Part shown: positions 1 to 64,000 of the stretch, one piece after another | How positions within the stretch are numbered: position 1 is the stretch's first letter | Layout: every line of letters starts with the position of its first letter | DNA from: an uncultured Nitrososphaerota archaeon | GTDB taxonomy: Archaea > Thermoproteota > Nitrososphaeria > Nitrososphaerales > CADDZS01 | Direction: 5' to 3' | Assembly: GCA_963799845.1 (NCBI GenBank) | Contig: CAWCYI010000004.1 | Coordinates: 32,001-96,000, forward strand | Length of the DNA: 64,000 nucleotides | The notes under the pieces: generated by a model | Databases searched by the model: none | Told to the model about the DNA's origin: nothing | What the model saw: only the letters and a program-made list of their open reading frames with translations | Program-made: the position numbers and the translations under genes

Positions 1-1896
1 AGCGATAACCTCTCCCGATGTCTGTGCTTGCGGTAGTTTGTATAAGCGTTCAATTTCCTTCTTTAGAGTGATAAAATCATAACCATCGTAGTGAAATGTC
101 TCTATTTCCTCAGCACTTTCTTTCTTGGGAAGTTTAGGGCATTTTAGTGAATGAACATCTATTGAAGAGATTTCTTCGGAGAGGGATTTTTTCCTAACTA
201 AAATTGGTGTCAGCATAGGAATTTCGATATCCTGCGCAATTTTGGAGAAATCAACCTCTATCGTTACAATCTTGAGCTTGTCTTTGTCTAAGTCGAAGGT
301 GCCAAATTTTGTGCCCTCGTCACGTTCCAGGTCTTCGACGAATTTCATGAAGGCTTTATTTCCGATAACGTCAAGTCGTTCGGAATACTCGCTTGGAAGA
401 TCTCTGAACATTAAACGCAGTCCACGGCCGATTGTTTGCTCGGGAAGAATATTCGCTTTTGAACTATAGGGTCGTAGGCCGACCACGACGGTAACGTTCT
501 GGACGTCCCAACCTTCCCTCAACATAAGAACACTAACAATCGCGTTTACTTTGTTGTCTGCATAGTCGACCTGTCTCGCGATTAATCTAGCAGCTTCCAA
601 ATCACGTTTTGACACCTCGCCTTTCTTGTCGGTATGAATGATAAGCAACTTTTCATCTCCAAATTCTTCAGGATAATGACCAATGAGATACTCGCCTACA
701 TCTTCAGCTTCATCCGTGGTGTTCATCATCACGAATAGGATAGGTTTCTTGTTTAAGGGTCTTAATTGGTCTCCGTATTCCTTCCACCTTTCAACGCCGG
801 CTGTGAGATATGCTTTGTACTTGGTGCTCGTAACATCGGATCGAGTTTCCTGCATCCCTGATGCAACTCCCTTCAAGGGCCGTTTTACAATTCCATCCTC
901 GATAGCCCTCTTCAAGGGATAATCGTAGATTGTCCAGCTGAACAAGGAACCGTTGGCGAATCTCGGTGTCGCGGAAAAATCCAGTTGAGCGCCGACACCT
1001 CCGTTGGCCTTTGAATTCAATTCACGAATGAAGTCGTTCCACTTAAGATCCTCATCATGGGTATGATGGGCCTCGTCATTGATGACCACCACAGAATCTT
1101 TACGATTGATAAGGCGAGGAAGAAAATCCTCCCGTTGACTCTGATTGACCTGAGGCTTGGGTCCTAAGACGTCAGTAATCGGTCTTGGCTCATTCCCATC
1201 ATCTGCTGGCGCGGTGCCGTACAACTGCTGGATATTTGCGAGATAAAGAGCTCCTTCGGACGATGTCCGCTCACCTTCTCCTCTCATGTAAGTTTCAAGA
1301 TCCCACATGTTAGCGAATTCGGGAGGAACAATTGGATCGATTCGGAAGATTCTACCGTCGGCGAAATCTAGCCTGAGTCTCTCAAATACTATTACATTTG
1401 GGGCAATTAGAAGAAATGTCTTTGAGTATCCTGGTGCATTCTCTAGAATCGCATTGAAGTATTGCCATGCAATAGCAAGTGACATCACTTTTGTCTTGCC
1501 GCTACCAGTAGCCATTTTGAAGCTGTATCTGGCGAAATCATCGTGTTGGAGCAACTGGATATACCTGGTCTCCAATGCATAACGCTCGAGCATTGCCTTC
1601 TGTCGTTTGATTTTTGCAACCTCAAACAAATATACCAAAGATTCCATTGCTTCTTTTTGCGCATGATGGTAGACGAATCCCTGCCCATCTGCAAGCCTAT
1701 GGTCAGAATGAAACCAATAATTTAGCAGTGCCTTGCTAGTTTCCGTGCACCCTGCAGGCTCTAAGTAGCCACTCTTAACCCATCTATCAACCTCCGCTTT
1801 GATTCCAGGAACGCAAGGGGCAGTTCCTAATGCGGGATTTAGGACAGTCAGTTCCCCTTGTGAATTGGCGAATTCAGTCTGCCCTTTGCGGCTCAA
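1..1896 (-). CDS. res: Type III restriction endonuclease Res subunit (SF2 helicase), runs off window edge
   Basis: Translated manually from TTG at 1896: MSRKGQTEF...FKMATGSGKTKVM (Walker A) and VVINDEAHH (DEAH); lies directly downstream of mod. Confidence 0.9.
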   Translation of the reverse strand, partial: MSRKGQTEFANSQGELTVLNPALGTAPCVPGIKAEVDRWVKSGYLEPAGCTETSKALLNYWFHSDHRLADGQGFVYHHAQKEAMESLVYLFEVAKIKRQKAMLERYALETRYIQLLQHDDFARYSFKMATGSGKTKVMSLAIAWQYFNAILENAPGYSKTFLLIAPNVIVFERLRLDFADGRIFRIDPIVPPEFANMWDLETYMRGEGERTSSEGALYLANIQQLYGTAPADDGNEPRPITDVLGPKPQVNQSQREDFLPRLINRKDSVVVINDEAHHTHDEDLKWNDFIRELNSKANGGVGAQLDFSATPRFANGSLFSWTIYDYPLKRAIEDGIVKRPLKGVASGMQETRSDVTSTKYKAYLTAGVERWKEYGDQLRPLNKKPILFVMMNTTDEAEDVGEYLIGHYPEEFGDEKLLIIHTDKKGEVSKRDLEAARLIARQVDYADNKVNAIVSVLMLREGWDVQNVTVVVGLRPYSSKANILPEQTIGRGLRLMFRDLPSEYSERLDVIGNKAFMKFVEDLERDEGTKFGTFDLDKDKLKIVTIEVDFSKIAQDIEIPMLTPILVRKKSLSEEISSIDVHSLKCPKLPKKESAEEIETFHYDGYDFITLKKEIERLYKLPQAQTSGEVIA

Positions 1897-1900
1897 TGAA

Positions 1901-3847
1901 TTACACCCTTACTTTGAGCATCTTCGTGGTATCATTACCTAAGATGTCAACAACCTTAACGAGAATCCGGTACTCCCCACTTTCCTCATATTCCTTGGAA
2001 AGCTCAGTTCCCAACTTCGGATGATCACGAGTTCTGTATTCTTGAACCTCGTTGTGAAAAGTATCGTTCTTGTTATCCCAATCTATCGCCCAGTAATCAA
2101 TCCATTGCGACCAGTGGGTTATCTGTTTTTGGACATCTGCGGGAACATCATCCTGTGGTATTGTGAAATCTTTTATCGTCACCGTGGACTTCAGTCCTTT
2201 GGTCTTGAGCCCTAGATCTAGGGAGGCTAATTCAAAAAAGTGAACATCTCCCTGCTCCACAGCCTTTTTATCGAGTACCTCGCGCGGAATTCTTAAGAAC
2301 CGAACATCCACGCCTGCCTGAGAAGCTTGTTGCTTCGCTAATTCATTTATTTCAAAGGCAAAATCCCATCCGAGTATGTCCAGACCATTCGTCTTTGGAG
2401 CGTCTTTTCCGCCTCCTATCATCTTCTTGAATTCTGCAACAATGCGACCCACATCCTGGGGAGAAACAGGGGAATCTACTGCCCCGACATGCAGCAATCG
2501 ATTTCCTTTCTTCCCATGGATCCAGGTGTAGCCACTCAAAGACTGGGCGTTGTAGAGTTTAAGCATGAAATCCAAGTAGGCCCTTATCCTTCGAGCCGCT
2601 TCAGTGCCGAATTCTGCTGCTTGCCAAGCCTGACGCTCATACTTACCAAGATTTTGAATTACAAACGGTTTAACTCCAGTAAGACCCAATAATCTCTTTC
2701 TGGTGGTGTGAATTGCAAATCGACCAAGATCGCATGCAATCCATTTTCTGTTCAGTTTTTCAGAGACTGAAGCTGTCGTTCCACTGCCAACAAAACAATC
2801 CATTACAAGATCTCCTTCTTTCGTGGACGACTTGATGACCCGTTCAAGCAATGCTTCGGGTTTTTGAGTGTCATAACCAAGCCGCTCATCGGCCATCATA
2901 TTGATTCTCTTTATGTCGTCCCAGGAGTCACTTACGGGCTCACCTTCCTGTTCGTCCAAATATCGCTTGAACTCTGGTTTTCCGGAGCTGGTAAGAACGA
3001 AAAACCCACGTTCCCAATAATCATCGATTGTTTCCTGGGTCCATCTCCAATGTCGGCCCGCTGGCGGGGCAAGAACTCGATCTCCAAACTTCCTTGAAGG
3101 CCCTGAACCAGCGCCTGTGGCATCTTCTTTCCAATATCTTCTCCCATCTGGCTCTTCGAACCGAAAATATCTCGCTACATATTCAGGAGAATATGGACGA
3201 AATTGAGGAGACCAGAAATAGTTAGGACCCTTTGAAAACCAGAATATTGTGTCATGGACTTGTCCAAACCTTTTTGCGTCGCTATGCGATGTACTTCGGC
3301 GCCAAATTATCTCATTACGAAAATTATCTGATCCAAAAATTTCATCCAATATCCCTCTGATGTATGAGTTCATCCTCCAATCACAGTGTACGAAAAAACT
3401 TCCATCCGGAGCAAGAAGATCATACAACAATTGCGTGGTCTCAGAAAACCAAGAGAGATAGGAATCCAAGCCCTGCCCCCAAGTATCGCGATAGGCTTTC
3501 TGCTCTATAATCGATGGCTCTTTTGTAAAGAGCTCATCGCTGTCAGGAATTTCAGTGCTGAAGGAAAAATCAGCACCTGTACCAAAAGGAGGGTCGATGT
3601 AAATTAAATTGACTTTCCCAGCAAACTCCGGTAAGAGGCTAGGTAAGACATACTTCTTATCGCCCCAAATTAGACGGTTACGCCACTCATTTGTGTCACG
3701 ACCACTGATGAATCGCTCTAAGCTCTTCTGTCGTTCTTGGCTCGATTCGTTAACAGTCTCAACGGTCTGAAGAGGAAGCTGGATTCGAACAGGCGTAACT
3801 TTCTTGTCGTTTGAATCATACTTTCCCTTCCATACTACCTCTACCAT
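1901..3847 (-). CDS. mod: Type III RM Mod subunit, adenine DNA methyltransferase (beta class)
   Basis: LIYIDPPF catalytic motif, TQKPEALL, DCFVGSGTT SAM-binding motif, C-terminal VKVVDILGND. Confidence 0.92.
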   Translation of the reverse strand: MVEVVWKGKYDSNDKKVTPVRIQLPLQTVETVNESSQERQKSLERFISGRDTNEWRNRLIWGDKKYVLPSLLPEFAGKVNLIYIDPPFGTGADFSFSTEIPDSDELFTKEPSIIEQKAYRDTWGQGLDSYLSWFSETTQLLYDLLAPDGSFFVHCDWRMNSYIRGILDEIFGSDNFRNEIIWRRSTSHSDAKRFGQVHDTIFWFSKGPNYFWSPQFRPYSPEYVARYFRFEEPDGRRYWKEDATGAGSGPSRKFGDRVLAPPAGRHWRWTQETIDDYWERGFFVLTSSGKPEFKRYLDEQEGEPVSDSWDDIKRINMMADERLGYDTQKPEALLERVIKSSTKEGDLVMDCFVGSGTTASVSEKLNRKWIACDLGRFAIHTTRKRLLGLTGVKPFVIQNLGKYERQAWQAAEFGTEAARRIRAYLDFMLKLYNAQSLSGYTWIHGKKGNRLLHVGAVDSPVSPQDVGRIVAEFKKMIGGGKDAPKTNGLDILGWDFAFEINELAKQQASQAGVDVRFLRIPREVLDKKAVEQGDVHFFELASLDLGLKTKGLKSTVTIKDFTIPQDDVPADVQKQITHWSQWIDYWAIDWDNKNDTFHNEVQEYRTRDHPKLGTELSKEYEESGEYRILVKVVDILGNDTTKMLKVRV

Positions 3848-3932
3848 ACTTGGCTACTTCCTGGATTCTTGGGCGAGGACAATCATTGAAAACAAGATGA
3901 TAAGTCTATTTTTGATACGATTAGACGAGTTT

Positions 3933-4238
3933 CTAATAAATTTGGATCGCTCGCTCTTTCGCTAGCTGTTCAGGACTCAATTGATGGTATACTTTTGCCA
4001 CCATTTGTTCAGCATCTCCCATTTGCCTGGCAACGTACTCAATGCTTCTACCGCTGTTGAGGCTTTGAGTAGCGTAAGTATGCCTGAGACAGGTGCCAAG
4101 ATTTCTTGAATCCGAGCGTCTTCTAGCTGTAATTTTGCAACGAGCGTTCAAAACTCTTGTAACTTTGTCCAAATAGGTTACCAGACTGGCCCTCCCTACT
4201 CTTTGGCAATTGTTTGGTGGCAAGGCGATTATTAGCAT
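3933..4238 (-). pseudogene. Tyrosine recombinase/integrase C-terminal remnant
   Basis: LRHTYAT...VARQMGD...MVAKVY matches boxes II/III with catalytic Tyr; N-terminal and core portions are absent. Confidence 0.65.
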
Positions 4239-4566
4239 CTTGCCTAAAATCGCAGCAGGCTAAGCTTTCGCTTATGAAGTAGATTGAACGAGAAAACAAA
4301 AACCAGGAACTAAGAGCTTCGCAGAACAGACAACATTGAAAGTTAATTATGGCACAGTATCAAAAAGCGCGTTCTTCGAGGTTCTAAGAAAGGTAAGCAG
4401 GGCGGGCACCTGATCCTAATTCCGCGCAACGATGCCATGATTCTGGAGAGAAACGACAAACTCGTATTGTGCAAATTAGAAAGAGGATGCTGGTTTGTAA
4501 GCGACATTAGTTTCAGAAAATATCAGAAAATGAGACACTTGTTTGCAAGAAATAATTGCTATTTAA

Positions 4567-5142
4567 TCATTCTACTTTAGGCGTCTTCAGATTCGGTACA
4601 AAATGCTTTTTCCAATTACTGTGCGCAATTATCGTTTGAAGTGTATGATTTGTGAAGAAGTTACCCTCTTTCCAAGTATAATATGCAATGAAATTAAAAC
4701 TCATAATCACGTCCTCATCTTCTCCAATTGCTGCTTCGAATTTTTTGGCAAGTCTGTATGAAACAGGATAGTACAATGTGATTGAAGTTCCAGAATTCTT
4801 CTGAATTTCCACAGGGTCAAGATGATCCATTGGGAACAGGCGATCGTTCCATTTGCCAACGCTAGGATTGATATATAGCTTCGCTCGATCAAAATTTATC
4901 TTGAATTCTGTTGGATTTTCTATGTTGATTGTAACGAGAAAATAGCTTTGTTCAAAATATGCTGTATTTGCGCCAAGGCCTCCCAAACTTACTCGAATGG
5001 CGCTGGAATTGAATTTCTGCGCTCTCTTTGCTATGTAGACTAGTATTGCGTCCCTGCATACTTCTGACCAATTTACCTCGTTGAGCTTCTCCATTTCCGC
5101 GGCGATTTCATCTTGAACGTAAACTGTCACATTCTTTGGCAT
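4567..5142 (-). CDS. Ribbon-helix-helix (VapB/CopG-like) N-terminus fused to a beta-rich domain
   Basis: KNVTVYVQDEIAAEMEKLNEVNWSEVCRDAI resembles archaeal RHH antitoxins; C-terminal part unassigned. Confidence 0.6.
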   Translation of the reverse strand: MPKNVTVYVQDEIAAEMEKLNEVNWSEVCRDAILVYIAKRAQKFNSSAIRVSLGGLGANTAYFEQSYFLVTINIENPTEFKINFDRAKLYINPSVGKWNDRLFPMDHLDPVEIQKNSGTSITLYYPVSYRLAKKFEAAIGEDEDVIMSFNFIAYYTWKEGNFFTNHTLQTIIAHSNWKKHFVPNLKTPKVE

Positions 5143-5398
5143 GGTGAAATGTCAGCATTCATTACTATATATACAATGTGGGTTAAGTTAGGGATTTCAT
5201 AAACCCCAAGGAAGTCTGTAACAAAGCTAAAATAGTTAAACCAATTTTTGACCCTTTTGCCACCATGGCGCAAGTAAAGAACACAGCCGATTTCGTCCTG
5301 TGCATGGCTGAGATCGGCCGCATCCTCTGTCTTGTAGGAGCCTTGGTTTACCGGCTCGCAGAAATCGTATACTATCTCCTGTCGTAAAAAAGGTAATC

Positions 5399-7163
5399 CT
5401 ACATGAATCGACTCCTTGCAAAAGGAGTCTTCCCACTTTTATTTGGATATTCACTCTCAGCCTTTTGCCAAATATCTTTTCCAGTCATTCGGTAGTTGCC
5501 CCTGCCCCACAAATGATATCTGAGAGACCTCGCAAGTTTTCTTGAGATATTAAAATTCAGAAAGGCAATTATTGCGTAGATAATTATCACTGCAACCAGT
5601 TCCCAGAGAAGTTCGCCAGTGAAATAGCCCCCTGGAATAACAATCTCAATCAACGCAACGAAATAAACTGTGAAGACCGCCAGCGCCGGAATAAAGATAA
5701 CTGTAAGTTCAAAGTCCGTAAATTGTCTGTCAGTTTTACGTGCTTGAAGGTAAACTGCTGCGACAAAAGTGAGAATCCCCGCCAGAAACTGTGCTAATCC
5801 TGACAGGAATACGTTCTCGACGGTATTGATGTTATAGAGAAAAGTGAACATCACATTCTGGTAAGAACCTGCAGGTTCTTGGATAACCCACTGCTTTTCG
5901 TTAGATCCTACTGGTATATTATGCCAATTAGAAGCGTTGCTAACCCCATTGATGAAAGTATCATCACTAGGACCCGAAATCGTAAACTTAGTTGAAACAG
6001 TCTGATTCAGAACAACATCAGGTCCAAAGCTTGGAAATATGAAAAACGATTCATTTACTGAAAAAGGGTATTCGATAATAAATGCTCCATTGACTGCAGC
6101 AGAATACGTTGCAGTCACATTGTAATCGTAAAAGTTGCCATCCAATTTTGAGTGAGGGAATGCAAGAATTTCACCACCAGGACCTGTTACCACATACTGA
6201 CCTATATCTTGGCTAAGATTTTGAACCAGACCATGTTGAGCTCAGCTCAAGATTTCCCTGTGGGTCTTCGACCCTTGAGATTGTATCATTCTCATAACTC
6301 AATGGAAGAGGAATAGCTACAGGTTCATCAGGATTGAATATTTGATTATTGCGAGAAGTAGGAATACTGAGTTCGATTGAATCGGTGATAGATCCGACTG
6401 AGATCTGTGGATATAATTCGTTAATTTGTGCGTTAATAGAAATGCCACTGACATAGACCAGCTCTGACCAGCTAAAATAATTCGTATTCGTAGTGTGAAA
6501 TGGCAAGAAGTTTACCTGTACTTCGTTCACGACTGGGTCTGTGAGATTCCAGACAATCTCATTAGATCCTGGAATCGTGGGGGTTAAAGTTGGTTCGGTG
6601 TAGTTTACAATCGTATAGTGCTGATTGAAATCGACAGTTAGCTTTTCGGGTTCAGGTGTTCTTTGCGCAAAGCCAAAAACATCCAGGAGGCCCTGTCCTG
6701 AAAGATAAGCCTGGCTGGTATTGATTGTCAACTCAAGTGTGTAATTCGAGAAAGGCGGGATTAGGACGGTCAGTAAAGGATTGGATATTCCGATATTATT
6801 TGAAGTGGCATTTGGAATAACCTTCGCAGTCCCATGGTGGCCCTGTGAATCATTGTAAGTTCCTGAGAAAATGCCTGCACTTGTGCTGAATGTTTGGTAC
6901 AAATTACCCGGTGAAAACGTGGTATCTCCGTTTACATTGTAGTTGTTTTGGCAACTGTCGAACAAGTACATCATGGCGTAAAGGCTCGTGTAAGAGTCAG
7001 ATGCATTGTTGATTGCGATCTTTTCCGAAAGGTAGCAGTCTATAACGGGTGGAGCCTGCGCACTCGAGTTAAAATGAACTGCAGTAGCGAACCACGGTAG
7101 AAGGAAGAAAATTACCATTATGGTCAGCGAGGGAATGCACTTCTTCGGGAGGACTCGATGCAA
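5399..7163 (-). CDS. Secreted S/T/N-rich surface protein with C-terminal transmembrane helices; split by a probable frameshift near 6240
   Basis: ORFs 6213-7163 (signal peptide, many NxS/T sequons) and 5399-6193 (about 3 TM helices); the second frame stays open upstream (LVQNLSQDIGQYVVTG) across the first stop. Confidence 0.55.
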
Positions 7164-7809
7164 TTACCCCAGGCCCTATGATAGTTATTGCAATTTCTCC
7201 TAGCCAAAACCTTTCCCATGCCTTACTCTCAGACTCCTTTCAAAAGGTGAAGGAGAACATTGAGTTGTCTGCAAGAATCATTGCTGCTGCAAGATCGAAC
7301 TCTGCCATCTTAACTCCTCTGACAGGTGAGAGAAAGATTAGCAAGGTGTTCCCGGCAATTCCCTCTGAGTTGACTGACAAGTCCGATCAGATCTACTTCA
7401 TATTGTCAAACGCAAATAGATATTGACGATTTTGGGGTGCAGCGCGCGCGCTGGTCAATGATGAAACTCTAGCATAAGCGTTTAACGCAGAATTTAGAAG
7501 GAATCTGAAGCGCGCGCGCTAACCGTCCCTGGTCGGTTCTCTCATCATAACGTTCAGTCAAAAACAAGACTGGGATGAAGTATTGAAAGCCATTCATTCG
7601 TTGTTCAACAATCCGTCTTTTCGGCAGAAGACGGAACATTATGTAAGATCTGAAGCTTTCAATATCGGTTCTGCGTCGGAAATGGAGTATATGAAAGAAT
7701 GAAGGAGAGCAGGAATGGTTCCGGGAATAGACAGAGCAGGAACATACTAGTTCCTCAGCTTCCCTCCTTTCGACTTTTGACACTTTAGTAGCGCGCGCGG
7801 TCGAGACGA

Positions 7810-9108
7810 ATGGAAAGGAATTCTGCCCTCAAGGAACATTATCGAAGATTCCTCGTTGATGCCCTCGAGATTTGCAGGGATGAACTTTCTAAGGGAATTG
7901 TTTTGCTAACAGAGGTGCCACCTTACTACATGTTCTCATCTGATATTCGAGTCGTATCCTCTAACCAGTTCAGGCAGAGGGTTGGTTATAGAATAAATAC
8001 GCTTCAATCGTTTAAGGACTGCATCGACTTTCTGGAGAGGAATCCGGAAACTTCGGGAAGTGTCAACATTAAGGTGTCGAGCCCACACATGTCTACTACT
8101 TATCCTACAAGCGGGTTGGTCGATGGATTGCTTTACGATTATCTTCACGTTATCTCCACTGCTGACTATTACGACAGGGTGTTCGATATCCTTTACCTGC
8201 AGCGAGAGAATTATCTTTACTCCGATTCCATCGCATCACTTCATTGACCCCCATATTCAATCTGGAAGGAAATTTCACAATCTATCGACATAGCACCTGG
8301 GCTCTGCATACGCAGGCTTTCGCAACCCGAACGTGATTGTATTGAAGATAGCTTCGGGGGCTTCATTATGGGGTCACAGTTGGCTCAATCGGAATACGGG
8401 ATTGCACACGACTCACTTATTCCAAAGGGAGCGGATATTGGAGCGTCTTCGGTCGCGGGACAGACCATTCATTTCACTCAACTAAACTTGCAAACTGCGT
8501 TAAGACTCCTCAAGCCTGGATTCGTGGGGACTCGGTTCACTGTCACCGCCTCAAAAGAGTGGTGTCCTATGCCGGGACCAGCTAAGAGCGGATTCTCTTA
8601 CGAGATGCCTTATCCAGGACCAAAGTACACGCTCGAGGAGCCCGAGGCGTTTCTCTTCAAAGATTTCTATAAACAGTTCTTGTCGTATCAAAAATCGTAC
8701 TTTCACATTGCACTTAGCAGATTCAATTTCTTTTACGATAGGATTGGACCGGAAGATAGGATAATTGATTGTATGGTTGCCTTCGAGAATCTCCTGCTTC
8801 CGGAGAGAAACGAGTTAAATTTGCGGCTGGCCCTTCGATCGGCTAACTTGATTGGAGATTCAGTTGCGGATAAACACGAGATCTTTGAATTCTTCAAATA
8901 TGCTTATGACGTTAGAAGCAAGATTGCACATGGAGAACAGATTTCAAATGAACGAACGAAATCTAAAGTATCCATGAATCTGGACCAGCTTTCTCTGAAA
9001 TTGCACAACTATCTGAGGATTGCCTTGGTCAAGTTGCTTCGAGAAAGGGATATTGGTTTTTCACTACACGATATAATCGACCGCCTAACTAATCCGTTCC
9101 CAACATAG
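7810..9108 (+). pseudogene. ApeA-like HEPN domain protein interrupted by one in-frame TGA (8245-8247)
   Basis: Both ORFs share a frame with only one stop between them; C-terminus has DRIIDCMVAFE..L and YDVRSKIAHG (RxxxxH HEPN motif). Confidence 0.65.
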
Positions 9109-9430
9109 AATGCTAGGGAGCGCTCGGATGGATCATTCGCGATTGAATGACGAGAACTAATATCTTTGCTTATGCTTTGATCATCCAATCTGCTCTCTCG
9201 AAGGCAAAGAATACCGGCGTATTGTAGTCTGGGACATTGGTTACAGTACCTGTGCCATTCTTGTCGTGATACTGAAAATTGTTGATTATGACGATTTTGT
9301 AAGCGACTTTACTTTCCTCAGGATCCGGATAATACCATTTCCGATGACAAAAAACGCGGTCGACTCATTCAAGTACGCTAGTGCCTTAGTATCGGGTCTC
9401 TCTAACACGAATTGGCAATCCCAAAGGCTT

Positions 9431-9450
9431 GACCGCGTGGGATTTGAACC
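9431..9450 (-). other. tRNA 3'-end-like fragment (possible att site)
   Basis: Reverse complement GGTTCAAATCCCACGCGGTC resembles a T-loop plus 3' acceptor strand; no 5' half present. Confidence 0.35.
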
Positions 9451-10159
9451 TAAAGTCGAATGCTCGGCGACCGCACTGTGTCAAATGAATTCGTGGGTTG
9501 GGGCGCACTCTAACCAATTCCACAACTTCTTGGCAGAGTTTCAACTCACTAAAGGCATGGCAATCTAATTCATAGAGAGTTACGTCACCCTCAAAGGCCG
9601 CAATCTCTTTGTCGACGAAAGAAGGCCCTGGCTTTGCCAGTATTGCTCCATTGGACGACTGTCTGACATCTCAGGGAGAACTCGCATCCCCCTGACATTT
9701 TTTGAGAAAGGGTGCAAATACGGTACCTATCGACCGATTCGGTACCTTTCAAATGCGCCATGGCCCACAAAATCGGTTCAGTACCTTATCCTTTCTACAA
9801 ATAAGACTGAAAGAAAAGGAAGTGGATTTTGTGGGTGGAAAGATCTCAAGAGAGCCATCGCCGAAAACCAATCGGTGTGCCTTGGGCTAAGGGAAATCAA
9901 TCTGCGAAAGCAGGGATCGCTGTTGATTGTGTCGCGGGACGACCTCTCATCACCTGCCATTTTTTTCAAAGGGGGCCAAAAAAATCATGGAAACCTGGAA
10001 CATATATCCACTGTGCCGAAAATACCTCACCTAGAGCAGTGCTTTCGGCGATCTGCCAGCTGCCAGACGCACGATCCTGGCAGATTCGATTTGAGTGCCT
10101 TTACATAGCGATTCGAGTCTCAAGCGCGCGCGCTCATCCGCTGCTTACAATTTTCAGAA

Positions 10160-10523
10160 GTGAAGATCAGGCGCTGCATATCTTTCATCCAGCAGTTTCC
10201 CGCCGAAGGAGAGGTCAGCGTCGAGCTCGAGTTGGTAAGCCCCGCTACACCTGACAAACGATCTGATTACTGGCACCAGATCTCTTCACTTGCTTATCGA
10301 AAAATGGGGTCCTCGGACCACCGAGGGGATAAAGAAGGACCGACTCTTCCTGATGGTCGTCGACGATCCGCTTTCCAGGCTCGGACGTGATGAGATTGAG
10401 ATCGCTTTAGTCGTTCTGGATGAGTTTCCCTGCGCTTCAAGAAGTTTTATGGAAATGGAAGCAGTAGAGTTAGAGAAAGAACTGGGAATTTCAGACGGAG
10501 ACTTTAAGCCGGGATTGAGATAG
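10160..10523 (+). CDS. Hypothetical protein, possibly one gene split by a frameshift near 10290
   Basis: Overlapping ORFs 10160-10390 and 10290-10523 with protein-like halves. Confidence 0.3.
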
Positions 10524-10578
10524 GTGTAAGAACCAAAAAACGCTACAAATCAAATATTGCAAAGAACAACTGAGGCTT

Positions 10579-11334
10579 TCATTCTTCTTCCTCTTCATAA
10601 GAATCTTCGTCGACCAGGTCGTCGCCAGACTCATTGGGTGCTAGTTCGGTCTGGTCATTTTCATCGCCCGGTTTATCGTCCGCACCGACCTTCAAATCTC
10701 TCTCTACGCAATAATCCTTCTTCCTTTCAGCCAACACTTTAGAATTTACTTCTTCGAGATCGAATAAACCGATCTTCCCGAGCATCTGAAATCTCTCCAC
10801 GTCTTTTTGGGTGATCAGCACCAATCTCCCCGAAGGAAGGGGTAGAGTTCCCCTATTGACAACAACGTAGTCAAAAATTGCCTCACAAATTTTTGCTAGT
10901 ATTACTTCGGTGAGTGGCGGCTCGTTACCACTTCGAAGCTTCTCCCTGTAATTTCGCAGGGAAGGGTCGAGCTCTTTTAGGAACGGGTGCTTTTTTTCAT
11001 CTCCATATCTGATCAGCTCACGGACATTGATTAGAGCTTCGTACTTGCCATTTCCCAAGTCGTTGGTCTTGATTTCCCCCGCCATCTGAGTTAAACGAGC
11101 TCTCAGTTCTTGGGGAGATTCTTCTTTCTGTGGCACCTTGTGAGTATCAGCGTTAAGCGCGGAGCTCTCCAAGTCTTTCTTTAATAGCGACCGCACGTAA
11201 TCGCTCGGGCTTCGGAACCCCCGTTTTTGCGCCTCTCTTTGCAGGAGATTAGCCTCTGCCTCGGGCATATGGATGTAAACGCTCTTTCTTTGATTGTTCG
11301 CACTCTCGATCTTAGTTGGTGGCTGAGTTACCAT
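10579..11334 (-). CDS. CopG/RHH domain protein with acidic tail
   Basis: KSVYIHMPEAEANLLQREAQKRGFRSPSDYVRSLLKKDL is a typical RHH pattern. Confidence 0.65.
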   Translation of the reverse strand: MVTQPPTKIESANNQRKSVYIHMPEAEANLLQREAQKRGFRSPSDYVRSLLKKDLESSALNADTHKVPQKEESPQELRARLTQMAGEIKTNDLGNGKYEALINVRELIRYGDEKKHPFLKELDPSLRNYREKLRSGNEPPLTEVILAKICEAIFDYVVVNRGTLPLPSGRLVLITQKDVERFQMLGKIGLFDLEEVNSKVLAERKKDYCVERDLKVGADDKPGDENDQTELAPNESGDDLVDEDSYEEEEE

Positions 11335-11341
11335 TTTTTAC

Positions 11342-11641
11342 TTACGCCCTAATTTCTGGTTGCCATCGAAAAAACGGCTGATCCTTTCTTTGAAGTAGAG
11401 CTTCGTGTTCAGCGTCGACATAGTTTGCAACATAGGCTTCTTCTTCGCGTTGAATTTTCAATATCAATGCTTTCGAGATGTAGCACCGCTTTGTCGTTGT
11501 TCTCATTACGTTTTGCTTCTCATCATGGTCGAAATAGATAAACTGCCGACCAGAATTTTTTCGCTTGCAGACACGACGCTCGCCGTACTTACCGCAGCGA
11601 GGACAGAGTCTTTCGTTTTTCAGCTTTTTTTCCGTTAACAT
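11342..11641 (-). CDS. Small C2H-type zinc-finger protein, mobile-element-like
   Basis: LCPRCGKYG...FIYFDH...C; probable start ATG at 11641 (MLTEKK). Confidence 0.55.
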   Translation of the reverse strand: MLTEKKLKNERLCPRCGKYGERRVCKRKNSGRQFIYFDHDEKQNVMRTTTKRCYISKALILKIQREEEAYVANYVDAEHEALLQRKDQPFFRWQPEIRA

Positions 11642-11683
11642 ATCCCCAGTCAGCACCCCCGCGCACCTCGGGAATTCTCGTAG

Positions 11684-11713
11684 TATTAAATAAGCCAACG
11701 GGGCATCCCCGTT
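11684..11713. promoter_or_regulatory. Divergent promoter with operator-like inverted repeat
   Basis: TATTAAATA (11684-11692) followed by perfect AACGGGG-CAT-CCCCGTT (11697-11713) between divergent genes. Confidence 0.4.
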
Positions 11714-11719
11714 CCAGTT

Positions 11720-12055
11720 GTGATCTCACCAGAGTTGTACAACGAGGATTCTCAACAAGAAATCAGGGACCTAATTACACTAACATTTGACACGCCAGAT
11801 TCAAAGTCCGAAGCCCAGCAGCAGCTTTGCGAATGGTGTCAAAAGATTCGCAGATGCGCGCGCTTCGGTCTTTGGATACATTCTATTTCTGGCGACGGGG
11901 ATCCACCAACCTATCAAATGTTGTGCGGTCTTTGTCTCACTCAACTTCGGATGAGGTTTGAGAAAGGACTTCCTGGTATGCTAAGCTCAGACCAGCTCTC
12001 TGACTTGCAATCGTGGATTGTAGAGCTATACCGCGAGGGCGCAGGAAACAAGTAG
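11720..12055 (+). CDS. Hypothetical protein with two CxxC pairs (Zn-binding)
   Basis: CEWC...CGLC. Confidence 0.45.
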   Translation: MISPELYNEDSQQEIRDLITLTFDTPDSKSEAQQQLCEWCQKIRRCARFGLWIHSISGDGDPPTYQMLCGLCLTQLRMRFEKGLPGMLSSDQLSDLQSWIVELYREGAGNK

Positions 12056-12345
12056 ACGACTGAGACTCGTTTCGTGTCAAAGACTAGCGGTCAAAAGTGA
12101 ATCTGTCCGAAAGCATCTCATTGAATATCTTCCGATTTTTGCAGATGTAAATTGGTGGGAGGTAAAATCATCTGACTTTGAAGATCTTGTTTATTCTCGA
12201 TTGAACCAGAATTACGAATCGGCCCACAATCTAAAGTTACACTGGATGCGGCCCTCGTCGATTTATCAGACCTCAAAATTTTCTTTGTGACGATCTACTT
12301 TCGCACTTGTTAGAAATGATCAATAACTGGCAATTCTGAAGGAAC

Positions 12346-12813
12346 TTACGCAGGCCTCGAACTTCTTCGGCTTCCTAATTTTGTGTTGGTTCGTCGACAG
12401 AGATTCGTTCTTGCTTGACGTGCTTTACTCGGAACTCCGCCTGGGATGGGTTTTGATTCGTCACCGATCTCAAGAACTTTGAGAATCTTCGGCATAAGAA
12501 CTGACTTGCGAATCGCTGTTTCATCATCGTAGCCGTCCATAATCTTCTTGATAGATAGTCGGAGTTTGTCTAACTGATCCTGAATTTCAAACGCTGGTCT
12601 TTTCAAGTCCTGGCGCAGTTCGACCCGCGCAATCTCCGCGCGTACCATCGATTGTTCTGTAAGCCCAAGCTCTTTTACCTCGCTATCATAAATTGGAAGA
12701 TAGAAGCTCAAAGTCTGCTTTCCTGGATATTTTCTTGATCCACGCTTTAGGAGTAAGAGCTTACGTGTTCCAATCAACGTTCTTATATCATCTTGAGTAA
12801 ACGGGCACTGCAT
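12346..12813 (-). CDS. AbrB/SpoVT-like DNA-binding protein
   Basis: SFYLPIYDSEVKELGLTEQSMVRAEI resembles the swapped-hairpin motif. Confidence 0.45.
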   Translation of the reverse strand: MQCPFTQDDIRTLIGTRKLLLLKRGSRKYPGKQTLSFYLPIYDSEVKELGLTEQSMVRAEIARVELRQDLKRPAFEIQDQLDKLRLSIKKIMDGYDDETAIRKSVLMPKILKVLEIGDESKPIPGGVPSKARQARTNLCRRTNTKLGSRRSSRPA

Positions 12814-13082
12814 ACGCAGTAATTGTTTTTACCGTGGTTAAGTTATTCTGTATCTGCAAAGCAGGCTCTTTTCCGAGACGAAATCGTTTCAAATTCCAAC
12901 TCGACTTAAACCCATTTTGGTCTGAATACGGTCCGGCCCACACTTTTCAATTGCGAATGATTCGCGCAGGGATTCTACCTTTCTTCAGACTTACAGATCA
13001 TACTACAGGAGTAGGGCTGGCGTTCTTAATTTTGGGAAAGACTTTTTACGTCTTTTACTCTTTTTAGTAATCTGCGGAGAAA

Positions 13083-13457
13083 ATGGCGGACCTCATCACT
13101 CCCGTTATCCTCGCATCTTTCGGTGGAGCGGTGATATTGGTCGTTCTAGGATTTTTACTTCTGAGGCAGAGATCTGGAAAGCCGAGCTTCGAAAGTCAGG
13201 ATTATTACAAGACGTACCGGAGGCCCGATAGATTCTCTCAACCCCAATATAGGCAGGGCCAATCTCCTCAGGAGCAAAAGCAGCAGAGAACAATACTGAT
13301 CGCCGTCATAGTTCTGATAGGAGCTTCCATTGCTCTGGCGATATACGAGCCGCTCTACGGGTTGTTGTTACTTTTTCTCCTGCCCATAATTGTGAGGTTC
13401 ATGCGGGCCAGATCCGAGACGAGAAGGGCACCGCACGACGAGAATCAATCTTACTAG
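13083..13457 (+). CDS. Small membrane protein (about 3 TM segments)
   Basis: Hydrophobic segments flanking a Q-rich linker. Confidence 0.7.
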   Translation: MADLITPVILASFGGAVILVVLGFLLLRQRSGKPSFESQDYYKTYRRPDRFSQPQYRQGQSPQEQKQQRTILIAVIVLIGASIALAIYEPLYGLLLLFLLPIIVRFMRARSETRRAPHDENQSY

Positions 13458-13488
13458 ATTCTAGAGAACCGTTCGCATCAGATTTCAG

Positions 13489-13890
13489 ATGGGAAATCCA
13501 AAGTTCGCGATCATCTGCGAGGAAGAATCCGGACGAGTTCTCTCCAACGAACACTCGGTAGATATTTGGGACTCTTTGCAAGATCTAATCAGAGTCCTCC
13601 TGAGAGATTCCGAGTTGGCAGATGAATCGATCCTCTATGCGTGGAAGGAACAGCACCACAGGGCTACAGCGAGAGAGCCGTATGCATGGCGGGCTGTGCT
13701 TGAGGAGATAAAAAATTCGGACCTTGGCTCAAAATGCGCCGACCTTCAAGGGAAGGAGGAATTTGTTCTGATGACAGATAAACCCACGATGCTAAAGATC
13801 GCCGGCGAAATTACGAGCAGTCTGCTTCACTCGTACTCTTCGAGACACCGGATCTCTTTCGTTCAGAGCGTGTCGAAAGTTCCGTCCTGA
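13489..13890 (+). CDS. Hypothetical protein
   Basis: 133-aa ORF fills the gap, globular composition. Confidence 0.5.
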   Translation: MGNPKFAIICEEESGRVLSNEHSVDIWDSLQDLIRVLLRDSELADESILYAWKEQHHRATAREPYAWRAVLEEIKNSDLGSKCADLQGKEEFVLMTDKPTMLKIAGEITSSLLHSYSSRHRISFVQSVSKVPS

Positions 13891-14558
13891 TTTGCTCGGA
13901 AGAACTTTTCGACTTCGGTGTTGAACAGCCCACACTCAACGACGCCAGGGATCATCTTGATTTCTTTCTCAAGATCCCGCGGGATAGAGATCTCCGACGG
14001 AAACTGGCAATCCAAGATAATGTTCCCCGATTCAGAATAGTATGGATATCCCTTTTCCAGTTTTCTCAAAACCGGATCTGCACCGAACTTTCTCCTTATC
14101 TCACTTGATGTCGTAAGGTACGAGAACTGGACTACTTCTACCGGAACCGATCTGTCGAGCTTCTTCACGTACTTGGACTGGTCTGCCAAGATGTAGCATC
14201 TCTTCGAGGCCGAAATCAGTATTTTTTCTTTGAGCAAGGCGCCGCCGCCACCCTTGATCATCGACCTCGTTGAAAGAGAAATCTGGTCCGCACCGTCTAC
14301 TACAACATCGATTGATTCAGGACATCGTCCAGAATCCTTTGCCAGATCAAGCCCACTATCTCGCGCCAGCATGAAGGACTGCATCGAGGAGGGCACGACT
14401 GAAATTCTGATCGATTCTGACTTTATTCGCTCACCGAGAGCCTTGGCAAATCTGGCAACCGCTGACCCGCTTCCCAACCCCAGAGTCTCGCCGGCAACAA
14501 TACTTTGGGCCGCACTCTCTGCCATCTTCTGGAACGCGGCGTCAAGACCTGAACTCAA
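13863..14558 (-). CDS. rpiA: Ribose-5-phosphate isomerase A
   Basis: GLGSGS, DGADQ, IKGGGGALLKEKI, GVVECGLF. Confidence 0.95.
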   Translation of the reverse strand: MSSGLDAAFQKMAESAAQSIVAGETLGLGSGSAVARFAKALGERIKSESIRISVVPSSMQSFMLARDSGLDLAKDSGRCPESIDVVVDGADQISLSTRSMIKGGGGALLKEKILISASKRCYILADQSKYVKKLDRSVPVEVVQFSYLTTSSEIRRKFGADPVLRKLEKGYPYYSESGNIILDCQFPSEISIPRDLEKEIKMIPGVVECGLFNTEVEKFFRANQDGTFDTL

Positions 14559-15383
14559 GCGCTATCGACATCTAATCTTTCGAGTCTGTCAAGTGCTTCC
14601 AGTAGCTCTTTCTGAAGTTCCTCAACTTTGTCCGCAGGTTTTTTCCTTTCCTGAATCGAAACCGCCGAGGACGCCTTTGGAATTACTGGCACGTCAGATT
14701 GGTGCTCGGCCATCGGGTCGATACGCGGTGATGGCTTTTCGTTCTGAAGCATGTCGGAAATATCCGGTACTGGAGTTCCCCTCTGCGACTCGTCGATGGA
14801 CGGGAGTTGAATTACCGGGGGCGAAGGCTGCTTTTGAGTCATTTCAGCGATAAGGGGTTCAGCTGAGCTTCCTCGTACTTTCGATCCGCCTTTCAATTGC
14901 ATCTATCTTCTGCTCAACGAGCTGAACGAGCTGGTTTCGGAGAGTTTCCAAATCTCCAACTTGAATGAAGGCGTCCATCTTCGTGATTTTGTCATCGAGC
15001 GACTTTAGCTCCGCGACGTACTTCGCGCCGAGAATTTCCCTTTCTGCTTTCGTAATCTCTTTAGCAGCCTCTGCCTCGTATAGGCGAGTCAGGGCCGCCG
15101 ATACCAACTCTTTCTCTAAAATTAGAGTTCGGAGCTCCCGCTTGCTTTTTTCTAGTTCGCTTTTCGGAATTGTCCTCGACAAATTAGCGTTGGTCAAAAG
15201 AACAGAAGAAGATTCGGTAGGAGCTGGAGTGGCATCTTTCGGCTCAGTGGTAGCGGGGCTAGATTCAGTTGTAACTTCGGGCTTTTGATTTGAATTATTC
15301 CTAGAAAAATAGACGGCGATCGATCCTGCGGCTACGCCGACCGCCGCGCTGCCGGCGGCAATGATGATTTCACTTGCAGACAA
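14555..15383 (-). CDS. Membrane-anchored coiled-coil protein, frameshifted near 14865
   Basis: N-terminal TM plus coiled coil (14859-15383) continues as AEPLIAEM... in the 14555-14902 frame. Confidence 0.6.
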
Positions 15384-15410
15384 AAATGCAATTCCCTTTG
15401 GGGACAGATT

Positions 15411-15581
15411 CTAACCGCGGAACCTAGTCATCCAAGAGTACTGTCGCATTTTCGTTGAGGCGCCAAATCCGCACGATGAGCATCTCTTGTACCTCAAGTG
15501 ATAAGAGTGATGCCCGCACCGCCTGCACCTAATGTGGGTCTTTTTCCGACCCATCTTTCCCATCGAAGAAGTTCCTCTCAT
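15411..15581 (-). CDS. rpl37e: 50S ribosomal protein L37e
   Basis: Manual translation [40 protein letters not shown] (56 aa), downstream of Sm as is typical. Confidence 0.95.
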
Positions 15582-15610
15582 ACTATCTCACACTAAACAG
15601 AATTCCGGCT

Positions 15611-15844
15611 TTATCCCTTCGGAGGCGGGGAAATTATAACCACATTGTCCCCTCGAACTACGATAGTCCCGAGTGAACTGGTCTTACCCTCCTCTACAAT
15701 CTCCTCAGAAGATTCAAGAAGCAAATTCATGTGTTGGTCAAACCCCTGCAGATTACCTCTGATGACCTTGCCGCCTTTAAGTTTGATCAGGACAATTTTT
15801 CCGACGCTCTCATCTAGAACTCGAACAGCCATGTCCTGAGACAT
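15611..15844 (-). CDS. Sm-like archaeal protein (LSm/SmAP1)
   Basis: GNLQGFDQHMNLLL...VVRGDNVV; probable start MSQDMAV at 15844. Confidence 0.93.
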   Translation of the reverse strand: MSQDMAVRVLDESVGKIVLIKLKGGKVIRGNLQGFDQHMNLLLESSEEIVEEGKTSSLGTIVVRGDNVVIISPPPKG

Positions 15845-15941
15845 TTCAATCCATCCTGATCCTGTAGAACCGCCCATTTCTTTTGATCAAGCTTATTAAG
15901 CATTATTTGCCGGAAGACGAATCTGCGATGACCGTTTCTTA

Positions 15942-16454
15942 ATGAGAACGTACCATATGTCGAAGAGCTCGAGGGATGAGCTTAGCGAGAGCCTCTCGAA
16001 ATTCCCTAATGTCCAGCCGATCAAGTCCAAGGACCTGAAGATCGCAGAGGGAGACGATCCAAGTATAGCGATCATCTTTGACGAGAATGAGAAGATCTAT
16101 CTGGGGAGCAGGAAAAAGAAAAAAGATGAGAAAGACTCCGGGCAGATTTTCTTTCCCCTCCTCAAGGACGCCTGGCTTCTACCAACCCGACCCGTCGTAA
16201 CTGTTGACAGCGGGGCGGTGAAATTCGTGGTCAGTGGGGCCAATATCATGAGGCCCGGAATCACTAAAATTGAGGGTGATTTCAACGCCGGCGATCTCGT
16301 CGTAGTCAAGGAGGAAAAATACGGGAAGGCGATTGCCGTCGGACTTGCAAAGGCCTCGAAGGCCGAGGTTGAATCGGCGAAAAAAGGAGTCGTGATCGAG
16401 AACCTGCACTACGCAGGAGACAAGTACTGGAGCATGCTGAAGGAAATAAGCTGA
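15942..16454 (+). CDS. PUA-domain RNA-binding protein (Tma20/MCT-1-like)
   Basis: VDSGAVKFVVSGANIMRPGI, LHYAGD. Confidence 0.88.
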   Translation: MRTYHMSKSSRDELSESLSKFPNVQPIKSKDLKIAEGDDPSIAIIFDENEKIYLGSRKKKKDEKDSGQIFFPLLKDAWLLPTRPVVTVDSGAVKFVVSGANIMRPGITKIEGDFNAGDLVVVKEEKYGKAIAVGLAKASKAEVESAKKGVVIENLHYAGDKYWSMLKEIS

Positions 16455-16518
16455 TTTTCATATCAATAACGGTTTTAAGAGGGAAATCACTCCCTATTCC
16501 AGGCGGGGTATACTGAAC

Positions 16519-16836
16519 TTGTCAAACTCTGCGGGAGCGCACGCCTCGACAGAGACTGTACGTCCCACACCCCAGATTTTGCTGAAAGCCTTTCCTTTGA
16601 AGAATGCAGATGAGATTGCCCACATCAAGGAAGACGTGAAAAATCGCACCATCGTAATATTGAAGATAACTCCTCTTGCGCAGAAAAGCATCGAGGACCT
16701 GAAATCCACGATCGAGGAACTGACTGACTTCACGATCGCGTTCGGCGGGGATATCGCCCGTCTCGGAGAAGAGAGGATTGTAATTACTCCGCCCGGAGTA
16801 AAAATCTGGCGCGGGGAAAAATCTACCGAATCTTGA
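16519..16836 (+). CDS. sepF: SepF-like (DUF552) protein
   Basis: IVILKITPL...GGDIARLGEERIVITPPGVKI. Confidence 0.8.
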   Translation: MSNSAGAHASTETVRPTPQILLKAFPLKNADEIAHIKEDVKNRTIVILKITPLAQKSIEDLKSTIEELTDFTIAFGGDIARLGEERIVITPPGVKIWRGEKSTES

Positions 16837-18727
16837 TCGCTTCTTCCACGCTGGGATGAAAAACTGGAATCTTGAACATTCTGGACAGCGTGTACGCCAT
16901 CGTTTCGCACTTTCTCTTCTCTCCGTGGTTTACGAAAATCTGCTGGAGCTTGGGTCTTAATTTTTGGACGAACCTTATGATCTGATTGTAATCGCTGTGC
17001 CCTGAAAAACCCTCAATCCTATTCACCTGGCAGTTGACGTCGATGACCCTGATCTTTCCGCCCTCGCCCAACAGGCTGACCTGATGCGATCCGTCCAAGA
17101 CTCTTCTTCCCATCGTACCCTGAACCTGGTACGAAACAAAGAGCACCCGATTTTTTTCGGAGTTCGCCAGCTGTGAAAAATATTCTATTACGGGCCCGCC
17201 TTCTAGCATGCCCGATGTCGCCATGATTATCGCACCGCCCTCGCGTAGAGCTTCTTCCCTGTTGCTCGGATGTTCCACGACCGTGAAAAATTCCGAATTG
17301 AACGGGTTCGCATCCTCCTCCAGGATTTTGTATTTTAATTCACGGGAAAGGTACTCCGGATAGGCGATGTGGATCGCGGTCGCTTCCGAGATCATCCCCT
17401 CAATGAAGACAGGTGCCTCGACAAGCTTCTTTTCCCTCATGTAGTGGTCGATCACGAGCATGATTTCCTGAGCTCTACCGACGGCGGGAATCGGGATCAG
17501 TACTTTTCCTCCCTGGCGCAAAGTATCGTTGATCAGATTCGTAAAGTTTGTCTCGACTTCGTCCCTCGACGGCATGATGTCTTCTTTTGACCCGTACGTG
17601 CACTCTGTCACTAGAGTCTCGACCCTGGGATAATTCCAAAAGGCCGGCTCGAGGAGCTGTGTCTTTCCGTACTTGTAATCACCGGTGTAGACGATGTTGT
17701 GAGCGCCCTCGCCGATGTGCAAGTGAACGGTCGCCGATCCGAGGATGTGACCGGCGTTGTTGAAAACCAGCTTTACATCTGGAGCTACGTCTGTCACAAG
17801 ACCGTAAGGCACAGTAATCGTGTGCTTGATCACTTCCCTGATGTCACGCTGGCTGTAGACCTGTCGGCCTCCCTCGATCTCTCCGATCTTGACCATGTCT
17901 CCCTGAAGCAGAGTCATCAAAGGAAGCGTGGGCTCTGTGCAGTAAACCGGGCCGCTGTAGCCGTACTTGAACAGGGCGGGGAGGAAACCGGTATGATCGA
18001 GATGCGCGTGGCTGATAACGACGGCGTCGAGCTCGTCCAGTTCGATGTCGGCCCAGTCGAGCCTCGGAAAAGCGTTCCACGCATTTCTAGCGCCCGGATG
18101 GATCCCGCAGTCGAGCAGCAGCTTACTTTCAGAAGTGCTGACGATGATCGAGGATCTTCCGACTTCCTCGAACGCGCCGAGAGTGAGGATGCTGATCTCG
18201 GATTCCTGGCTGAGTCTCGGGCGGAAAATGTTCTCGCCCACGTCCTTGAAAAATCTGGTCCTCTCAGCCACGCTCTGCATCAGAGTGTTGTTGATGTTCT
18301 TGATGCTCATGCACGGAATGTGCGGGAGTTTTCTGATCCTGATCTTCCAGCCCGTCTTGTCGGTGAGCTCAATCGGGTTGAATCCCTTCTCGACTGTCAA
18401 CTGAAGAGGCTTTCTCGCCTCCATGGTCGCTTCTCCGATTGCGCCGTCGAAGAAAATGTTCTCAACTCCCGCTTCGGCGGGCACGCTCTGCATGATCAGC
18501 TTCTGGGCGTCCTGCTCTTCCTTGCGGATAGACTTGTCAGTACGGACGACAAGCCTGCGCTTTACCAAATTAACTAGATCAGAGACGATGTAGCTGTTCT
18601 GCTGGAGAAACTTTGGATTCTTGGAGTATAGGGCGATCCTCGGCCCTTCATACTCGACCCTGGTTATCTCGGCTGTTGGTGGAATATGATTGAGAATTTG
18701 CGCTATTACGTTATCCCGTTCGGTCAA
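16823..18727 (-). CDS. fttA: beta-CASP ribonuclease aCPSF1 / transcription termination factor FttA
   Basis: N-terminal KH domains, SHAHLDH, AGHILGS, GFSGHSD, NHGE. Confidence 0.95.
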   Translation of the reverse strand: MTERDNVIAQILNHIPPTAEITRVEYEGPRIALYSKNPKFLQQNSYIVSDLVNLVKRRLVVRTDKSIRKEEQDAQKLIMQSVPAEAGVENIFFDGAIGEATMEARKPLQLTVEKGFNPIELTDKTGWKIRIRKLPHIPCMSIKNINNTLMQSVAERTRFFKDVGENIFRPRLSQESEISILTLGAFEEVGRSSIIVSTSESKLLLDCGIHPGARNAWNAFPRLDWADIELDELDAVVISHAHLDHTGFLPALFKYGYSGPVYCTEPTLPLMTLLQGDMVKIGEIEGGRQVYSQRDIREVIKHTITVPYGLVTDVAPDVKLVFNNAGHILGSATVHLHIGEGAHNIVYTGDYKYGKTQLLEPAFWNYPRVETLVTECTYGSKEDIMPSRDEVETNFTNLINDTLRQGGKVLIPIPAVGRAQEIMLVIDHYMREKKLVEAPVFIEGMISEATAIHIAYPEYLSRELKYKILEEDANPFNSEFFTVVEHPSNREEALREGGAIIMATSGMLEGGPVIEYFSQLANSEKNRVLFVSYQVQGTMGRRVLDGSHQVSLLGEGGKIRVIDVNCQVNRIEGFSGHSDYNQIIRFVQKLRPKLQQIFVNHGEKRKCETMAYTLSRMFKIPVFHPSVEEAIKIR

Positions 18728-18729
18728 CC

Positions 18730-19464
18730 TTAATTTCTACTACCGGGTATCGCCGACAATTGTTTTTCCTTCGCCTGTTTTGAGAGCTCGCGATAACCGC
18801 TCTCCTTCGTTATGACGGCAACGTCAAACCCGTCGCCGGTTCCCGCGTTTCTCTTGATCGCGGCGATGACAGCCTGGATCGCAATGGGAACGACCTGGTC
18901 AACTTTCATGCCCTTTCGGTACTGGTCTTCGATGATACCGTAGGCGACCGGAGAGCCGCTGCCGGTTGAAACTGCGTCCTCCTTGGTTAGAGCACCGAAG
19001 AAGTCAACGCTGTAGACCACGTTCCCGTCGATCGAATCCCATCCGCCGATCAAAAAATCAGCGATGAACGGATAGTACCTGTTTTGAAAGAAGATGTTTG
19101 CCGAAATCCGTCCGAGCGATTTAACAGGAATTGGCTTTTCGTTTTCAAGCTTGTACAAATTAGCGTAATACTTTAGCGTGTCAATCATGCTCTGAGCTTC
19201 TGCGACAGTTCCCGCGATCGTGACACCGACGTGGTCGTCGATCCGGTGGACTTTTTTGCCCTGGCGGTGAGCGATGTAAAGGTAACCAGCAGTGACTCTC
19301 GTATCCGTGCACAAGACGACCCCATCAGAACACGTCAGAGCGACCGTGGTCGTTCCGTGATATTTTAGAGCGTCTACTTCCTTTCTTCGGTCAACTACTC
19401 CGTTCCTAGCATTATTTGGTGGAAACACTTTTTGGGACAAATTATCAGCTCGTTTCGACTTCAA
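18730..19464 (-). CDS. psmB: Proteasome beta subunit, catalytic type with propeptide
   Basis: HG-TTTVAL (Thr1 after Gly), TGSGSPVAYG. Confidence 0.93.
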   Translation of the reverse strand: MKSKRADNLSQKVFPPNNARNGVVDRRKEVDALKYHGTTTVALTCSDGVVLCTDTRVTAGYLYIAHRQGKKVHRIDDHVGVTIAGTVAEAQSMIDTLKYYANLYKLENEKPIPVKSLGRISANIFFQNRYYPFIADFLIGGWDSIDGNVVYSVDFFGALTKEDAVSTGSGSPVAYGIIEDQYRKGMKVDQVVPIAIQAVIAAIKRNAGTGDGFDVAVITKESGYRELSKQAKEKQLSAIPGSRN

Positions 19465-19599
19465 GAACGCGCCCGAATACTCCCAGAAACCCAGTTTGAG
19501 TACTCGGAAAAGCCGACATTTTCCAATTGCGTGTCACGTCCTTTAAATAACTTTCCGAGCCCGATACCAGAAAAGTCCGTAATTTCCCAGTGATTTAGA

Positions 19600-20652
19600 A
19601 TGCCGGCGCACGTAATGGAACTGCCCAGGATAGTCGTCGTCGGCAGTGGAGTCATCGGAAAAATCGGAGAAACGCTCCAGGATCTTGAGCTCGGCGGCAG
19701 GGCGATAATCCTGTCCGGTCCCAACGTCAGGGATATTGTTTCGGGACCTGTCAACAGCTCGCTGAAGGAAAGTGGGTTTTCCTGCAGCTGGGAATTGGTC
19801 GGGCCTTCGAGCTTCGCGGAAGTCGAACGGGTCTCCGCCCTCACCAAAAGCGAGCAGGCAAATTTCCTCATTGGAGTGGGTGGGGGCAAATCGATTGACA
19901 TTACAAAACTAGCTTCGTTCAATTCGAAGATACCTTTCGTCAGCGTGCCGACGAGCGCGTCGCACGATGGGATTTCGAGTCCGTTCGGTTCCGTAAAGGG
20001 ACTCGACCGGCCTTACTCCCTCGTCGCGAAACCCCCGATCGCGATTGTCGCAGATACCGACCTGATTTCTAGAGCTCCGCACAATCTTCTGGTGAGCGGG
20101 TGCGGCGACCTGATATCGAAAAAGACCGCGGTGAAGGACTGGGAACTGTCCCACATCAAGACGGGAGAATATTATGGCAGGTACTCCGCAAATCTCGCGC
20201 TACTTTCCGCCAACATGATCATGGAAGACGTTGATATGATCTCGGCAATCACTGAAGAGGGAATCAGCGTCGTCGTCGAGGCGCTGATAAGTTCCGGAGT
20301 TGCGGCAGGCATTGCTGGAAGCAGCCGGCCATGCAGCGGCTCGGAGCATCTCTTCAGCCACGCCATGGACATCGTCGCTCCCGGAAAGGGACTGCACGGG
20401 GAAAAATGCGGGATGGGGACGATCATGATGGCGAAGCTGCACGGTCTCGATTACGGGGAAATCAGAAAGTCGCTGAAGATCATCGGCAGTCCGGTGAAGG
20501 CGAGCGAGATTGGCGCGAGCAGCGAAGAGATCATAAAGGCCCTTGTCCTCGCGCGATCAATTCGAAGAGAAAGGTATACCATCCTGGAAGAGGCGAAATT
20601 GACCGAGGCTTCTGCCCGCAAGCTCGCTCGGGATGTCGGCGTCATCCCCTAG
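19600..20652 (+). CDS. egsA: sn-glycerol-1-phosphate dehydrogenase
   Basis: GGGKSIDITK, PTSASHDG, SRPCSGSEHLFSHA, LHGEKCG. Confidence 0.95.
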   Translation: MPAHVMELPRIVVVGSGVIGKIGETLQDLELGGRAIILSGPNVRDIVSGPVNSSLKESGFSCSWELVGPSSFAEVERVSALTKSEQANFLIGVGGGKSIDITKLASFNSKIPFVSVPTSASHDGISSPFGSVKGLDRPYSLVAKPPIAIVADTDLISRAPHNLLVSGCGDLISKKTAVKDWELSHIKTGEYYGRYSANLALLSANMIMEDVDMISAITEEGISVVVEALISSGVAAGIAGSSRPCSGSEHLFSHAMDIVAPGKGLHGEKCGMGTIMMAKLHGLDYGEIRKSLKIIGSPVKASEIGASSEEIIKALVLARSIRRERYTILEEAKLTEASARKLARDVGVIP

Positions 20653-21006
20653 TCTAACTCGGCGTTTCGAGCTCTGATTGAGCTACAGATAATCTGCTGA
20701 GTATACACACGGTTGCAGAACTCCTCTTAGGGGGCCCCCCTCTTTGTATAACAGCTTAAAACGAGCTCTTCTGAGCTTACAGAGCTTGAACGCAGCTCTC
20801 CCGTCAAAAGGCACGCGCGGTTGCGAAACGGCAGATTTTTTCTTTTTGAATCAATGGGAACTAGTATATGGATAACGAGAAAAATAGCAGGGTCTGCAGT
20901 GACTTTTGCACGAGTTAGAGCGATCGACTAAGTACTCATAAAGCCGATAGATCTAAGATCTCCAAATGAGATCGCCGAGCTCGAGCACACTTTGATTTCT
21001 CAGAGA

Positions 21007-21807
21007 CTAGGCTGTTTTCGTCGGTTGGGTGCTGGGTGCAGCTTCCATCTTTTCCGCCTGCGGCTCTGGAGAAGCAGCTTCTGCTGTTGCTTCGGGCTTT
21101 GCTTCCTCTTCTTTCTTCATCGCAGGATTTTCGAAGGTCTCAATGAAAGTCACTCTTGAGAGCGGTTTGATGAATTTGAAAAGGTCGGAGCTGATACCTC
21201 TCTTTATAATCTGCAATCCTTCGAGCAAAAAGTAATCATTCGGAATAGTGATCTTTACTTCTTCCTCACCTGCGGATTCAAACTTGATCTTGTCCTTTTC
21301 AACTGGGAGTCTGCGGTGAATCAGCGCCTGAATCTGGGCATCTCTCGACTCTACCTTTTCTTTGATATCGACGTTGTAAAGAAGCGTCTTTCCAGCGTAC
21401 TTGTGATTGAAATCAACGATCGCTCTTCCAGATTCCAGTGACCTTACGATGCCCATGCGGTTGTCAACTTCAACTTCCGCCCCTATGGACAGCTCCGACG
21501 CCTTTTCGCCAAACTTGCGGATCGGAATGCGAGAAACTTTATTCGGATCTCTCACGCCGAAGGCCTTGTCAGGAGTTAGTTCAACGTCGATGGTCTGGTT
21601 TGGATCTGCTTTCTCCAGCGCCTCATCCAGACCTTTCAAAACCCAACCCTCACCGACGGCAATCAGCCGGGGCTCGTAAGTCCTAGTCGGATCGGCATCG
21701 CCCGCCTTTTCGGCATCCTCCTTCCGGGTCGTGTCGATAATCTGTCCAGTGTCCTTGATCTTGGCAGTATAGTCGGCCAGTATCAGGGAGTCCTTCTCAA
21801 GGGTCAT
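21007..21807 (-). CDS. FKBP-type peptidyl-prolyl isomerase, long archaeal type
   Basis: IIDTT...GEGWVLKGLDEAL...DFNHKYAGKTL. Confidence 0.9.
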   Translation of the reverse strand: MTLEKDSLILADYTAKIKDTGQIIDTTRKEDAEKAGDADPTRTYEPRLIAVGEGWVLKGLDEALEKADPNQTIDVELTPDKAFGVRDPNKVSRIPIRKFGEKASELSIGAEVEVDNRMGIVRSLESGRAIVDFNHKYAGKTLLYNVDIKEKVESRDAQIQALIHRRLPVEKDKIKFESAGEEEVKITIPNDYFLLEGLQIIKRGISSDLFKFIKPLSRVTFIETFENPAMKKEEEAKPEATAEAASPEPQAEKMEAAPSTQPTKTA

Positions 21808-21842
21808 TTCAAAATTGATTTTTCTCGAATATCGTTAAAACT

Positions 21843-22993
21843 TTATGGGTGGCCGAGAGGTTTCAGAGTTTCCCAAACTGAAGACAGAGCCCCTGATGGA
21901 TCGCAATCAAACCCGAAAGATTTCAGCAATTGGGCTATCGAATCCACAGTAACCGTAACCATCCTTTCGTTGATCTCGCCCATGCTTCCAACTCTGAACA
22001 TGCTTCCCTTCAATTTTCCAAATCCCCCGGCGACTGTTATTCCGAACCTTTCGTCGAGCATTGCTCTAAATTTCTTGTCTTCTACTCCCGGCGGATAGTT
22101 TATTCCGATCACTGTCCGGGATCTGAATTCCTCCCTGGCGAACGCCTTAAGACCGAGTGATTCGAATGCGGAGTAAAAAGCTCGGGCGCACAGTTCGTGC
22201 CTGTGGAATCTTTTCTGGATCCCTTCTTCCAGCACCAGTTTCAGAGCTTCGTCCAGCGCAAAGAGAAGCGGCACTGCCGGCGTCGATGGAGTTTCGTCGT
22301 GCTCCGCGAACTGGAAGTATTTTGGGATGTCAAAGTACTGGTTCCGCGGCTTCATTCCTTGCATCGCCTTCTTTGCTTCCGGACTGAAGGAAACGACAGC
22401 GAGGCCAGGTGGCGCTGCGAGACATTTCTGGCTGGCGGCGATGCAAATATCTGCGCCCAACTTGTCCACCGAGAGATCTTCGCCGCCTAACACACTGATC
22501 GCGTCAACAACGAAGAGTGCACCGTGCTTCCTTGCAAGTTCTCCGAGCTCGACGAGCTTCCGCCAGGTAACTCCGGTGGAAGTCTCGTTAAAGACCACGC
22601 ACAACGCTTTGACCTTGTCGACGCTCTTCAAGGCCTTTTCTACTTCGGCGATCTGGGAGCTTCACCCAGTTCACATTGAGGCCTAAGTACATTAGCGCCT
22701 GTGTAACTGGCCGAATCTCCTAATCTCCCGGAAAACTCGCCGAAGTTAGGCACGACGACAGAATCACCCGTAGTGAAGATCGATCCTACGGCTGCATCCA
22801 CCCCAGCTGTTCCTGATCCGGACAGCACTAAGATTTCATTTGATGTCTGGAAAACTTTCTGGCAGTTGATCCTTACCTTTCGATACAAATCGTGGAACTC
22901 TTCGCCCCGATGGTTGATCATGGGGGATAGCATCGCGTTCGTGACTCGGTCCGGAACGTTTGTCGGTCCCGGTATCATGACGAGTTTTCTCAA
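21843..22993 (-). CDS. Class V PLP aminotransferase (serine-pyruvate/aspartate type), frameshift near 22655
   Basis: MIPGPT, GSGT, NETSTG, VDAIS, SQKCL, FRVGSMG split over two ORFs. Confidence 0.88.
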
Positions 22994-23026
22994 GAGGAAA
23001 CGAGAGAAAAGTTTCCAAGAGACTTT

Positions 23027-23395
23027 CTAAACTTTGCCAGAAACGAGCTGTTCTCGGACTACGTGAGAAAGATCCTCGACGAATTCTAAAGGAAGGGTGG
23101 ATTCCGCGGTGACAATCACTAGACCCGCTTCTACTGGAATCAATACGATCATGAATCTATCGTGGCTGACGACCGCATAGCGTACCTGACCAAAATAAAG
23201 CGACCAGGAGGCCATCGCTCCCTTGAAAAAAGTTAGATCTCTCACGAGCTGAGTTTCACCAGGATGATTTTCTTCCTTATTACGAAGCTCGCTGATGACC
23301 ATCCCCTGCCGATTGTCCATGTAGCCGAAGTAGCGGATGCGATTATCCAGACTGAGGACTCTGTCTTTCAAGTGAAGACACTCGGCAAGTTTCAA
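23027..23395 (-). CDS. Roadblock/longin-like hypothetical protein (DUF6659-like)
   Basis: VLSLDNRIRYFG...FGQVRYAVVSHD pattern. Confidence 0.55.
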   Translation of the reverse strand: MKLAECLHLKDRVLSLDNRIRYFGYMDNRQGMVISELRNKEENHPGETQLVRDLTFFKGAMASWSLYFGQVRYAVVSHDRFMIVLIPVEAGLVIVTAESTLPLEFVEDLSHVVREQLVSGKV

Positions 23396-23435
23396 GTGAA
23401 TGAAAAGTGGATTGAGCTAAGAGATAACTTTTGCC

Positions 23436-23945
23436 TCATTCCAGGCCATCGAATCTACCTTTTGCTATGATAGGATCGATTATTCTCACGACAGAGCTGG
23501 GTACGAGTCCCTTCCATTTGCCTCCCTCCACTATTCTCTTCCGCACTTCAGTCGCGGAGAATTTCGGCCGGTCCAAAAGCGGTGGTTCAATAGTCGGCAC
23601 GCCCTTTTCCTTGTATAATTGCAGCGTCAACCTGTCGCTTGAAAATACCACCTCGTATTTTGGAACGACTTGGTCGATGTAAGCTGTCCAGACGGCGTGC
23701 CCCGTGGCATCCGGTACAGGTATTATGAGATATCTGGATGGATCGACTTTCTCGTCATTCAATGTGTTTCGAATCATCAAAATCCTTTCTCCCGCGGTGA
23801 ACGGATTTTTCGGCTCGTGGCTCTTTTGCGAACTCCCGACCACGATGTAGAGATGCTTTACATTGCCGAGTGCGTATTTCACGGTAGACAAGTGTCCTAA
23901 ATGAAAAGGCTGAAATCGGCCGATGAAGATGCCTGTCTGTTTCAT
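23436..23945 (-). CDS. nadM: Nicotinamide-nucleotide adenylyltransferase
   Basis: GRFQPFHLGH, NPFTAGER, SATEVR. Confidence 0.95.
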   Translation of the reverse strand: MKQTGIFIGRFQPFHLGHLSTVKYALGNVKHLYIVVGSSQKSHEPKNPFTAGERILMIRNTLNDEKVDPSRYLIIPVPDATGHAVWTAYIDQVVPKYEVVFSSDRLTLQLYKEKGVPTIEPPLLDRPKFSATEVRKRIVEGGKWKGLVPSSVVRIIDPIIAKGRFDGLE

Positions 23946-24050
23946 TTCTGTCTTCTCATTATTGCATTATCTAACGGCGTTAGACCGTTTGAACTTGGTA
24001 TCCCGATCTCGGTTGTATTAAAAAGTGTGCCAGACATTTTTTCTTAATAA

Positions 24051-25109
24051 TTGCAGATAATCGAAATTGACGGCTCGATCGGCGAGGGCGGAGGCCAGAT
24101 TCTGAGGACATCGATAAGCCTTGCGGCGATTTTCAAAAAGCCGATCAAGATCATCAACATTAGGGCCAAGAGGAGAGATCCAGGATTGAAGCCCCAGCAC
24201 CTTCAGTCTGTCCTTGTCGCGTCGAGAATTTGTGGAGGGACAGTTCGCGGAGCAGATTTAGGCTCTACCGAGATCGAGTTCGTGCCCGGAAATGTCCGCG
24301 AAAAATATAGCGAAGTCATAGACACCGGGACAGCAGGAAGCATCTCTCTGATTGCCCAGACGATTATGCCAATTTCGATCTTTAGCAACATTGATCTCAA
24401 TGTGGAGATTCGTGGAGGAACAGAAGTCCCCAAGAGCCCTACGATCGACTATCTCGATAGGTTGGTGTTGCCAATCTACGAAAAGTTAGGCGCCGACGCT
24501 AGTCTGGAGATAAAACGCAGGGGATATTATCCAAGGGGTGGTGGCGTTGTGACCTTGAAATCGTCGAGAAAAAGAAATCCATCTCCTCTCGAGATCGACA
24601 CCAGTTTCCCGGAAAAAGTTCCTTCGAATATCCTGAGCGTTTCAAGGCATCTTCCTGAACATGTGGCTCGCAGACAAGCAGAGACCGCCGGGAATATTCT
24701 TTCACAGCATGAAAACGGAATACCGGTTATAGAAATAGATTCTTCGGGAGAATCTTTCTCTCCGGGTTCTTCGATAACAATCTACAAAAGAGGTTCATCC
24801 ACGTTTATCGGAAGCAGTTCTCTCGGAGAAAGAGGAAAAAAGGCAGAATTGGTTGGGGAAGAGGCAGCGCTGGATTTTCTGAAAGAGACCAAGTCAACTC
24901 CGAATGTTGATTCTCATCTTGCAGACATGTTGGTTACTCTGCTGAGCTGCGTCGTCGGAAAAAGCAAATTCAGAACTTCGACTCTGACTACTCACTTCAC
25001 GACTAATTGTGAAGTTGCAAAAAAACTGACGGGCTGTGAGATTCAGGTGAAAAAGTCCGAACTGTCTTGGGCCGTGGAGATCGACGGATCACCCGAAAAG
25101 CCTAATTAG
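24051..25109 (+). CDS. rtcA: RNA 3'-terminal phosphate cyclase
   Basis: [35 protein letters not shown]. Confidence 0.93.
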
Positions 25110-25155
25110 GTAACGAGGGGATTGGAGTTTTCAGTTGCTATTTTCATGGCGTTCA

Positions 25156-25767
25156 ATGAAGTCTTACATCCCAGGCGCTACTGTTGTCGGGATTACTTAC
25201 AAAGACGGTCTAGTTCTTGGAGCCGAAAGACGTGTAACTCTCGGCGGTTTTATCGTAAGCAAGACTGCAAAGAAAACATTCAAGGTTACAGATACAGTTG
25301 GTGCGGCGTGCGCTGGGATGATCGGCGACATGCAGATTCTCATCAAAGAGCTTCAATCGTATGTGAAGATCAGGGAGCTGGAGCTTAGAAGGCCTCTGCC
25401 TGCTAACTCTATCGCGAAGTTGCTGTCTGTTATGATGTTCGAGCGGAGATTTGCTCCAATGATTACTCAGGTTATGATCGGTGGGATAAATGCAAAGCCG
25501 TCGATTTGGATTCTAGATCCGCTGGGTTCTCTTATCCCTGACGATTACGCCACCGTCGGTTCCGGAGCGGAAATTGCTATTGGTCTGATCGAAAACGGAT
25601 ACTCTGAGAATCTATCGGAAGAGGACGCAAAGGATCTCGCCGTCCGCGCGATCCGTTCCGCGATCAAGAGAGATGTTTCAAGCGGTGACGGCGTAGATCT
25701 GCTCTTTGTTACAAGAGACGGCATAAGGGAAGAGTCCACTACCTTCGTCACTCCGGCATCTTCCTGA
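25156..25767 (+). CDS. psmB: Proteasome beta subunit, non-catalytic type
   Basis: PG-ATVVG (Ala at the Thr1 position), GSGAEIAIG, RDVSSGDG. Confidence 0.9.
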   Translation: MKSYIPGATVVGITYKDGLVLGAERRVTLGGFIVSKTAKKTFKVTDTVGAACAGMIGDMQILIKELQSYVKIRELELRRPLPANSIAKLLSVMMFERRFAPMITQVMIGGINAKPSIWILDPLGSLIPDDYATVGSGAEIAIGLIENGYSENLSEEDAKDLAVRAIRSAIKRDVSSGDGVDLLFVTRDGIREESTTFVTPASS

Positions 25768-25820
25768 GTCGACGTAGAGAAAGGATATATTCCCAGATCT
25801 CCGATTATACATGATTTAGA

Positions 25821-26219
25821 ATGTCGTCCCTAATAACGGGAACTTCCGAGCAGCTCATTTTGACTGATTCGGCAGTCGAAAGAATCAAGTCACTGCTGCT
25901 CAAGGAAGGCAAGCCAGAGGCTGGCTTGAGACTATACATTTCTGGCGGAGGTTGCGCGGGCATGTCTTACGGTATGTCGATTGATGACTCCTTTTCCTCT
26001 GATGATGCTGTAGTTAGATCCAAAGGAGTAAAGGTCGTCGTTGACAAATTGAGCCTGATCTATCTCAGGGGTTCGAAGATTGACTACGTAGAGAATCTCC
26101 AGACTTCCGGGTTCCAAATAGACAATCCGAACGCGGCGTCTTCGTGCGGTTGCGGCCTTTCGTTCAAGGCTACGAAGGATGCGGCAACTCAGGCTAAATC
26201 ACTGACCGGCAGTAATTGA
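25821..26219 (+). CDS. A-type Fe-S carrier (HesB/IscA/ErpA family)
   Basis: GGGCAGMSY, NPNAASSCGCGLSF. Confidence 0.93.
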   Translation: MSSLITGTSEQLILTDSAVERIKSLLLKEGKPEAGLRLYISGGGCAGMSYGMSIDDSFSSDDAVVRSKGVKVVVDKLSLIYLRGSKIDYVENLQTSGFQIDNPNAASSCGCGLSFKATKDAATQAKSLTGSN

Positions 26220-26277
26220 GCCGTCGGCTTCCTCTCCCGAAGGTCTAATAGAAGAATCGATTTTTGTTTTAGATTAT

Positions 26278-26712
26278 ATGCTGGATCTTTTCAAACAGTT
26301 TGATCACGTGGGAATTGCAGTCCGGAATACCAATACCGCCCTAATGTTCTATCGCGACATTTTGGGCGGTGTCGTAACTACGTACAAGGAAACTGGCACC
26401 ACAGCGGACTATATGTTTACACAGCTAGTCCTGGGAAAGCAGCGGATTGAACTGTTGGAACCTCTTGGGAATGGTGAAAGTTTCCTCACAAAATTTCTCG
26501 CAAAGTGGGGAGAGGGGCTGCACCACTTAACGTTCCAGGTTGATAATGTCGAGAAAGCATCTGATTATTTGAGAGCCAAAGGATTGAAAATCACTGACGA
26601 ATTTTACGAAGATCCACTGTGGAAGACAGCGTTCATTTCTCCGAAGAGCACTTCCGGCGTGCTAATACAGCTTTACGAAACTACTCCCGGAAGCAAGTAC
26701 GACCATTCCTAG
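26278..26712 (+). CDS. Methylmalonyl-CoA epimerase-like VOC protein
   Basis: DHVGIAV, IELLEP, GEGLHHL, FISPKSTSGVLIQL. Confidence 0.8.
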   Translation: MLDLFKQFDHVGIAVRNTNTALMFYRDILGGVVTTYKETGTTADYMFTQLVLGKQRIELLEPLGNGESFLTKFLAKWGEGLHHLTFQVDNVEKASDYLRAKGLKITDEFYEDPLWKTAFISPKSTSGVLIQLYETTPGSKYDHS

Positions 26713-27983
26713 TTAGCTAGTTTTGTGGCAATAAGAGGGACTGCCATCTCGTCTTCACTCAATCCTCCGTGCCGTCCGGGTACTTCATCGTGTCTCGGAT
26801 CCACGTAAGAATTATCGATTGCATTGTGAAATTTTGGCAGGGCAACAAGATCTCCGATCCTCCCGTAAGTCTCTTCCTTTATTTTCCCCAGCCCAAAGTA
26901 CCCGTCAGAGAGCATCTGGGCAGAATCCTTAACTTCGAACCTTCCGGGATATTCCTTTTCGAAAAAGGCCTTGACCTTCTCCTGCGTTCCGGGTTTTACA
27001 CTGAGAATAGACGCTCTAGAATCACCGGTTGGAGGCAGTCTGAAGCTAGATAGTAGTTCAGGCTGATCGGCAACGTCCAGAATAGAATTTCTATCTACCC
27101 GAACTGCCCCGTGGTCTCCAGAAACTAGGAGGGTCGTTTTTCTCGCGATCTCCTTGTCCAACTTTGAAAAAAGCTGTTCCTCTACGATAGTGAAAATTGA
27201 ATTCAGTTCGGCCGCAAATTCCTCCGAGTCAGGGCCCCTGGCATGAGAAATTGTGTCTGGAGAGGCGTGGTAGACGAAATGGAAAGAATTTGCCTTTTTC
27301 CTTTGTAGATTTTTTCTCGTTCGGACCAACATGTCGGCGACGCTGTATTGCGCTTCAATCTCGGCCCCTCGATAGGTAATCCTGGAAAGTCCGCTATCAA
27401 TGATGTGTCTGGGAACATAAACAGTGGACGAAACCCCGTCTGTCGTGAGCCTTTCATGAATCGTGGGTGAATTGAAAAAGCTTCGAGAGTCGAGTCCCAT
27501 ATCGAAGAGCGACCGACCGCCCTGAATCGGAACGAATCTCAACATCTGACCGATAGTTCCAAGCTCCGAAAGAAACATGGAATATCCGATGACTCCGTGC
27601 TCTTGTGGAGTAAGACCCGTGTGAAGGGAGGACATTGCGGAGGAGGTAGTCGAGGGGAAGACCGAGGTTAGAGGAATATGAGCTGCGTTTGAGAAGATTC
27701 GGTCGTAAGACCTTACTCCAAAGCTCTCTCTGGCAAATTTGATTGGACCGGCGCCGAAGCCGTCCAGAAGGAGAAGAACCACGTTTTCGACTTCTTTGTA
27801 GGGGGTTAGTCTATCGTCATTGACTTGACTGCTCGATTCAGATCCAAAAATTGAAATTATTGTCTCTGGGATATTCGAAATACAGTGGCCGTCGTACTGC
27901 GGCTTTAGAAAAGCCAGGTTCTGGTCTGATGTTTCGGAGTAATTGCTGGGACGATTCAAAGTGTAATCTCTTGGTAGTTTCAA
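26709..27983 (-). CDS. Alkaline phosphatase superfamily (nucleotide pyrophosphatase/phosphodiesterase)
   Basis: LLDGFG, FPSTT, DTISH, SGDHG, GRHGG. Confidence 0.88.
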   Translation of the reverse strand: MKLPRDYTLNRPSNYSETSDQNLAFLKPQYDGHCISNIPETIISIFGSESSSQVNDDRLTPYKEVENVVLLLLDGFGAGPIKFARESFGVRSYDRIFSNAAHIPLTSVFPSTTSSAMSSLHTGLTPQEHGVIGYSMFLSELGTIGQMLRFVPIQGGRSLFDMGLDSRSFFNSPTIHERLTTDGVSSTVYVPRHIIDSGLSRITYRGAEIEAQYSVADMLVRTRKNLQRKKANSFHFVYHASPDTISHARGPDSEEFAAELNSIFTIVEEQLFSKLDKEIARKTTLLVSGDHGAVRVDRNSILDVADQPELLSSFRLPPTGDSRASILSVKPGTQEKVKAFFEKEYPGRFEVKDSAQMLSDGYFGLGKIKEETYGRIGDLVALPKFHNAIDNSYVDPRHDEVPGRHGGLSEDEMAVPLIATKLAN

Positions 27984-28016
27984 AGATGTAGAACTTTCTA
28001 TTGGTGAAAGAAAATG

Positions 28017-28113
28017 TGGGCGTGGGCGGATTTTCGTGCTCTCCTAAAGCTATTCGAACCGCCGATTCCCGCTGTGTGAGAGCGGTGTCTTAGACCAGCT
28101 GGACCACACGCCC
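28017..28113 (-). tRNA. tRNA-Val(CAC) with 22-nt intron at position 59/60 (intron 28031-28052)
   Basis: Cloverleaf GGGCGTG/CACGCCC-A, anticodon arm CCGCT-CTCACAC-AGCGG; BHB-like motif whose cleavage restores TTCGAAT. Confidence 0.92.
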
Positions 28114-28187
28114 TAGTTAGTGGTCGCTTTCAAAAATTAGGGTTTTAATTGTATTGATGCATTCGCTGGGAAGCGGGCAGATTGAGT

Positions 28188-28355
28188 TTACTTCTTGACT
28201 CCGAGAGCTCGATTCTTCAGCCTCAGCGCCTGGTGTTTGCATTTTCTGCACCTGGTCGCAGATATAGAATTCTTCGCACCGCATACTAGGCAAATCTTGA
28301 AGAAAAGTCTTCTCTTCTGGGCAATCTGTTTTTTCGTTGCATCTGTAATCGGCAT
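28188..28355 (-). CDS. rpl40e: 50S ribosomal protein L40e
   Basis: Manual translation MPITDATKKQIAQKRRLFFKICLVCGAKNSISATRCRKC (55 aa). Confidence 0.95.
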   Translation of the reverse strand: MPITDATKKQIAQKRRLFFKICLVCGAKNSISATRCRKCKHQALRLKNRALGVKK

Positions 28356-28550
28356 TTCTTTACTACACTTCGTTAAAGATTAGTACTCTCAGGAACTCAT
28401 CCCATTTAACCTTTGACGTACAGAATGACTCGCATTTATTCCGATACCCATTTCTTGCATATATCTGGTTATTTCTGAAGTAGATGGGGTCAGTATTAGC
28501 TTTTATGGATTCAGATTTTCAACCAAATCAAAAACTGGAGATCATTCCGA

Positions 28551-29684
28551 TTGAAGATTCATGAGTATCAAGCGAGACAGCTTTTCGAAGAGAAAGGAAT
28601 ACCTCTTCCTCAAGGATTTCTGTGTAGGACTCCTCAACAGGCAAGGGAAGCTGCTGTCAATATTGGAAGGCCCGTTGTCGTCAAGGCGCAAATTCTGGTT
28701 GCCGGGAGAGGAAAGGCCGGAGGCGTAAAGCCTGCATCCACCCCCGAGGAAGCTTTCGCGGTCGCCCAAAGTATGCTTGGTTCTACGATAAAGGGAATCC
28801 AGGTCACCTCAGTTCTAGTAGTGGAAGCGGAGAAAGCGCTGAAAGAGCTGTATCTCGGTTTCACGATTGACAGAGCAATGAGGGCAGTTACGTTGATCGC
28901 GAGCTCGGAGGGAGGCGTTGATCTCGAAGAACTAGCGAAAACTGAACCAGAGAAGATTTTTCGGAAAGATATTGACCCAATCGTCGGGCTCCATCCTTTC
29001 GAGGCGAGAGAGGCTGGATACTCTATTGGAATGAGTGATAAGTCGGTAAATGATTTCGCTACGATCTGCACGAAGATTTTTGAGATTTTCAATTCTGTTG
29101 ACGCCGATCTGGCAGAGTCCAATCCCCTTGCGATCAGAACCGATGGTTCTCTCGTAGCATTGGATTCAAGGATAACTCTCGACGATAACGCACTATTCAG
29201 ACACAAGGAGTACGACCAGGTCGACGATGAACTCTCACCACTTGAGAGGGAGGCTCACGAGAACGACCTGGCATTCGTCCAACTCGATGGGGACATCGGA
29301 ATTGTAGGAAACGGAGCCGGTCTAGTTATGGCAACAATCGATGTCGTTGCTTACTTTGGTGGGAAACCAGCTAACTTTCTTGACATGGGAGGGGGTTCGA
29401 GTGCTGATAGCGTCTACCGCGCTGTAAAGATCTGTCTCGAGCAAAAGAACCTGAAGGCGCTGTTTGTAAACGTTCTCGGGGGAATAACAAAGTGCGACGA
29501 CGTAGCGAACGGTCTCGTTAGAGCCTTGAAGGAATCCCAGTTGAAGATCCCAATAACTGTCAGAATGGTCGGAACCAATGAAGAAGAGGGTAGAAAGATA
29601 CTATCCGAGAACGGAATTGCGTATCTGGATTCGATGGAGGCCGCAGCTCAGGCTGTGGTAAAGTCTGCCGGTGAGGGAAATTAG
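28551..29684 (+). CDS. sucC: Succinyl-CoA synthetase beta subunit
   Basis: [34 protein letters not shown]. Confidence 0.96.
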
Positions 29685-29699
29685 GAGTAGATTCTTGAA

Positions 29700-30578
29700 A
29701 TGACGATTTTAGTAAACAAGGACACAAAAGTACTGGTGCAAGGAGTAACCGGTAGAGAAGGTAGCTCCCATACCCTTGCGATGGTGAAGTACGGGACAAA
29801 TGTGCTGGCAGGGGTAACTCCGGGAAAATCAGGTAGCAATGTAGGTGGGGTTCCCGTGTACAACACCGTCAAACAGGCAATCGCAGAACATCCTGAGATA
29901 AATTCGAGCATCATCTTCGTTCCGGCTCCGTATAATGCGGATGCTGTTTACGAGGCGATAGATTCAGACTTGAAACTCATCGTGGACATTACCGAGCACG
30001 TTCCAGTTCACGACTCGCTGGAGTTCGTGAACTACGCAAGGGACAAAGGAGTCACCATCATTGGCCCTAACTGTCCTGGAGTAATGTCCCCTGACGAGTG
30101 CAAACTTGGAATAATGCCCGGCCAGATCTTTTCAAAGGGAAATGTGGGGATCGTCTCAAGAAGCGGAACGCTGACCTACGAGATCGCATGGGTCCTCTCC
30201 AATGCGGGTTTAGGGCAATCGACTGCGGTGGGGGTGGGTGGCGATCCTATAATTGGAATGGACACGGTGGAGATCATCGATATGTTTGAAGCCGATCATG
30301 ATACGAAGGCCCTAGTTGTAATTGGAGAAATCGGCGGAGACGCGGAAGAAAGGCTTGCGATGCAAATCAAACAGAAAGGGATGAAGAAACCAATTGTGTC
30401 TTTTATTGCAGGGCGTCAGGCACCTCCCGGAAAGAGAATGGGACATGCCGGTGCCATCGTCTCCATGGGCTCTGGCACGGCAGCCGGAAAGATCCAGGCA
30501 CTTGAGGCAGTAGGGGTCAGGGTCGCCGAGCTGCCGTCAGAAATTCCCCTGCTGGTAAGTCAGGCTATTCAGAGTTGA
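29700..30578 (+). CDS. sucD: Succinyl-CoA synthetase alpha subunit
   Basis: [23 protein letters not shown]. Confidence 0.96.
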
Positions 30579-30738
30579 GCTCGGACTTTCCGTTGTAGTT
30601 CGAATAAATGCGTTTAGGGTAAAGAAGCCAGGGCGGATCAGTTTGAATCCAAAGCAATTCCCTAGATGCTCTTGAGACATCAGGCCTCACCAAAAACAGT
30701 TTTAAGCAAAGGCGCTCAATTTCCCTAGTGCTTCAAAA

Positions 30739-31248
30739 TTGAAAACCCCGATCTGCGCTTTCGACGCGCGCATGGGAGTCCTTTGTCCCAAGTGCGATGC
30801 AAAACTGAGGTCGGGGCAGTTGACGAAAACAGACGTCGATGTCTCTATTAAATTGACGAAAACGGCTGAAAAGTCGTCCGATATAGCGAAACTGAGCCTT
30901 ACAAAGGCAGTTCAGGTGGACGGAGATTATGTTCTCGTGGTTGAACCAGGGAGTCTAGCTCCCATGAGAAGGGATCCTTCTTTCCAGAAGACGCTGGAGA
31001 AGGTTTTGGGCGGGAAGGTCTGGCTTACTGAAGCTGACACTACTGATAGAAAGGAGCTTGAGGACCTCTTCTTTCCGGTCAGGATCGCTAACGTGAATTC
31101 GGTCTGGTTGCCGGACGGCAGCAAATTAACCAAAGTAGTAATTCCGGGGAAGAAGACCGATCGGTTCCCCCACGATACTGAAATGATCACGAGAATATTG
31201 AAAGAGACCAGAGAGATGGAGCTCATGGTCGAATTCACGAATCGCTGA
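30739..31248 (+). CDS. Archaeal NusA-like protein with N-terminal Zn finger
   Basis: MKTPIC..D...LCPKC and KH-like C-terminus (SVWLPDGS). Confidence 0.75.
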   Translation: MKTPICAFDARMGVLCPKCDAKLRSGQLTKTDVDVSIKLTKTAEKSSDIAKLSLTKAVQVDGDYVLVVEPGSLAPMRRDPSFQKTLEKVLGGKVWLTEADTTDRKELEDLFFPVRIANVNSVWLPDGSKLTKVVIPGKKTDRFPHDTEMITRILKETREMELMVEFTNR

Positions 31249-31306
31249 TTTAGGCTGTATTTCCATCTCTCAAGAAGACTCTCAATTGCAGGGTTGATTT
31301 CGGAAA

Positions 31307-32620
31307 TTGATTCGCACGAATTATGTCAATGAGCTTCTCTCTAACATCGGGAAGAACGTCGTCATTGCAGGATGGGTCGAGAACGTCAAGGAACTTCCCA
31401 ATTTGCGCTTCGTCATAATTAGGGATCGAACGGGTCTCGCTCAAGTCACTCTGCACAAGAAAAATTCCCCGCACGAGCTTCTTTCCCTTAGTGAGAAACT
31501 GAATCTCCAAGACGTCATCGCAGTCGAAGGACTCGTGCCCGAGAAACAGATTGCGAAGATCGGTCCCGAGCTGAATCCCACTTCGATCACGGTTCTCAAT
31601 CGATCTGATACTCCGCTTCCGATCGATATTACGGGAACGGTCGAAACCCAGCTTGATCTCAGGCTGGATTGGCGTGTTCTTGACCTGCGGAATCCAAGGA
31701 ACCTGGCCATCATGAAAATTGAATCGAAATTCATGGAAGCAGCCGAGGAGTACCTGCGGAATCATGGATTCATCCAGGTCTCAACCCCGGCAATTCTTGG
31801 CGGATCAAGCGAGGGAGGATCAGAGGTTTTCAAGATCGATTACTTTGGGAACCCTGCATTCCTGAGGCAGGATCCTCAGCTTCACAGGCAGCTCGCGATA
31901 GCAGGTGGACTGGACAAAATTTACGATCTGGGCCCTAGCTGGAGAGCAGAGCTGTCGCATACCCCTCAACACCTTTGCGAACACCATACCTTTGCGGTCG
32001 AAATCGGCTTCTTGAAAGATGAGCTTGACACCGAGCGAGTCGAAGAAGATCTTGTGTCGCATACTCTTGGAAAGCTATCCGAGACGGCGAAAGAGGAGCT
32101 GGAACTTTTAGGTGTGAAACTTGAGAAGCCCAGCACTCCATTTCCTGAAATTAGGTTCCCCGAAGTATACGACATTTTGAGAGAGTACGGCAAGATCATC
32201 CCATTCGGAGAAGAGCCTAATCGAGAGGGAGAAGCCATACTCGCGAAGCATGTAAAGGAAAAGACAAAATCAGATTTCTTCTTTGAGAACAGGTTTCCGT
32301 TCAACGTGAAGCCGTTCTATGTCATGCGTGATGATGCCGATCCGAGGTGGGCGAGAAGTGTTGACCTCGTTTACAAAGGCTTGGAACTCTCGTCAGGTGG
32401 CCAAAGGGAACACCGACATGCCAAGTTGATGGAACAGGTGAAGATCAAGGGCCTGGACGAATCCCAGATATCTTGGTTTACTGAAAACTTCCGCTACGGG
32501 GTACCGCCCCACGGCGGTTTTGCTCTCGGAGTTGAACGGACAATCATGCAGACGCTAGGGATTGAAAATATCCGGGAAGTATGCCTGTTCCCGAGAACGC
32601 CTGAAAGACTAAAGCCCTAG
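31307..32620 (+). CDS. aspS: Aspartyl-tRNA synthetase (archaeal type)
   Basis: OB-fold GWV..RDRTG, motif 2 WRAE, SGGQREH, PPHGGFALGVER. Confidence 0.93.
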   Translation: MIRTNYVNELLSNIGKNVVIAGWVENVKELPNLRFVIIRDRTGLAQVTLHKKNSPHELLSLSEKLNLQDVIAVEGLVPEKQIAKIGPELNPTSITVLNRSDTPLPIDITGTVETQLDLRLDWRVLDLRNPRNLAIMKIESKFMEAAEEYLRNHGFIQVSTPAILGGSSEGGSEVFKIDYFGNPAFLRQDPQLHRQLAIAGGLDKIYDLGPSWRAELSHTPQHLCEHHTFAVEIGFLKDELDTERVEEDLVSHTLGKLSETAKEELELLGVKLEKPSTPFPEIRFPEVYDILREYGKIIPFGEEPNREGEAILAKHVKEKTKSDFFFENRFPFNVKPFYVMRDDADPRWARSVDLVYKGLELSSGGQREHRHAKLMEQVKIKGLDESQISWFTENFRYGVPPHGGFALGVERTIMQTLGIENIREVCLFPRTPERLKP

Positions 32621-33879
32621 AGCGCCTTGAAGTTCTCAGCCCATTCCGCGTAAGCTTTCAACATTTGCGGTGAAACGCTGGGTTTTCTCAACTTCAGGAC
32701 TTCCTTAAAGTCGTTGACATCGATTGCCCTCGGCTGGACTTCTTTGTTCTCAGACCCCGCCTCTTCAAAAAGCTCCCCGACAACTCTCAGCTGAACCGAT
32801 TGGCATATGTCTCTGATGTCGGATCCGGAGTAACCATCGGTCATTCTTGAAAGGTCATCGATCCTCAATTCGCTATCTGTCTTGAGTGGCGTTGTATACT
32901 GCCTGAGCATTTGAGTTCTCGCTCGGATGTCCGGCAGCGGGACGTAAATCCTCTTCTGGAAACGTCTGAGGAAAGGCCAATCAAGCGCCCAGGGCTTGTT
33001 CGTTGCGCCGATGACATAGAGATGGATGTGCTTCCCCTTATCCGAGATTCCGTCCATCTCTTTCAGGAACTGGTTTCGGACTCGCACCTCTCCGCCGACC
33101 TCGTTAGACCTAGATCCTAAAATCGAGTCAAGCTCGTCGATGAAGACTATTACGGACTTTGCATCCTTTTCCAACAATTTGCGAGCAGAATTGAACAGCT
33201 TTGCTACGTTCTTTTCGCCCTCTCCAAGCCACTTTGACATTATTGAGGCGGCATCGACGGTGATAAAATAACTGTCAATCTCAGATGCAGTTGCGGCAGC
33301 AAGCAGGGTTTTACCGCATCCGGGCGGCCCGTACATCAATAATCCTCGGGGCCATCCGAGAGGAAATAGATCGGGTCTTTGAACAGGAAAAATAATTGAT
33401 TCCCTCAAAGCTTTCTTTGAATCTTCGAGCCCGACTACTTCGTCCCAACGGACGTTTGGTTTCTCTTTCATTATGAGGTCGTTATAGTTGGCCTTCAGTT
33501 GCTGGACGACCTGCGGGGATGATCCTCTGTCGTCTACCGGGGACGCAGGAGGGGAAGGAGTTGTGCCCTTAGGAGAATATCCTGATCTAGTCGGCGGAGT
33601 GAATGTGAATCCCGAAGACATGTCGTCCTCGGCCGGGGGCTCTATTCCGTGCGCCGATTGAAGCGCCTTTACTCTTTCCTGGTAAAGCTGGGCTCTCTGC
33701 AAATACATGCTGTTGAGTTTGTAATCGGGATAAAGTTGGGCGAGCTGTACTAGAGTCTGAATAGCGTTCTGGTAGTTCTTTATGGCCATTCCTCGAGCGC
33801 CCTGGGAGTCAAACCGAATAGCCTCCGAAGCGTACTTCTGGGCCGCTCCCTCCAAGACCTTAGCAGCGTTGTCGCTCAA
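32617..33879 (-). CDS. cdvC: Vps4-like AAA+ ATPase with MIT domain
   Basis: N-terminal MIT, GPPGCGKT, SKWLGE, FIDELD, adjacent to ESCRT-III genes. Confidence 0.93.
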   Translation of the reverse strand: MSDNAAKVLEGAAQKYASEAIRFDSQGARGMAIKNYQNAIQTLVQLAQLYPDYKLNSMYLQRAQLYQERVKALQSAHGIEPPAEDDMSSGFTFTPPTRSGYSPKGTTPSPPASPVDDRGSSPQVVQQLKANYNDLIMKEKPNVRWDEVVGLEDSKKALRESIIFPVQRPDLFPLGWPRGLLMYGPPGCGKTLLAAATASEIDSYFITVDAASIMSKWLGEGEKNVAKLFNSARKLLEKDAKSVIVFIDELDSILGSRSNEVGGEVRVRNQFLKEMDGISDKGKHIHLYVIGATNKPWALDWPFLRRFQKRIYVPLPDIRARTQMLRQYTTPLKTDSELRIDDLSRMTDGYSGSDIRDICQSVQLRVVGELFEEAGSENKEVQPRAIDVNDFKEVLKLRKPSVSPQMLKAYAEWAENFKAL

Positions 33880-33949
33880 CAGTTAGACTCCCCATTATTC
33901 TTTACAACCGATTTCGAATAACCCATTTCAAAAATCAACCAAGAATTCA

Positions 33950-34846
33950 CTAATTTCCAGTCTGTCTCGTACTGTTAGAATGACTGAAGAACCGCTTGTC
34001 TGACAAGACTTTGATGTATGCTTGTTCAACAAGATCGACAGGGAGATTGAGTTGAGCTGACGCATCAGCTGCGTCAAATTTCGAACCGGTGGACTGGCTG
34101 ATGTACTTTCTTAGCGCGCTCTCAGGGTCCCTCTGTGAAACGCGCTCGAAACTGGTTCCTGATGAAATCAATTCTGGTTTGAACTCGTCCTCGCTTTCTT
34201 CCCCCTGATCATCACTGCCAGTTTCAAGCAATGCAATTCTTTTTGATTTTTCGAAAATGGACTCCTCGGTTGCTGTTTCTCTAAGTGATCTGGGCAGATT
34301 TTCCAGCTCCGACGTGCGATCTCCAATCAAGCGTTGAGCCTTTTCAAAGATGTCGTTGGGTGTGTCGGTCAGAGAAATATTCACATTCGGGGAAACCATT
34401 CTTAATTCCGTTAGGATATCCGAGAACGAGCCGTTAATCTCCGAGGCGGCCATCTCGATGTTTGGAGCAAACTCCGAAACTGATTTTCCAATCTTCTTGA
34501 CTGACTTGAAAGTATTCGAAAGAACCGACATAATGTCTCCGACATCCCGGATCGTCTCCAGTCTCACACTTATGTGAAGCAATGCGAGCTCTGATGCAAT
34601 AACCACCCTGATAATTTTTTGAAGCTCCCCGTGTTCTCCTTCAAGGACCCGTGCCCTCGTTTCATCATTTCTTTCGATTGCTCTAATTGTCGCATCGAAC
34701 ATTACCTTCCTTCTTTCTTCGAGCCTGAACTTCAACTGTTCAAGCTCTTTGCGTTGGCTATCGATCTGTCTAAGCGAGGAGTTTATCTTGTCTTTGAGGC
34801 CTCTGTCATTGTCACTCGAAGAAAAAACGCCCAAGGAAGGAGCCAA
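33950..34846 (-). CDS. ESCRT-III (CdvB paralog) with C-terminal winged-helix-like domain
   Basis: Snf7-like core (LALLHISVRLETIRDVGD), acidic linker, C-terminal ALRKYI...ASAQLNLPVDLVEQ. Confidence 0.8.
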   Translation of the reverse strand: MAPSLGVFSSSDNDRGLKDKINSSLRQIDSQRKELEQLKFRLEERRKVMFDATIRAIERNDETRARVLEGEHGELQKIIRVVIASELALLHISVRLETIRDVGDIMSVLSNTFKSVKKIGKSVSEFAPNIEMAASEINGSFSDILTELRMVSPNVNISLTDTPNDIFEKAQRLIGDRTSELENLPRSLRETATEESIFEKSKRIALLETGSDDQGEESEDEFKPELISSGTSFERVSQRDPESALRKYISQSTGSKFDAADASAQLNLPVDLVEQAYIKVLSDKRFFSHSNSTRQTGN

Positions 34847-35156
34847 TTAACAAAAACTCCACACTTTCATGTTCTTTTGTTCTCGGTCATCTCTGGGATC
34901 TTTTAGCTAAGGCAAGCCATCCAGTTAGTAAGTGAGGGACGTCGAATGTCACCTCGAACAAAGGCGAAGAGAGCTTCCGCCTCAGCTGGAAACAATCTAT
35001 TTGCCTTGATCTTTCATCAAGTTCCTGGAACATTAATTTAATATCTGGTTCGTCCGGAAGTTTTCTCCAAATCCTTGCATTGAAAATGAGAAAAAAGAAA
35101 GAGAGAATCTGCGCTTTTTGGGCACAGATTGCTCTCGTTTTTTGGTTCCCACTATC

Positions 35157-35801
35157 TTACGAGAAACCTGCTGCCTCTGACCCTGTGGGGACTGAGGATG
35201 GCAGATCTGGGAATTTGTCGCGCATTCTCTGCTCAGCGACCGCGCCGGCTTCAGACAAGATCTTGTCTGCTTCTTCGTTCGCAGACTCGAAGTTGATTAC
35301 GCCTGCACCTAGTTGTCCTGCATCGACGAGGATGCTGCTGAGTAGTCCAGAAATCTCCCCGATTTCGGCCTCTGCCTCGGGAATCACGCTCACTAGACCT
35401 GATCTGACGTTTCGTATAACGCCCATCGCAGGTGATAGTGTTACGACGATGTCGCCGAGTTCTTGAACGGTGTTGAGTCTCAGTGTTATCTGTTCCAGAG
35501 CAAGCTTTGCCTGAGTCACAAGCTTGTTCATTTTTCGGACTTCTGATAGTTCGTTCGCAAGAATGTTAGCGTGCTGAGTATCGTGCTTCTGAATTGCCGC
35601 GACGACCTTGTTGAAGATCGACGAGTCTCTTTCTCTTAGCTTTGCAGAAGTAGCATCTAGTTTAGCGATCTGCACTTGTATCTGTCGTCCGGCCTGCTCA
35701 AGACGTGGTTTGAGTGGTCCCGGTGATTTTATTGTATCTCTGACACGAGAGCTTAGGCCCTCGGACGAGGATTTCTGCCATTTGGACGAAAACTGTGACA
35801 T
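35157..35801 (-). CDS. cdvB: ESCRT-III / Snf7 family protein
   Basis: LANELSEVRK, LEQITLRLNTV, EADKILSEA, FPDLP; probable ATG at 35801. Confidence 0.9.
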   Translation of the reverse strand: MSQFSSKWQKSSSEGLSSRVRDTIKSPGPLKPRLEQAGRQIQVQIAKLDATSAKLRERDSSIFNKVVAAIQKHDTQHANILANELSEVRKMNKLVTQAKLALEQITLRLNTVQELGDIVVTLSPAMGVIRNVRSGLVSVIPEAEAEIGEISGLLSSILVDAGQLGAGVINFESANEEADKILSEAGAVAEQRMRDKFPDLPSSVPTGSEAAGFS

Positions 35802-36131
35802 TCGGTTTGCACCAGAATACCCACCTGCGTTGATCAACGATAACGGTCTGGGTAAAATAGCGTTCACTTTGCGCTAAAAATTATCAACTAGTTTTGACCA
35901 GGCACAAATCACATCTCATTAGTCCTGCCATATCCCATCTCACAAAACTTCTAAATATGCCGGGGGAACCTTCTGTTTTCGGTAACAAGTTTGGGTGACT
36001 ACCAAATCCGTCGGCGCTTTCCATAAGTCGACTGGCACGAATTTTTCATCTCCTCAGTTTCAAACTTTGCATGCGGATATTATGTCAGACAATCGTGTAA
36101 TCTCAATAACCACGGGAGGTCGGCACACATT

Positions 36132-39100
36132 TTGACAATGGTATCTTCTGAGAAGGTACAGCCTATTCTCTCAAGCTCCTACAACGGAAAGCTGATCGAA
36201 GATGAGATTCGTCAGAGATGGAAGAATGAGAATCTTCGAGAGAAAATTCATCAAAAATTTTCGAAAAAACGACCGAAAGAGGTAGGTTACGTAGACGGCC
36301 CTCCCACTCTCAATGGGGAACCGCACATGGGCCATCTTAGAGGCCGTGTGATGAAAGACCTCTGGTACCGTTTTGAGACCATACGAGGATTATACATAGA
36401 TTTCAAAGGGGGCTGGGACTGCCAGGGGCTCCCTGTAGAACTACAAGCTGAGAAAGAACTTGGGCTTACGGGAAACAAGACGAGCAATCTCAAGGCGATA
36501 GGTGAAGAAACTCTAGTCGAAGCCTGCAAAAAGATGGTGATTCGTTATCATTCGATATGGAGAGATTCGGATGAAAAAATTGGCTTGATGATCGACGATG
36601 AGAAAGCTTACTGGACTTATCGTGATCAATACATCGAAAGAGAGTGGCACATTCTAAAGTCCGCGTGGCAGAACGGTATTCTGTCAGAGGGATATCGCGT
36701 CACTCCATTCTGCCCCAGCTGCCAGACATCGCTGAGCGCGGGCGAGGTAGCGCTAGGCGGATACGAAAACTTGGAAGATCCGTCCATGTACTTCAAAATG
36801 AGGATTCGTGGGGAGGATTCTACCTTCCTTGTGGCGTGGACTACAATGCCATTTACTGTAATTACCGACGAGCTTGTAGGGGTAAAGCCCGAGTCTGATT
36901 ACTGCTTCGTAAGCGTTCCCGCGCCGAATGGAACTCGGGAGACTTGGATTGTCGGAGCCGATCGCCTCGAAGGATTGATGAAGGAGCTTCGGATTCAGAG
37001 CTTCGAAGTATCGAAGAAGGTTAAGGGGAGCGAGCTCGAGGGAAAAAGATACGACTATCCGCTCACAGATCTGGTCCCGGAACAAGGGAGGATAGATTCT
37101 GAAAACGATCTCGTACACTCGATAGTTGCCGAGGAGTTTGTAGATGTCACTACTGGTTCCGGCCTCGTTCACATGGCCCCGGCTAACGGCGAGGATGATT
37201 TTGAAGTATCGCAGAGAAGACATATTCCGATTTTCAATCCTATAGATGACCAGGCAGTTTTCACGGAAAAGGCAGGAGCTTTTTCCGGCCTATTCGTTCG
37301 CGATTCTGACCAAAAAGTCGGAGACGCCCTGAAAGAAAGGGGATCTCTCTTGCGATATGGAAAATTGAAGCATGAGTATCCGGTCTGCTGGCGTTCCGGA
37401 CACAGACTGGTGTGGCTTGCAAGGCGGGAGTACTTTTACTTCGTTGATAGACTGAAGAACCTCGCCGTCGATGGTGCAAGCAACGTCGAGTATTATTACG
37501 ATCCACCTCGAAACAGGTTCATCGAAATAGTGAAGGAAAAAAGGGCTTGGTGCATTTCACGAGAAAGAGTCTGGGGGACGCCGCTCCCCGTCTGGAAGTG
37601 CGATAATTGCTCCGATAAATTAGGGCTGTTCTCCCGCGAAGATATAGTTCAGCGCGCTAAATCGCTTCCTGATGGCCCTAATTTTGAGCTTCACAGGCCG
37701 TGGGTCGATCGGATAATTGTGGCATGTCCAAAGTGCGGCGGCGACATGAGGAGAGAGCCTTTTGTCCTGGACACTTGGCACAACAGCGGAGCCGCTCCGT
37801 ATGCGGCTCACACCGACAAGGAGTATCACGATTACGTGCCCATGCCCTTCCTCACCGAGGGGATAGACCAAACAAGGGGCTGGGCGTACAGCCTTCTGAT
37901 CGAAAACGTGATCTTGTCAATGAAAGCACAATCTCCTTACGATGCATTTCTCTTCATGGGGCACGTCCTAGACGAAAATGGAGAGAAACTCAGCAAGAGC
38001 AAGGGAAACTTTGTTCCGGTTCGTGAGCTGCTCGATGCAAATTCAGTTGATCTGATTAGATTATATTTGAACTGGAAGGCAAGCCCGATAGACTCAATAA
38101 ACTTCAGCAGAGCAGAGATGCTTACAAGACCTTATCAGATTCTCAGTACGCTTTACCACATGCACGTGTTCTATCTGCAGAACGCCAGTTTTGACGGGTT
38201 TTCATTTTCATTCGATGAATCCATGAAGCGCTTGGAAAAAGCTGACGAATCCGTCTTCAAAAAACAGGATAAGTGGCTGCTCTCAAAACTCGGCCTCTTG
38301 ATCGACGATTGTACAGAAGCTTATGCCGAGGCCCAGTATCATGAAGCAGCGAGAGGGATCGAAAATTTTCTGATAGACCTCCTGAGCCAGACCTACGTCC
38401 CGATCGTTCGCGGAGAGATGTGGGAGGAGAACGAGGAAAGCAGGAACCGACGGCAGATCATTTACTCCGTCCTCGGGATCGTTCTGTATCAGGTTGATCT
38501 AATGCTTCATCCGATATCTCCCTTTGTTACCGATTATCTGGCTGCCAAATGTTTCGATGTAGATTATCTTCTTTTGAAAGAGTGGCCCCAGTCAGAGGCA
38601 AGATTCCGAAACAACCGACTCGAATCGGAATTTGACGTTTTATCCAAACTAGTGTCTCTCACAAATTCCGCAAGGATGAAGGCGAAAGTAAAGAGGCGGT
38701 GGCCGCTCAGTAAGGCAATCTACCTGATGGCAGAACCAGAAAGCGAACTCGTAGTTTCGAACAAGAAATTGCTTCTCGAGCAGGTCAATCTGGTCGATGT
38801 CGAATTTGAAACCGACCCCAAGAGAACGCCGATCAAGGTTTCTGTCAAGCCAAACTATCAACTCGTCGCGCCGAAGGTCAAAAGCAGAATGAACGAGCTT
38901 TCGTCCAAGCTTGCGGCTACCGACGCTGCATGGCTTTTCAATCAGATTTCGGAAGAGGGAAAGGCAAGGCTTCCTGAAATGCCCGATTTCGATTTGACGG
39001 AATCCGATGTTATTTTTGAGTTCTCGGCGGCGGATCCCAAGTTTGTAGTTGCCGAGAATTTTGGAATCGTGGTCGCTCTTGACACTTCCCGCGATGATGA

Positions 39101-39371
39101 CCTCATAGCCCAGGGAATCCTCAGAGACTTGGCGAGAAACCTGCAGTCACTTCGGAAGCAGAAGGGATTCAATCCCACCGATGTTTTGGATTCTGCAAAG
39201 ATAGCTGGCTTGGGAGAACAGACGGTTCAGCTGATTAAATCCAAGACCGACGAGCTTGCATTCCTAGTGAGGGTAAAGAAGGTCGAACTTTCTCCAGAAC
39301 TCCCTGCTGAAAGTGAAGGATGGACGAAAGCAGAGATAGACGGCGCGGAAATCAGAATAGACATTTCTTAG
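36132..39371 (+). CDS. ileS: Isoleucyl-tRNA synthetase
   Basis: DGPP..HMGH, GWDCQGLP, WTTMP, WCISR, EGIDQTRGW, KLSKS. Confidence 0.96.
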   Translation: MTMVSSEKVQPILSSSYNGKLIEDEIRQRWKNENLREKIHQKFSKKRPKEVGYVDGPPTLNGEPHMGHLRGRVMKDLWYRFETIRGLYIDFKGGWDCQGLPVELQAEKELGLTGNKTSNLKAIGEETLVEACKKMVIRYHSIWRDSDEKIGLMIDDEKAYWTYRDQYIEREWHILKSAWQNGILSEGYRVTPFCPSCQTSLSAGEVALGGYENLEDPSMYFKMRIRGEDSTFLVAWTTMPFTVITDELVGVKPESDYCFVSVPAPNGTRETWIVGADRLEGLMKELRIQSFEVSKKVKGSELEGKRYDYPLTDLVPEQGRIDSENDLVHSIVAEEFVDVTTGSGLVHMAPANGEDDFEVSQRRHIPIFNPIDDQAVFTEKAGAFSGLFVRDSDQKVGDALKERGSLLRYGKLKHEYPVCWRSGHRLVWLARREYFYFVDRLKNLAVDGASNVEYYYDPPRNRFIEIVKEKRAWCISRERVWGTPLPVWKCDNCSDKLGLFSREDIVQRAKSLPDGPNFELHRPWVDRIIVACPKCGGDMRREPFVLDTWHNSGAAPYAAHTDKEYHDYVPMPFLTEGIDQTRGWAYSLLIENVILSMKAQSPYDAFLFMGHVLDENGEKLSKSKGNFVPVRELLDANSVDLIRLYLNWKASPIDSINFSRAEMLTRPYQILSTLYHMHVFYLQNASFDGFSFSFDESMKRLEKADESVFKKQDKWLLSKLGLLIDDCTEAYAEAQYHEAARGIENFLIDLLSQTYVPIVRGEMWEENEESRNRRQIIYSVLGIVLYQVDLMLHPISPFVTDYLAAKCFDVDYLLLKEWPQSEARFRNNRLESEFDVLSKLVSLTNSARMKAKVKRRWPLSKAIYLMAEPESELVVSNKKLLLEQVNLVDVEFETDPKRTPIKVSVKPNYQLVAPKVKSRMNELSSKLAATDAAWLFNQISEEGKARLPEMPDFDLTESDVIFEFSAADPKFVVAENFGIVVALDTSRDDDLIAQGILRDLARNLQSLRKQKGFNPTDVLDSAKIAGLGEQTVQLIKSKTDELAFLVRVKKVELSPELPAESEGWTKAEIDGAEIRIDIS

Positions 39372-39380
39372 AGCTCGGGT

Positions 39381-40421
39381 TTAGGCATAGCTCGCTAGAG
39401 TGCTCTGTTCAATACCTTCAAGCGGCTCAGCGTCAAATCCCAGAAACTTCAAGTGCTCTGCGAACTCGGCCGCAAATCCGTGGACAGTGTAGATTTTTGA
39501 CGGGTCGCAATACTTCGCGAGCTGTACGAGTTCATTAAAATCACAGTGATCGCTCAGATCGAACGCATAATCTACGCCCATCATGTAGCCGTACCGCGGT
39601 TCCACAGCCCATCCTGTGAAAGCGATCACCACTGCCCCGTAATTTTCTCTCATTGATTTGATGAATTGAGATCTTCCAGATGATGCAGGCGAAATGATGA
39701 TCCACGGACGCCTTTGAAGTAGAAAGCTTTGCTTGCCAACGCTTCCGCAAAAGTTATGCCTTGGTATCTCCACTCCGAGATCAATGTGAGCCTCATTCAT
39801 CTTGTGCACCGATTCGTGGAGATATACCGGCTCCCAGTTTCTAAAAAGATACGTGATCAGCTGCGCCTTACCCAGCGGGTACCCAGTTAATACCACGGGG
39901 CGGCATCTATCGAAACAATCTGCGATCAACCTGTTGACCCTGGATACTATCTTAGCTGTCTCGTTGAAGACATATCTCGGATGGCCGTAAGTAGTTTCCA
40001 TGATGAGCGTGTCGCATTTGACACCTGGAGACCCTTTGAGGAACCCCCGATCCCGCGTCGAAAAGTCTCCAGTGTAAAACACGCTGTCTTCTACCAGAAT
40101 TGCCCTCGAACCCAAAATATGACCAGCGTCTGTCAGGTCAATCCCAGCTAGGCTGTCTACGGCTTCCTTGAGATCGTACCCGCGTGCCCTTGCTAGCGTA
40201 ACGGTCTCGTTGCTTGCAATCAGCTTGGATTTACCATCAGGAGTATGAACGTGGTCTATGTGAGCATGGGAAACGAAAGAATAATCGGCCTTTGAAGCAC
40301 GTCTGGGGTCGAGTGCGATGCTTTTGGAAGATGTTCGAACAAGAATTCCTCCTCTGTGAGTTACTGAGATCTTTTTCCCAGAACGAGATCTGATTGTGGT
40401 TTCCGTTCTTTGTTCCCTCAT
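39381..40421 (-). CDS. MBL-fold beta-CASP nuclease
   Basis: SHAHIDH, AGHILGS, YTGD, ETTYG, LSDHCD, VHG; probable ATG at 40421. Confidence 0.85.
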   Translation of the reverse strand: MREQRTETTIRSRSGKKISVTHRGGILVRTSSKSIALDPRRASKADYSFVSHAHIDHVHTPDGKSKLIASNETVTLARARGYDLKEAVDSLAGIDLTDAGHILGSRAILVEDSVFYTGDFSTRDRGFLKGSPGVKCDTLIMETTYGHPRYVFNETAKIVSRVNRLIADCFDRCRPVVLTGYPLGKAQLITYLFRNWEPVYLHESVHKMNEAHIDLGVEIPRHNFCGSVGKQSFLLQRRPWIIISPASSGRSQFIKSMRENYGAVVIAFTGWAVEPRYGYMMGVDYAFDLSDHCDFNELVQLAKYCDPSKIYTVHGFAAEFAEHLKFLGFDAEPLEGIEQSTLASYA

Positions 40422-40586
40422 TTTCGAGCCTCCAAGACGTCGATTTGATGCGTCGAACCGCAAAACTCGCCGCTTGCGAGTCGCAAGAGCAAGCGAAACT
40501 TGCCTCTTAAACATGTTGGCCTTTTTTCGACCGATCGATAGCTAATGATTTTATCGAAGATTGAAAAGTTGTTCTTTCAATAGAAA

Positions 40587-41825
40587 ATGCCACTCGTAAG
40601 AATCGGTCTGATCGGAAAGACCAACACTGGAAAAACTACGTTCTACAACTCGGCGACTGCCCAGAGCGCTGAGGTGAGCAACTATGCTTTCACTACAAAG
40701 ACTCCAAACACCGGCGTGGGTCATGCTGCAACATTGTGCGTTCACAGGGAACTTGGAACCAAAACAGACAATCCGAGAAATTCTGTTTGTATTGATGGCT
40801 GGAGGATTATCCCGATTGAAATTATCGACCTCCCTGGTTTGATCAAAGGCGCGTGGCAGGGTCGAGGCCTCGGGAATCAATTTCTCTCGGTTGCCGCGCA
40901 ATCCGATGCTTTGCTTCACATAGTCGATGCTTCGGGCTCGATAGATGCAGACGGGAAAATTTCCAGCCCGGGAGTCGGCGATCCGGTAGCTGACATTGCC
41001 GACATCGAAGAGGAGCTTGCGATGTGGTATCTCAAAATCCTTGACAACAGTTTCGACAAGATCGTTCGCACGATGAAGGGTTCTCCAATGTCGGATTTTG
41101 GCGAGACGGTCAGCGAGCTGATGCAAGGAGTCGGCGTCAAGAGATCTCACGTAATTGAAGCCCTTGGCAGGCAAAAGCTGTACGGCGAGGAGGCAGAAAG
41201 GTGGACTGACGACCAGAGAAGAGAATTTGCGTGGACTCTGAGAGAAGTCTCGAAGCCCACCTTGATAGTTGCAAACAAGATGGACGTGCCGGAAGCAACG
41301 AAAAACTTTGAGAAAATCAGGGAGAGTTATCACGACATGATAGTAGTTCCGGCGAGTGCTGAGTCTGAACTCACCCTCAGGAGGGCAGAGCAGAGCGGGG
41401 CGATACGATACCTTCCGGGAGAGGAACGATTCGACCTTGTAAAGGACGCGAAACTCACGGACAAGCAGCAGTGGGCCCTCTCTCACATCAGCAAAGCGAT
41501 CCTCGGGGAATACATGAGGACAGGAGTACAATTTGCCCTGAACGTAGCTGTATTCAAGCTGCTGAGAATGAACGCAGTATACCCGGTCTCCGATCCGACA
41601 AAATTCTCAGACAATTCGGGTAACATCCTGCCGGATGTCTTCCTGATGCAAAGCGGGTCAACGGTGACTGATCTCGCGCACTCGATCCACTCCGACCTAG
41701 CACGAGGTCTGATTTATGCAGTGGATGCCCGGACTGGTCTGAGACTGCCGGTTGATTATCAGCTGAAAGATCGTGATGTTCTGTCAATCGTTTCAGCCAC
41801 CAAGAAATCAGAGAACAGGAAGTAG
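40587..41825 (+). CDS. ychF: Obg-family ATPase/GTPase YchF with TGS domain
   Basis: GKTNTGKT, YAFTT, DLPGL, NKMD, C-terminal TGS. Confidence 0.92.
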   Translation: MPLVRIGLIGKTNTGKTTFYNSATAQSAEVSNYAFTTKTPNTGVGHAATLCVHRELGTKTDNPRNSVCIDGWRIIPIEIIDLPGLIKGAWQGRGLGNQFLSVAAQSDALLHIVDASGSIDADGKISSPGVGDPVADIADIEEELAMWYLKILDNSFDKIVRTMKGSPMSDFGETVSELMQGVGVKRSHVIEALGRQKLYGEEAERWTDDQRREFAWTLREVSKPTLIVANKMDVPEATKNFEKIRESYHDMIVVPASAESELTLRRAEQSGAIRYLPGEERFDLVKDAKLTDKQQWALSHISKAILGEYMRTGVQFALNVAVFKLLRMNAVYPVSDPTKFSDNSGNILPDVFLMQSGSTVTDLAHSIHSDLARGLIYAVDARTGLRLPVDYQLKDRDVLSIVSATKKSENRK

Positions 41826-41899
41826 CTTCTCAAGAAAGATCGTTCATGTTGAACGTGTGATCCTGAAGAATTCCTGATCATCATGGAAGGATTGCCTAA

Positions 41900-42778
41900 A
41901 TGAAATCTATCGGACTAGTCGGCATTGGGCAGATGGGAATGCCGATGGGAAAGAATCTTCTTCGGGTCGGATACGATCTTAAAATATACGCGAGACGTGT
42001 CGAGGCCCTTCACCCTCTTCTGGAGCTAGGTGCCAAATCAGTTGAGAGTCCCGAGTTCGTTTCGAAGAATTCGGAAATAATCGTGTTATCTCTTCCCGCG
42101 CCGCAGGATGTCATTGAAATCATCTTCGGCAATCATGGGCTTGCGTCTGGACTATCAGATGGGAAGACAGTAATCGACACTAGTACAATAGATCCAAAAT
42201 CGTCCAGAGAAATTGCGCACAGATTGAAGGAGATTGGTGTAAACTATCTCGATTCACCCGTGAGCGGAGGACCGGAAGGCGCTACAAGAGCATCACTTAC
42301 GTTCATGGTTGGAGGCAGAAAAGTGACCTTCGAAAAATCCAACGAAATCTTCAGGGTACTTGGCAAGAACATTTTCTACATGGGTGAATCTGGCTCTGGG
42401 AGTGCGGCGAAGCTCGTCAACCAGCTTCTGGTTTCTTCCAACACTCTAGCGAGCGCAGAGGCAATGCAGCTTGCGAAGGCGCTCGGACTGGATTCGAGAC
42501 AGATTATTGAGGTAATTTCTACCAGCGCCGGCGACTCCTTCGCTTTCCGCAGAGTCTCCAAGAAAATAGCCGAAAGAGAATTCGGGGAAGGGTGGCAGAC
42601 CTACCTGCTGGAAAAGGACTTGCGACTTCTCCTCAAGACAAGCTCAGACCTCGGATTGCCCTCGATCAGCGTGAGAACTTCGCTCGAAGTATTTTCGAAA
42701 GCTGTAGCGGAAGGGCTGGGAAAAGTGGATACTTCGAGCGTGATCAAAATTCTTGACGGGATGAGGACTGACGGATAG
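41900..42778 (+). CDS. NAD(P)-dependent beta-hydroxyacid dehydrogenase (3-hydroxyisobutyrate dehydrogenase family)
   Basis: GIGQMGMPM, DSPVSGG, AAKLVNQ, LEKDL. Confidence 0.9.
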   Translation: MKSIGLVGIGQMGMPMGKNLLRVGYDLKIYARRVEALHPLLELGAKSVESPEFVSKNSEIIVLSLPAPQDVIEIIFGNHGLASGLSDGKTVIDTSTIDPKSSREIAHRLKEIGVNYLDSPVSGGPEGATRASLTFMVGGRKVTFEKSNEIFRVLGKNIFYMGESGSGSAAKLVNQLLVSSNTLASAEAMQLAKALGLDSRQIIEVISTSAGDSFAFRRVSKKIAEREFGEGWQTYLLEKDLRLLLKTSSDLGLPSISVRTSLEVFSKAVAEGLGKVDTSSVIKILDGMRTDG

Positions 42779-42780
42779 AC

Positions 42781-43662
42781 TTACCCGTCAAACTCGTTTG
42801 TAGGCAACCCCCTAACATCAACTTTGGCAACGAACAGTCCTCCGCTTAGAGGCTTTGCAGCTAGCACTTTTGGATCCAGCCCATTTTTCGCAGAGGTAAT
42901 GTAAAGCTCATCAAGATTTCTTCCCCCGAAGCAACATGACGTAACCTGATCCGCAGGAATTTCGAAAGTGTCGAGAAGCTTTCCGGTTGAAGGATTCCAC
43001 CTCGTCAATCTCGCTCCTCCCCAGTGAGCGACCCATATCATTCCCTCTTCGTCGACTGCCATTCCATCCGGAGAACCCGGCTGGTTGTTTTGCACGAAAT
43101 CAACGGCCGTCCTTCTATTCTCGATCGCGCCAGTCGCCAATGAATAATCGAAAGCTGACACCTTCAGTGTTGGAGTGTCTATGTAGTACATTACTTTGTT
43201 ATCCGGGCTCCACCCCAGCCCGTTTGATATCGTGACGTTGGGTAGGACTTTATTCAGTTTTTTATTCTTCTCCAGAACGTAAAGTGAACCACTGGAGGAT
43301 CTCTCCTCTCCGTCCATCGTCCCAGCCCAGAACCTCCCTGCAGGATCGCACTTGCCATCATTGAACCTATTTCCGTCCCTTTCTGTTTCTACTTGTTCCG
43401 TCAAAGGAGTGAGCACTTTACTTTCAAGATCCAGTCCGTAATAGCCATGTTGAAGTGTTAGGGCAAGTCCTCCGGCTTTTCTTGGTAAGACGCAGCTGAC
43501 GTCATTAGCCCAAACAACCTCTTCATCGTCAGGATTGTTGGGAGTGTGAGCATAAATGACTCCTTTGTAAATGTCAACCCAGTAGAGAATCTCTTTTTCT
43601 GCGTCCCAGCTCGGGCCCTCGCCCAGCTCGGCTCTCAGGTTTGTGGCAATTTCAGGAATCAT
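42781..43662 (-). CDS. SMP-30/gluconolactonase family protein
   Basis: LGEGP, RFNDGKCD..GRFWAGTM, SNGLGW, PDGM. Confidence 0.92.
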   Translation of the reverse strand: MIPEIATNLRAELGEGPSWDAEKEILYWVDIYKGVIYAHTPNNPDDEEVVWANDVSCVLPRKAGGLALTLQHGYYGLDLESKVLTPLTEQVETERDGNRFNDGKCDPAGRFWAGTMDGEERSSSGSLYVLEKNKKLNKVLPNVTISNGLGWSPDNKVMYYIDTPTLKVSAFDYSLATGAIENRRTAVDFVQNNQPGSPDGMAVDEEGMIWVAHWGGARLTRWNPSTGKLLDTFEIPADQVTSCCFGGRNLDELYITSAKNGLDPKVLAAKPLSGGLFVAKVDVRGLPTNEFDG

Positions 43663-43868
43663 GACTGACGCTTAGATTCAATCATCTCTATAACAATTAC
43701 AGCATCAATATTTTATGGAGTGAAAAATTATAGAGTTTGCAATTACTCTATTTCCCAAAGTTGATCTTTGAAATCAAATCTTCAGAGGGAATGCACTAGA
43801 AAAGAGTAAAGGACCTGAAATAGAAAATAGCCTTGATAATGAAACGGAGTTTGATTAATCGAAGTAAA

Positions 43869-43943
43869 TGGTAGGGAACGGCGGACTCGAACGCGCCACC
43901 TCCAGCGAGACCGGCTGGAATCCTGCCCTTGGACCAGCTCCCT
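43869..43943 (-). ncRNA. Non-canonical tRNA-like RNA with encoded CCA; loop CGGUCUC (nominal anticodon GUC)
   Basis: AGGGAGC UG GUCC AAGGGCA GGAU U CCAGC CGGUCUC GCUGG AGGU GGCG(C)G UUCGAGU CCGCC GUUCCCU A CCA folds into a full cloverleaf. Confidence 0.8.
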
Positions 43944-44059
43944 GACAAGTAACTTTCGAGACAGCCAATCAAGGTAATAAGCAATTTGCTCATAATCTTG
44001 ACAAAATGACGACTGAATGCCTTTATACTTCGGATAAATCCGTCGTATTACCAATAAAA

Positions 44060-44500
44060 ATGGAAGAAAAGGATGAGGCTATAATTCGCAAGTTGAGAAT
44101 TGATTCAAGCGAGTCGGTTTCTGAAATCGCTTCGGACCTTAATTTGCCCAGAACTACGGTTCAGGAGAGAATCAAGAAAATGGTCCAAAATGGTATAATC
44201 AAGAGGTTCACGCTGCAGCTAGATTATTCGAAAATCGGAAAATCAGTAACCGCGTTTATTTTAGTCTCATTCCTCGCAGGAACAGGAGTCTCTCAGAAGG
44301 AGGCTGCCCAGAAAATTGCCGAGATTGATGACGTGTATGAGGTTCATGTCATCTCGGGAGACTGGGACATTATCGCGAAGGCGAGGGGAGAGTCGATCCA
44401 ATCCATTGGCGAACTGGTTCTCGACAAGATCAGAAACGTGAAGGGCGTGGAGAGAACACTCACCTGCACATCTTTTGTCACGATCAAAGAGACTCTGTAA
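44060..44500 (+). CDS. Lrp/AsnC family transcriptional regulator
   Basis: HTH (EIASDLNLPRTTVQERIKKM) plus RAM domain (ISGDWD); TATA-like TTTATA at ~44022. Confidence 0.93.
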   Translation: MEEKDEAIIRKLRIDSSESVSEIASDLNLPRTTVQERIKKMVQNGIIKRFTLQLDYSKIGKSVTAFILVSFLAGTGVSQKEAAQKIAEIDDVYEVHVISGDWDIIAKARGESIQSIGELVLDKIRNVKGVERTLTCTSFVTIKETL

Positions 44501-44625
44501 TCTACCGCTCCATAGATCGCCTTCCTATTTTCCAATTTTTTCGCATAAATTATTCGGGCTATTGACCAAGTCTTTGAGTCATCTTAAATAGCGTCCAGAG
44601 AAATCGTGGGAAAGCCGAACGCACC

Positions 44626-45561
44626 GTGAATGCACAAGAAGTAATCGCAGACCTCAGAAAACAGGACATTGAAATCCTGACAGAAGAGAGGTTAACCAAG
44701 ATTATCAACGAAATCTCAAAGCCAGTCACGTACATCGGCCTTGAGCCGAGCAACGTCATTCACATCGGGAACCTAAGTGCTTCAATTCCTGTATTCAAGC
44801 TTGCAAAACACGGCTTCCGGGCGATAATACTCCTCGCCGATCTGCATGCCCTCGCGAATGACAAGGGCGAGATCGGGGAAATTCAGAAATTTGCTGAATC
44901 CGATAAAGAGATGTTTGAGAAAGTTGCCAGAAAGATGGGCATCAGTGGCAAGCTCGAATACAAGTTCGGTACCGAGTTTGAGGATCAGAAATACTTTATC
45001 CAGATGTTGAGGCTTTCAAGGGTGATCAACTTTACCGAAGCCGAGAAGAGCATGGACGAGATCAGCAAATCGTCGGTCAGCAGGATGACGTCCTCGTTGA
45101 TTTACCCTCTGATGCAGGTACTTGACATCGGAGAGTTAGGGGTAAATGTCGCGGTCGGTGCGATAGACCAGCGAAAGGTGCACGTTCTGGCGATTGAGAA
45201 TCTCAAGAAGCTCGGGTACCCGACGCCCGTCGCCATTCACTCCAAGGTCATCCTGCAGGGAGTCGATGGAAAGAGAAAGATGAGCAAATCCTTCGGGAAT
45301 ACGATCAATCTAGACGAGAGCCAAGACAGTCTGGAATCAAAGATAAGGAAAGCATACTGCGCTCCCGGCGATGTTGATGTCAATCCTATTCTGGGTTGGT
45401 ACAAAGCTCTGCTCTTTCCAGTCCTCGACCGACCTCTCACCTTCGGTGCCAAGGAAATTGAAAATTTCCCAGTTCTTGAAACGGTTTGGAAGAAAAACGA
45501 GATAACTCCTCAGGAACTAAAACGCTCCGCCGTAAGAGATCTCGCGGAATTGCTAATCTGA
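44626..45561 (+). CDS. tyrS: Tyrosyl-tRNA synthetase homolog with altered anticodon-binding domain
   Basis: YIGLEPS, HIGN, LLADLH, YPLMQVLD, DQRKVH, KMSKS, KAYC; lacks RPxKFGG loop and HPxDLK. Confidence 0.85.
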   Translation: MNAQEVIADLRKQDIEILTEERLTKIINEISKPVTYIGLEPSNVIHIGNLSASIPVFKLAKHGFRAIILLADLHALANDKGEIGEIQKFAESDKEMFEKVARKMGISGKLEYKFGTEFEDQKYFIQMLRLSRVINFTEAEKSMDEISKSSVSRMTSSLIYPLMQVLDIGELGVNVAVGAIDQRKVHVLAIENLKKLGYPTPVAIHSKVILQGVDGKRKMSKSFGNTINLDESQDSLESKIRKAYCAPGDVDVNPILGWYKALLFPVLDRPLTFGAKEIENFPVLETVWKKNEITPQELKRSAVRDLAELLI

Positions 45562-45641
45562 GCGCGCAAATAGTCGTCTTCATTTCTTGCGAATCGAAAA
45601 AGCTTTTCACCATCCGATTTTGAGCTGAGGTCCGGCCCTAA

Positions 45642-46055
45642 ATGTACTGGTTATTCAAAGAAGACCCTGTGAGCTACTCGTTTGCTCAACTGGAGAAAGA
45701 CCGGAAAACAGCTTGGGAGGGAGTACACAACAATCTTGCCCTAAAATACCTAAGGCAGGTGAAGAAGGGAGATCTGATTTTCTACTACGAGACGGGAGAC
45801 ACGAAAAGCGTGGTGGGTATGATGAAGGCCTCGGGAGACGCGTATTCAACGGAAAAGGGCGATCTTCTTTCCTCGAAAGAGGTAGCCGTCGACGTCGTTC
45901 CTCTAAGAAAACTGAAAAATCCGGTCTCGCTTCAGAAGATCAAATCTAGCTCGAAATTCAAAGACTTTTTGCTCGTGAGAATCTCCAGATTGTCGGTCAT
46001 GCCGGTGACAAATGATCAGTGGGAAGAGATTCTGAAGATTTCCGAAGGGGCCTAG
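45642..46055 (+). CDS. EVE domain protein
   Basis: YWLFKEDP, WEGVHN, GDLIFYY, SRLSVMPV. Confidence 0.9.
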   Translation: MYWLFKEDPVSYSFAQLEKDRKTAWEGVHNNLALKYLRQVKKGDLIFYYETGDTKSVVGMMKASGDAYSTEKGDLLSSKEVAVDVVPLRKLKNPVSLQKIKSSSKFKDFLLVRISRLSVMPVTNDQWEEILKISEGA

Positions 46056-47026
46056 TATTCCATGATCTTGCCGATTGCCTTCAAGACCTTCTGCGCGTTG
46101 GGCAGGTAGTGCTCTTCAAGCGTGTAGGGGAACGGTGTATCATAGCCGGTAACTCTGATTATCGGTCCCTTGAGGTAGTCTATCGCCTTCTCCGCGATCA
46201 AGGCTGCAATCTCTGCGCCGTATCCGCCGGTTTTTGGAGCTTCATGCAAAATAATTACCCTGCCAGTCTTCTTTGCAGAGTCAAGTACTGCATCAATGTC
46301 GAGCGGAACGAGAGTCCTTAGATCAATGACTTCAGCCTGAACTCCGTTCTTGGCGGCTAACTCCGCCGCTTCCAGCGCGACGTGCAGCATCGCGCCGTAA
46401 GCAAAGATGGTCAGATCAGTTCCCTCCCTTGCGATTCTCGCCTTACCTATGGGCACCGTGTACTCACCGTCCGGGACTTCGCCCTTGACGGCCCTGTAGA
46501 TCCTCTTCGGTTCTAGGAAGATTATTGGATCCTCGTCCCGGAGCGACGCGAGTAGCAATCCCTTCGTGTCGTAAGGAGTTGCGGGGATCACGACCTTCAG
46601 CCCTGCGGTATGGCAGAAGTAAGCCTCGCTGCTCTGCGAATGATAGTGCCCCCCCTTTATGCCGCCGCCGTATGGAGCTCGAACGACGAGATGGCAGGAA
46701 TACTGTCCCCCTGAGCGATATCGAAGCTTGGCCAGATTCGTGACTATCTGATCAAAGGCTGGATAGATGAAATCGAGGAACTGGATTTCCGGTACTGGGT
46801 TGAGTCCGTAGATTGCCATGCCGATAGCCGTGCCGATGATGCCGGACTCTGCAAGTGGAGTATCGATCACCCGGTCCTGGCCGAATTCGTCGTACAATCC
46901 TTCTGTTGCCCTAAACACACCGCCGTCCTTCCCAACATCCTCGCCAAGAACGATGATGCGATCGTCTCTGCGCATCTCCTCCCTCAAGGCTTGATTGACC
47001 GCCTGAACTATGTTAATGACCGGCAA
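46052..47026 (-). CDS. 2-oxoacid dehydrogenase E1 beta subunit (branched-chain type likely)
   Basis: GEDVG..GGVFRAT, DTPLAE, GGHYHSQS. Confidence 0.92.
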   Translation of the reverse strand: MPVINIVQAVNQALREEMRRDDRIIVLGEDVGKDGGVFRATEGLYDEFGQDRVIDTPLAESGIIGTAIGMAIYGLNPVPEIQFLDFIYPAFDQIVTNLAKLRYRSGGQYSCHLVVRAPYGGGIKGGHYHSQSSEAYFCHTAGLKVVIPATPYDTKGLLLASLRDEDPIIFLEPKRIYRAVKGEVPDGEYTVPIGKARIAREGTDLTIFAYGAMLHVALEAAELAAKNGVQAEVIDLRTLVPLDIDAVLDSAKKTGRVIILHEAPKTGGYGAEIAALIAEKAIDYLKGPIIRVTGYDTPFPYTLEEHYLPNAQKVLKAIGKIMEY

Positions 47027-47036
47027 ATGAAATAAT

Positions 47037-48119
47037 CTACTCCTCTTCCTCGAACTGCTCTTTCAAATTCCACGGCATAACCGCGTATACATCCTCAAAC
47101 ATTGTTTTCAACTCGGGCAACGGCACCTGCTCCTGCTCTTTTATCGCGTTATTTATTTCTGCTTCATTTTCTTTCCTGAGAGCATCTTCGTATTCCTTCG
47201 TCCAGATCCCTCTTCGATCCAGGTACGATCGAAATCGCTCGATCGGGTCTTTTCTCTTCCAGTCTTCGATCTCCTCTTTGGTTCGATAGCGGTTCGGGTC
47301 GTCGCTCGTGCTGTGCGGACCCATTCTATACGTCAGACACTCGATCATCGTTGGACCTTCTCCCCTCCTTGCCCTGTCTACCGCATCCTGCCCAGCTTTG
47401 TAAACAGCCAGAACGTCATTCCCGTCGACTCTCACACCGCTGAAACCGTATGCTTCTGCTTTTTCCGCGAAAGAGTGGGAAGCAGTCTGCCTCGACGAAG
47501 GCAGAGAGATTGCCCACCCGTTGTTTTCGCAAACGAATATAATCGGCGCCTTGAAAACTCCGGCAAAATTGTAAGCCGCGTGGAAATCGCCTTCAGAAGT
47601 AGCGCCGTCTCCGTGGAATGTCATCACCACCTTGTTCTCGTTTCTCAACTTCATGCCCATTGCCACGCCGGTAGCAACTGGAAGATGCGCGGCGATCGTC
47701 GCAGCCACGCTGACAAAATTGATCTCTTTGTAGCCCCAGTGATTAGGCATCTGCCTGCCCTTCATTTCGTCTTGACTATTGCCCATTAGGTGTGCAAACA
47801 GGAGCGACAGCGAAACACCCCTGAATATTGCGACGCCGGTGTCCCTGTAAGTTGGCAGAACCCAGTCGTCCCCTCGCAATGCATAAGAGCTTCCTATCTG
47901 GGCTGCTTCCTGACCCGCGCTTGGCACGTAGAAGCCGATTCTTCCCTGCCGCTGAAGGTTCAGAGACTTCGTATCAAATGCTCGTGTAAGGGTCATCGCG
48001 CGGTATATTCGCTTCAGCTCAGAATCCGGCAGCTTTGGCTCAAGAGATTCTTCGGTCTGCCCTTCGTTGGATATCACCTGAAGGATTTCTTGAGAATCGG
48101 GGTTCAAAACAATCATCAT
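47037..48119 (-). CDS. 2-oxoacid dehydrogenase E1 alpha subunit (branched-chain type likely)
   Basis: GQEA, GRQMPNH, GDGATSEGDFH...NN, HSTSDD. Confidence 0.92.
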   Translation of the reverse strand: MMIVLNPDSQEILQVISNEGQTEESLEPKLPDSELKRIYRAMTLTRAFDTKSLNLQRQGRIGFYVPSAGQEAAQIGSSYALRGDDWVLPTYRDTGVAIFRGVSLSLLFAHLMGNSQDEMKGRQMPNHWGYKEINFVSVAATIAAHLPVATGVAMGMKLRNENKVVMTFHGDGATSEGDFHAAYNFAGVFKAPIIFVCENNGWAISLPSSRQTASHSFAEKAEAYGFSGVRVDGNDVLAVYKAGQDAVDRARRGEGPTMIECLTYRMGPHSTSDDPNRYRTKEEIEDWKRKDPIERFRSYLDRRGIWTKEYEDALRKENEAEINNAIKEQEQVPLPELKTMFEDVYAVMPWNLKEQFEEEE

Positions 48120-48239
48120 TTTGCCAAAAAGTGATTTAACTCTTACGAATCAATCGACCATAATTAGAAACATTGGAACAATCACTTCGAAATTTAGTAA
48201 ATTTTTCAATTCGACTAATGGATTTAGAATACCACAGGA

Positions 48240-48824
48240 TCATAAGAATGAAGAGCGTAGAGATACCCGATCTACAAGGATATCGGGTTGTTCTTTCGAG
48301 GAATGGATCACTATCTCGGGCGAGTCACTTTCTTCAAAAGGTTCATCAACCCCGGGTACCTTTCCGAGTCCCTCGATCTTTTTTCCGCTCTTCAACCTCT
48401 CAAGTGCATCAAGGTAGAGTTTCTGTCTGACTCCATCTGAAGCAGCGGTACGGTTTGTTTCCCGCTGAATGCAGATTTCAATCGGACACTTTACATACAC
48501 TTCAACAAATTTAGGGCATTCCCGTCTTGCAAGCTCTCGCCAGATCTTCTTATGGCCCACTCCGTCGAGTAAGACCGAAACTCCCGAGGTTGACAGCAGG
48601 CTTCCCATCAGAACGAATGAGCGGTAAGCAGCGTCTCTTTCCTGATCAGAATAGGTCGGCTCCGGGAATATCTTTTTCCTGATTGAGTCCATGCTCAGGA
48701 GCTTTACGTTTGGAGCACTTTCTCCGCCCTTTGCGATTTTCTCAAGAACGCCTCGCGCTATTGTCGTCTTTCCCGAACCGGGAAGTCCGCAGAACCATAC
48801 GACTGTCGAAAATTGTTCTTTCAA
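48240..48824 (-). CDS. Adenylylsulfate-kinase-like P-loop kinase
   Basis: WFCGLPGSGKTT, FVEVYVKCP..C..RE, GVDEPFE. Confidence 0.8.
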   Translation of the reverse strand: MKEQFSTVVWFCGLPGSGKTTIARGVLEKIAKGGESAPNVKLLSMDSIRKKIFPEPTYSDQERDAAYRSFVLMGSLLSTSGVSVLLDGVGHKKIWRELARRECPKFVEVYVKCPIEICIQRETNRTAASDGVRQKLYLDALERLKSGKKIEGLGKVPGVDEPFEESDSPEIVIHSSKEQPDILVDRVSLRSSFL

Positions 48825-49693
48825 GGGAGACTGACCAGTCTTCTTTCCAACATGGACAGAATGGTCTGGTTTGCAGCACCGAGGACATTCAGTCTGGAAG
48901 AGAATCCGACTTCGACTTCTTCTACCGATTTTCCATGACCTTCAGTCAAATTGGAAAAGACGCAGCCGGCTTCTCGCGCTATCAAGTAACCAGCCGGCGA
49001 GTCTATGGTTCTAGCACCTCCGGGTTGTGCGAACACCAGCGCCTCTGCCGAGCGGTCAGCGAGCATGCAATAACTCAGGGCGGCACTTCCAAGAAGCCTC
49101 GTTTTGTAGATTTCCTTCTTGGAAAGTTTTGAAAGTATTTTTTCCCTGAGATAATCGACATCTCCAGTTTCGACAAGCAGAGTCTGTACTTTATTGGAAG
49201 ACTCTGCGTTCGATGGTTTGAGCTTTCTTCCGTTGTGAAAAGATCCTCGTCCCTTGATCGCGGCGTATTTATCTTCGGTCTTGATGCTCAGAATCAGCGC
49301 TCCGACAATATTATCGAATCCTCTGCTGTCAACTTTCGTGTCCGGGTAAATGACGGAGAGGGCGAGTGAGAAAAACGGTATTCCTACCTCGGCATTGTGC
49401 GAACCGTCGAGCGGATCGCATACTACAACCGGAAGCTTCTTTTCATTCTCCAGACCGGGCTTTTCCCCTAGCTCTTCAGAGAGGAAAACAAAGGAGCTTC
49501 CGAGATCTGCTTTGAGAGAATTGTAAATCGCTTTTTCAGAGACCTCGTCAATCCTCAGCGTCATGTCGCCGCCCACACCTCGCTTGATGATCTTGTGTCT
49601 ATTGGCCACAGAATAGTTGCGCAGAATTGCGTTCCGACCTGCGCGTCCGGCCTTCCCCAAAATCTTCATCCAGTCCAAATTTTTCATCGTCAA
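48821..49693 (-). CDS. Inositol monophosphatase/FBPase family protein
   Basis: SEE, CDPLDGS, RLLGSAAL. Confidence 0.88.
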   Translation of the reverse strand: MTMKNLDWMKILGKAGRAGRNAILRNYSVANRHKIIKRGVGGDMTLRIDEVSEKAIYNSLKADLGSSFVFLSEELGEKPGLENEKKLPVVVCDPLDGSHNAEVGIPFFSLALSVIYPDTKVDSRGFDNIVGALILSIKTEDKYAAIKGRGSFHNGRKLKPSNAESSNKVQTLLVETGDVDYLREKILSKLSKKEIYKTRLLGSAALSYCMLADRSAEALVFAQPGGARTIDSPAGYLIAREAGCVFSNLTEGHGKSVEEVEVGFSSRLNVLGAANQTILSMLERRLVSLP

Positions 49694-50841
49694 GAACTCC
49701 TGAAGTATTCTCCGACGCGCGAGTAGTCAAATCTTCCTTCGTCCAGCAGATTCTGCACAAAATCGAATATTTTCCTCCTTGTTTCATTCGAGAGATCAGG
49801 ATACCAGGGAGGAGAGGCAATTACAAGCGCCCTAAATACATAGAAGAGAGGCATGGTGACATCCAACTCTGCATCTTTCGCGCCTTCAACATAAGCCCCC
49901 ATGAACTCGTTGAAGAGATTGAGAAATTCTCCAGTTATCTCGCCGTATTTCCTCAGCGAGTAAAAGAGGTAGTTAATCGAGAGGGCGCACACGTCGTCTG
50001 CCGGTTCGCCCCAGTCCCCACGGCTCCGATCCAGCAATACAAATCTGCTCGGAAATTTCCGATTTTCATCGAAAAGTATGTTCCATGGATGGAAGTCGCC
50101 ATGGACTTGAGATAATCGGGAATCGTTTTCCTTCAGTTTCCACCTCTGCTCCACGCACTTTTTTTCAATCTCGCGAAGCTCGTCCTCGCGCAGATAGCCC
50201 CGAGTATCCCGAGGATAACTGTCGGACAACCCAAAGATGCACTCCCCGTGGCCCACAGTATCTCGGATTTTTCTCTCGTAGATTTCCCTCCTTCCAGCCC
50301 CGGAGTGTTTGACTCCATGAATTTTGACCAGATATTCAGCCAGCACGGTAGCCCTTTCCAAGTCATAGCTCTCGAGTTTTCCCGTTTCGAAAATCCTGTC
50401 AAGATCCCTGTAGTATTCCAACCCCTGAACCATCTGGCGGAGCAGGAAGAACTCGCCCGCATCGCCCAGGGAGATCATTGAAGAATTGTTCTTTCGAAAC
50501 GCCCCGAGATCTTTCACGTGTACATGCTTTGGAAGAGAATTCCAAGTATCGAAGGAGAGAACCAAGTTGTCAACCCTGTCAGCCCTGTAATCGTGCCCGA
50601 ATCCATTCCCGACCCTCATCGTCGAGAGAATTGCCTTTTTGTCTTTGCTCTTTTGTTTCCCCGAAATTTCTTGATACACGATTAGATACGGCGTGCCGTA
50701 ACCAAGCTTTTTGATTTCGATACCCCCGGATTCGCGTTTTCCATAACCACCAAGCGGTCCGAAGTAGCTTATGGCGATCTTTTTTTTGGAGGATATCGAT
50801 TGCAGGTAATTTTGGACCTGTTTCTTAGATGGTATTCCCAA
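49690..50841 (-). CDS. APH/choline-kinase-like phosphotransferase
   Basis: HGDFHPWNIL (Brenner motif), LLDRS..GEPADD. Confidence 0.82.
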   Translation of the reverse strand: MGIPSKKQVQNYLQSISSKKKIAISYFGPLGGYGKRESGGIEIKKLGYGTPYLIVYQEISGKQKSKDKKAILSTMRVGNGFGHDYRADRVDNLVLSFDTWNSLPKHVHVKDLGAFRKNNSSMISLGDAGEFFLLRQMVQGLEYYRDLDRIFETGKLESYDLERATVLAEYLVKIHGVKHSGAGRREIYERKIRDTVGHGECIFGLSDSYPRDTRGYLREDELREIEKKCVEQRWKLKENDSRLSQVHGDFHPWNILFDENRKFPSRFVLLDRSRGDWGEPADDVCALSINYLFYSLRKYGEITGEFLNLFNEFMGAYVEGAKDAELDVTMPLFYVFRALVIASPPWYPDLSNETRRKIFDFVQNLLDEGRFDYSRVGEYFRSS

Positions 50842-50911
50842 CGATCACGTTGCCTCCTGAAAAAGATCGGAACAAACGATCCGGAATAATCCGGGATTTT
50901 AAAGCGAGCTG

Positions 50912-51394
50912 TTAGATTGAAGTTAAAGCTGAGTTCTGATCTCTGATTCCGGAGTGAGAGATCCATTTTCTGTTGTCCCAGGATACGATGCTCGTAGGTT
51001 TGAACTCTACAACCACTCGATGCTCCTTCCCGTACGTTTCCTGCCAGGTCTTTGGAAATCGATCAGTGTTTCTCACAGGAGAGTATTTTTCTGCAAGAAG
51101 TTCAAAGACATGTTTTCGAAGCACTTTATCGGAATCGACAACCTTCGCAAGTCCTCTAATCATAACTCCTCGCAGTTCGGTATATTTTTCTCCGTCCTCA
51201 ACTACTCCGCAAACCTGGGGCCGGTTCATAATGTTCTTGATCTTCTTCTTGTAGGGCTGCGCTCTGAAGTAGATTCTATCGTTAATGACTACAAACCAGA
51301 TTGGAGCAGCGTGAGGAAAGCCATCCGAATCGAGAGAAGAGAGAACCATTTTGTAGTGATTCTTGATGAAGGCCCATGCTTCTGTCCGGGTCAT
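50912..51394 (-). CDS. Pyridoxamine 5'-phosphate oxidase-like (split-barrel FMN/F420) protein
   Basis: DGFPHAAPIWF, KKIKNI..RPQV, GVMIRG, IVSWD. Confidence 0.85.
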   Translation of the reverse strand: MTRTEAWAFIKNHYKMVLSSLDSDGFPHAAPIWFVVINDRIYFRAQPYKKKIKNIMNRPQVCGVVEDGEKYTELRGVMIRGLAKVVDSDKVLRKHVFELLAEKYSPVRNTDRFPKTWQETYGKEHRVVVEFKPTSIVSWDNRKWISHSGIRDQNSALTSI

Positions 51395-51523
51395 CGGTAT
51401 GTATTGGGTGTGTCTACCCTTGTTTAGTCGAGATTGGACCTTCGAGTACATTTTCGCATTCTACCTCAATTGAGATCGAAAAAGTGCGGTTGCAATAGTG
51501 CATTCGGCATAATAGGTTTATTG

Positions 51524-51539
51524 CCTCAGTGAAGAAACA
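51524..51539 (+). repeat. Target-site duplication, left copy CCTCAGTGAAGAAACA
   Basis: Identical 16-mer at 52576-52591. Confidence 0.9.
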
Positions 51540-52575
51540 TCTCTTATCAAACAATTATTTCGCTCCATAGTCAACAAGGTTAGGCTGGGGGACTATTGGA
51601 GGAGCATCTGGAAGAAGCATGGCTATGGGTCAAGAAAGCTTTCAGAGGAAAAGGTGGTGTGGGTGGTCAAGGCTAGAGAGAGCGGCCTTGCAGCCAGGGA
51701 TATCGCATCAACCCAGAACATCACCGTGAGAAGAGTGGAGCAGCTTTATGCCCAATACAGGGAATCCGGAGAGATACCATCTCTCAAGAAGGCAGGCAGA
51801 AAAAGAATCGAGATCCCAATTGAGGAGAGGAATGCGATCATCGAAGCTTCAAGGAAGTTTGGCGTCGGAGCCTGCTACCTCGTTTCAATCCTCAAGAGAG
51901 ATTACGGCATCGATGAAACAAACCACATGCGAGTCTATAGCGTATTGAAGGAGGAAGGATTGTTGTACAATACAGCAAGGACGCGCTTCAAGCGCAAGTG
52001 GATCAGATATGAAAGGGAGCATTCCAATTCGTTGTGGCACGTCGATTGGCACGAGATGAAATCGTCAGTATACAGGGGCAAGTGGCTGGTAATCTACGAG
52101 GATGACGCATCGAGGTACATCCTGGGTTATGGCGTGTTTGACTCTCCGTCGTCTGAAAATGCAGTGAGCGTCCTGAAGGAAGCGATCAGGGAACATGGCA
52201 GACCAGCATCAATCCTCTCAGACAGAGGTACATCCTTCTATGCGGTCGAAGCTGAAACAAAAACGAAAGGTCTCACTGAATTCGAGCTCTATCTGATGAG
52301 GAATCACATCAAACATATTCTTTCAAGAGTGAGACATCCCCAAACCAATGGAAAATTGGAGAAGCTCTTTGATACGGTTGAAAGAGGACTCGCGAAGGGA
52401 TTCTCTCCGATTGAGGAGTGCGTACGCTGGTACAACTGCATCAAGCCCCACGGAGCCCTTGATCTGGAGAGAGCTGAAACTCCACTGGAAGCCTACTACA
52501 GGAAGATGGAAATAAAAGAGGAACTCATAGATCCTTCAATCATGTGGGAGAGCGAAATGATTCTTTGATAGAACA
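51540..52575 (+). mobile_element. IS481-family insertion sequence
   Basis: Imperfect 26-bp terminal inverted repeats (TCTCTTATCAAACAATTATTTCGCTC vs TGTTCTATCAAAGAATCATTTCGCTC, 21/26 matches), flanking direct repeats, DDE transposase. Confidence 0.88.
51654..52568 (+). CDS. IS481-family DDE transposase
   Basis: HTH N-terminus; WHVD, SDRG, PQTNGKLE triad; YN..KPH. Confidence 0.92.
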   Translation: MVWVVKARESGLAARDIASTQNITVRRVEQLYAQYRESGEIPSLKKAGRKRIEIPIEERNAIIEASRKFGVGACYLVSILKRDYGIDETNHMRVYSVLKEEGLLYNTARTRFKRKWIRYEREHSNSLWHVDWHEMKSSVYRGKWLVIYEDDASRYILGYGVFDSPSSENAVSVLKEAIREHGRPASILSDRGTSFYAVEAETKTKGLTEFELYLMRNHIKHILSRVRHPQTNGKLEKLFDTVERGLAKGFSPIEECVRWYNCIKPHGALDLERAETPLEAYYRKMEIKEELIDPSIMWESEMIL

Positions 52576-52591
52576 CCTCAGTGAAGAAACA
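52576..52591 (+). repeat. Target-site duplication, right copy
   Basis: Identical to 51524-51539. Confidence 0.9.
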
Positions 52592-52634
52592 TGAAATAGC
52601 CTTATCGATGGAATGAACGCAAGCACGACCAAAG

Positions 52635-53672
52635 ATGACAGAGCAACTTCCAAAAATCTCGCTTAATTCAGTGGATGAATACGAACAGGAAGCGAAAAAA
52701 TCACTCACGCCAGATCTGCTAAACTACATCTATGGAGGAACCGAGACTGGCGGGACCCTGAACCGAAATCGGACAGATTTTGGAAAATACCTCTTGAGGC
52801 GTCGCGTACTTCGCGACATCGATAATGTCGAGGCTGAAATCTCCTACTTTGGAGGGAAAGTTAAAAGCGAGCTGCCGTTCTTCCCTGCCTGCATCAATAC
52901 ATCTCCCCTTTATCCGAAGGCAATCTTGGATGTCCTCCGAGCTGGAAAGAGCTTCAAGGTCCCGATATTCATTTCCGATATCGCTATTTCGGACGGGTTG
53001 GAGGCGAGCGATTTACCACGCCTAGTTCCACCAGAAGTTCCTCTGATCTGGCAGATTTACATCTTCAAGGAGAATTACGACACCATATTCAAGCGTGCAA
53101 AGCTTGCCCAGCAATACGGCTATCGTGGATTGGTCATTACTGTCGATGCTGACCTGAATATCAAGATAGGAAACGAAATCCCGATCGAAGTCCGCCGCAA
53201 AGATTTTCACAGAGTAAAGCTTTCGGAAATCAAAAGACTGCGGGATTCGATTTCTCTGCCATTCATGGTGAAGGGAATTATGACGCCTGAGGATGCGATC
53301 GTAGCAGTCGAAAACGGAGCTGATGGTATCATTGTCTCCAATCACGGGGGCAGAATCATGGATTTTGGCGAGAGCTCGATCGAGGTACTTCCCGGGATCG
53401 CAAAGCGTTTGAGATCCAAGAAATCGACCAGAAAGACTGAGATATTTTTCGACGGCGGCATAATGCGAGGGGCTGACATTCTGAAAGCGCTTGCCCTCGG
53501 AGCAAATGGCTGCTTACTCGGTAGAGCGATTTTTTCAGGACTCGCGGTAGATCGAGAACACGGGGTTGAGAATATCATGACAATCCTAAAGGACGAGCTA
53601 CTACGCACGGCATATTTCTGTGGTGTAAAAGATCTTTCCGACGTTAGCTCGAAGATCTTCGTAGAAGCCTAA
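52635..53672 (+). CDS. FMN-dependent alpha-hydroxy acid oxidase/dehydrogenase
   Basis: VKGI, SNHGGR, DGGI.RG.DILKALALGA. Confidence 0.9.
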   Translation: MTEQLPKISLNSVDEYEQEAKKSLTPDLLNYIYGGTETGGTLNRNRTDFGKYLLRRRVLRDIDNVEAEISYFGGKVKSELPFFPACINTSPLYPKAILDVLRAGKSFKVPIFISDIAISDGLEASDLPRLVPPEVPLIWQIYIFKENYDTIFKRAKLAQQYGYRGLVITVDADLNIKIGNEIPIEVRRKDFHRVKLSEIKRLRDSISLPFMVKGIMTPEDAIVAVENGADGIIVSNHGGRIMDFGESSIEVLPGIAKRLRSKKSTRKTEIFFDGGIMRGADILKALALGANGCLLGRAIFSGLAVDREHGVENIMTILKDELLRTAYFCGVKDLSDVSSKIFVEA

Positions 53673-53977
53673 GTGCTGTCGAAGATCTTCGTCTTCGAAG
53701 CCATCCCGATAACGGTGTTTGTGTCAACCACGAATTTCGTCCCTTCGATCTTCGCGATCGCAGAATTGAACACATTGTCGTAATCCGCTTCGAGGAAGTG
53801 CCTCTTTACCTGGACGACCGCAATAACATCATACTCGCCCGTGATCATGTGAACTTCGATCACCTCATCCATCTTCAGGAGCTCCTCCATGACATCTTTT
53901 TCCCTCATCGGTTCGCACTGGATGAGAATAAACGCACGCGTATACTGCTTCATCGGTTCCGGCTGTTTCAAGAACAT
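53669..53977 (-). CDS. Stand-alone Lrp/AsnC ligand-binding (RAM) domain protein
   Basis: AFILI...VHMITGEYDVIA, no HTH. Confidence 0.8.
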   Translation of the reverse strand: MFLKQPEPMKQYTRAFILIQCEPMREKDVMEELLKMDEVIEVHMITGEYDVIAVVQVKRHFLEADYDNVFNSAIAKIEGTKFVVDTNTVIGMASKTKIFDST

Positions 53978-54169
53978 CTTTTTCTTTCCCCGCAGTCGAA
54001 ACGGTGATTTTCTACGGCTCTATATTAACCAAACTCTCTTCAGGAGTACCGGCTTGAATCAGGAATTCATAATGGTATAATCTCAAGCACGCCGCTCACA
54101 GTTTATTACGGGTATTTTTCTTATTTGATCAAATCTCCCCCGACGGATTTCAAAAGTGGCTCTCGAGAA

Positions 54170-54936
54170 ATGCAATCACCAGAAACCCGTACAAAGGCCA
54201 GCTCCTCCTGTGTCAGGTCATTCCGACTTACAACGAGGTGGAGAACATACCGGTTGTGCTTGAGAGAATTGAAACACTGCGCGCGAATCTTGCATTTGAC
54301 CTGATGGTTGTGATCGTGGACGATAACAGCTCCGACGGCACCGCCGAGAAGGTAAAGGAGCTGATGAATAGATACGACAACCTCAAGCTAATCCAAAGGC
54401 CCGGGTTGATGGGGCTGGGCTCAGCCTACATGGATGGTTTTGCCTACTCGCTCTCCAACTTCAATGCAGACTATGTCGGCGAAATGGATGCAGACCTTCA
54501 GCATCCGCCGGAAACTTTGAGCGAAATGGCAAAGAAAGCCTCGGAAGGAATTGACGTCGTTGTGGCGTCGCGATACGTAAAGGGTGGTAGCTCAACCGAC
54601 TGGTCGTTCAGCCGACTCATGGTCAGCCGCGGAGCAAATTTGCTGACGAGGATATTTTTGCGGGTACCAGTTAAAGATGCGACTTCCGGTTTCCGCCTCA
54701 TCAGCCAGCGTGCCATAAAGGGCCTGTTCACCTACAAGGTTTCGAGCAAGGGCTACTCATTTCAGGTTGAGAGCCTCTACGCCTACAAGAAACTGAAGAT
54801 GACTTTTGCCGAAGTCCCCTACAAATTCGAGACTAGAAAAGCGGGGGAGACGAAGCTCAACACGAAAGAGATCTGGCGCTTTTTCAGAACGACTGTCAAA
54901 ACCGGGATACTGGGACTCAAGAAAAAGCAGGAGTAG
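54170..54936 (+). CDS. Polyprenol-phosphate mannose synthase-like GT2; N-terminus probably frameshifted near 54200
   Basis: VIPTYNE lies in-frame upstream of the called GTG; VDDNSSDGT, MDADLQHPP, DATSGFR; nearest ATG (54170) is in another frame. Confidence 0.85.
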
Positions 54937-54937
54937 C

Positions 54938-55792
54938 TCAGGCAATCTGCCTGGGAGCTTCTTCCTTGGCTCTCGAATAGACTCCCTTGTACTCTGAGAT
55001 TGAACGGCCCGTTCCACCCTTCATCGTCTTGATGATTTCAGCCATGATGGAGAGTGCTATCTCCTCGTACGATTGAGATCCGATATCGATTCCTATCGGA
55101 ACGTGGATCTTTTTCAGGTCCGCAACCTTCAGGCCCTCTTTTTCGCTCAGCTCCTTGAAAAGCGCGCTCGCTCTGTGGAAGCTGCTGACCAGTCCGATGT
55201 ACTGAACGTTCAGGCCCGCGACCGCCCTAACTGAGGGTTCGTCGTACTTGTGCTTTGTTACGATTACAACTGCGGTGCTTTTCCCGAACTGGATCTGTGT
55301 AACCGCCTTGTCCGCAAACTCAGGAATTACAACATCAGCCTCGGGATACATCTCCTTTGTCGCTCCCGGATCAACGACCGTTATGTTGAAGTTGAGAATC
55401 TTTGCAATCTTTACAAGCGGTCCAGCAATGCTCCGCTCTCCTCCGCCGCCGAAAACAACCAGCTGGTTCCCGGGAACAAAGGGCTCGATGTAGATCTCCA
55501 TCGACCCGCCGCAGTTCGCGCCGATGCCGCCCTTTTCCTCTTCTTCGAGCAACACCGACATTGTTCGTGGCTTTCCTTCCTTGATCGACTCGAGCGCCTG
55601 CTCAACGACCACGCTCTCGGAGCAACCTCCACCGAGATTGCCGTGAACGATTGAACCATCGTTAGAAATTAGAATTTTGAAACCGATTCTTCCGGTCGTC
55701 GAACCTTTGGTACCGACTACCGTCGCAGTCGCGAAATTCTCGCCCTGCTCCGAAAGGCGGGACATCTTCTGGACAAATTCAATCGAGCTCAT
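54938..55792 (-). CDS. XdhC/CoxI family molybdoenzyme maturation factor
   Basis: GNLGGGC.E, CGG.M, PIGIDIG...EEIALSIMAE. Confidence 0.88.
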   Translation of the reverse strand: MSSIEFVQKMSRLSEQGENFATATVVGTKGSTTGRIGFKILISNDGSIVHGNLGGGCSESVVVEQALESIKEGKPRTMSVLLEEEEKGGIGANCGGSMEIYIEPFVPGNQLVVFGGGGERSIAGPLVKIAKILNFNITVVDPGATKEMYPEADVVIPEFADKAVTQIQFGKSTAVVIVTKHKYDEPSVRAVAGLNVQYIGLVSSFHRASALFKELSEKEGLKVADLKKIHVPIGIDIGSQSYEEIALSIMAEIIKTMKGGTGRSISEYKGVYSRAKEEAPRQIA

Positions 55793-55846
55793 GTCACCTA
55801 TTGATCAGTTCCCCGCTATTTAGTTTTGAGTATCGGAGCCCGATCG

Positions 55847-56740
55847 TCACTCGACGGATGAGATGATCGTCCCGATGGTTTCGAGCTTGAATTCGAACGT
55901 TTCCCCGGGGGCAAAGTATGGATACACGCACGGAATGGTCACTCCCACCTCCCTGAACCTTGAGACGTATTCTGCAAGTTCTTTCTGGCCAGGATTCACG
56001 GGTGAAATCTCACGGAGGCGCTCAGGATAAATCTGCGAAGATTTTGCCGCTCTAATAAGATCTGATGCGCCATCCCTTTCGAACATTTTGTGGTAATGAG
56101 GAAGCATGTCGTAATTCCCAAACTCATCTATCGCCAGCTTGGTTGCAGTCTCTTTTGATTTCGAAAAGAAGGTCTTTAGGTAACATGCTATCTCGAGCTT
56201 TCCACTGTACGACTCGCTGACACTTTTTGCGACTCTGCCTGCGTACCCTGGGGAGCAAAAATTCATCAGGATTCCATCGCAGCTTCCGGCCACTTTCTTC
56301 GCGATTCCAACTTTGAGAGTGGCGATGAAGGTTTCGGGAAAAGACATTCCATCGCTGCTTGGAAATTCGCTCTTGATCTCCTGAAGTCTCTCGAGCATGT
56401 CATCGATTTTCTTTTCGGGGTTGGGGCCCGGATTACCGGTGCCAATGCCAAGCAGATACCTGTTTCCAGAAATCGCTTGCAGAGTTTCCAGCCTCCGGAG
56501 AAGCTGTTTTTCATCTTGCTCAAACAATCTGAACACGCCGCTGCCCACCCGAAGTCCTTTCGTCACTCCGAGGCATGCACTGCTGATCTCGAGGGAGTCA
56601 AAACTCCCCGGGAGGTCAGGAATGAAAAGATGAGAAACACTCGACTGGTCGATAACCTTCGCGAGCTTTACGATCTCGCTAGGCACGATCACCGCCGAAC
56701 GGAGAGCAATTCCAGACCTGGCCATTGCGAACAATTTCAA
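55847..56740 (-). CDS. Luciferase-like (LLM) flavin/F420-dependent oxidoreductase
   Basis: LRVGSGV, GNRYLLGIGTG, DGILMNF. Confidence 0.75.
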   Translation of the reverse strand: MKLFAMARSGIALRSAVIVPSEIVKLAKVIDQSSVSHLFIPDLPGSFDSLEISSACLGVTKGLRVGSGVFRLFEQDEKQLLRRLETLQAISGNRYLLGIGTGNPGPNPEKKIDDMLERLQEIKSEFPSSDGMSFPETFIATLKVGIAKKVAGSCDGILMNFCSPGYAGRVAKSVSESYSGKLEIACYLKTFFSKSKETATKLAIDEFGNYDMLPHYHKMFERDGASDLIRAAKSSQIYPERLREISPVNPGQKELAEYVSRFREVGVTIPCVYPYFAPGETFEFKLETIGTIISSVE

Positions 56741-56815
56741 GTGGGAATCAAATCAATCTTGTGTCTTCGAGATAGACAATAATGATAACGTGGCCATCAA
56801 TTCGGAACTAGATTT

Positions 56816-57430
56816 TCATTTTAAGCTCGACAGAAAATCTTCTATGATCCTCAGAGTCATGCCCCAGATTACATATTTTCCCATGTATACAAATGCCAGC
56901 GCATCGATTTTCCGCCCCTGCCTCGAAAACGAGAAAATCGACGAATTGTTCCCATCAAGGAAGTAACTCGTCGGTGTCCAGAAATAATCATCAATTTCGT
57001 TGTGGTCGATCCTGACTTCAATATCAGGAGGAGCGATTGCTACAAATGGAGTGACTCTAATCGAGAAATTTCCCGGGAAAACCTGTGCGAGTGGTCCTAC
57101 GACTTCAAGGTCATCCAGATTTATTCCTGTTTCTTCCATCACTTCTCTCTTGACAGTTTCGAGTAAAGTTTCTCCAGATTTTGATCTCCCACCGGGGAAC
57201 GCGATCTGTCCCGACCAAGGATCTCCCTCGAAAGATCTTCTTTTCAGCAAGAGTACTTCGAGCGAGTTTTTTGAATCTGCTTGTTTCAGGATCATGCAGA
57301 CTGCCGCGGCGGGCAATTTGCTTTGATCACTCTCTGGTCGAATATTGGCATCTATCTGTTTCTGGGTGTGTCTAACTTTATCGAGGAGAAAGTTCAACCC
57401 CTGAGACGTGTCTTTTTCCGCCGCGACCAT
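56816..57430 (-). CDS. Nudix hydrolase, CoA pyrophosphatase type
   Basis: SGQIAFPGG, REVMEETG, IWGMT. Confidence 0.9.
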   Translation of the reverse strand: MVAAEKDTSQGLNFLLDKVRHTQKQIDANIRPESDQSKLPAAAVCMILKQADSKNSLEVLLLKRRSFEGDPWSGQIAFPGGRSKSGETLLETVKREVMEETGINLDDLEVVGPLAQVFPGNFSIRVTPFVAIAPPDIEVRIDHNEIDDYFWTPTSYFLDGNNSSIFSFSRQGRKIDALAFVYMGKYVIWGMTLRIIEDFLSSLK

Positions 57431-57559
57431 CTAGAGAAAAATCACTGTGTGGCCTGTATTTCAAACAAGCGAGGCAGACAACTCAGATAAACTTTTGAGC
57501 AGAACAAGAAAAGTTGATTTTCAGCATCATTTCTGAACTATCTTGAGGTCTGGCAATAC

Positions 57560-57745
57560 ATGTTTGAGTTTTCACTAATTATCCTTGCAATTGGCTTGTC
57601 GATGAGGTTCCTAGACGTAACAAGCTTGTTTGATTTTTCCGCGGGTCTGGTTGCCTTTTTCTTCATCATCGTCTGCGTCCTCATCTTCATCTTTGTCTAC
57701 GACAACCTGAGAAGACAGAAGGCCGCTGCTCCTACGACGACCTAA
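57560..57745 (+). CDS. Small membrane protein
   Basis: Two hydrophobic segments and a basic tail. Confidence 0.45.
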   Translation: MFEFSLIILAIGLSMRFLDVTSLFDFSAGLVAFFFIIVCVLIFIFVYDNLRRQKAAAPTTT

Positions 57746-57811
57746 ACGAAACAGCCCTGATCTCAGCTCTCCCGATGGGGTAAGGATATTACTAGCTTCC
57801 TACCCGATTAC

Positions 57812-60621
57812 ATGTCTCCGGTCGATCTGACGACGCAAACTTCTCTAGATTCTTTCAGGACTCTGGATTCTCACGTAGAGGAACGCTATCGCAAGATAGG
57901 TTGGACAGAACTAACTCCAATTCAGCAGAAATCCTATCGCCTGCTGCTCAGGGGGAAGAGTGCACTGCTCGTTGCTCCGACCGGCTCCGGAAAGACCGAA
58001 GCGGCAGTAATCTCGATATTTGCAAGACTCGCAATGACGCGAGATCCAGCGGTCGCCAAAGGAATCCGAATGCTATACGTTACTCCGCTCAGGGCGCTGA
58101 ACAACGATATTTTCAAACGGCTGATTGCCTACGCGGAAGCGGAGGGCCTGCGAGCTGAAATCAGACACGGGGATACTCAGCTCGTATGCAAGGCAGAAAA
58201 TGCTCGTTTCACCACCTGATGTCCTGATCACCACTCCAGAAACTCTCGGAATCTTGCTTGTCAGCCGGAAATTCAAGGCGCATCTCACTTCGCTGGAGTG
58301 CGTTGTGATTGACGAACTCCACGAACTGCTCGGCAGTGAAAGGGGATCGCACCTCGCGGTCAGCCTCGAAAGACTCCAGAGAATTTCGAAACACCCCGAG
58401 TTCATGCGGGTTGGTCTTTCCGCAACCGTGGGTGAACCTGAGGAGGCGGGTCGTTTCCTCGTGGGCGAGCACGGCAAATGCGTGGTGGTCACCGACACCG
58501 AGGCCCGAGGTTATGATGTCAAGGTAAAATTCGTCGAGGGCAACCTGACTTCTCTTGCCCAGAAGATTGTAGATTACATCGCCGAGGAAAAAGGAGAAGA
58601 CAAGAGTACTCTCGTGTTTACGAACACTCGAGACGAAGCGGAATTCCTCGGAGCGGTTTTGAAAGCAAAGGTTCCCTCGGTTCCGGTTGAAGTCCACCAC
58701 GGCTCGTTATCGAAGGAGAGCAGGGAAACGACGGAGGGCATGTTGAGAAGCGGAGAAGCAGGTATCGTAGTCTGCACGTCCTCGCTCGAACTGGGGCTAG
58801 ACATCGGCGCGGTAAATCTGGTCGTCCAGGTAGGATCTCCCCGACAGGCGACCAAGCTTATTCAGAGGATCGGACGAAGCAGGCACAAGCGGAGAGAAAA
58901 AGCAGTTGGGGCGTTGATCGCGAACAGGTACGACGATGAGCTCGAGGGAATCGCCCTTCTCCAGAGAGTCGAGAGGCATTCACTCGAAGCGATCTCGATT
59001 CACATGAAGCCCGTGGATGTCGCAGTGCACCACCTTGCGGGGCTGGCACTTGAGGAGAGTACTTTCAAGATCGATGATGCCCTAGCCCTATTCAAAAAAT
59101 CCTATCCTTTCAAGGATCTGACTAAAGAAGAGCTAGCCAGCGTCGCCGAGATCATGGAGAGCCAGGGCTTGATCAGGTTTGACGGCGAGGTCATAAAGCG
59201 CAGGGGCCCGAGAACGTACGATTACTACTTTTCAAATCTTTCGACCATTCCGGACATCCAGCAGTTTGAGGTCCACGACATCACAACGAAGAAAATCATC
59301 GGCCGCCTAGATCAGGTGTTCGTTGGAGAGTACGGAGAGCCCGGCAAGCCGTTCGTCCTGAAGGGAAACTCGTGGCGGATTGTCTCGATAGAGGATGACA
59401 AAAAGATCCTGTTTGTCGAGCCGATGTTCAGGGACCTGAGCCAGATACCTTACTGGGTTGGGGAATTGATCCCGATCGAATACGAGACCTCGCAAATCGT
59501 TGGTTCGTTGAGGAGACAAATTTCGAGCGGAAAATACGAGTACAGTCAGCCGATTTCAAAGGGGCAGGTCGAGAGGCTTGAAACGACCTCGAAGCACCTC
59601 TCCAGTGTCCCTGATGAAAAATCGGTCGTGATTGAAAAACGAAAGGCTTCTGCTGCGATCGTCGTTCACGCGTGCTTTGGCACAAAGATCAACCAGACTC
59701 TTGCCACGATGCTGTCCACTCTACTTTCAGCGAAGATAGGATACCTGGTCGAGACAAAGTCAGATCCGTACAGGATAGTACTCTCGACCAGCGGTCCACT
59801 GGAGACAAAACATGTCGCCGAAGGATTGAAGGAGAGCATAGATCTCAGGGAAATCCTAACGACTTCGATAGTGGGAACGCACCCTCTGAACTGGAAGACC
59901 TGGTACGTCGCAAAGAAATTCGGGATAATCGACAAGACCGCCCAGTACCGATCGGAGAGCAGCACGTCTGATTCAGGAGCGATACAAGACAACGCCACTC
60001 TATAACGAGATACTGAGGGAGCTGTTCCAGGAGAAGTATGACATTGACGCGACGGCGAAGATCATGTCAGACATGAGAGAGAACAGGACCGCAATCAGGG
60101 TAGTTGAAGTGGAGGAGTTCTCGGATCTCGCAAAACCAATCCTCGAGTACACTTCGAGCTTCGCTGCGATGCCGCTGACGATGGACAAGGCGATCCTGGA
60201 CCTTGTGAAGGAAAGGCTGGGAAATGCGAGGCATAAACTGCTCTGCATGAGCTGCGGGAAGTATGAGTCAGTCGTAAAGACAAAGGACGTCAAGGAGCCG
60301 CTTATCTGTCCCCTATGCCGCTCACGCCTGATTACAGAGACTTATGCTTCAGATCTGGAGCTGCCGAAAATTATCCTGAAGAAAAAGAAGGGAATCCCGC
60401 TAACAGACGATGAGGAAAAAAAATACCGTCGGGCGTGGAAGACTTCGAGCCTGATCCAGAATTTCGGGAAGAGAGCTCTAGTAATTTTATCCGGCTTCGG
60501 CGTGGGGGTCGATACCGCCGCGAGGATAATTCGAAGAACCGGTGACGAAGATCAGTTCTACAAGAACATTTACCTGGCAGAGAAGAACTACATCGCGACT
60601 AGAGGCTTCTGGCAGGACTAG
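57812..60621 (+). CDS. lhr: Lhr-family DEAD/DEAH helicase, frameshifts near 58178 and 59948
   Basis: APTGSGKT, IDELHE, SATVG, QRIGRSRH, C-terminal CxxC pairs; three ORFs join by single-base shifts. Confidence 0.9.
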
Positions 60622-62161
60622 CCGGATATCGCTTTCTTTTCTATGGTTGAATAATTTTTCAGGACGAGAAACTTTTTTCCTTCATAAGTCTGCACTTCCA
60701 CCGATTCCAGAACGATCCGATCGCCGGCCGAAAATCCTTCGAGCATTTTGGAGAGAGCCCTCCACCCGTAAACTTTCAACTCACCGGTGTGGTCCGCAAC
60801 GGTCAGGTCGGTCCTCCTCACCAGTCCATCCTTCGTCTGAACTTCCCTGCTTATCGGATCGTTGAGACAGATCAGTTCCAGCGAGACAACCGAATTTTCG
60901 GAGAGCTCTTCAACCTTAACAAATAATGCCGATGAAAGGGGTATGTCCGGCCTCTTTGCAGAAACTTTGGATATTGAATTCGCTCCCGCGAAGTTTGCCC
61001 TAAAAGTGGTATAATCAACGGATTCGGGTCTGCAGATAACCACGCTGTCTTTTTGAATCTCTCCGAGATTTTTCGTCGCTTCGTCGCTCGCGACCGCAGA
61101 TATCTTCCGCTTCTGCGAGTCAACAAGGAGAAGATGGAATCTGCTGTCATTTGGAGATTGTTTTATCGAAATGACGCGACCAATGAAAGGAAGCACAGTT
61201 GTTTTCTTTTCCAGATCCGCGGAAGTGGGCTTTCCACCTGCTAAACGAGCACGATCAAGCATCCAAGCTCTCGTCTCTTCAAAGTATTCTTTTACGCAGG
61301 TACTCTCGTCCCCGTGGATCTCCAGTCCCGTTGAATTCTGGAAAGTGCTGACCTTGGTCCTGACATTGAGCACCGTGATAGCATCTCCCTCGTGGAGTTT
61401 TTCATAGACCGGAGATTGATTGTTCCAAACCACAACACGAGTAGCGCCGCTTCCCAACTCGTCGCTCATGGAAAAAGACACATAATCGGAACCGGTGCCA
61501 TCGCTTCGAGAAAAACTGGTTCTTTTTACTTCTCCGATTATCTTGCCCCGGACGACAAGCAGTCTTCCCCCTTCGGAGATAGTGGAAGGTGTTGAGGCTA
61601 TTTTGTCTAGGGCATCGATTTTCAGGTTTGAACTCTCGTCCTCGTTCACCTTCTCGAACCGGCCTCTTTCCCCGACGTTGAGCTCGGGACTCCCGTCGAG
61701 ACCCGGCCTGGTGTAAGCTTCCGAGATCTTGATGAGATCCCCGGGCTGAATATTCAGTGAAGGATCAAGGATTTTGAAAACGGCGGACTCCCAGAGGCTG
61801 ACCAGAGCATTAGCAGAGTTATCGTAAATCGCGAGCTTTGAGAGCAGGCCCTTGCTCGAGTCTGACTTCCTCGTGAAGCTCTAGGCACTCCGATCGAAAT
61901 CAATCTGGCGACGACTGTGACCGTTTTTTGATCCGAGACCAACTTTGAGATTGAAGCCGGCCTTTCGTGATCGTAATCTACGCTCACTCCCAGATCGGAT
62001 GCGACGAGAAATAGAGCTCCCTGATCTGTCAGGTAACCGCCGCCGACCTTCGCCTTCTTCTCCTGAATCAGTCCAAGCAGTTGGTGCCTGTCCATGTTTG
62101 ACCTTGAAGAAAGCTCCGATATCAAGTCCTCAAACTTATTTTCAGAAACGACAGTCAACAA
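60618..62161 (-). CDS. rpa: Replication protein A (multi-OB-fold ssDNA-binding), frameshift near 61880
   Basis: GYLTDQGALFLVA N-terminus; shifted frame FTRKSDSSKG...NVGERG joins the 60618-61649 ORF; OB-fold motifs. Confidence 0.85.
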
Positions 62162-62509
62162 AACGACTCTCCAGCAAGACCGGTTGGTTCAGGCGCGACA
62201 GGATCGGAAGGTTTGGGTATTAACTATTATGAGATTTTTTCATTTGTTTCGCACTGAGACTATCAAACAGACTGAGGTAATTTTCTCGAACTCGAAATTT
62301 GCCTCGGTCGACCGTTTTTCTCGAAGATAGATCAAAATGAGCTTCATTATCAAACTTTTTTAACCAATTCGCATTGGCTTCGGCCGTTTGAATCTAATTA
62401 ATTACACAAATCCCGGCCGGGTTTCTCAGGCTGGAGGCAAAACAGATCAATATTTCTTAATCACGCCGTTTGGATCTCAGGCAAGAAAAGTTGGCCCAGG
62501 TGCGAAAAG

Positions 62510-64000
62510 ATGAGTTCCCCCCGTAGAGTACGGACAATTTACTCAGTGATTGCATCCCCCAACAGGCTGGATATTCTGAGAATTCTCAACACCAAGGGCC
62601 CGCTTCAGCTACTCCGAGCTAAAGACTCTCGCAGGCTTCAAATCAAAGAAAGAATCCGGCAAGTTCGCCTACCATCTTCGGAAGCTGGTAAAGCAGACGT
62701 TGATTTCGCTCAACAGGGCCGAACGGAAGTATGTCGTGACTAGTCTCGGAAGGCTCGTGCTGAACCTGACGAAACAGATCGAAGAACAATCGATGCTGGA
62801 ATCGGGCAAACTGTACGTCCGTAGTTCCAGGCAGGCGATGGAAGAGTTCAACGCAGACAAGATCCTGCAATCCCTCGTGAAAGAGGCCGGCATGCCGGTC
62901 GAGCTCGCCCAGAAGATCGCAAGTGAAACCGAATCGAGAGTTTACAAATTTCAGACAGCCTACCTGACAGCTCCGCTCATCCGGGAAATAGTGAACAGCA
63001 TTTTGGTCGAGCATGGATACGAGGAGTATCGGCACAAGCTTACAAGGCTCGGATTGCCTGTCGCTGATGTAACGGAATTAATATCAAAGACAGGCGACAG
63101 TCCCGATTCGATTGACTCTGTACTCCTCACGACTTCGGCCAAGGTGTTTTCAGAGTATGCGATTCTGACAAAGATATCGAGAGACGTTTCAGACGCGCAT
63201 CTTTCGGGAGACATCAACATCTCCAATCTGGGATCATGGAGCTTGATGCCGGACTCGGTCTACGTTGACCTAAATTTGTTTTATTCGAACCCGTACAACC
63301 TTGGGAGCAAGCTCAGCAACGTCCCGCGGCTTTCATCGATAAAGAATTTTGACGCGGCTTTCGAGACTCTTGAAATTCTTGCAAGTGTCGTGTCGAAGGA
63401 AGTTACGAACGAGGTTTGTCTGGACAACCTGGTCTCCTACCTGTCGAAACTCTACGTTCCGAGGACGAAGGAAGAACAGGTGAAAATGTTTTCGAGAATG
63501 TTTTCCTCCCTTTCTGCTCTGACCGCTCAGACCCGGGCGAAGAGCCTGACCTTCCGAATTGGAGAACCGCTGAAGGACGAGGATGTTTCTTCACAGCTCG
63601 AGCTCAGAGATTCGCTGCTCGATGCCTACGCGAAGTACGTTGAATTCGTTCCCGTGCCTGTGGTGCATCTGGTGGTTTCTCCTGGAAGGTACTTCGATCG
63701 GAAGGTCGTCGAGGGTATTGCAGGGGTCATCTCAAAGGGCGGAGATATTGCGCTCGAATCCGAGGGAAAATACTTGTTTTCAGGGCTGAGGATGGACAAA
63801 CTTGACTCGAAGGGGTCTTCTCAGGAGGCCGTTGCCTTCCTCCAGAATCTGACAGTAAACCTACCCCGACTCTCATATGAATCGAACAAGGACGAGACCT
63901 ACTTCAGGGCAAAACTCTCCTTGCTCCTGCAGACGGCGATTAATGCTCTTGTAAACAGGAAGGACTACGTTCGGGATGGGTTGAAGCGGGGACTGCTTCC
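62510..64000 (+). CDS. ArsR-type wHTH + ATP-cone + class III ribonucleotide reductase-like fusion; frameshift near 62606, runs off window
   Basis: Manual translation: NRLDILRIL..SYSELK..FAYHLRKL; VRSSRQAMEEFNADKI (ATP cone); AHLSGDINI; TVNLPRL. Confidence 0.85.

What the first reader, a model, noticed from the sequence alone, without database searches (positions are those of the whole stretch)
43869..46055. Candidate new system: non-canonical tRNA plus dedicated TyrRS paralog, with Lrp regulator and EVE protein
Seen: a CCA-ending tRNA-like RNA with a broken anticodon loop sits head-to-head with Lrp - TyrRS homolog - EVE, and that TyrRS lacks the anticodon-reading elements. The two anomalies are complementary and lie about 700 bp apart. 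Inference: an orthogonal synthetase/tRNA pair. It might charge Tyr or an analogue for non-ribosomal use, act as an amino-acid sensor with the Lrp, or mistranslate Asp codons (GUC is one base from the Tyr anticodon GUA). Established precedent for such paralog pairs: the Streptomyces ProRS paralog with its variant tRNA-Pro.
Basis: partly seen in the sequence, partly recalled or inferred. Interest (0 to 1): 0.9.

Follow-up and report, generated by a model that had tools for sequence, protein, structure and literature searches.

The report
Odd tRNA-like gene paired with Lrp
A small group of soil archaea keeps an unusual tRNA-shaped RNA gene beside a regulator gene, while the neighbouring tyrosine-tRNA enzyme is the cell's ordinary one and not a special partner for it.

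Summary
The RNA is real. Window 43869-43943 (-) encodes a 75-nt cloverleaf ending in A73-CCA. It has an A1-U72 pair, the anticodon loop CGGUCUC (no U33, pyrimidine 37) and a bulged T-stem. ARAGORN at default settings and Rfam both miss it.

It is conserved in 30 loci (19 distinct sequences) of one Nitrososphaerales family. 13 of 21 base pairs show compensatory changes, and loop positions 34-37 (GUCU) never vary.

The conserved partner is the Lrp/AsnC gene, not TyrRS. Lrp lies head-to-head with the RNA gene in 30 of 30 loci. A shared palindrome plus TATA-like box sits 41-53 nt upstream of the RNA in 26 of 28 distinct upstream regions, and at -71 in one more.

TyrRS follows Lrp in only 10 of 28 loci that could be judged. 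It is the genome's only tyrS, passes NCBI's TyrRS equivalog cut-off, and aligns end to end with solved archaeal TyrRS structures.

Best reading: a lineage-specific tRNA-like RNA that does not decode and is expressed under Lrp control. Its invariant G34 U35 C36 C38 and G10 match the published aspartate identity set, so AspRS is the most likely reader. This is inferred, not shown. The function is open and no expression data were obtained.

The parts
43869..43943 (-). Non-canonical tRNA-like RNA gene, 75 nt including encoded CCA. Acceptor AGGGAGC/GUUCCCU (A1-U72), A73, D-arm GUCC/GGAU, anticodon stem CCAGC/GCUGG with loop CGGUCUC, variable loop AGGU, T-stem GGCG[C]G/CCGCC with one bulged C, T-loop UUCGAGU.
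   Evidence: Sequence; fold; ARAGORN only at lowered threshold; own covariance model R1 scores 105.2 bits; conservation begins at A1 and ends at CCA; covariation.
43977..43990 (-). Box B: palindrome AGCAnnnTGCT running into TTAT (TATA-like), 34-47 nt upstream of A1. Candidate operator overlapping the promoter of the RNA gene.
   Evidence: Invariant block in the 8-locus intergenic alignment. The core pattern occurs in 27 of 28 distinct upstream regions, at -41 to -53 in 26 of them and at -71 in one; chance expectation is 0.008 per 150 nt. The strict 14-mer occurs only twice in the 4.6-Mb genome.
44000..44010 (.). Box A: GTCAnnnTGAC-type palindrome between the two divergent genes. Candidate Lrp operator.
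   Evidence: Invariant GxCGTCA...G.C block; a regex match in 24 of 28 distinct upstream regions.
44022..44027 (+). TTTATA, TATA-like box for the Lrp gene. It lies inside the mechanical ORF that starts at 44006, so the Lrp start is more likely 44060.
   Evidence: Conserved TATA(T/A)AGGCAT block (read on the RNA strand); orthologues start at the MEEKDE-equivalent position.
44060..44500 (+). Lrp/AsnC-family transcription regulator, 146 aa from the likely start (the mechanical ORF starts at 44006). Divergent from the RNA gene. This is the conserved partner.
   Evidence: Pfam PF01037, PF13404, PF13412. NCBIfam best hit is LysM at 93 bits, below its 180-bit cut-off. Orthologues adjacent in 8 of 8 genome loci and 22 of 22 metagenome RNA loci.
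44626..45561 (+). Tyrosine--tRNA ligase, short archaeal form, the genome's only tyrS. A neighbour in this sub-lineage, not part of the conserved module.
45642..46055 (+). EVE-domain protein, 137 aa. It travels with TyrRS, not with the RNA.
   Evidence: Pfam PF01878 at 116.5 bits. EVE lies near TyrRS in 6 of 11 family TyrRS loci, while Lrp is present in only 2 of those 11.
40587..41825 (+). YGR210-like Obg-type GTPase with TGS domain. In most relatives it is the convergent neighbour at the RNA's 3' end. In the window two genes (41900-42778, 42781-43662) lie between them.
   Evidence: Pfam; adjacency in G005, G008, G010, G011, G012 and in 7 metagenome loci. Most genomes of the order (29 of 41 searched) hold two such GTPases, so it is a housekeeping gene.

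Best explanation
SHOWN. Window 43869-43943(-) is a functional, lineage-specific RNA gene with a tRNA cloverleaf, found in one family of Nitrososphaerales. Selection keeps all four stems through compensatory changes. It also keeps the A1-U72, G2-C71 and G3-C70 pairs, A73, G10, the T-loop core and G34 U35 C36 U37 (plus C38 in 18 of 19 distinct sequences). Position 33 varies freely (G, A or U), position 37 is a pyrimidine, and the T-stem carries a bulge of 1-4 nt. The gene has its own conserved upstream box (palindrome plus TATA-like) at a fixed distance. It always sits head-to-head with one Lrp/AsnC regulator gene. The TyrRS is the ordinary, single-copy archaeal TyrRS and is a neighbour only in the window's sub-lineage. 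INFERRED, about 35-40% likely. The RNA is a tRNA mimic that works outside normal decoding. U33 and a purine at 37, which ribosomal decoding normally needs, are not kept. The bulged T-stem may weaken elongation-factor binding. Some partner reads the 3' half of the loop and the A73(-CCA) end. The invariant G34, U35, C36, C38 and G10 are five of the six aspartate determinants listed for bacteria, so the housekeeping AspRS is the most likely reader and would load aspartate. The adjacent Lrp, a family that typically senses amino acids, would control transcription through the shared operator region. The RNA would then serve as an amino-acid-responsive aminoacyl carrier or signal. What happens to the charged RNA downstream is unknown. 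The confidence given (0.38) is for this inferred mechanism; the anatomical part that is shown I hold at about 0.9.
For: Conservation and structure. Conservation starts at A1 and ends at CCA while the flanks diverge. There are 30 loci with 19 distinct sequences. 99.2% of 399 pair cells are paired, 13 of 21 pairs change on both sides, 0 of 500 shuffles reach this, and slid controls give 40-56% paired. The invariant columns and the bulge variants (C, T, A, AC, CTT, CTTT) can be read directly. The family's most divergent members (57.6 and 48.8 bits) keep the cloverleaf and GUCUC while every stem differs. Not a canonical tRNA. ARAGORN at default and Rfam both miss it. The same genome has a canonical tRNA-Asp with loop CUGUCAC, G1-C72 and G73 at C4:488362-488476. 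An ammonia-oxidiser relative has the same loop (L214). Unlike nearly all tRNA genes of this genome, the RNA gene has no intron and encodes CCA. 32 of 35 ARAGORN calls carry an intron flag, and 3 of 36 T-arm/acceptor candidates end in CCA. Lrp link. Lrp is adjacent and divergent in 8 of 8 genome loci and 22 of 22 metagenome loci that have room upstream. Box B is present in 27 of 28 distinct upstream regions, at -41 to -53 in 26 of them, against 0.008 expected, and is nearly unique in the genome. Box A is present in 24 of 28. Asp reading. The review PMC9976931 (passages) lists aspartate identity as G73, G34, U35, C36, C38, plus G10 in bacteria and G10.U25 in yeast. An AspRS of the Asp-tRNA(Asn) ligase type lies at window 31298-32617. 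TyrRS is ordinary.
Against: A73 is invariant where the aspartate set has G73, a strong determinant in bacteria and yeast. The archaeal row for Asp is empty in the review table, so the identity argument is borrowed from other domains. No expression or charging data exist. No second AspRS or other dedicated enzyme was found: the genome has AspRS, AsnRS and an AsnA-type asparagine synthetase, all standard. The Lrp adjacency is seen within one family only, so conserved synteny is not excluded. The palindromes could serve Lrp autoregulation alone. That the T-stem bulge blocks EF1A is conjecture. The G011 copy lacks both the bulge and the encoded CCA, and 3 of 19 distinct sequences lack encoded CCA. 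The covariation alignment was fitted to the model.
Confidence: 0.38

Rival explanations
1. Uncharged regulatory or decoy RNA. The cloverleaf is a scaffold, and the invariant GUCU(C) loop and A1-U72/A73 end are read by some protein or RNA other than a synthetase. Examples would be a tRNA-binding factor, a nuclease for which it acts as a decoy, or base pairing to an AGAC-containing target. It would never be aminoacylated.
For: The invariant loop half sits next to free variation at positions 32/33. G73, the discriminator of the aspartate set, is missing. D- and T-loop signatures degenerate in the G010 and G011 copies while the loop motif stays. No dedicated synthetase was found.
Against: A73 is invariant and CCA is encoded in 16 of 19 distinct sequences, although most tRNA genes of this genome do not encode CCA. 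This points to a used acceptor end. No candidate partner was identified, and box B gives no regulon.
Confidence: 0.28
2. A genuine decoding tRNA. It could be a second tRNA-Asp(GUC) isodecoder with an unusual loop. It could also be a dual-identity tRNA that reads GAY codons with another amino acid under Lrp control, giving regulated mistranslation as with tRNAProX in Streptomyces.
For: The 7-nt loop has GUC at positions 34-36 in 18 of 19 distinct sequences. The cloverleaf, T-loop core and CCA are intact. Regulated expression is suggested by the operator boxes. A precedent for dual-identity tRNAs exists (PMC10404621, abstract read).
Against: U33 is present in only 2 of 19 distinct sequences and position 37 is always U. 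The T-stem bulge is conserved. A canonical tRNA-Asp exists in the same genome. The RNA evolves much faster than the order's canonical tRNAs, which stay near-identical across families.
Confidence: 0.15
3. One reading: the adjacent TyrRS is the RNA's dedicated or dual-use synthetase and loads Tyr or an analogue onto it.
For: The two genes are adjacent in the window and in 9 other loci. A73, G34 and U35 fit tyrosine identity. The family's TyrRS has TPQE where other archaeal TyrRS have HPxD in the C-terminal domain. From recall, those are the residues that touch G34 in M. jannaschii TyrRS, so anticodon reading may be relaxed.
Against: It is the only tyrS in the genome. The two genes are not linked in 18 of 28 loci that could be judged. 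TyrRS of this type occurs in G007 and G009 where no RNA was found. The RNA has A1-U72 instead of C1-G72 and C36 instead of A36. TyrRS travels with the EVE gene, not with Lrp or the RNA.
Confidence: 0.06
4. A decaying tRNA pseudogene or a chance cloverleaf.
For: It scores below the thresholds of the standard tRNA finders. The single-sequence folding energy is no better than shuffles (z = -0.35).
Against: Compensatory changes occur in all four stems across 19 distinct sequences. Conservation boundaries are sharp, the loop motif is invariant, and there is a conserved promoter-like box.
Confidence: 0.02

Closest known systems
ProRSx / tRNAProX of Streptomyces and Kitasatospora (PMC10404621; abstract and outline read)
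   Same: A non-canonical tRNA gene encoded beside a synthetase gene, restricted to one lineage. A tRNA body of one identity carries the anticodon of another.
   Different: In that system the synthetase is a distinct extra ProRS isoform and is typically encoded next to the tRNA. Here the TyrRS is the only copy and is linked in only 10 of 28 loci. tRNAProX decodes on the ribosome, whereas this RNA lacks U33 and a purine at 37 and has a bulged T-stem. The conserved neighbour here is a regulator.
Canonical archaeal tRNA-Asp(GUC)
   Same: G34 U35 C36 C38 and C32 (C32 in most copies), G10, a 7-nt loop and the cloverleaf.
   Different: The canonical gene of this genome has loop CUGUCAC, G1-C72, G73, introns and no encoded CCA. 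The RNA has G/A/U33, U37, A1-U72, A73, no intron, encoded CCA and a bulged T-stem.
tRNA-Gly(CCC) of ammonia-oxidising Nitrososphaerales (best non-family matches of model R1, 52-59 bits)
   Same: Very similar acceptor (xxGGGAU), D-arm (GGUCU...AGGAU), an identical anticodon stem CCAGC/GCUGG in some, A73 and encoded CCA. This is the likely ancestral type.
   Different: The loop is CUCCCAA rather than CGGUCUC, the first pair is G1-C72, and the T-stem is regular. These genes are not next to an Lrp or the GTPase.
Non-proteinogenic tRNA-Gly of Staphylococcus and other tRNAs used outside translation (recalled; no paper read here)
   Same: tRNA-shaped aminoacyl carriers whose T-stem changes keep them away from the elongation factor. 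This is the functional model proposed here.
   Different: Those are bacterial, keep a normal anticodon loop, and have known acceptor enzymes (Fem). No such enzyme is identified here.
Divergently transcribed Lrp/AsnC regulator-target pairs, for example asnC-asnA (recalled)
   Same: An Lrp-family gene lies head-to-head with its target, with palindromic operators in the shared intergenic region.
   Different: The putative target here is a tRNA-like RNA gene. No such pairing turned up in the literature searches.

Membership tests
Canonical elongator tRNA (Rfam RF00005 / ARAGORN) | Reaches the detection score of the standard models | tested here: not met
   ARAGORN at default: 0 genes in the window. 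Rfam: no match at gathering score or at E<=10 on 451 bases. ARAGORN calls it only at 90% of its thresholds.
Canonical elongator tRNA (Rfam RF00005 / ARAGORN) | Cloverleaf with four helices kept by covariation | tested here: met
   13 of 21 pairs changed on both sides and 99.2% of cells paired.
Canonical elongator tRNA (Rfam RF00005 / ARAGORN) | U33 and a purine at position 37 in a 7-nt anticodon loop | tested here: not met
   Position 33 is G in 11, A in 6 and U in 2 of 19 distinct sequences. Position 37 is U in 19 of 19. One sequence has an 8-nt loop.
Canonical elongator tRNA (Rfam RF00005 / ARAGORN) | Continuous 5-bp T-stem | tested here: not met
   A bulge of 1-4 nt lies between the 4th and 5th pair on the 5' strand in 18 of 19 distinct sequences.
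tRNA-Asp (aspartate identity set) | G34, U35, C36, C38 and G10 | tested here: met
   G34, U35, C36 and G10 are present in 19 of 19 and C38 in 18 of 19 distinct sequences. The set is taken from PMC9976931 passages. It is not established for archaea.
tRNA-Asp (aspartate identity set) | Discriminator G73 | tested here: not met
   A73 in 19 of 19 distinct sequences.
Archaeal tRNA-Tyr (tyrosine identity set) | C1-G72 pair | tested here: not met
   A1-U72 in 19 of 19; set from PMC9976931.
Archaeal tRNA-Tyr (tyrosine identity set) | A73, G34, U35, A36 | tested here: inconclusive
   A73, G34 and U35 are present; position 36 is C, not A.
Tyrosine--tRNA ligase (NCBIfam NF006330; the protein at 44626-45561) | Score over the curated equivalog cut-off and full-length match to solved TyrRS | tested here: met
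   266.2 bits against a 220-bit cut-off. Residues 11-306 align with 2CYB and 10-310 with 1J1U. HIGN and KMSKS motifs are visible in the translation.
Dedicated synthetase-paralog / tRNA pair (ProRSx-tRNAProX type) | A second, distinct copy of the synthetase besides the housekeeping one | tested here: not met
   The genome (86.7% complete) has two PF00579 genes, and the other is TrpRS. One TyrRS match per relative in 10 of 12 family genomes.
Dedicated synthetase-paralog / tRNA pair (ProRSx-tRNAProX type) | Synthetase and RNA gene co-occur and are linked across relatives | tested here: not met
   Linked in 10 of 28 loci that could be judged. TyrRS is present but no RNA was found in G007 and G009.
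Dedicated synthetase-paralog / tRNA pair (ProRSx-tRNAProX type) | The synthetase charges the RNA | not testable with these tools
   Needs an aminoacylation assay.
Lrp/AsnC regulators (the protein at 44060-44500) | AsnC-type HTH plus Lrp/AsnC ligand-binding domain | tested here: met
   PF13404 at 36.9 bits and PF01037 at 53.3 bits, both over their cut-offs. No NCBIfam equivalog cut-off is reached.

The most novel reading that the evidence does not exclude
A new class of archaeal tRNA-like adaptor. The RNA is loaded with aspartate (or another amino acid) through its invariant GUCU(C) loop and A73-CCA end. The bulged T-stem and the loop without U33 or a purine at 37 keep it off the ribosome. An amino-acid-sensing Lrp regulator switches it on or off. 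It would be a dedicated non-ribosomal aminoacyl carrier or starvation signal in soil and peat Nitrososphaerales, and the first tRNA-like gene known to be paired with its own transcription factor.
Probability: 0.3. Interest if true: 0.8.

Novelty: new variant of a known kind. Interest (0 to 1): 0.6.

Why it matters
Non-canonical tRNAs with their own jobs are few, and almost all known ones are bacterial: cell-wall tRNA-Gly, tRNAProX, allo-tRNAs. This one is archaeal and clearly under selection. It has an unusual, easily recognised signature: A1-U72, A73, loop NNGUCUC and a bulged T-stem. It also always comes with one regulator gene, which gives a direct experimental handle. If it is charged, it would show a tRNA-dependent process outside translation in archaea, or a regulated recoding device. 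It also has a practical lesson. Standard tRNA finders miss this gene, and the 'special TyrRS' next to it is simply the normal short archaeal enzyme.

Tried and rejected
1. Standard detectors. ARAGORN at default and Rfam at gathering and at E<=10 give nothing. The five weak Rfam rows are chance.

2. Single-sequence folding gives no signal (z = -0.35). The evidence for structure is comparative only.

3. Hunt for a canonical tRNA-Tyr(GUA) in the genome. I used ARAGORN with introns, RF00005, my own T-arm/acceptor scan, a C1-G72/A73/GTA scan and a GTA stem-loop scan allowing an intron. None gave a convincing candidate. I also listed the RF00005 matches of a complete relative, G019, and typed 31 of its 32 rows (the Gly(CCC) gene was already held). 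No tRNA-Tyr was recognised there either. These genomes have many multi-intron tRNAs and the window's genome is 86.7% complete. The presence of tRNA-Tyr is therefore untested, not refuted.

4. Expression. One RNA run was offered (X1). When laid, it gave a single 174-nt contig, identical to window 44365-44538 (the Lrp 3' end and beyond), and nothing over the RNA gene. This says nothing about the RNA either way.

5. Dedicated partner enzyme. PF00152 finds AspRS, AsnRS and an AsnA-type asparagine synthetase, all standard.

6. The neighbouring TGS-domain GTPase as a specific partner. Most genomes of the order (29 of 41 searched) hold two such GTPases, and G007 and G009 keep the orthologue without the RNA next to it. 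I treat it as synteny.

7. A regulon for box B. The strict motif occurs only twice in the genome.

8. Ancestral position. tRNA-Gly(CCC) loci of other families have no Lrp or GTPase neighbours. The 55 more distant Lrp relatives (49-63% identity) have no head-to-head tRNA or tRNA-like gene (default filters).

9. A GUCUCG hexamer in the window's own leader is not conserved in relatives and is taken as chance.

10. Literature. Searches found no description of such an RNA or of an Lrp/tRNA-like pairing. This holds for those searches only. No supplementary files were opened and they may bear on this.

11. No structure prediction, complex prediction, protein database search or atlas search was run.
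Full report
WHAT IS AT THE COORDINATES. The window is G000:C4:32001-96000 of a 4.6-Mb, 9-contig archaeal genome that is 86.7% complete. Record titles of near-identical relatives read 'Nitrososphaerales archaeon'. On the minus strand at 43869-43943 lies a 75-nt cloverleaf:
- acceptor AGGGAGC/GUUCCCU, with A1-U72
- discriminator A73 and an encoded CCA
- D-arm GUCC-AAGGGCA-GGAU
- anticodon stem CCAGC/GCUGG with loop CGGUCUC
- variable loop AGGU
- T-stem GGCG[C]G/CCGCC with one bulged C
- T-loop UUCGAGU

ARAGORN reports no tRNA in the whole window at default settings. It calls this one tRNA-Asp(gtc) only at 90% of its thresholds. Rfam gives no tRNA match at gathering score or at E<=10 on the 451 bases around it. 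Divergent from it are an Lrp/AsnC regulator, then a class-I W/Y synthetase, then an EVE-domain gene.

THE TyrRS IS THE ORDINARY ONE.
- The 311-aa protein scores 266.2 bits on NCBI's TyrRS equivalog NF006330, whose cut-off is 220.
- It aligns over residues 11-306 with A. fulgidus TyrRS (2CYB, 323 aa; E 8e-62) and over 10-310 with M. jannaschii TyrRS (1J1U, 306 aa).
- The short archaeal form has no bacterial S4-like C-terminal domain (established knowledge). That absence was probably read as 'lacks the anticodon-reading elements'. The archaeal C-terminal domain is present here.
- One detail does differ. The motif is HPxD in those two structures and in other Nitrososphaerales families. It is TPQE in the window and (T/S/N)PQ(E/D/Q) in most of the family. 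From recall, the His and Asp of that motif contact G34 in M. jannaschii TyrRS. I did not test this.
- The genome holds only two PF00579 genes. The other is TrpRS, at 521 bits on NF008927. A search with NF006330 itself finds no further copy.
- In the protein search, 10 of 12 family relatives gave one TyrRS match each. The 2 without a match are 58% and 61% complete.

It is therefore not a paralog.

THE RNA IS CONSERVED AND STRUCTURED.
- A DNA search of 40 relatives found the RNA at 93-100% identity in three genomes of the same genus and at 79-84% in two genomes of the same family.
- In the alignment, conservation begins exactly at A1 and ends at CCA, and the flanks are unalignable.
- A covariance model built from these six sequences (R1) found two much more divergent family copies next to the same Lrp orthologue. 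G010 scores 57.6 bits and G011 scores 48.8 bits. In these every stem differs but still pairs.
- Using the Lrp alignment as bait in metagenome contigs returned 80 loci. R1 finds the RNA in 22 of them.
- The total is 30 loci with 19 distinct sequences.
- On the model-fitted alignment A6, 99.2% of 399 pair cells are standard pairs and 13 of 21 pairs change on both sides. 0 of 500 column shuffles reach any of the five measures. Sliding the 3' partners drops pairing to 40-56%. The fitting favours the structure. The six-sequence MAFFT alignment already showed the same trend.

Invariant across the 19 distinct sequences:
- A1-U72, G2-C71, G3-C70 and A73
- U8, G10 and U11
- the closing pair of the anticodon stem
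- G34 U35 C36 U37
- G53, U54, C56, A58 and C61

C38 is present in 18 of 19.

Variable features:
- Positions 32/33 read CG, CA, GU or UU, the last in the one copy that has an extra C in an 8-nt loop.
- The D-loop varies.
- The T-stem bulge varies in sequence and length (C, T, A, AC, CTT, CTTT; none in G011).
- CCA is encoded in 16 of 19 distinct sequences.

HOW IT DIFFERS FROM THE GENOME'S REAL tRNAs.
- 32 of 35 ARAGORN calls in this genome carry an intron flag.
- Only 12 loci pass Rfam's tRNA cut-off, all longer than a mature tRNA.
- Only 3 of 36 T-arm/acceptor candidates end in CCA.
- The tRNA-like gene has no intron and encodes CCA.
- A canonical tRNA-Asp exists at C4:488362-488476. By my reading it has G1-C72, G73 and, after removal of an intron between positions 32 and 33, loop CUGUCAC. 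A relative has the same loop (L214).
- Outside the family, the best R1 matches are ordinary tRNA-Gly(CCC), Ala and Val genes at about 50-59 bits.
- tRNA-Gly(CCC) of ammonia oxidisers shares much with the RNA: the acceptor core, the D-arm, in some copies the identical anticodon stem, A73 and encoded CCA. A Gly-type tRNA is a plausible ancestor.

THE CONSERVED PARTNER IS Lrp, NOT TyrRS.
- An orthologue of the Lrp gene (58-92% identity) lies head-to-head with the RNA in 8 of 8 genome loci.
- The same holds in all 22 metagenome RNA loci.
- Three further close Lrp loci have no room upstream on their contigs (L229, L235, L268).
- 55 more distant Lrp relatives (49-63% identity) have no such RNA.
- TyrRS follows Lrp in G000, G004 and eight metagenome loci. 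It does not in 18 loci that have at least 400 nt downstream. Five loci cannot be judged. That is 10 of 28.
- Elsewhere, a luciferase-like monooxygenase gene follows Lrp in 3 loci and an XdhC gene in 1.
- TyrRS travels with the EVE gene instead, in 6 of 11 family TyrRS loci.
- On the RNA's 3' side, most relatives have a convergent YGR210-like GTPase gene. In the window's sub-lineage a gluconolactonase-like gene is found next to the RNA's 3' end. In the window itself a 3-hydroxyisobutyrate-dehydrogenase-like gene lies beside it, so two genes separate the GTPase from the RNA.
- Most genomes of the order hold two such GTPases (29 of the 41 searched). G007 and G009 keep the orthologue without the RNA or Lrp next to it. 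The GTPase link is therefore plain synteny.

THE SHARED INTERGENIC REGION. The eight-locus alignment shows three conserved blocks and a non-conserved stretch of about 33 nt directly upstream of the RNA.
- Box B is the palindrome AGCAnnnTGCT running into TTAT. It is present in 27 of 28 distinct upstream regions, at -41 to -53 from A1 in 26 of them and at -71 in one. Chance expectation is 0.008 per 150 nt. The strict 14-mer occurs only twice in the genome.
- Its TTAT(T/A) end sits where an archaeal TATA box would be for a transcript starting a few bases before A1. That placement rests on established promoter geometry and is an inference.
- Box A (GTCAnnnTGAC) is found in 24 of 28.
- A TATA-like TTTATA for Lrp lies at 44022-44027. 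It sits inside the mechanical ORF that starts at 44006, so the real Lrp start is probably 44060, as in the orthologues.

MECHANISM. Shown: a selected cloverleaf RNA gene with its own conserved upstream element, paired with a regulator.

Inferred:
- Ribosomal decoding normally needs U33 and a purine at 37. Neither is kept, while G34-U37 are frozen. So the loop is probably read by a protein.
- According to the review PMC9976931 (passages read), aspartate identity rests on G73, G34, U35, C36 and C38. G10 is added in bacteria and G10.U25 in yeast. The RNA keeps all of these except G73.
- For tyrosine in archaea the set is A73, C1-G72, G34, U35 and A36. The RNA has A73, G34 and U35 but fails C1-G72 and A36.
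- AspRS is thus the most likely reader. An AspRS of the Asp-tRNA(Asn) ligase type lies in the window at 31298-32617.
- The archaeal Asp row of the review table is empty, and A73 is a real objection.
- That the bulged T-stem keeps the RNA away from EF1A is conjecture, by analogy with tRNAs that escape the elongation factor (recalled).
- That the Lrp senses an amino acid and controls the RNA follows from the family's known behaviour and from the operator-like boxes. It is not shown.

I put the anatomical part at about 0.9 and the AspRS-charged, non-decoding, Lrp-controlled reading at about 0.35-0.4.

WHAT IS KNOWN. tRNAProX genes sit beside a distinct extra ProRS isoform and mistranslate Asn or Thr codons (PMC10404621, abstract and outline read). 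This locus fails that system's defining features: there is no second synthetase and no conserved linkage. Three literature searches turned up nothing like the RNA or an Lrp/tRNA-like pairing. The tRNAscan-SE 2.0 paper (passages) confirms that Thaumarchaeota carry many non-canonical tRNA introns, which explains the poor tRNA recall here. No supplementary files were consulted.

LIMITS.
- There is no expression evidence. The one RNA run gave a single contig, over the Lrp 3' end only.
- tRNA-Tyr(GUA) was not located (see Tried and rejected).
- All RNA loci come from one family, so relatedness inflates the counts.
- Some metagenome loci carry RNA sequences identical to genome loci (L244 to G012, L246 to G008, L245 to G010) and may be the same organisms.
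- G001 is unpublished and supports no claim by itself.

VERDICT. The TyrRS half of the finding is ordinary. The interesting unit is the tRNA-like gene plus its Lrp regulator.

Noticed in passing
G000:C8:78364-78439 (outside the window): ARAGORN calls a 76-nt intron-less tRNA with a four-base anticodon 'cttg'. It has an 8-nt anticodon loop on a Gln-like body with A1-U72 and A73. A second Gln-like gene with introns and a normal UUG loop lies at C6:181586-181707.
   Followed up: no
Whole genome G000: Nearly all tRNA genes carry introns, often several and at non-canonical positions. 32 of 35 ARAGORN calls have an intron flag, and only 12 loci pass Rfam's tRNA cut-off. Several isoacceptors, Tyr among them, were not located with the tools at hand.
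   Followed up: partly
window 44626-45561 and loci L015-L034: This family's TyrRS is the short A. fulgidus / M. jannaschii type (about 311-320 aa). It is only 28-30% identical to the 350-376-aa TyrRS of the other Nitrososphaerales families searched. This suggests that the gene was replaced by one of another origin in this family. The C-terminal motif HPxD reads (T/S/N)PQ(E/D/Q) here.
   Followed up: partly
window 45642-46055 and loci L015-L025: The EVE-domain gene lies next to or within about 1.3 kb of tyrS in 6 of 11 family loci. This TyrRS-EVE block is independent of the Lrp/RNA pair.
   Followed up: partly
window 41900-43662: In the window, a 3-hydroxyisobutyrate-dehydrogenase-like gene and a gluconolactonase-like (SGL) gene lie between the GTPase gene and the 3' end of the tRNA-like gene. 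In most relatives those two are directly adjacent. The SGL gene is also found next to the RNA in four metagenome loci (L225-L227, L231). This may mean the RNA's 3' flank acts as an insertion point. No integrase was seen.
   Followed up: no
window 31298-32617 (+): The genome's AspRS, of the Asp-tRNA(Asn) ligase type (469.6 bits on NF003483), lies 11 kb upstream of the tRNA-like gene. The genome also has an AsnRS (C6) and an AsnA-type asparagine synthetase (C4:1889196-1890176).
   Followed up: partly
window 44365-44538: A 174-nt contig of a metatranscriptome run (X1) is identical to the 3' end of the Lrp gene and the 38 bases after its stop codon.
   Followed up: no

Follow-up and report, generated by a model that had tools for sequence, protein, structure and literature searches.

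On the minus strand of the 64,000-nucleotide stretch of archaeal DNA analysed here (the window) lies a 75-nt gene for a tRNA-shaped RNA, which we are inclined to read as a lineage-specific, functional small RNA gene: a non-decoding tRNA paralog, controlled by an AsnC-type regulator and placed in the field of aspartate and asparagine metabolism. In kind it belongs with the already known non-decoding tRNA-like genes. What provides a handle on its function is the combination of a metabolite-type regulator of its own, the slot that is held by asnA in a sister family, and Asp anticodon determinants joined to a first base pair of the type read by an amidotransferase; with these, the purpose of an odd tRNA becomes a question open to direct experiments. 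The gene and its two most distinctive parts are as follows.

43869 to 43943, minus strand: tRNA-shaped RNA gene of 75 nt, which runs from 43943 (5' end) to an encoded CCA at 43871-43869 (from the sequence, ARAGORN at a lowered threshold, a covariance model and covariation)
43907 to 43913, minus strand: anticodon-type loop CGGUCUC, with G34 U35 C36 U37 C38 invariant and positions 32-33 variable
43893, minus strand: the C that bulges from the 5' side of the T stem; 12 of the 13 distinct sequences have a bulge here

The RNA has a 7-bp acceptor stem that begins with A1-U72 and contains one G-U pair, a 4-bp D stem (GUCC/GGAU, with G10-U25), and a 5-bp anticodon stem (CCAGC/GCUGG) whose loop places G33 before the anticodon GUC and U37 and C38 after it. 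The variable loop is AGGU (4 nt), giving A15 and U48, the T arm (GGCG-C-G / UUCGAGU / CCGCC) is interrupted by the single bulged C, and the 3' end is A73 followed by the encoded CCA. The first-pass annotation had described the four paired stems, A1-U72, the bulged C and A15/U48, as well as G33, U37, A73 and the encoded CCA, and the minus-strand sequence bears out each of these. It had also called the elbow intact, which is correct for the window RNA but does not extend to the family, as in the G010 and G011 variants the T loop has UGC and the D loop lacks GG; the T-run that it placed after the CCA is just TTT in the window genome, although it is longer in several relatives, and the tRNA-Val that it mentioned in the window was found by no tool (ARAGORN, Rfam at the gathering score and at E<=5, or a T-arm scan). 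We also considered whether the loop or the bulge might harbour an intron or BHB motif and ruled this out, as a 75-nt RNA of canonical length leaves no space for one.

Thermodynamics alone does not raise the RNA above chance: the minimum free energy fold of the single window sequence is the cloverleaf, at -30.8 kcal/mol, but with a z-score of only -0.75 against shuffles, and five variants of the RNA range from -1.85 to +0.04. It is the comparison across genomes that does so. Homologs occupy 27 loci and comprise 13 distinct sequences from three genera of one Nitrososphaerales family (f1), all of the genomes compared being metagenome-assembled. All four stems are kept across the 13 sequences, with 99.3% of pair cells paired and both-sided changes at 12 of the 21 pairs, as opposed to 39-52% paired and 0-3 both-sided changes in slid controls, and the observed covariation score was reached by none of 500 shuffles. 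The earlier proposal that selection acts on the shape of the RNA is thereby upheld, and the homologs displayed no stem-breaking decay. Independent assemblies contain the identical loop and T-stem bulge, with no canonical loop among them; the RNA can be put down neither to an error in sequencing nor to the decay of a pseudogene.

A1-U72 is present in 13 of 13 distinct sequences, and G2-C71, G3-C70 and A73 are likewise invariant, but 11 of the 13 came from a pattern fixing AGGG, T8, GTC, AA, GTCTCGC and CCCTACCA, and the alignment (A2) was fitted to a covariance model, so that invariance at those positions is independent only for the six types recovered by BLAST, the covariance model or synteny. 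All six types that were found without requiring GUCUC nevertheless have it, and five of the six encode CCA. One of the 20 metagenome pattern matches, L077, had no cloverleaf (fold z -0.04), scored 9-10 bits with the covariance model R1, and lacked a regulator or GTPase neighbour; it was removed as a chance match before any counting. The window RNA itself scores 99.8 bits with R1. Other parts of the molecule vary more freely. The T-stem bulge measures 1-4 nt (C, U, AC, CUU or CUUU), the D loop is 7-10 nt long, and the G011 variant has neither bulge nor encoded CCA; the bulge, the encoded CCA and the elbow bases G18G19/U55 all have exceptions among the G010 and G011 variants, so that an essential role can be claimed for none.

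At ten loci the 75-mer is identical even though the flanking 30 nt are only 28% identical on the upstream side and 39% on the downstream side, and the regulator proteins encoded at these loci are 73-91% identical to that of the window. As conservation ends at the tRNA borders, the RNA is not a module of a longer regulatory RNA. These observations also bear on the idea of a dead tRNA gene or an integration (att) scar, passively carried beside the regulator gene, which we find hardly credible. It is true that standard tRNA finders reject the RNA, that its single-sequence fold is no better than shuffles and that one family genome (G007) lives without it. However, a dead gene would have to account for compensatory change in more than half of the pairs, for the ten identical copies set in random flanks, for a loop pentamer that is invariant across three genera, and for a conserved promoter motif. 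Nor did we find a second or partial copy in the window genome (no other match exceeds 15 nt), any match to the RNA pattern in viral contigs, or an integrase among the adjoining genes, which are housekeeping genes (a neighbouring class I synthetase gene encodes an ordinary TyrRS). The RNA gene is very probably functional.

The most conserved part of the RNA is GUCUC at positions 34-38, while positions 32-33 drift (CG in nine of the distinct sequences, CA in three and GU in one). The pentamer is unchanged even in the G011 variant, in which four of the five anticodon-stem pairs are altered, and is kept too in the G010 variant. Thus both identity ends of the molecule are retained, the acceptor end with A1-U72, G2-C71, G3-C70 and A73 and the loop with G34 U35 C36 U37 C38, and the features of a decoder, U33 and a purine at 37, are lost, with the T stem interrupted in most variants. 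Because U33 occurs in just one of the 13 sequences and a purine at position 37 in none, we consider the RNA likely to be non-decoding.

Could it nonetheless decode, either as an unusual second tRNA-Asp or as a missense or recoding tRNA that reads GAC/GAU with another amino acid? We think this quite unlikely. The GUC anticodon is strictly kept, the full cloverleaf, CCA and promoter spacing are as in other tRNA genes, and the variant of genus g3 (G008) has U33 and is the only one that ARAGORN calls by default, as tRNA-Asp. Yet a decoding tRNA would not tolerate the drift among G, A and U that is seen at position 33, a purine at 37 is absent throughout, nearly all variants carry the T-stem bulge, and housekeeping tRNAs do not usually have a dedicated regulator of the amino-acid type. 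General tRNA models agree: the Rfam tRNA model (RF00005) at E<=10 reported neither the window RNA nor any other of the four variants tested, whereas a tRNA-Gly included in that run as a control reached 70.6 bits, and ARAGORN with default settings finds no gene in the window, calling a tRNA-Asp(gtc) at exactly c[43869,43943] only when its threshold is lowered.

Furthermore, a canonical, intron-bearing tRNA-Asp with G73 and a loop ending in UGUCAC is encoded by a separate gene in all six genomes checked; the RNA is not the cell's tRNA-Asp. What it shares with canonical archaeal tRNA-Asp(GUC) is GUC, C32 (in most variants), C38, G10-U25, the 4-nt variable loop, the cloverleaf and the promoter spacing, and it differs in having G or A rather than U at 33, U rather than a purine at 37, A73 rather than G73 and A1-U72 rather than G1-C72, as well as in its T-stem bulge, its lack of introns and its unrelated stem sequence. 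Origin as a retro-copy of a spliced, CCA-tailed tRNA-Asp was rejected, the stems being unrelated to those of the genome's tRNA-Asp. The closest ordinary tRNA is the Nitrososphaerales tRNA-Gly (53-54 of 76 positions identical, as compared to 43-51 for other tRNAs), and as this margin is small, descent from tRNA-Gly is a lead rather than a result, weakly supported by the sequence likeness. With tRNA-Gly(CCC/UCC) the RNA has in common acceptor positions 3-7, U8-G9, the D stem, G26, A73 and the encoded CCA, and in some species the anticodon stems are identical; the two differ in pairs 1-72 and 2-71, throughout the anticodon loop, in the length of the variable loop and in the T arm.

The RNA gene shares a divergent control region of 117 nt, containing three CA-N3-TG boxes, with a gene for an Lrp/AsnC-family regulator. 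Its elements, in order from the RNA gene, are:

43975 to 43980, minus strand: TTATTA, a TATA-like box at -37 to -32 relative to the 5' end of the RNA
43980 to 43990, unstranded: Box 2, the palindrome AGCAA-N-TTGCT abutting the TATA box, a conserved column block in the upstream alignment
43999 to 44011, unstranded: Box 1, a CGTCA-N3-TG(A/T)C(G/A) palindrome, which reads TGACAAAATGACG on the plus strand and is conserved when the upstream sequences are aligned
44022 to 44027, plus strand: TTTATA, which probably serves the regulator gene as its TATA box and lies 33-38 nt ahead of the ATG at 44060; TATATA/TATAAA is conserved at this place in f1 loci
44040 to 44052, unstranded: Box 0, a degenerate box of the CA-N3-TG type between the regulator TATA box and start, from the upstream alignment
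44006 to 44500, plus strand: Lrp/AsnC-family regulator gene, the divergent partner, with Pfam HTH_AsnC-type and AsnC_trans_reg domains

The TATA-like TTATTA is thus where the first-pass annotation had placed such an element, and its spacing matches that of the canonical tRNA genes of the window genome, 23 of 32 of which have an A/T hexamer at -46 to -32. Regulator orthologs align from residue ~19, and the true start of the protein is probably the ATG at 44060; the NCBIfam AsnC model gives the regulator 59 bits relative to a cut-off of 227. The regulator adjoins the RNA divergently in 23 of 25 homolog loci, the other two having less than 155 nt of upstream sequence, and the two genes co-occur in the same eight of 13 family genomes. 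The order LLM oxidoreductase - regulator - RNA - GTPase is conserved in 12 loci. In G007 the outer genes (LLM oxidoreductase and GTPase) are 64 nt apart and both the regulator and the RNA are missing between them, a joint absence that could be a single deletion of adjacent genes and does not require functional coupling.

The control region can be traced beyond the family. Regulator orthologs with 46-53% identity are found in 16 of 74 genomes of the sister family f9, where in 16 of 18 loci they are divergent from a gene for asparagine synthetase A; five of six f9 asnA proteins tested are above the cut-off of NCBIfam NF005054, the sixth being a truncated ORF call, and none of the 18 f9 regulator loci contains the RNA. 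The layout of three boxes and the box-plus-TATA motif is visible in the intergenic regions of both families. In f9, the counterpart of Box 2 is TGTCA-N3-TG+TTTATAG before asnA, that of Box 1 is CGACA-N3-TGCCA, and that of Box 0 is CCAGCA-N3-TGC, Box 0 being GGCA-N3-TGACG in most f1 loci. In 15 of 18 f1 loci the composite motif CA-N3-TG-N-TTA(T/A) precedes the RNA by 41-51 nt, and in eight of 14 f9 loci it precedes asnA by 33-40 nt. By sequence, the f1 control region and regulator are the counterparts of the f9 asnC-asnA unit, and since the orthologous regulator in f9 is paired with asnA across the same intergenic layout, the RNA occupies the place of asnA. In family f1 asnA lies elsewhere in the genome, and the asnA gene of the window genome has no clear box of the CA-N3-TG type upstream; a search of the window genome for further operator copies gave chance-level matches only. 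One operator look-alike, at C4:834939, is located at an ORF start.

In E. coli, asnC and asnA reportedly form a divergent pair, described by Kolling and Lother in 1985, in which an Lrp/AsnC-family regulator faces its target across a short control region. Family f9 has this E. coli-like arrangement with an archaeal-type asparagine synthetase A, whereas in f1 an RNA gene stands in the presumed target position. Because the RNA lies under a control region that presumably drives an asparagine-synthesis gene in the sister family, it would probably serve aspartate/asparagine metabolism rather than decoding, although we would put the chances that it acts in that metabolism at about even.

How might it do so? 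In the reading that we favour, the AsnC-type regulator would bind the boxes and turn on expression of the RNA upon an amino-acid signal, presumably asparagine supply, and the RNA would be matured like a tRNA. AspRS would probably read GUC and C38, GatDE might read A1-U72, and the loop and T stem would keep the RNA from EF1A and the ribosome and hence out of translation. According to PMC9976931, aspartate identity consists of G73, G34, U35, C36 and C38; G34, U35, C36 and C38 are present in all RNA variants, so that four of the five strong determinants are at hand, but A73 replaces the fifth, G73, in all of them, and this counts against charging. That the RNA is actually aspartylated we regard as possible but less likely than not. 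PMC2330236 describes GatDE as the Glu-tRNA(Gln) enzyme, one that recognises A1-U72 and ignores the anticodon, associates its substrates with a D loop that lacks extra bases, gives 4-nt variable loops for both archaeal tRNA-Asp and tRNA-Gln, and cites modelling that argues against a complex of GatDE with AspRS. Archaeal tRNA-Gln, the GatDE substrate, resembles the RNA in A1-U72, A73, the 4-nt variable loop and a short D loop, but the anticodon of the RNA is of the Asp and not the Gln type.

An AspRS of the aspartate-tRNA(Asn) ligase type is encoded in the window (31307-32620) and the genome has a GatD-GatE pair (C1:~87.6-90.6 kb), AsnRS (C6:~517 kb), and both AsnA-type and AsnB-type enzymes; we found no GatB in it. 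With AsnRS, AsnA-type and AsnB-type enzymes present and GatB absent, nothing obviously requires a further Asp/Asn device, which counts against the favoured reading. A dedicated synthetase paralog was considered and rejected, as there is one AspRS, one AsnRS and one AsnA-type enzyme. It is tempting to go further and imagine the RNA as a ribosome-excluded scaffold for tRNA-dependent asparagine synthesis that has taken over the asnA slot of an AsnC regulon, an improbable extension. Asparagine shortage would cause the regulator to turn on the RNA, AspRS would load it with aspartate through GUC and C38, and GatDE, guided by A1-U72 and not by the anticodon, would amidate the bound aspartate to asparagine; the missing U33 and purine-37 and the broken T stem would then bar an 'Asp' adaptor carrying Asn from translation. 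If true, archaea would gain their first non-proteinogenic tRNA, and an amino-acid biosynthesis gene would for the first time be seen to have given way, at its own promoter, to an RNA.

The principal competitor to the paralog that we favour is an uncharged regulatory RNA or protein decoy, whose shape and GUCUC would bind AspRS, AsnRS, the TGS-domain GTPase or the regulator, or whose loop would pair with a GAGAC target, in order to tune metabolism. We judge it unlikely, though the conservation, the coupling to the regulator and the homology with the asnA promoter speak for it as they do for the favoured reading, and it would be at ease with A73 in place of the aspartate determinant G73. Searches of the window genome (86.7% complete) for the aaPGS C-domain and FemAB gave no matches, which is also as a decoy would have it; a LanB N-domain search, in which the controls had no match, is uninformative on this genome. 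One candidate target is the TGS-domain protein encoded next door, a YchF-related GTPase whose convergent gene keeps its place beside the RNA in 12 loci. However, the GTPase is an ortholog shared across the order, with 59-68% identity in other families, is present also where the RNA is absent, and was rejected as a lineage-specific partner; most of the 41 genomes searched have two YchF-related paralogs. Also against a decoy, the invariant acceptor end, together with CCA in five of six independent types, looks like a set of features preserved for some enzyme working at the 3' end.

The decoy does have a precedent in tRNA-Other of Bacillus cereus, which according to Rogers et al. 2012 (PMC3399842) functions outside translation, is transcriptionally regulated and alters gene expression. 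Like the RNA described here, tRNA-Other is tRNA-derived and recruited to another, non-translational role, and that source has it regulated by a metabolite-sensing factor; it is, however, bacterial, flanks a genomic island and is found within longer transcripts. The RNA is archaeal, sits among housekeeping genes and retains both an acceptor end and a set of anticodon-type identity bases. It is conserved exactly within its tRNA borders and not beyond, which speaks against a decoy of the tRNA-Other kind.

Eukaryotes and a few bacteria are known to have non-decoding tRNA paralogs that play a part in the cell. Among them, the non-proteinogenic tRNA-Gly of staphylococci consists of extra paralogs with an altered T arm, poor elongation-factor binding and a non-ribosomal use of the amino acid. 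It retains a normal anticodon loop and feeds Fem transferases, in contrast to the RNA, in whose genome no FemAB homolog was found. When the literature was searched for pseudo-tRNA and tRNA-like genes of archaea or Thaumarchaeota, no counterpart from an archaeon came to light. Such genes are passed over without warning by standard tRNA finders and by Rfam, so that other archaeal genomes rich in introns may conceal more of them.

The RNA gene, read from the minus strand at window 43869-43943, is a 75-nt cloverleaf, and the first-pass annotation had placed a cloverleaf at exactly these ends; the tRNA-Val that it also reported in the window was not recovered by ARAGORN, Rfam or a T-arm scan.

Elements of the RNA (window 43869-43943, minus strand)
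Acceptor stem: AGGGAGC/GUUCCCU, with A1-U72; then U8
D arm: stem GUCC/GGAU, loop AAGGGCA
Anticodon arm: stem CCAGC/GCUGG, loop CGGUCUC
Variable loop: AGGU, 4 nt
T arm: one bulged C in the 5' strand (window 43893), loop UUCGAGU
3' end: A73 and encoded CCA

A single-sequence fold gives the cloverleaf with an energy not better than that of shuffled sequences (z -0.75). ARAGORN at its default setting found no tRNA genes across the whole window, and with a lowered threshold it called a tRNA-Asp(gtc) at exactly the ends of the RNA. Rfam gave no match there at the gathering score, nor did its tRNA model match the RNA or three other variants at E<=10, in a run in which a control tRNA-Gly scored 70.6 bits.

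Homologs were sought by BLAST in 41 relatives, with a covariance model of the RNA (R1) over 13 genomes of its own family and 151 genomes of the order, with a structure-spaced pattern in 185,579 species genomes (6 hits, none outside the family of the RNA) and in metagenome contigs (20 hits), and by synteny, which led to a divergent copy in G011 scoring 48.6 bits. One metagenome hit, L077, was rejected as a chance match and dropped, leaving 27 loci, 25 of them distinct when flanks are included, with 13 distinct cores. Outside the family, the 23 best R1 hits inspected were ordinary tRNA-Gly, Ala and Val, none with the GUCUC loop; viral contigs held no match, and the window's own genome (G000) no second or partial copy.

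Pairing holds in 99.3% of pair cells in the model-fitted alignment of these homologs (A2), and both sides have changed in 12 of 21 pairs, which upholds the earlier suggestion, made with covariation in relatives as its check, that the shape is under selection. The observed covariation score was matched by none of 500 shuffles, and sliding the pairing partners left 39-52% of cells paired and 0-3 pairs changed on both sides. An identical 75-mer recurs in ten loci, where identity in the 30-nt flanks drops to 28% upstream and 39% downstream. Invariant in all 13 cores are A1-U72, G2-C71, G3-C70, A73, C31-G39 and G34-U35-C36-U37-C38, bearing in mind that 11 of the cores came through a pattern that itself fixes several positions, so that for those positions only six types (G000, G006, G012, G008, G010 and G011) are independent. 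The loop pentamer also persists in variants with a remodelled anticodon stem, CAGGC/GCCUG in G010 and GCCAC/GUGGC in G011. The T-stem bulge, present in 12 of 13 cores, varies (C, U, AC, CUU or CUUU); in the G011 variant the T stem is an uninterrupted 5 bp and CUU replaces CCA, and in both G010 and G011 the T loop carries UGC instead of UUC and the D loop lacks GG. From this variation it follows that selection maintains the cloverleaf together with the acceptor end and the 3' portion of the anticodon loop, but not consistently the bulge, the encoded CCA or the elbow bases. A dead gene is an unlikely explanation.

That the RNA is a true decoder is also unlikely. Positions 32-33 are CG in nine cores, CA in three and GU in one, so that U33 occurs in a single core, and none of the 13 has a purine at position 37. 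Loss of these two features would exclude the RNA from the ribosome, and the broken T stem would aid that exclusion in most lineages. Moreover, G000 has a canonical tRNA-Asp (C4:488362-488476; two introns, acceptor GCCCAGG/CCUGGGC, G73, loop ending UGUCAC), with an ortholog in each of five other carrier genomes checked; since all six have this separate gene, the RNA must be an extra one and not the cell's Asp decoder. The stems of the RNA are unrelated to those of tRNA-Asp, and its 5' half resembles Nitrososphaerales tRNA-Gly(CCC), with which it shares acceptor positions 3-7, U8-G9, the D stem, G26, A73 and CCA and, in some species, an identical anticodon stem. Identity is 53-54 of 76 positions to tRNA-Gly and 43-51 of 76 to tRNA-Ala, Val and Pro, and descent from tRNA-Gly may be taken as a lead only.

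The genes around the RNA are housekeeping genes, in the order probable IleRS, beta-CASP-like hydrolase, YchF-related GTPase with a TGS domain, dehydrogenase, SMP-30 family protein, RNA, Lrp/AsnC regulator, TyrRS and EVE-domain protein. Only the Lrp/AsnC gene is a constant neighbour; it is divergent from the RNA wherever enough sequence is available (23 of 25 loci, the remaining two having <155 nt upstream), and its products are 73-91% identical to the window's regulator. Eight of the 13 family genomes carry both the RNA and the regulator. Completeness is 58-88% in the five that have neither, one of which, the unpublished genome G001, speaks only for its own 'not found' entry. The order LLM-type oxidoreductase, regulator, RNA, GTPase is conserved in 12 loci, and in G007 (88% complete; 235-kb contig) the oxidoreductase and GTPase lie 64 nt apart with neither regulator nor RNA between them. 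The GTPase was rejected as a private partner of the RNA, being an order-wide ortholog. It has a paralog, also with a TGS domain and 43% identical (window 40587-41825 and G000:C6:93823-95034), and both types are present in most of 41 genomes searched across the order.

Between the RNA and the regulator lie 117 nt, taking as the regulator's start the ATG at 44060, which is probably the real one because orthologs align from about residue 19; the longest ORF starts at 44006, an ATG that box 1 overlaps.

Elements between the RNA and the regulator (plus strand)
43975-43980: TATA box of the RNA (TTATTA on the RNA strand)
43980-43990: box 2, palindromic (AGCAA-N-TTGCT), which abuts the TATA box of the RNA
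43999-44011: box 1, of the type CGTCA-N3-TGACG
44022-44027: TTTATA, probable TATA box of the regulator
44040-44052: box 0, degenerate

An A/T hexamer lies at -46 to -32 in 23 of 32 canonical G000 tRNA genes, a distance that the TATA box of the RNA matches.

Outside the family, regulator orthologs (46-53% identity) were found only in the sister family f9, in 16 of 74 genomes, and in none of the other 18 families sampled (301 genomes). Divergent from the regulator in 16 of 18 f9 loci lies a gene with the NCBIfam name asparagine synthetase A; of the remaining two, one ends at a contig border and the other, L117 (G197:C63), has upstream sequence yet no asnA and is an exception to the asnC-asnA pairing. 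E. coli, too, has a divergent asnC-asnA pair, in which an Lrp/AsnC-family regulator and its target are separated by a short control region. Five of six f9 AsnA proteins tested score 344-384 bits with NF005054 (cut-off 309), and the sixth, a truncated ORF call, 285.5 bits. The RNA is absent from all 18 f9 loci. Their intergenic regions share the layout of the RNA family, in which two TATA boxes are combined with three boxes of the type CA-N3-TG. Eight of 14 distinct f9 loci carry the composite CA-N3-TG-N-TTA(T/A) 33-40 nt ahead of asnA, and 15 of 18 loci in the RNA's own family carry it 41-51 nt ahead of the RNA; by our own arithmetic chance would give about 0.0005 per 70-nt window. Given this homologous layout and the shared regulator pairing, the RNA holds the position that asnA has in f9, behind a homologous, putatively regulator-bound promoter. 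The AsnA-type gene of G000, 55-66% identical to those of f9, lies elsewhere (C4:~1.889 Mb), with no obvious CA-N3-TG-type box upstream.

Two independent lines point toward aspartate/asparagine: the invariant GUC with C38, and the asnA-type control region. PMC9976931 lists five strong aspartate determinants, four of which are supplied by GUC and C38, and PMC2330236 describes A1-U72 as the element by which archaeal GatDE amidotransferase recognises tRNA, ignoring the anticodon, and 4-nt variable loops as typical of archaeal tRNA-Asp and tRNA-Gln. G000 encodes a GatD-GatE pair, with no GatB found, and an AspRS of the aspartate-tRNA(Asn) ligase type, one of three aminoacyl-tRNA synthetase genes inside 14 kb of the window.

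Aminoacyl-tRNA synthetase genes near the RNA
31307-32620: AspRS, aspartate-tRNA(Asn) ligase type, named by NCBIfam, 11 kb from the RNA gene
36132-39371: ORF resembling IleRS, read by eye
44626-45561: TyrRS, named by NCBIfam

Our best reading, from sequence, is that the RNA is a regulated non-decoding tRNA paralog, both ends of which would be read by Asp/Asn-related tRNA enzymes, and that it may be aspartylated. Against this reading, the RNA has A73 where the aspartate determinant is G73, G000 already has AsnRS and AsnA-type and AsnB-type enzymes, a search of this 86.7% complete genome for aaPGS-type and Fem-type transferases gave none, and modelling cited in a review disfavours a GatDE-AspRS complex (PMC2330236). 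The main rival, an uncharged decoy or regulatory RNA, has a precedent in the proposal made for a B. cereus pseudo-tRNA (PMC3399842). Non-decoding tRNA-derived genes are an already known kind; full-text literature searches returned neither an archaeal example nor a description of the RNA, and a search on AsnC, asparagine synthetase A and tRNA-dependent synthesis gave nothing like it. Beyond an aspartylated paralog, a less likely possibility is that the RNA might serve as a tRNA scaffold for asparagine synthesis, having replaced asnA at asnA's own promoter, a reading that is testable and more novel.

In the G000 assembly (4.6 Mb, 9 contigs, 47% G+C) nearly every tRNA gene contains introns, from one to three of them and frequently more than one, often at non-canonical positions, in agreement with what the tRNAscan-SE 2.0 paper says of Thaumarchaeota (PMC8450103). 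The Rfam tRNA search of this genome gave 12 matches only, and several isotypes are mislabelled by ARAGORN when introns are allowed. Outside the window, at G000:C8:78364-78439, is a tRNA-Gln-like gene with A1-U72, A73 and an 8-nt anticodon loop, CUCUUGGA, labelled tRNA-???(cttg) by ARAGORN. In G038, a tRNA-model match of 20.1 bits (L045:1759-1822; below gathering), with a good T arm and a poor 5' half, lies ~180 nt from a tRNA-Gly(CCC) gene and may be a truncated tRNA. Within the window, positions 22865-22899 weakly resemble a CRISPR direct-repeat model (21.1 bits and E 4.8, far under the gathering score), probably by chance.
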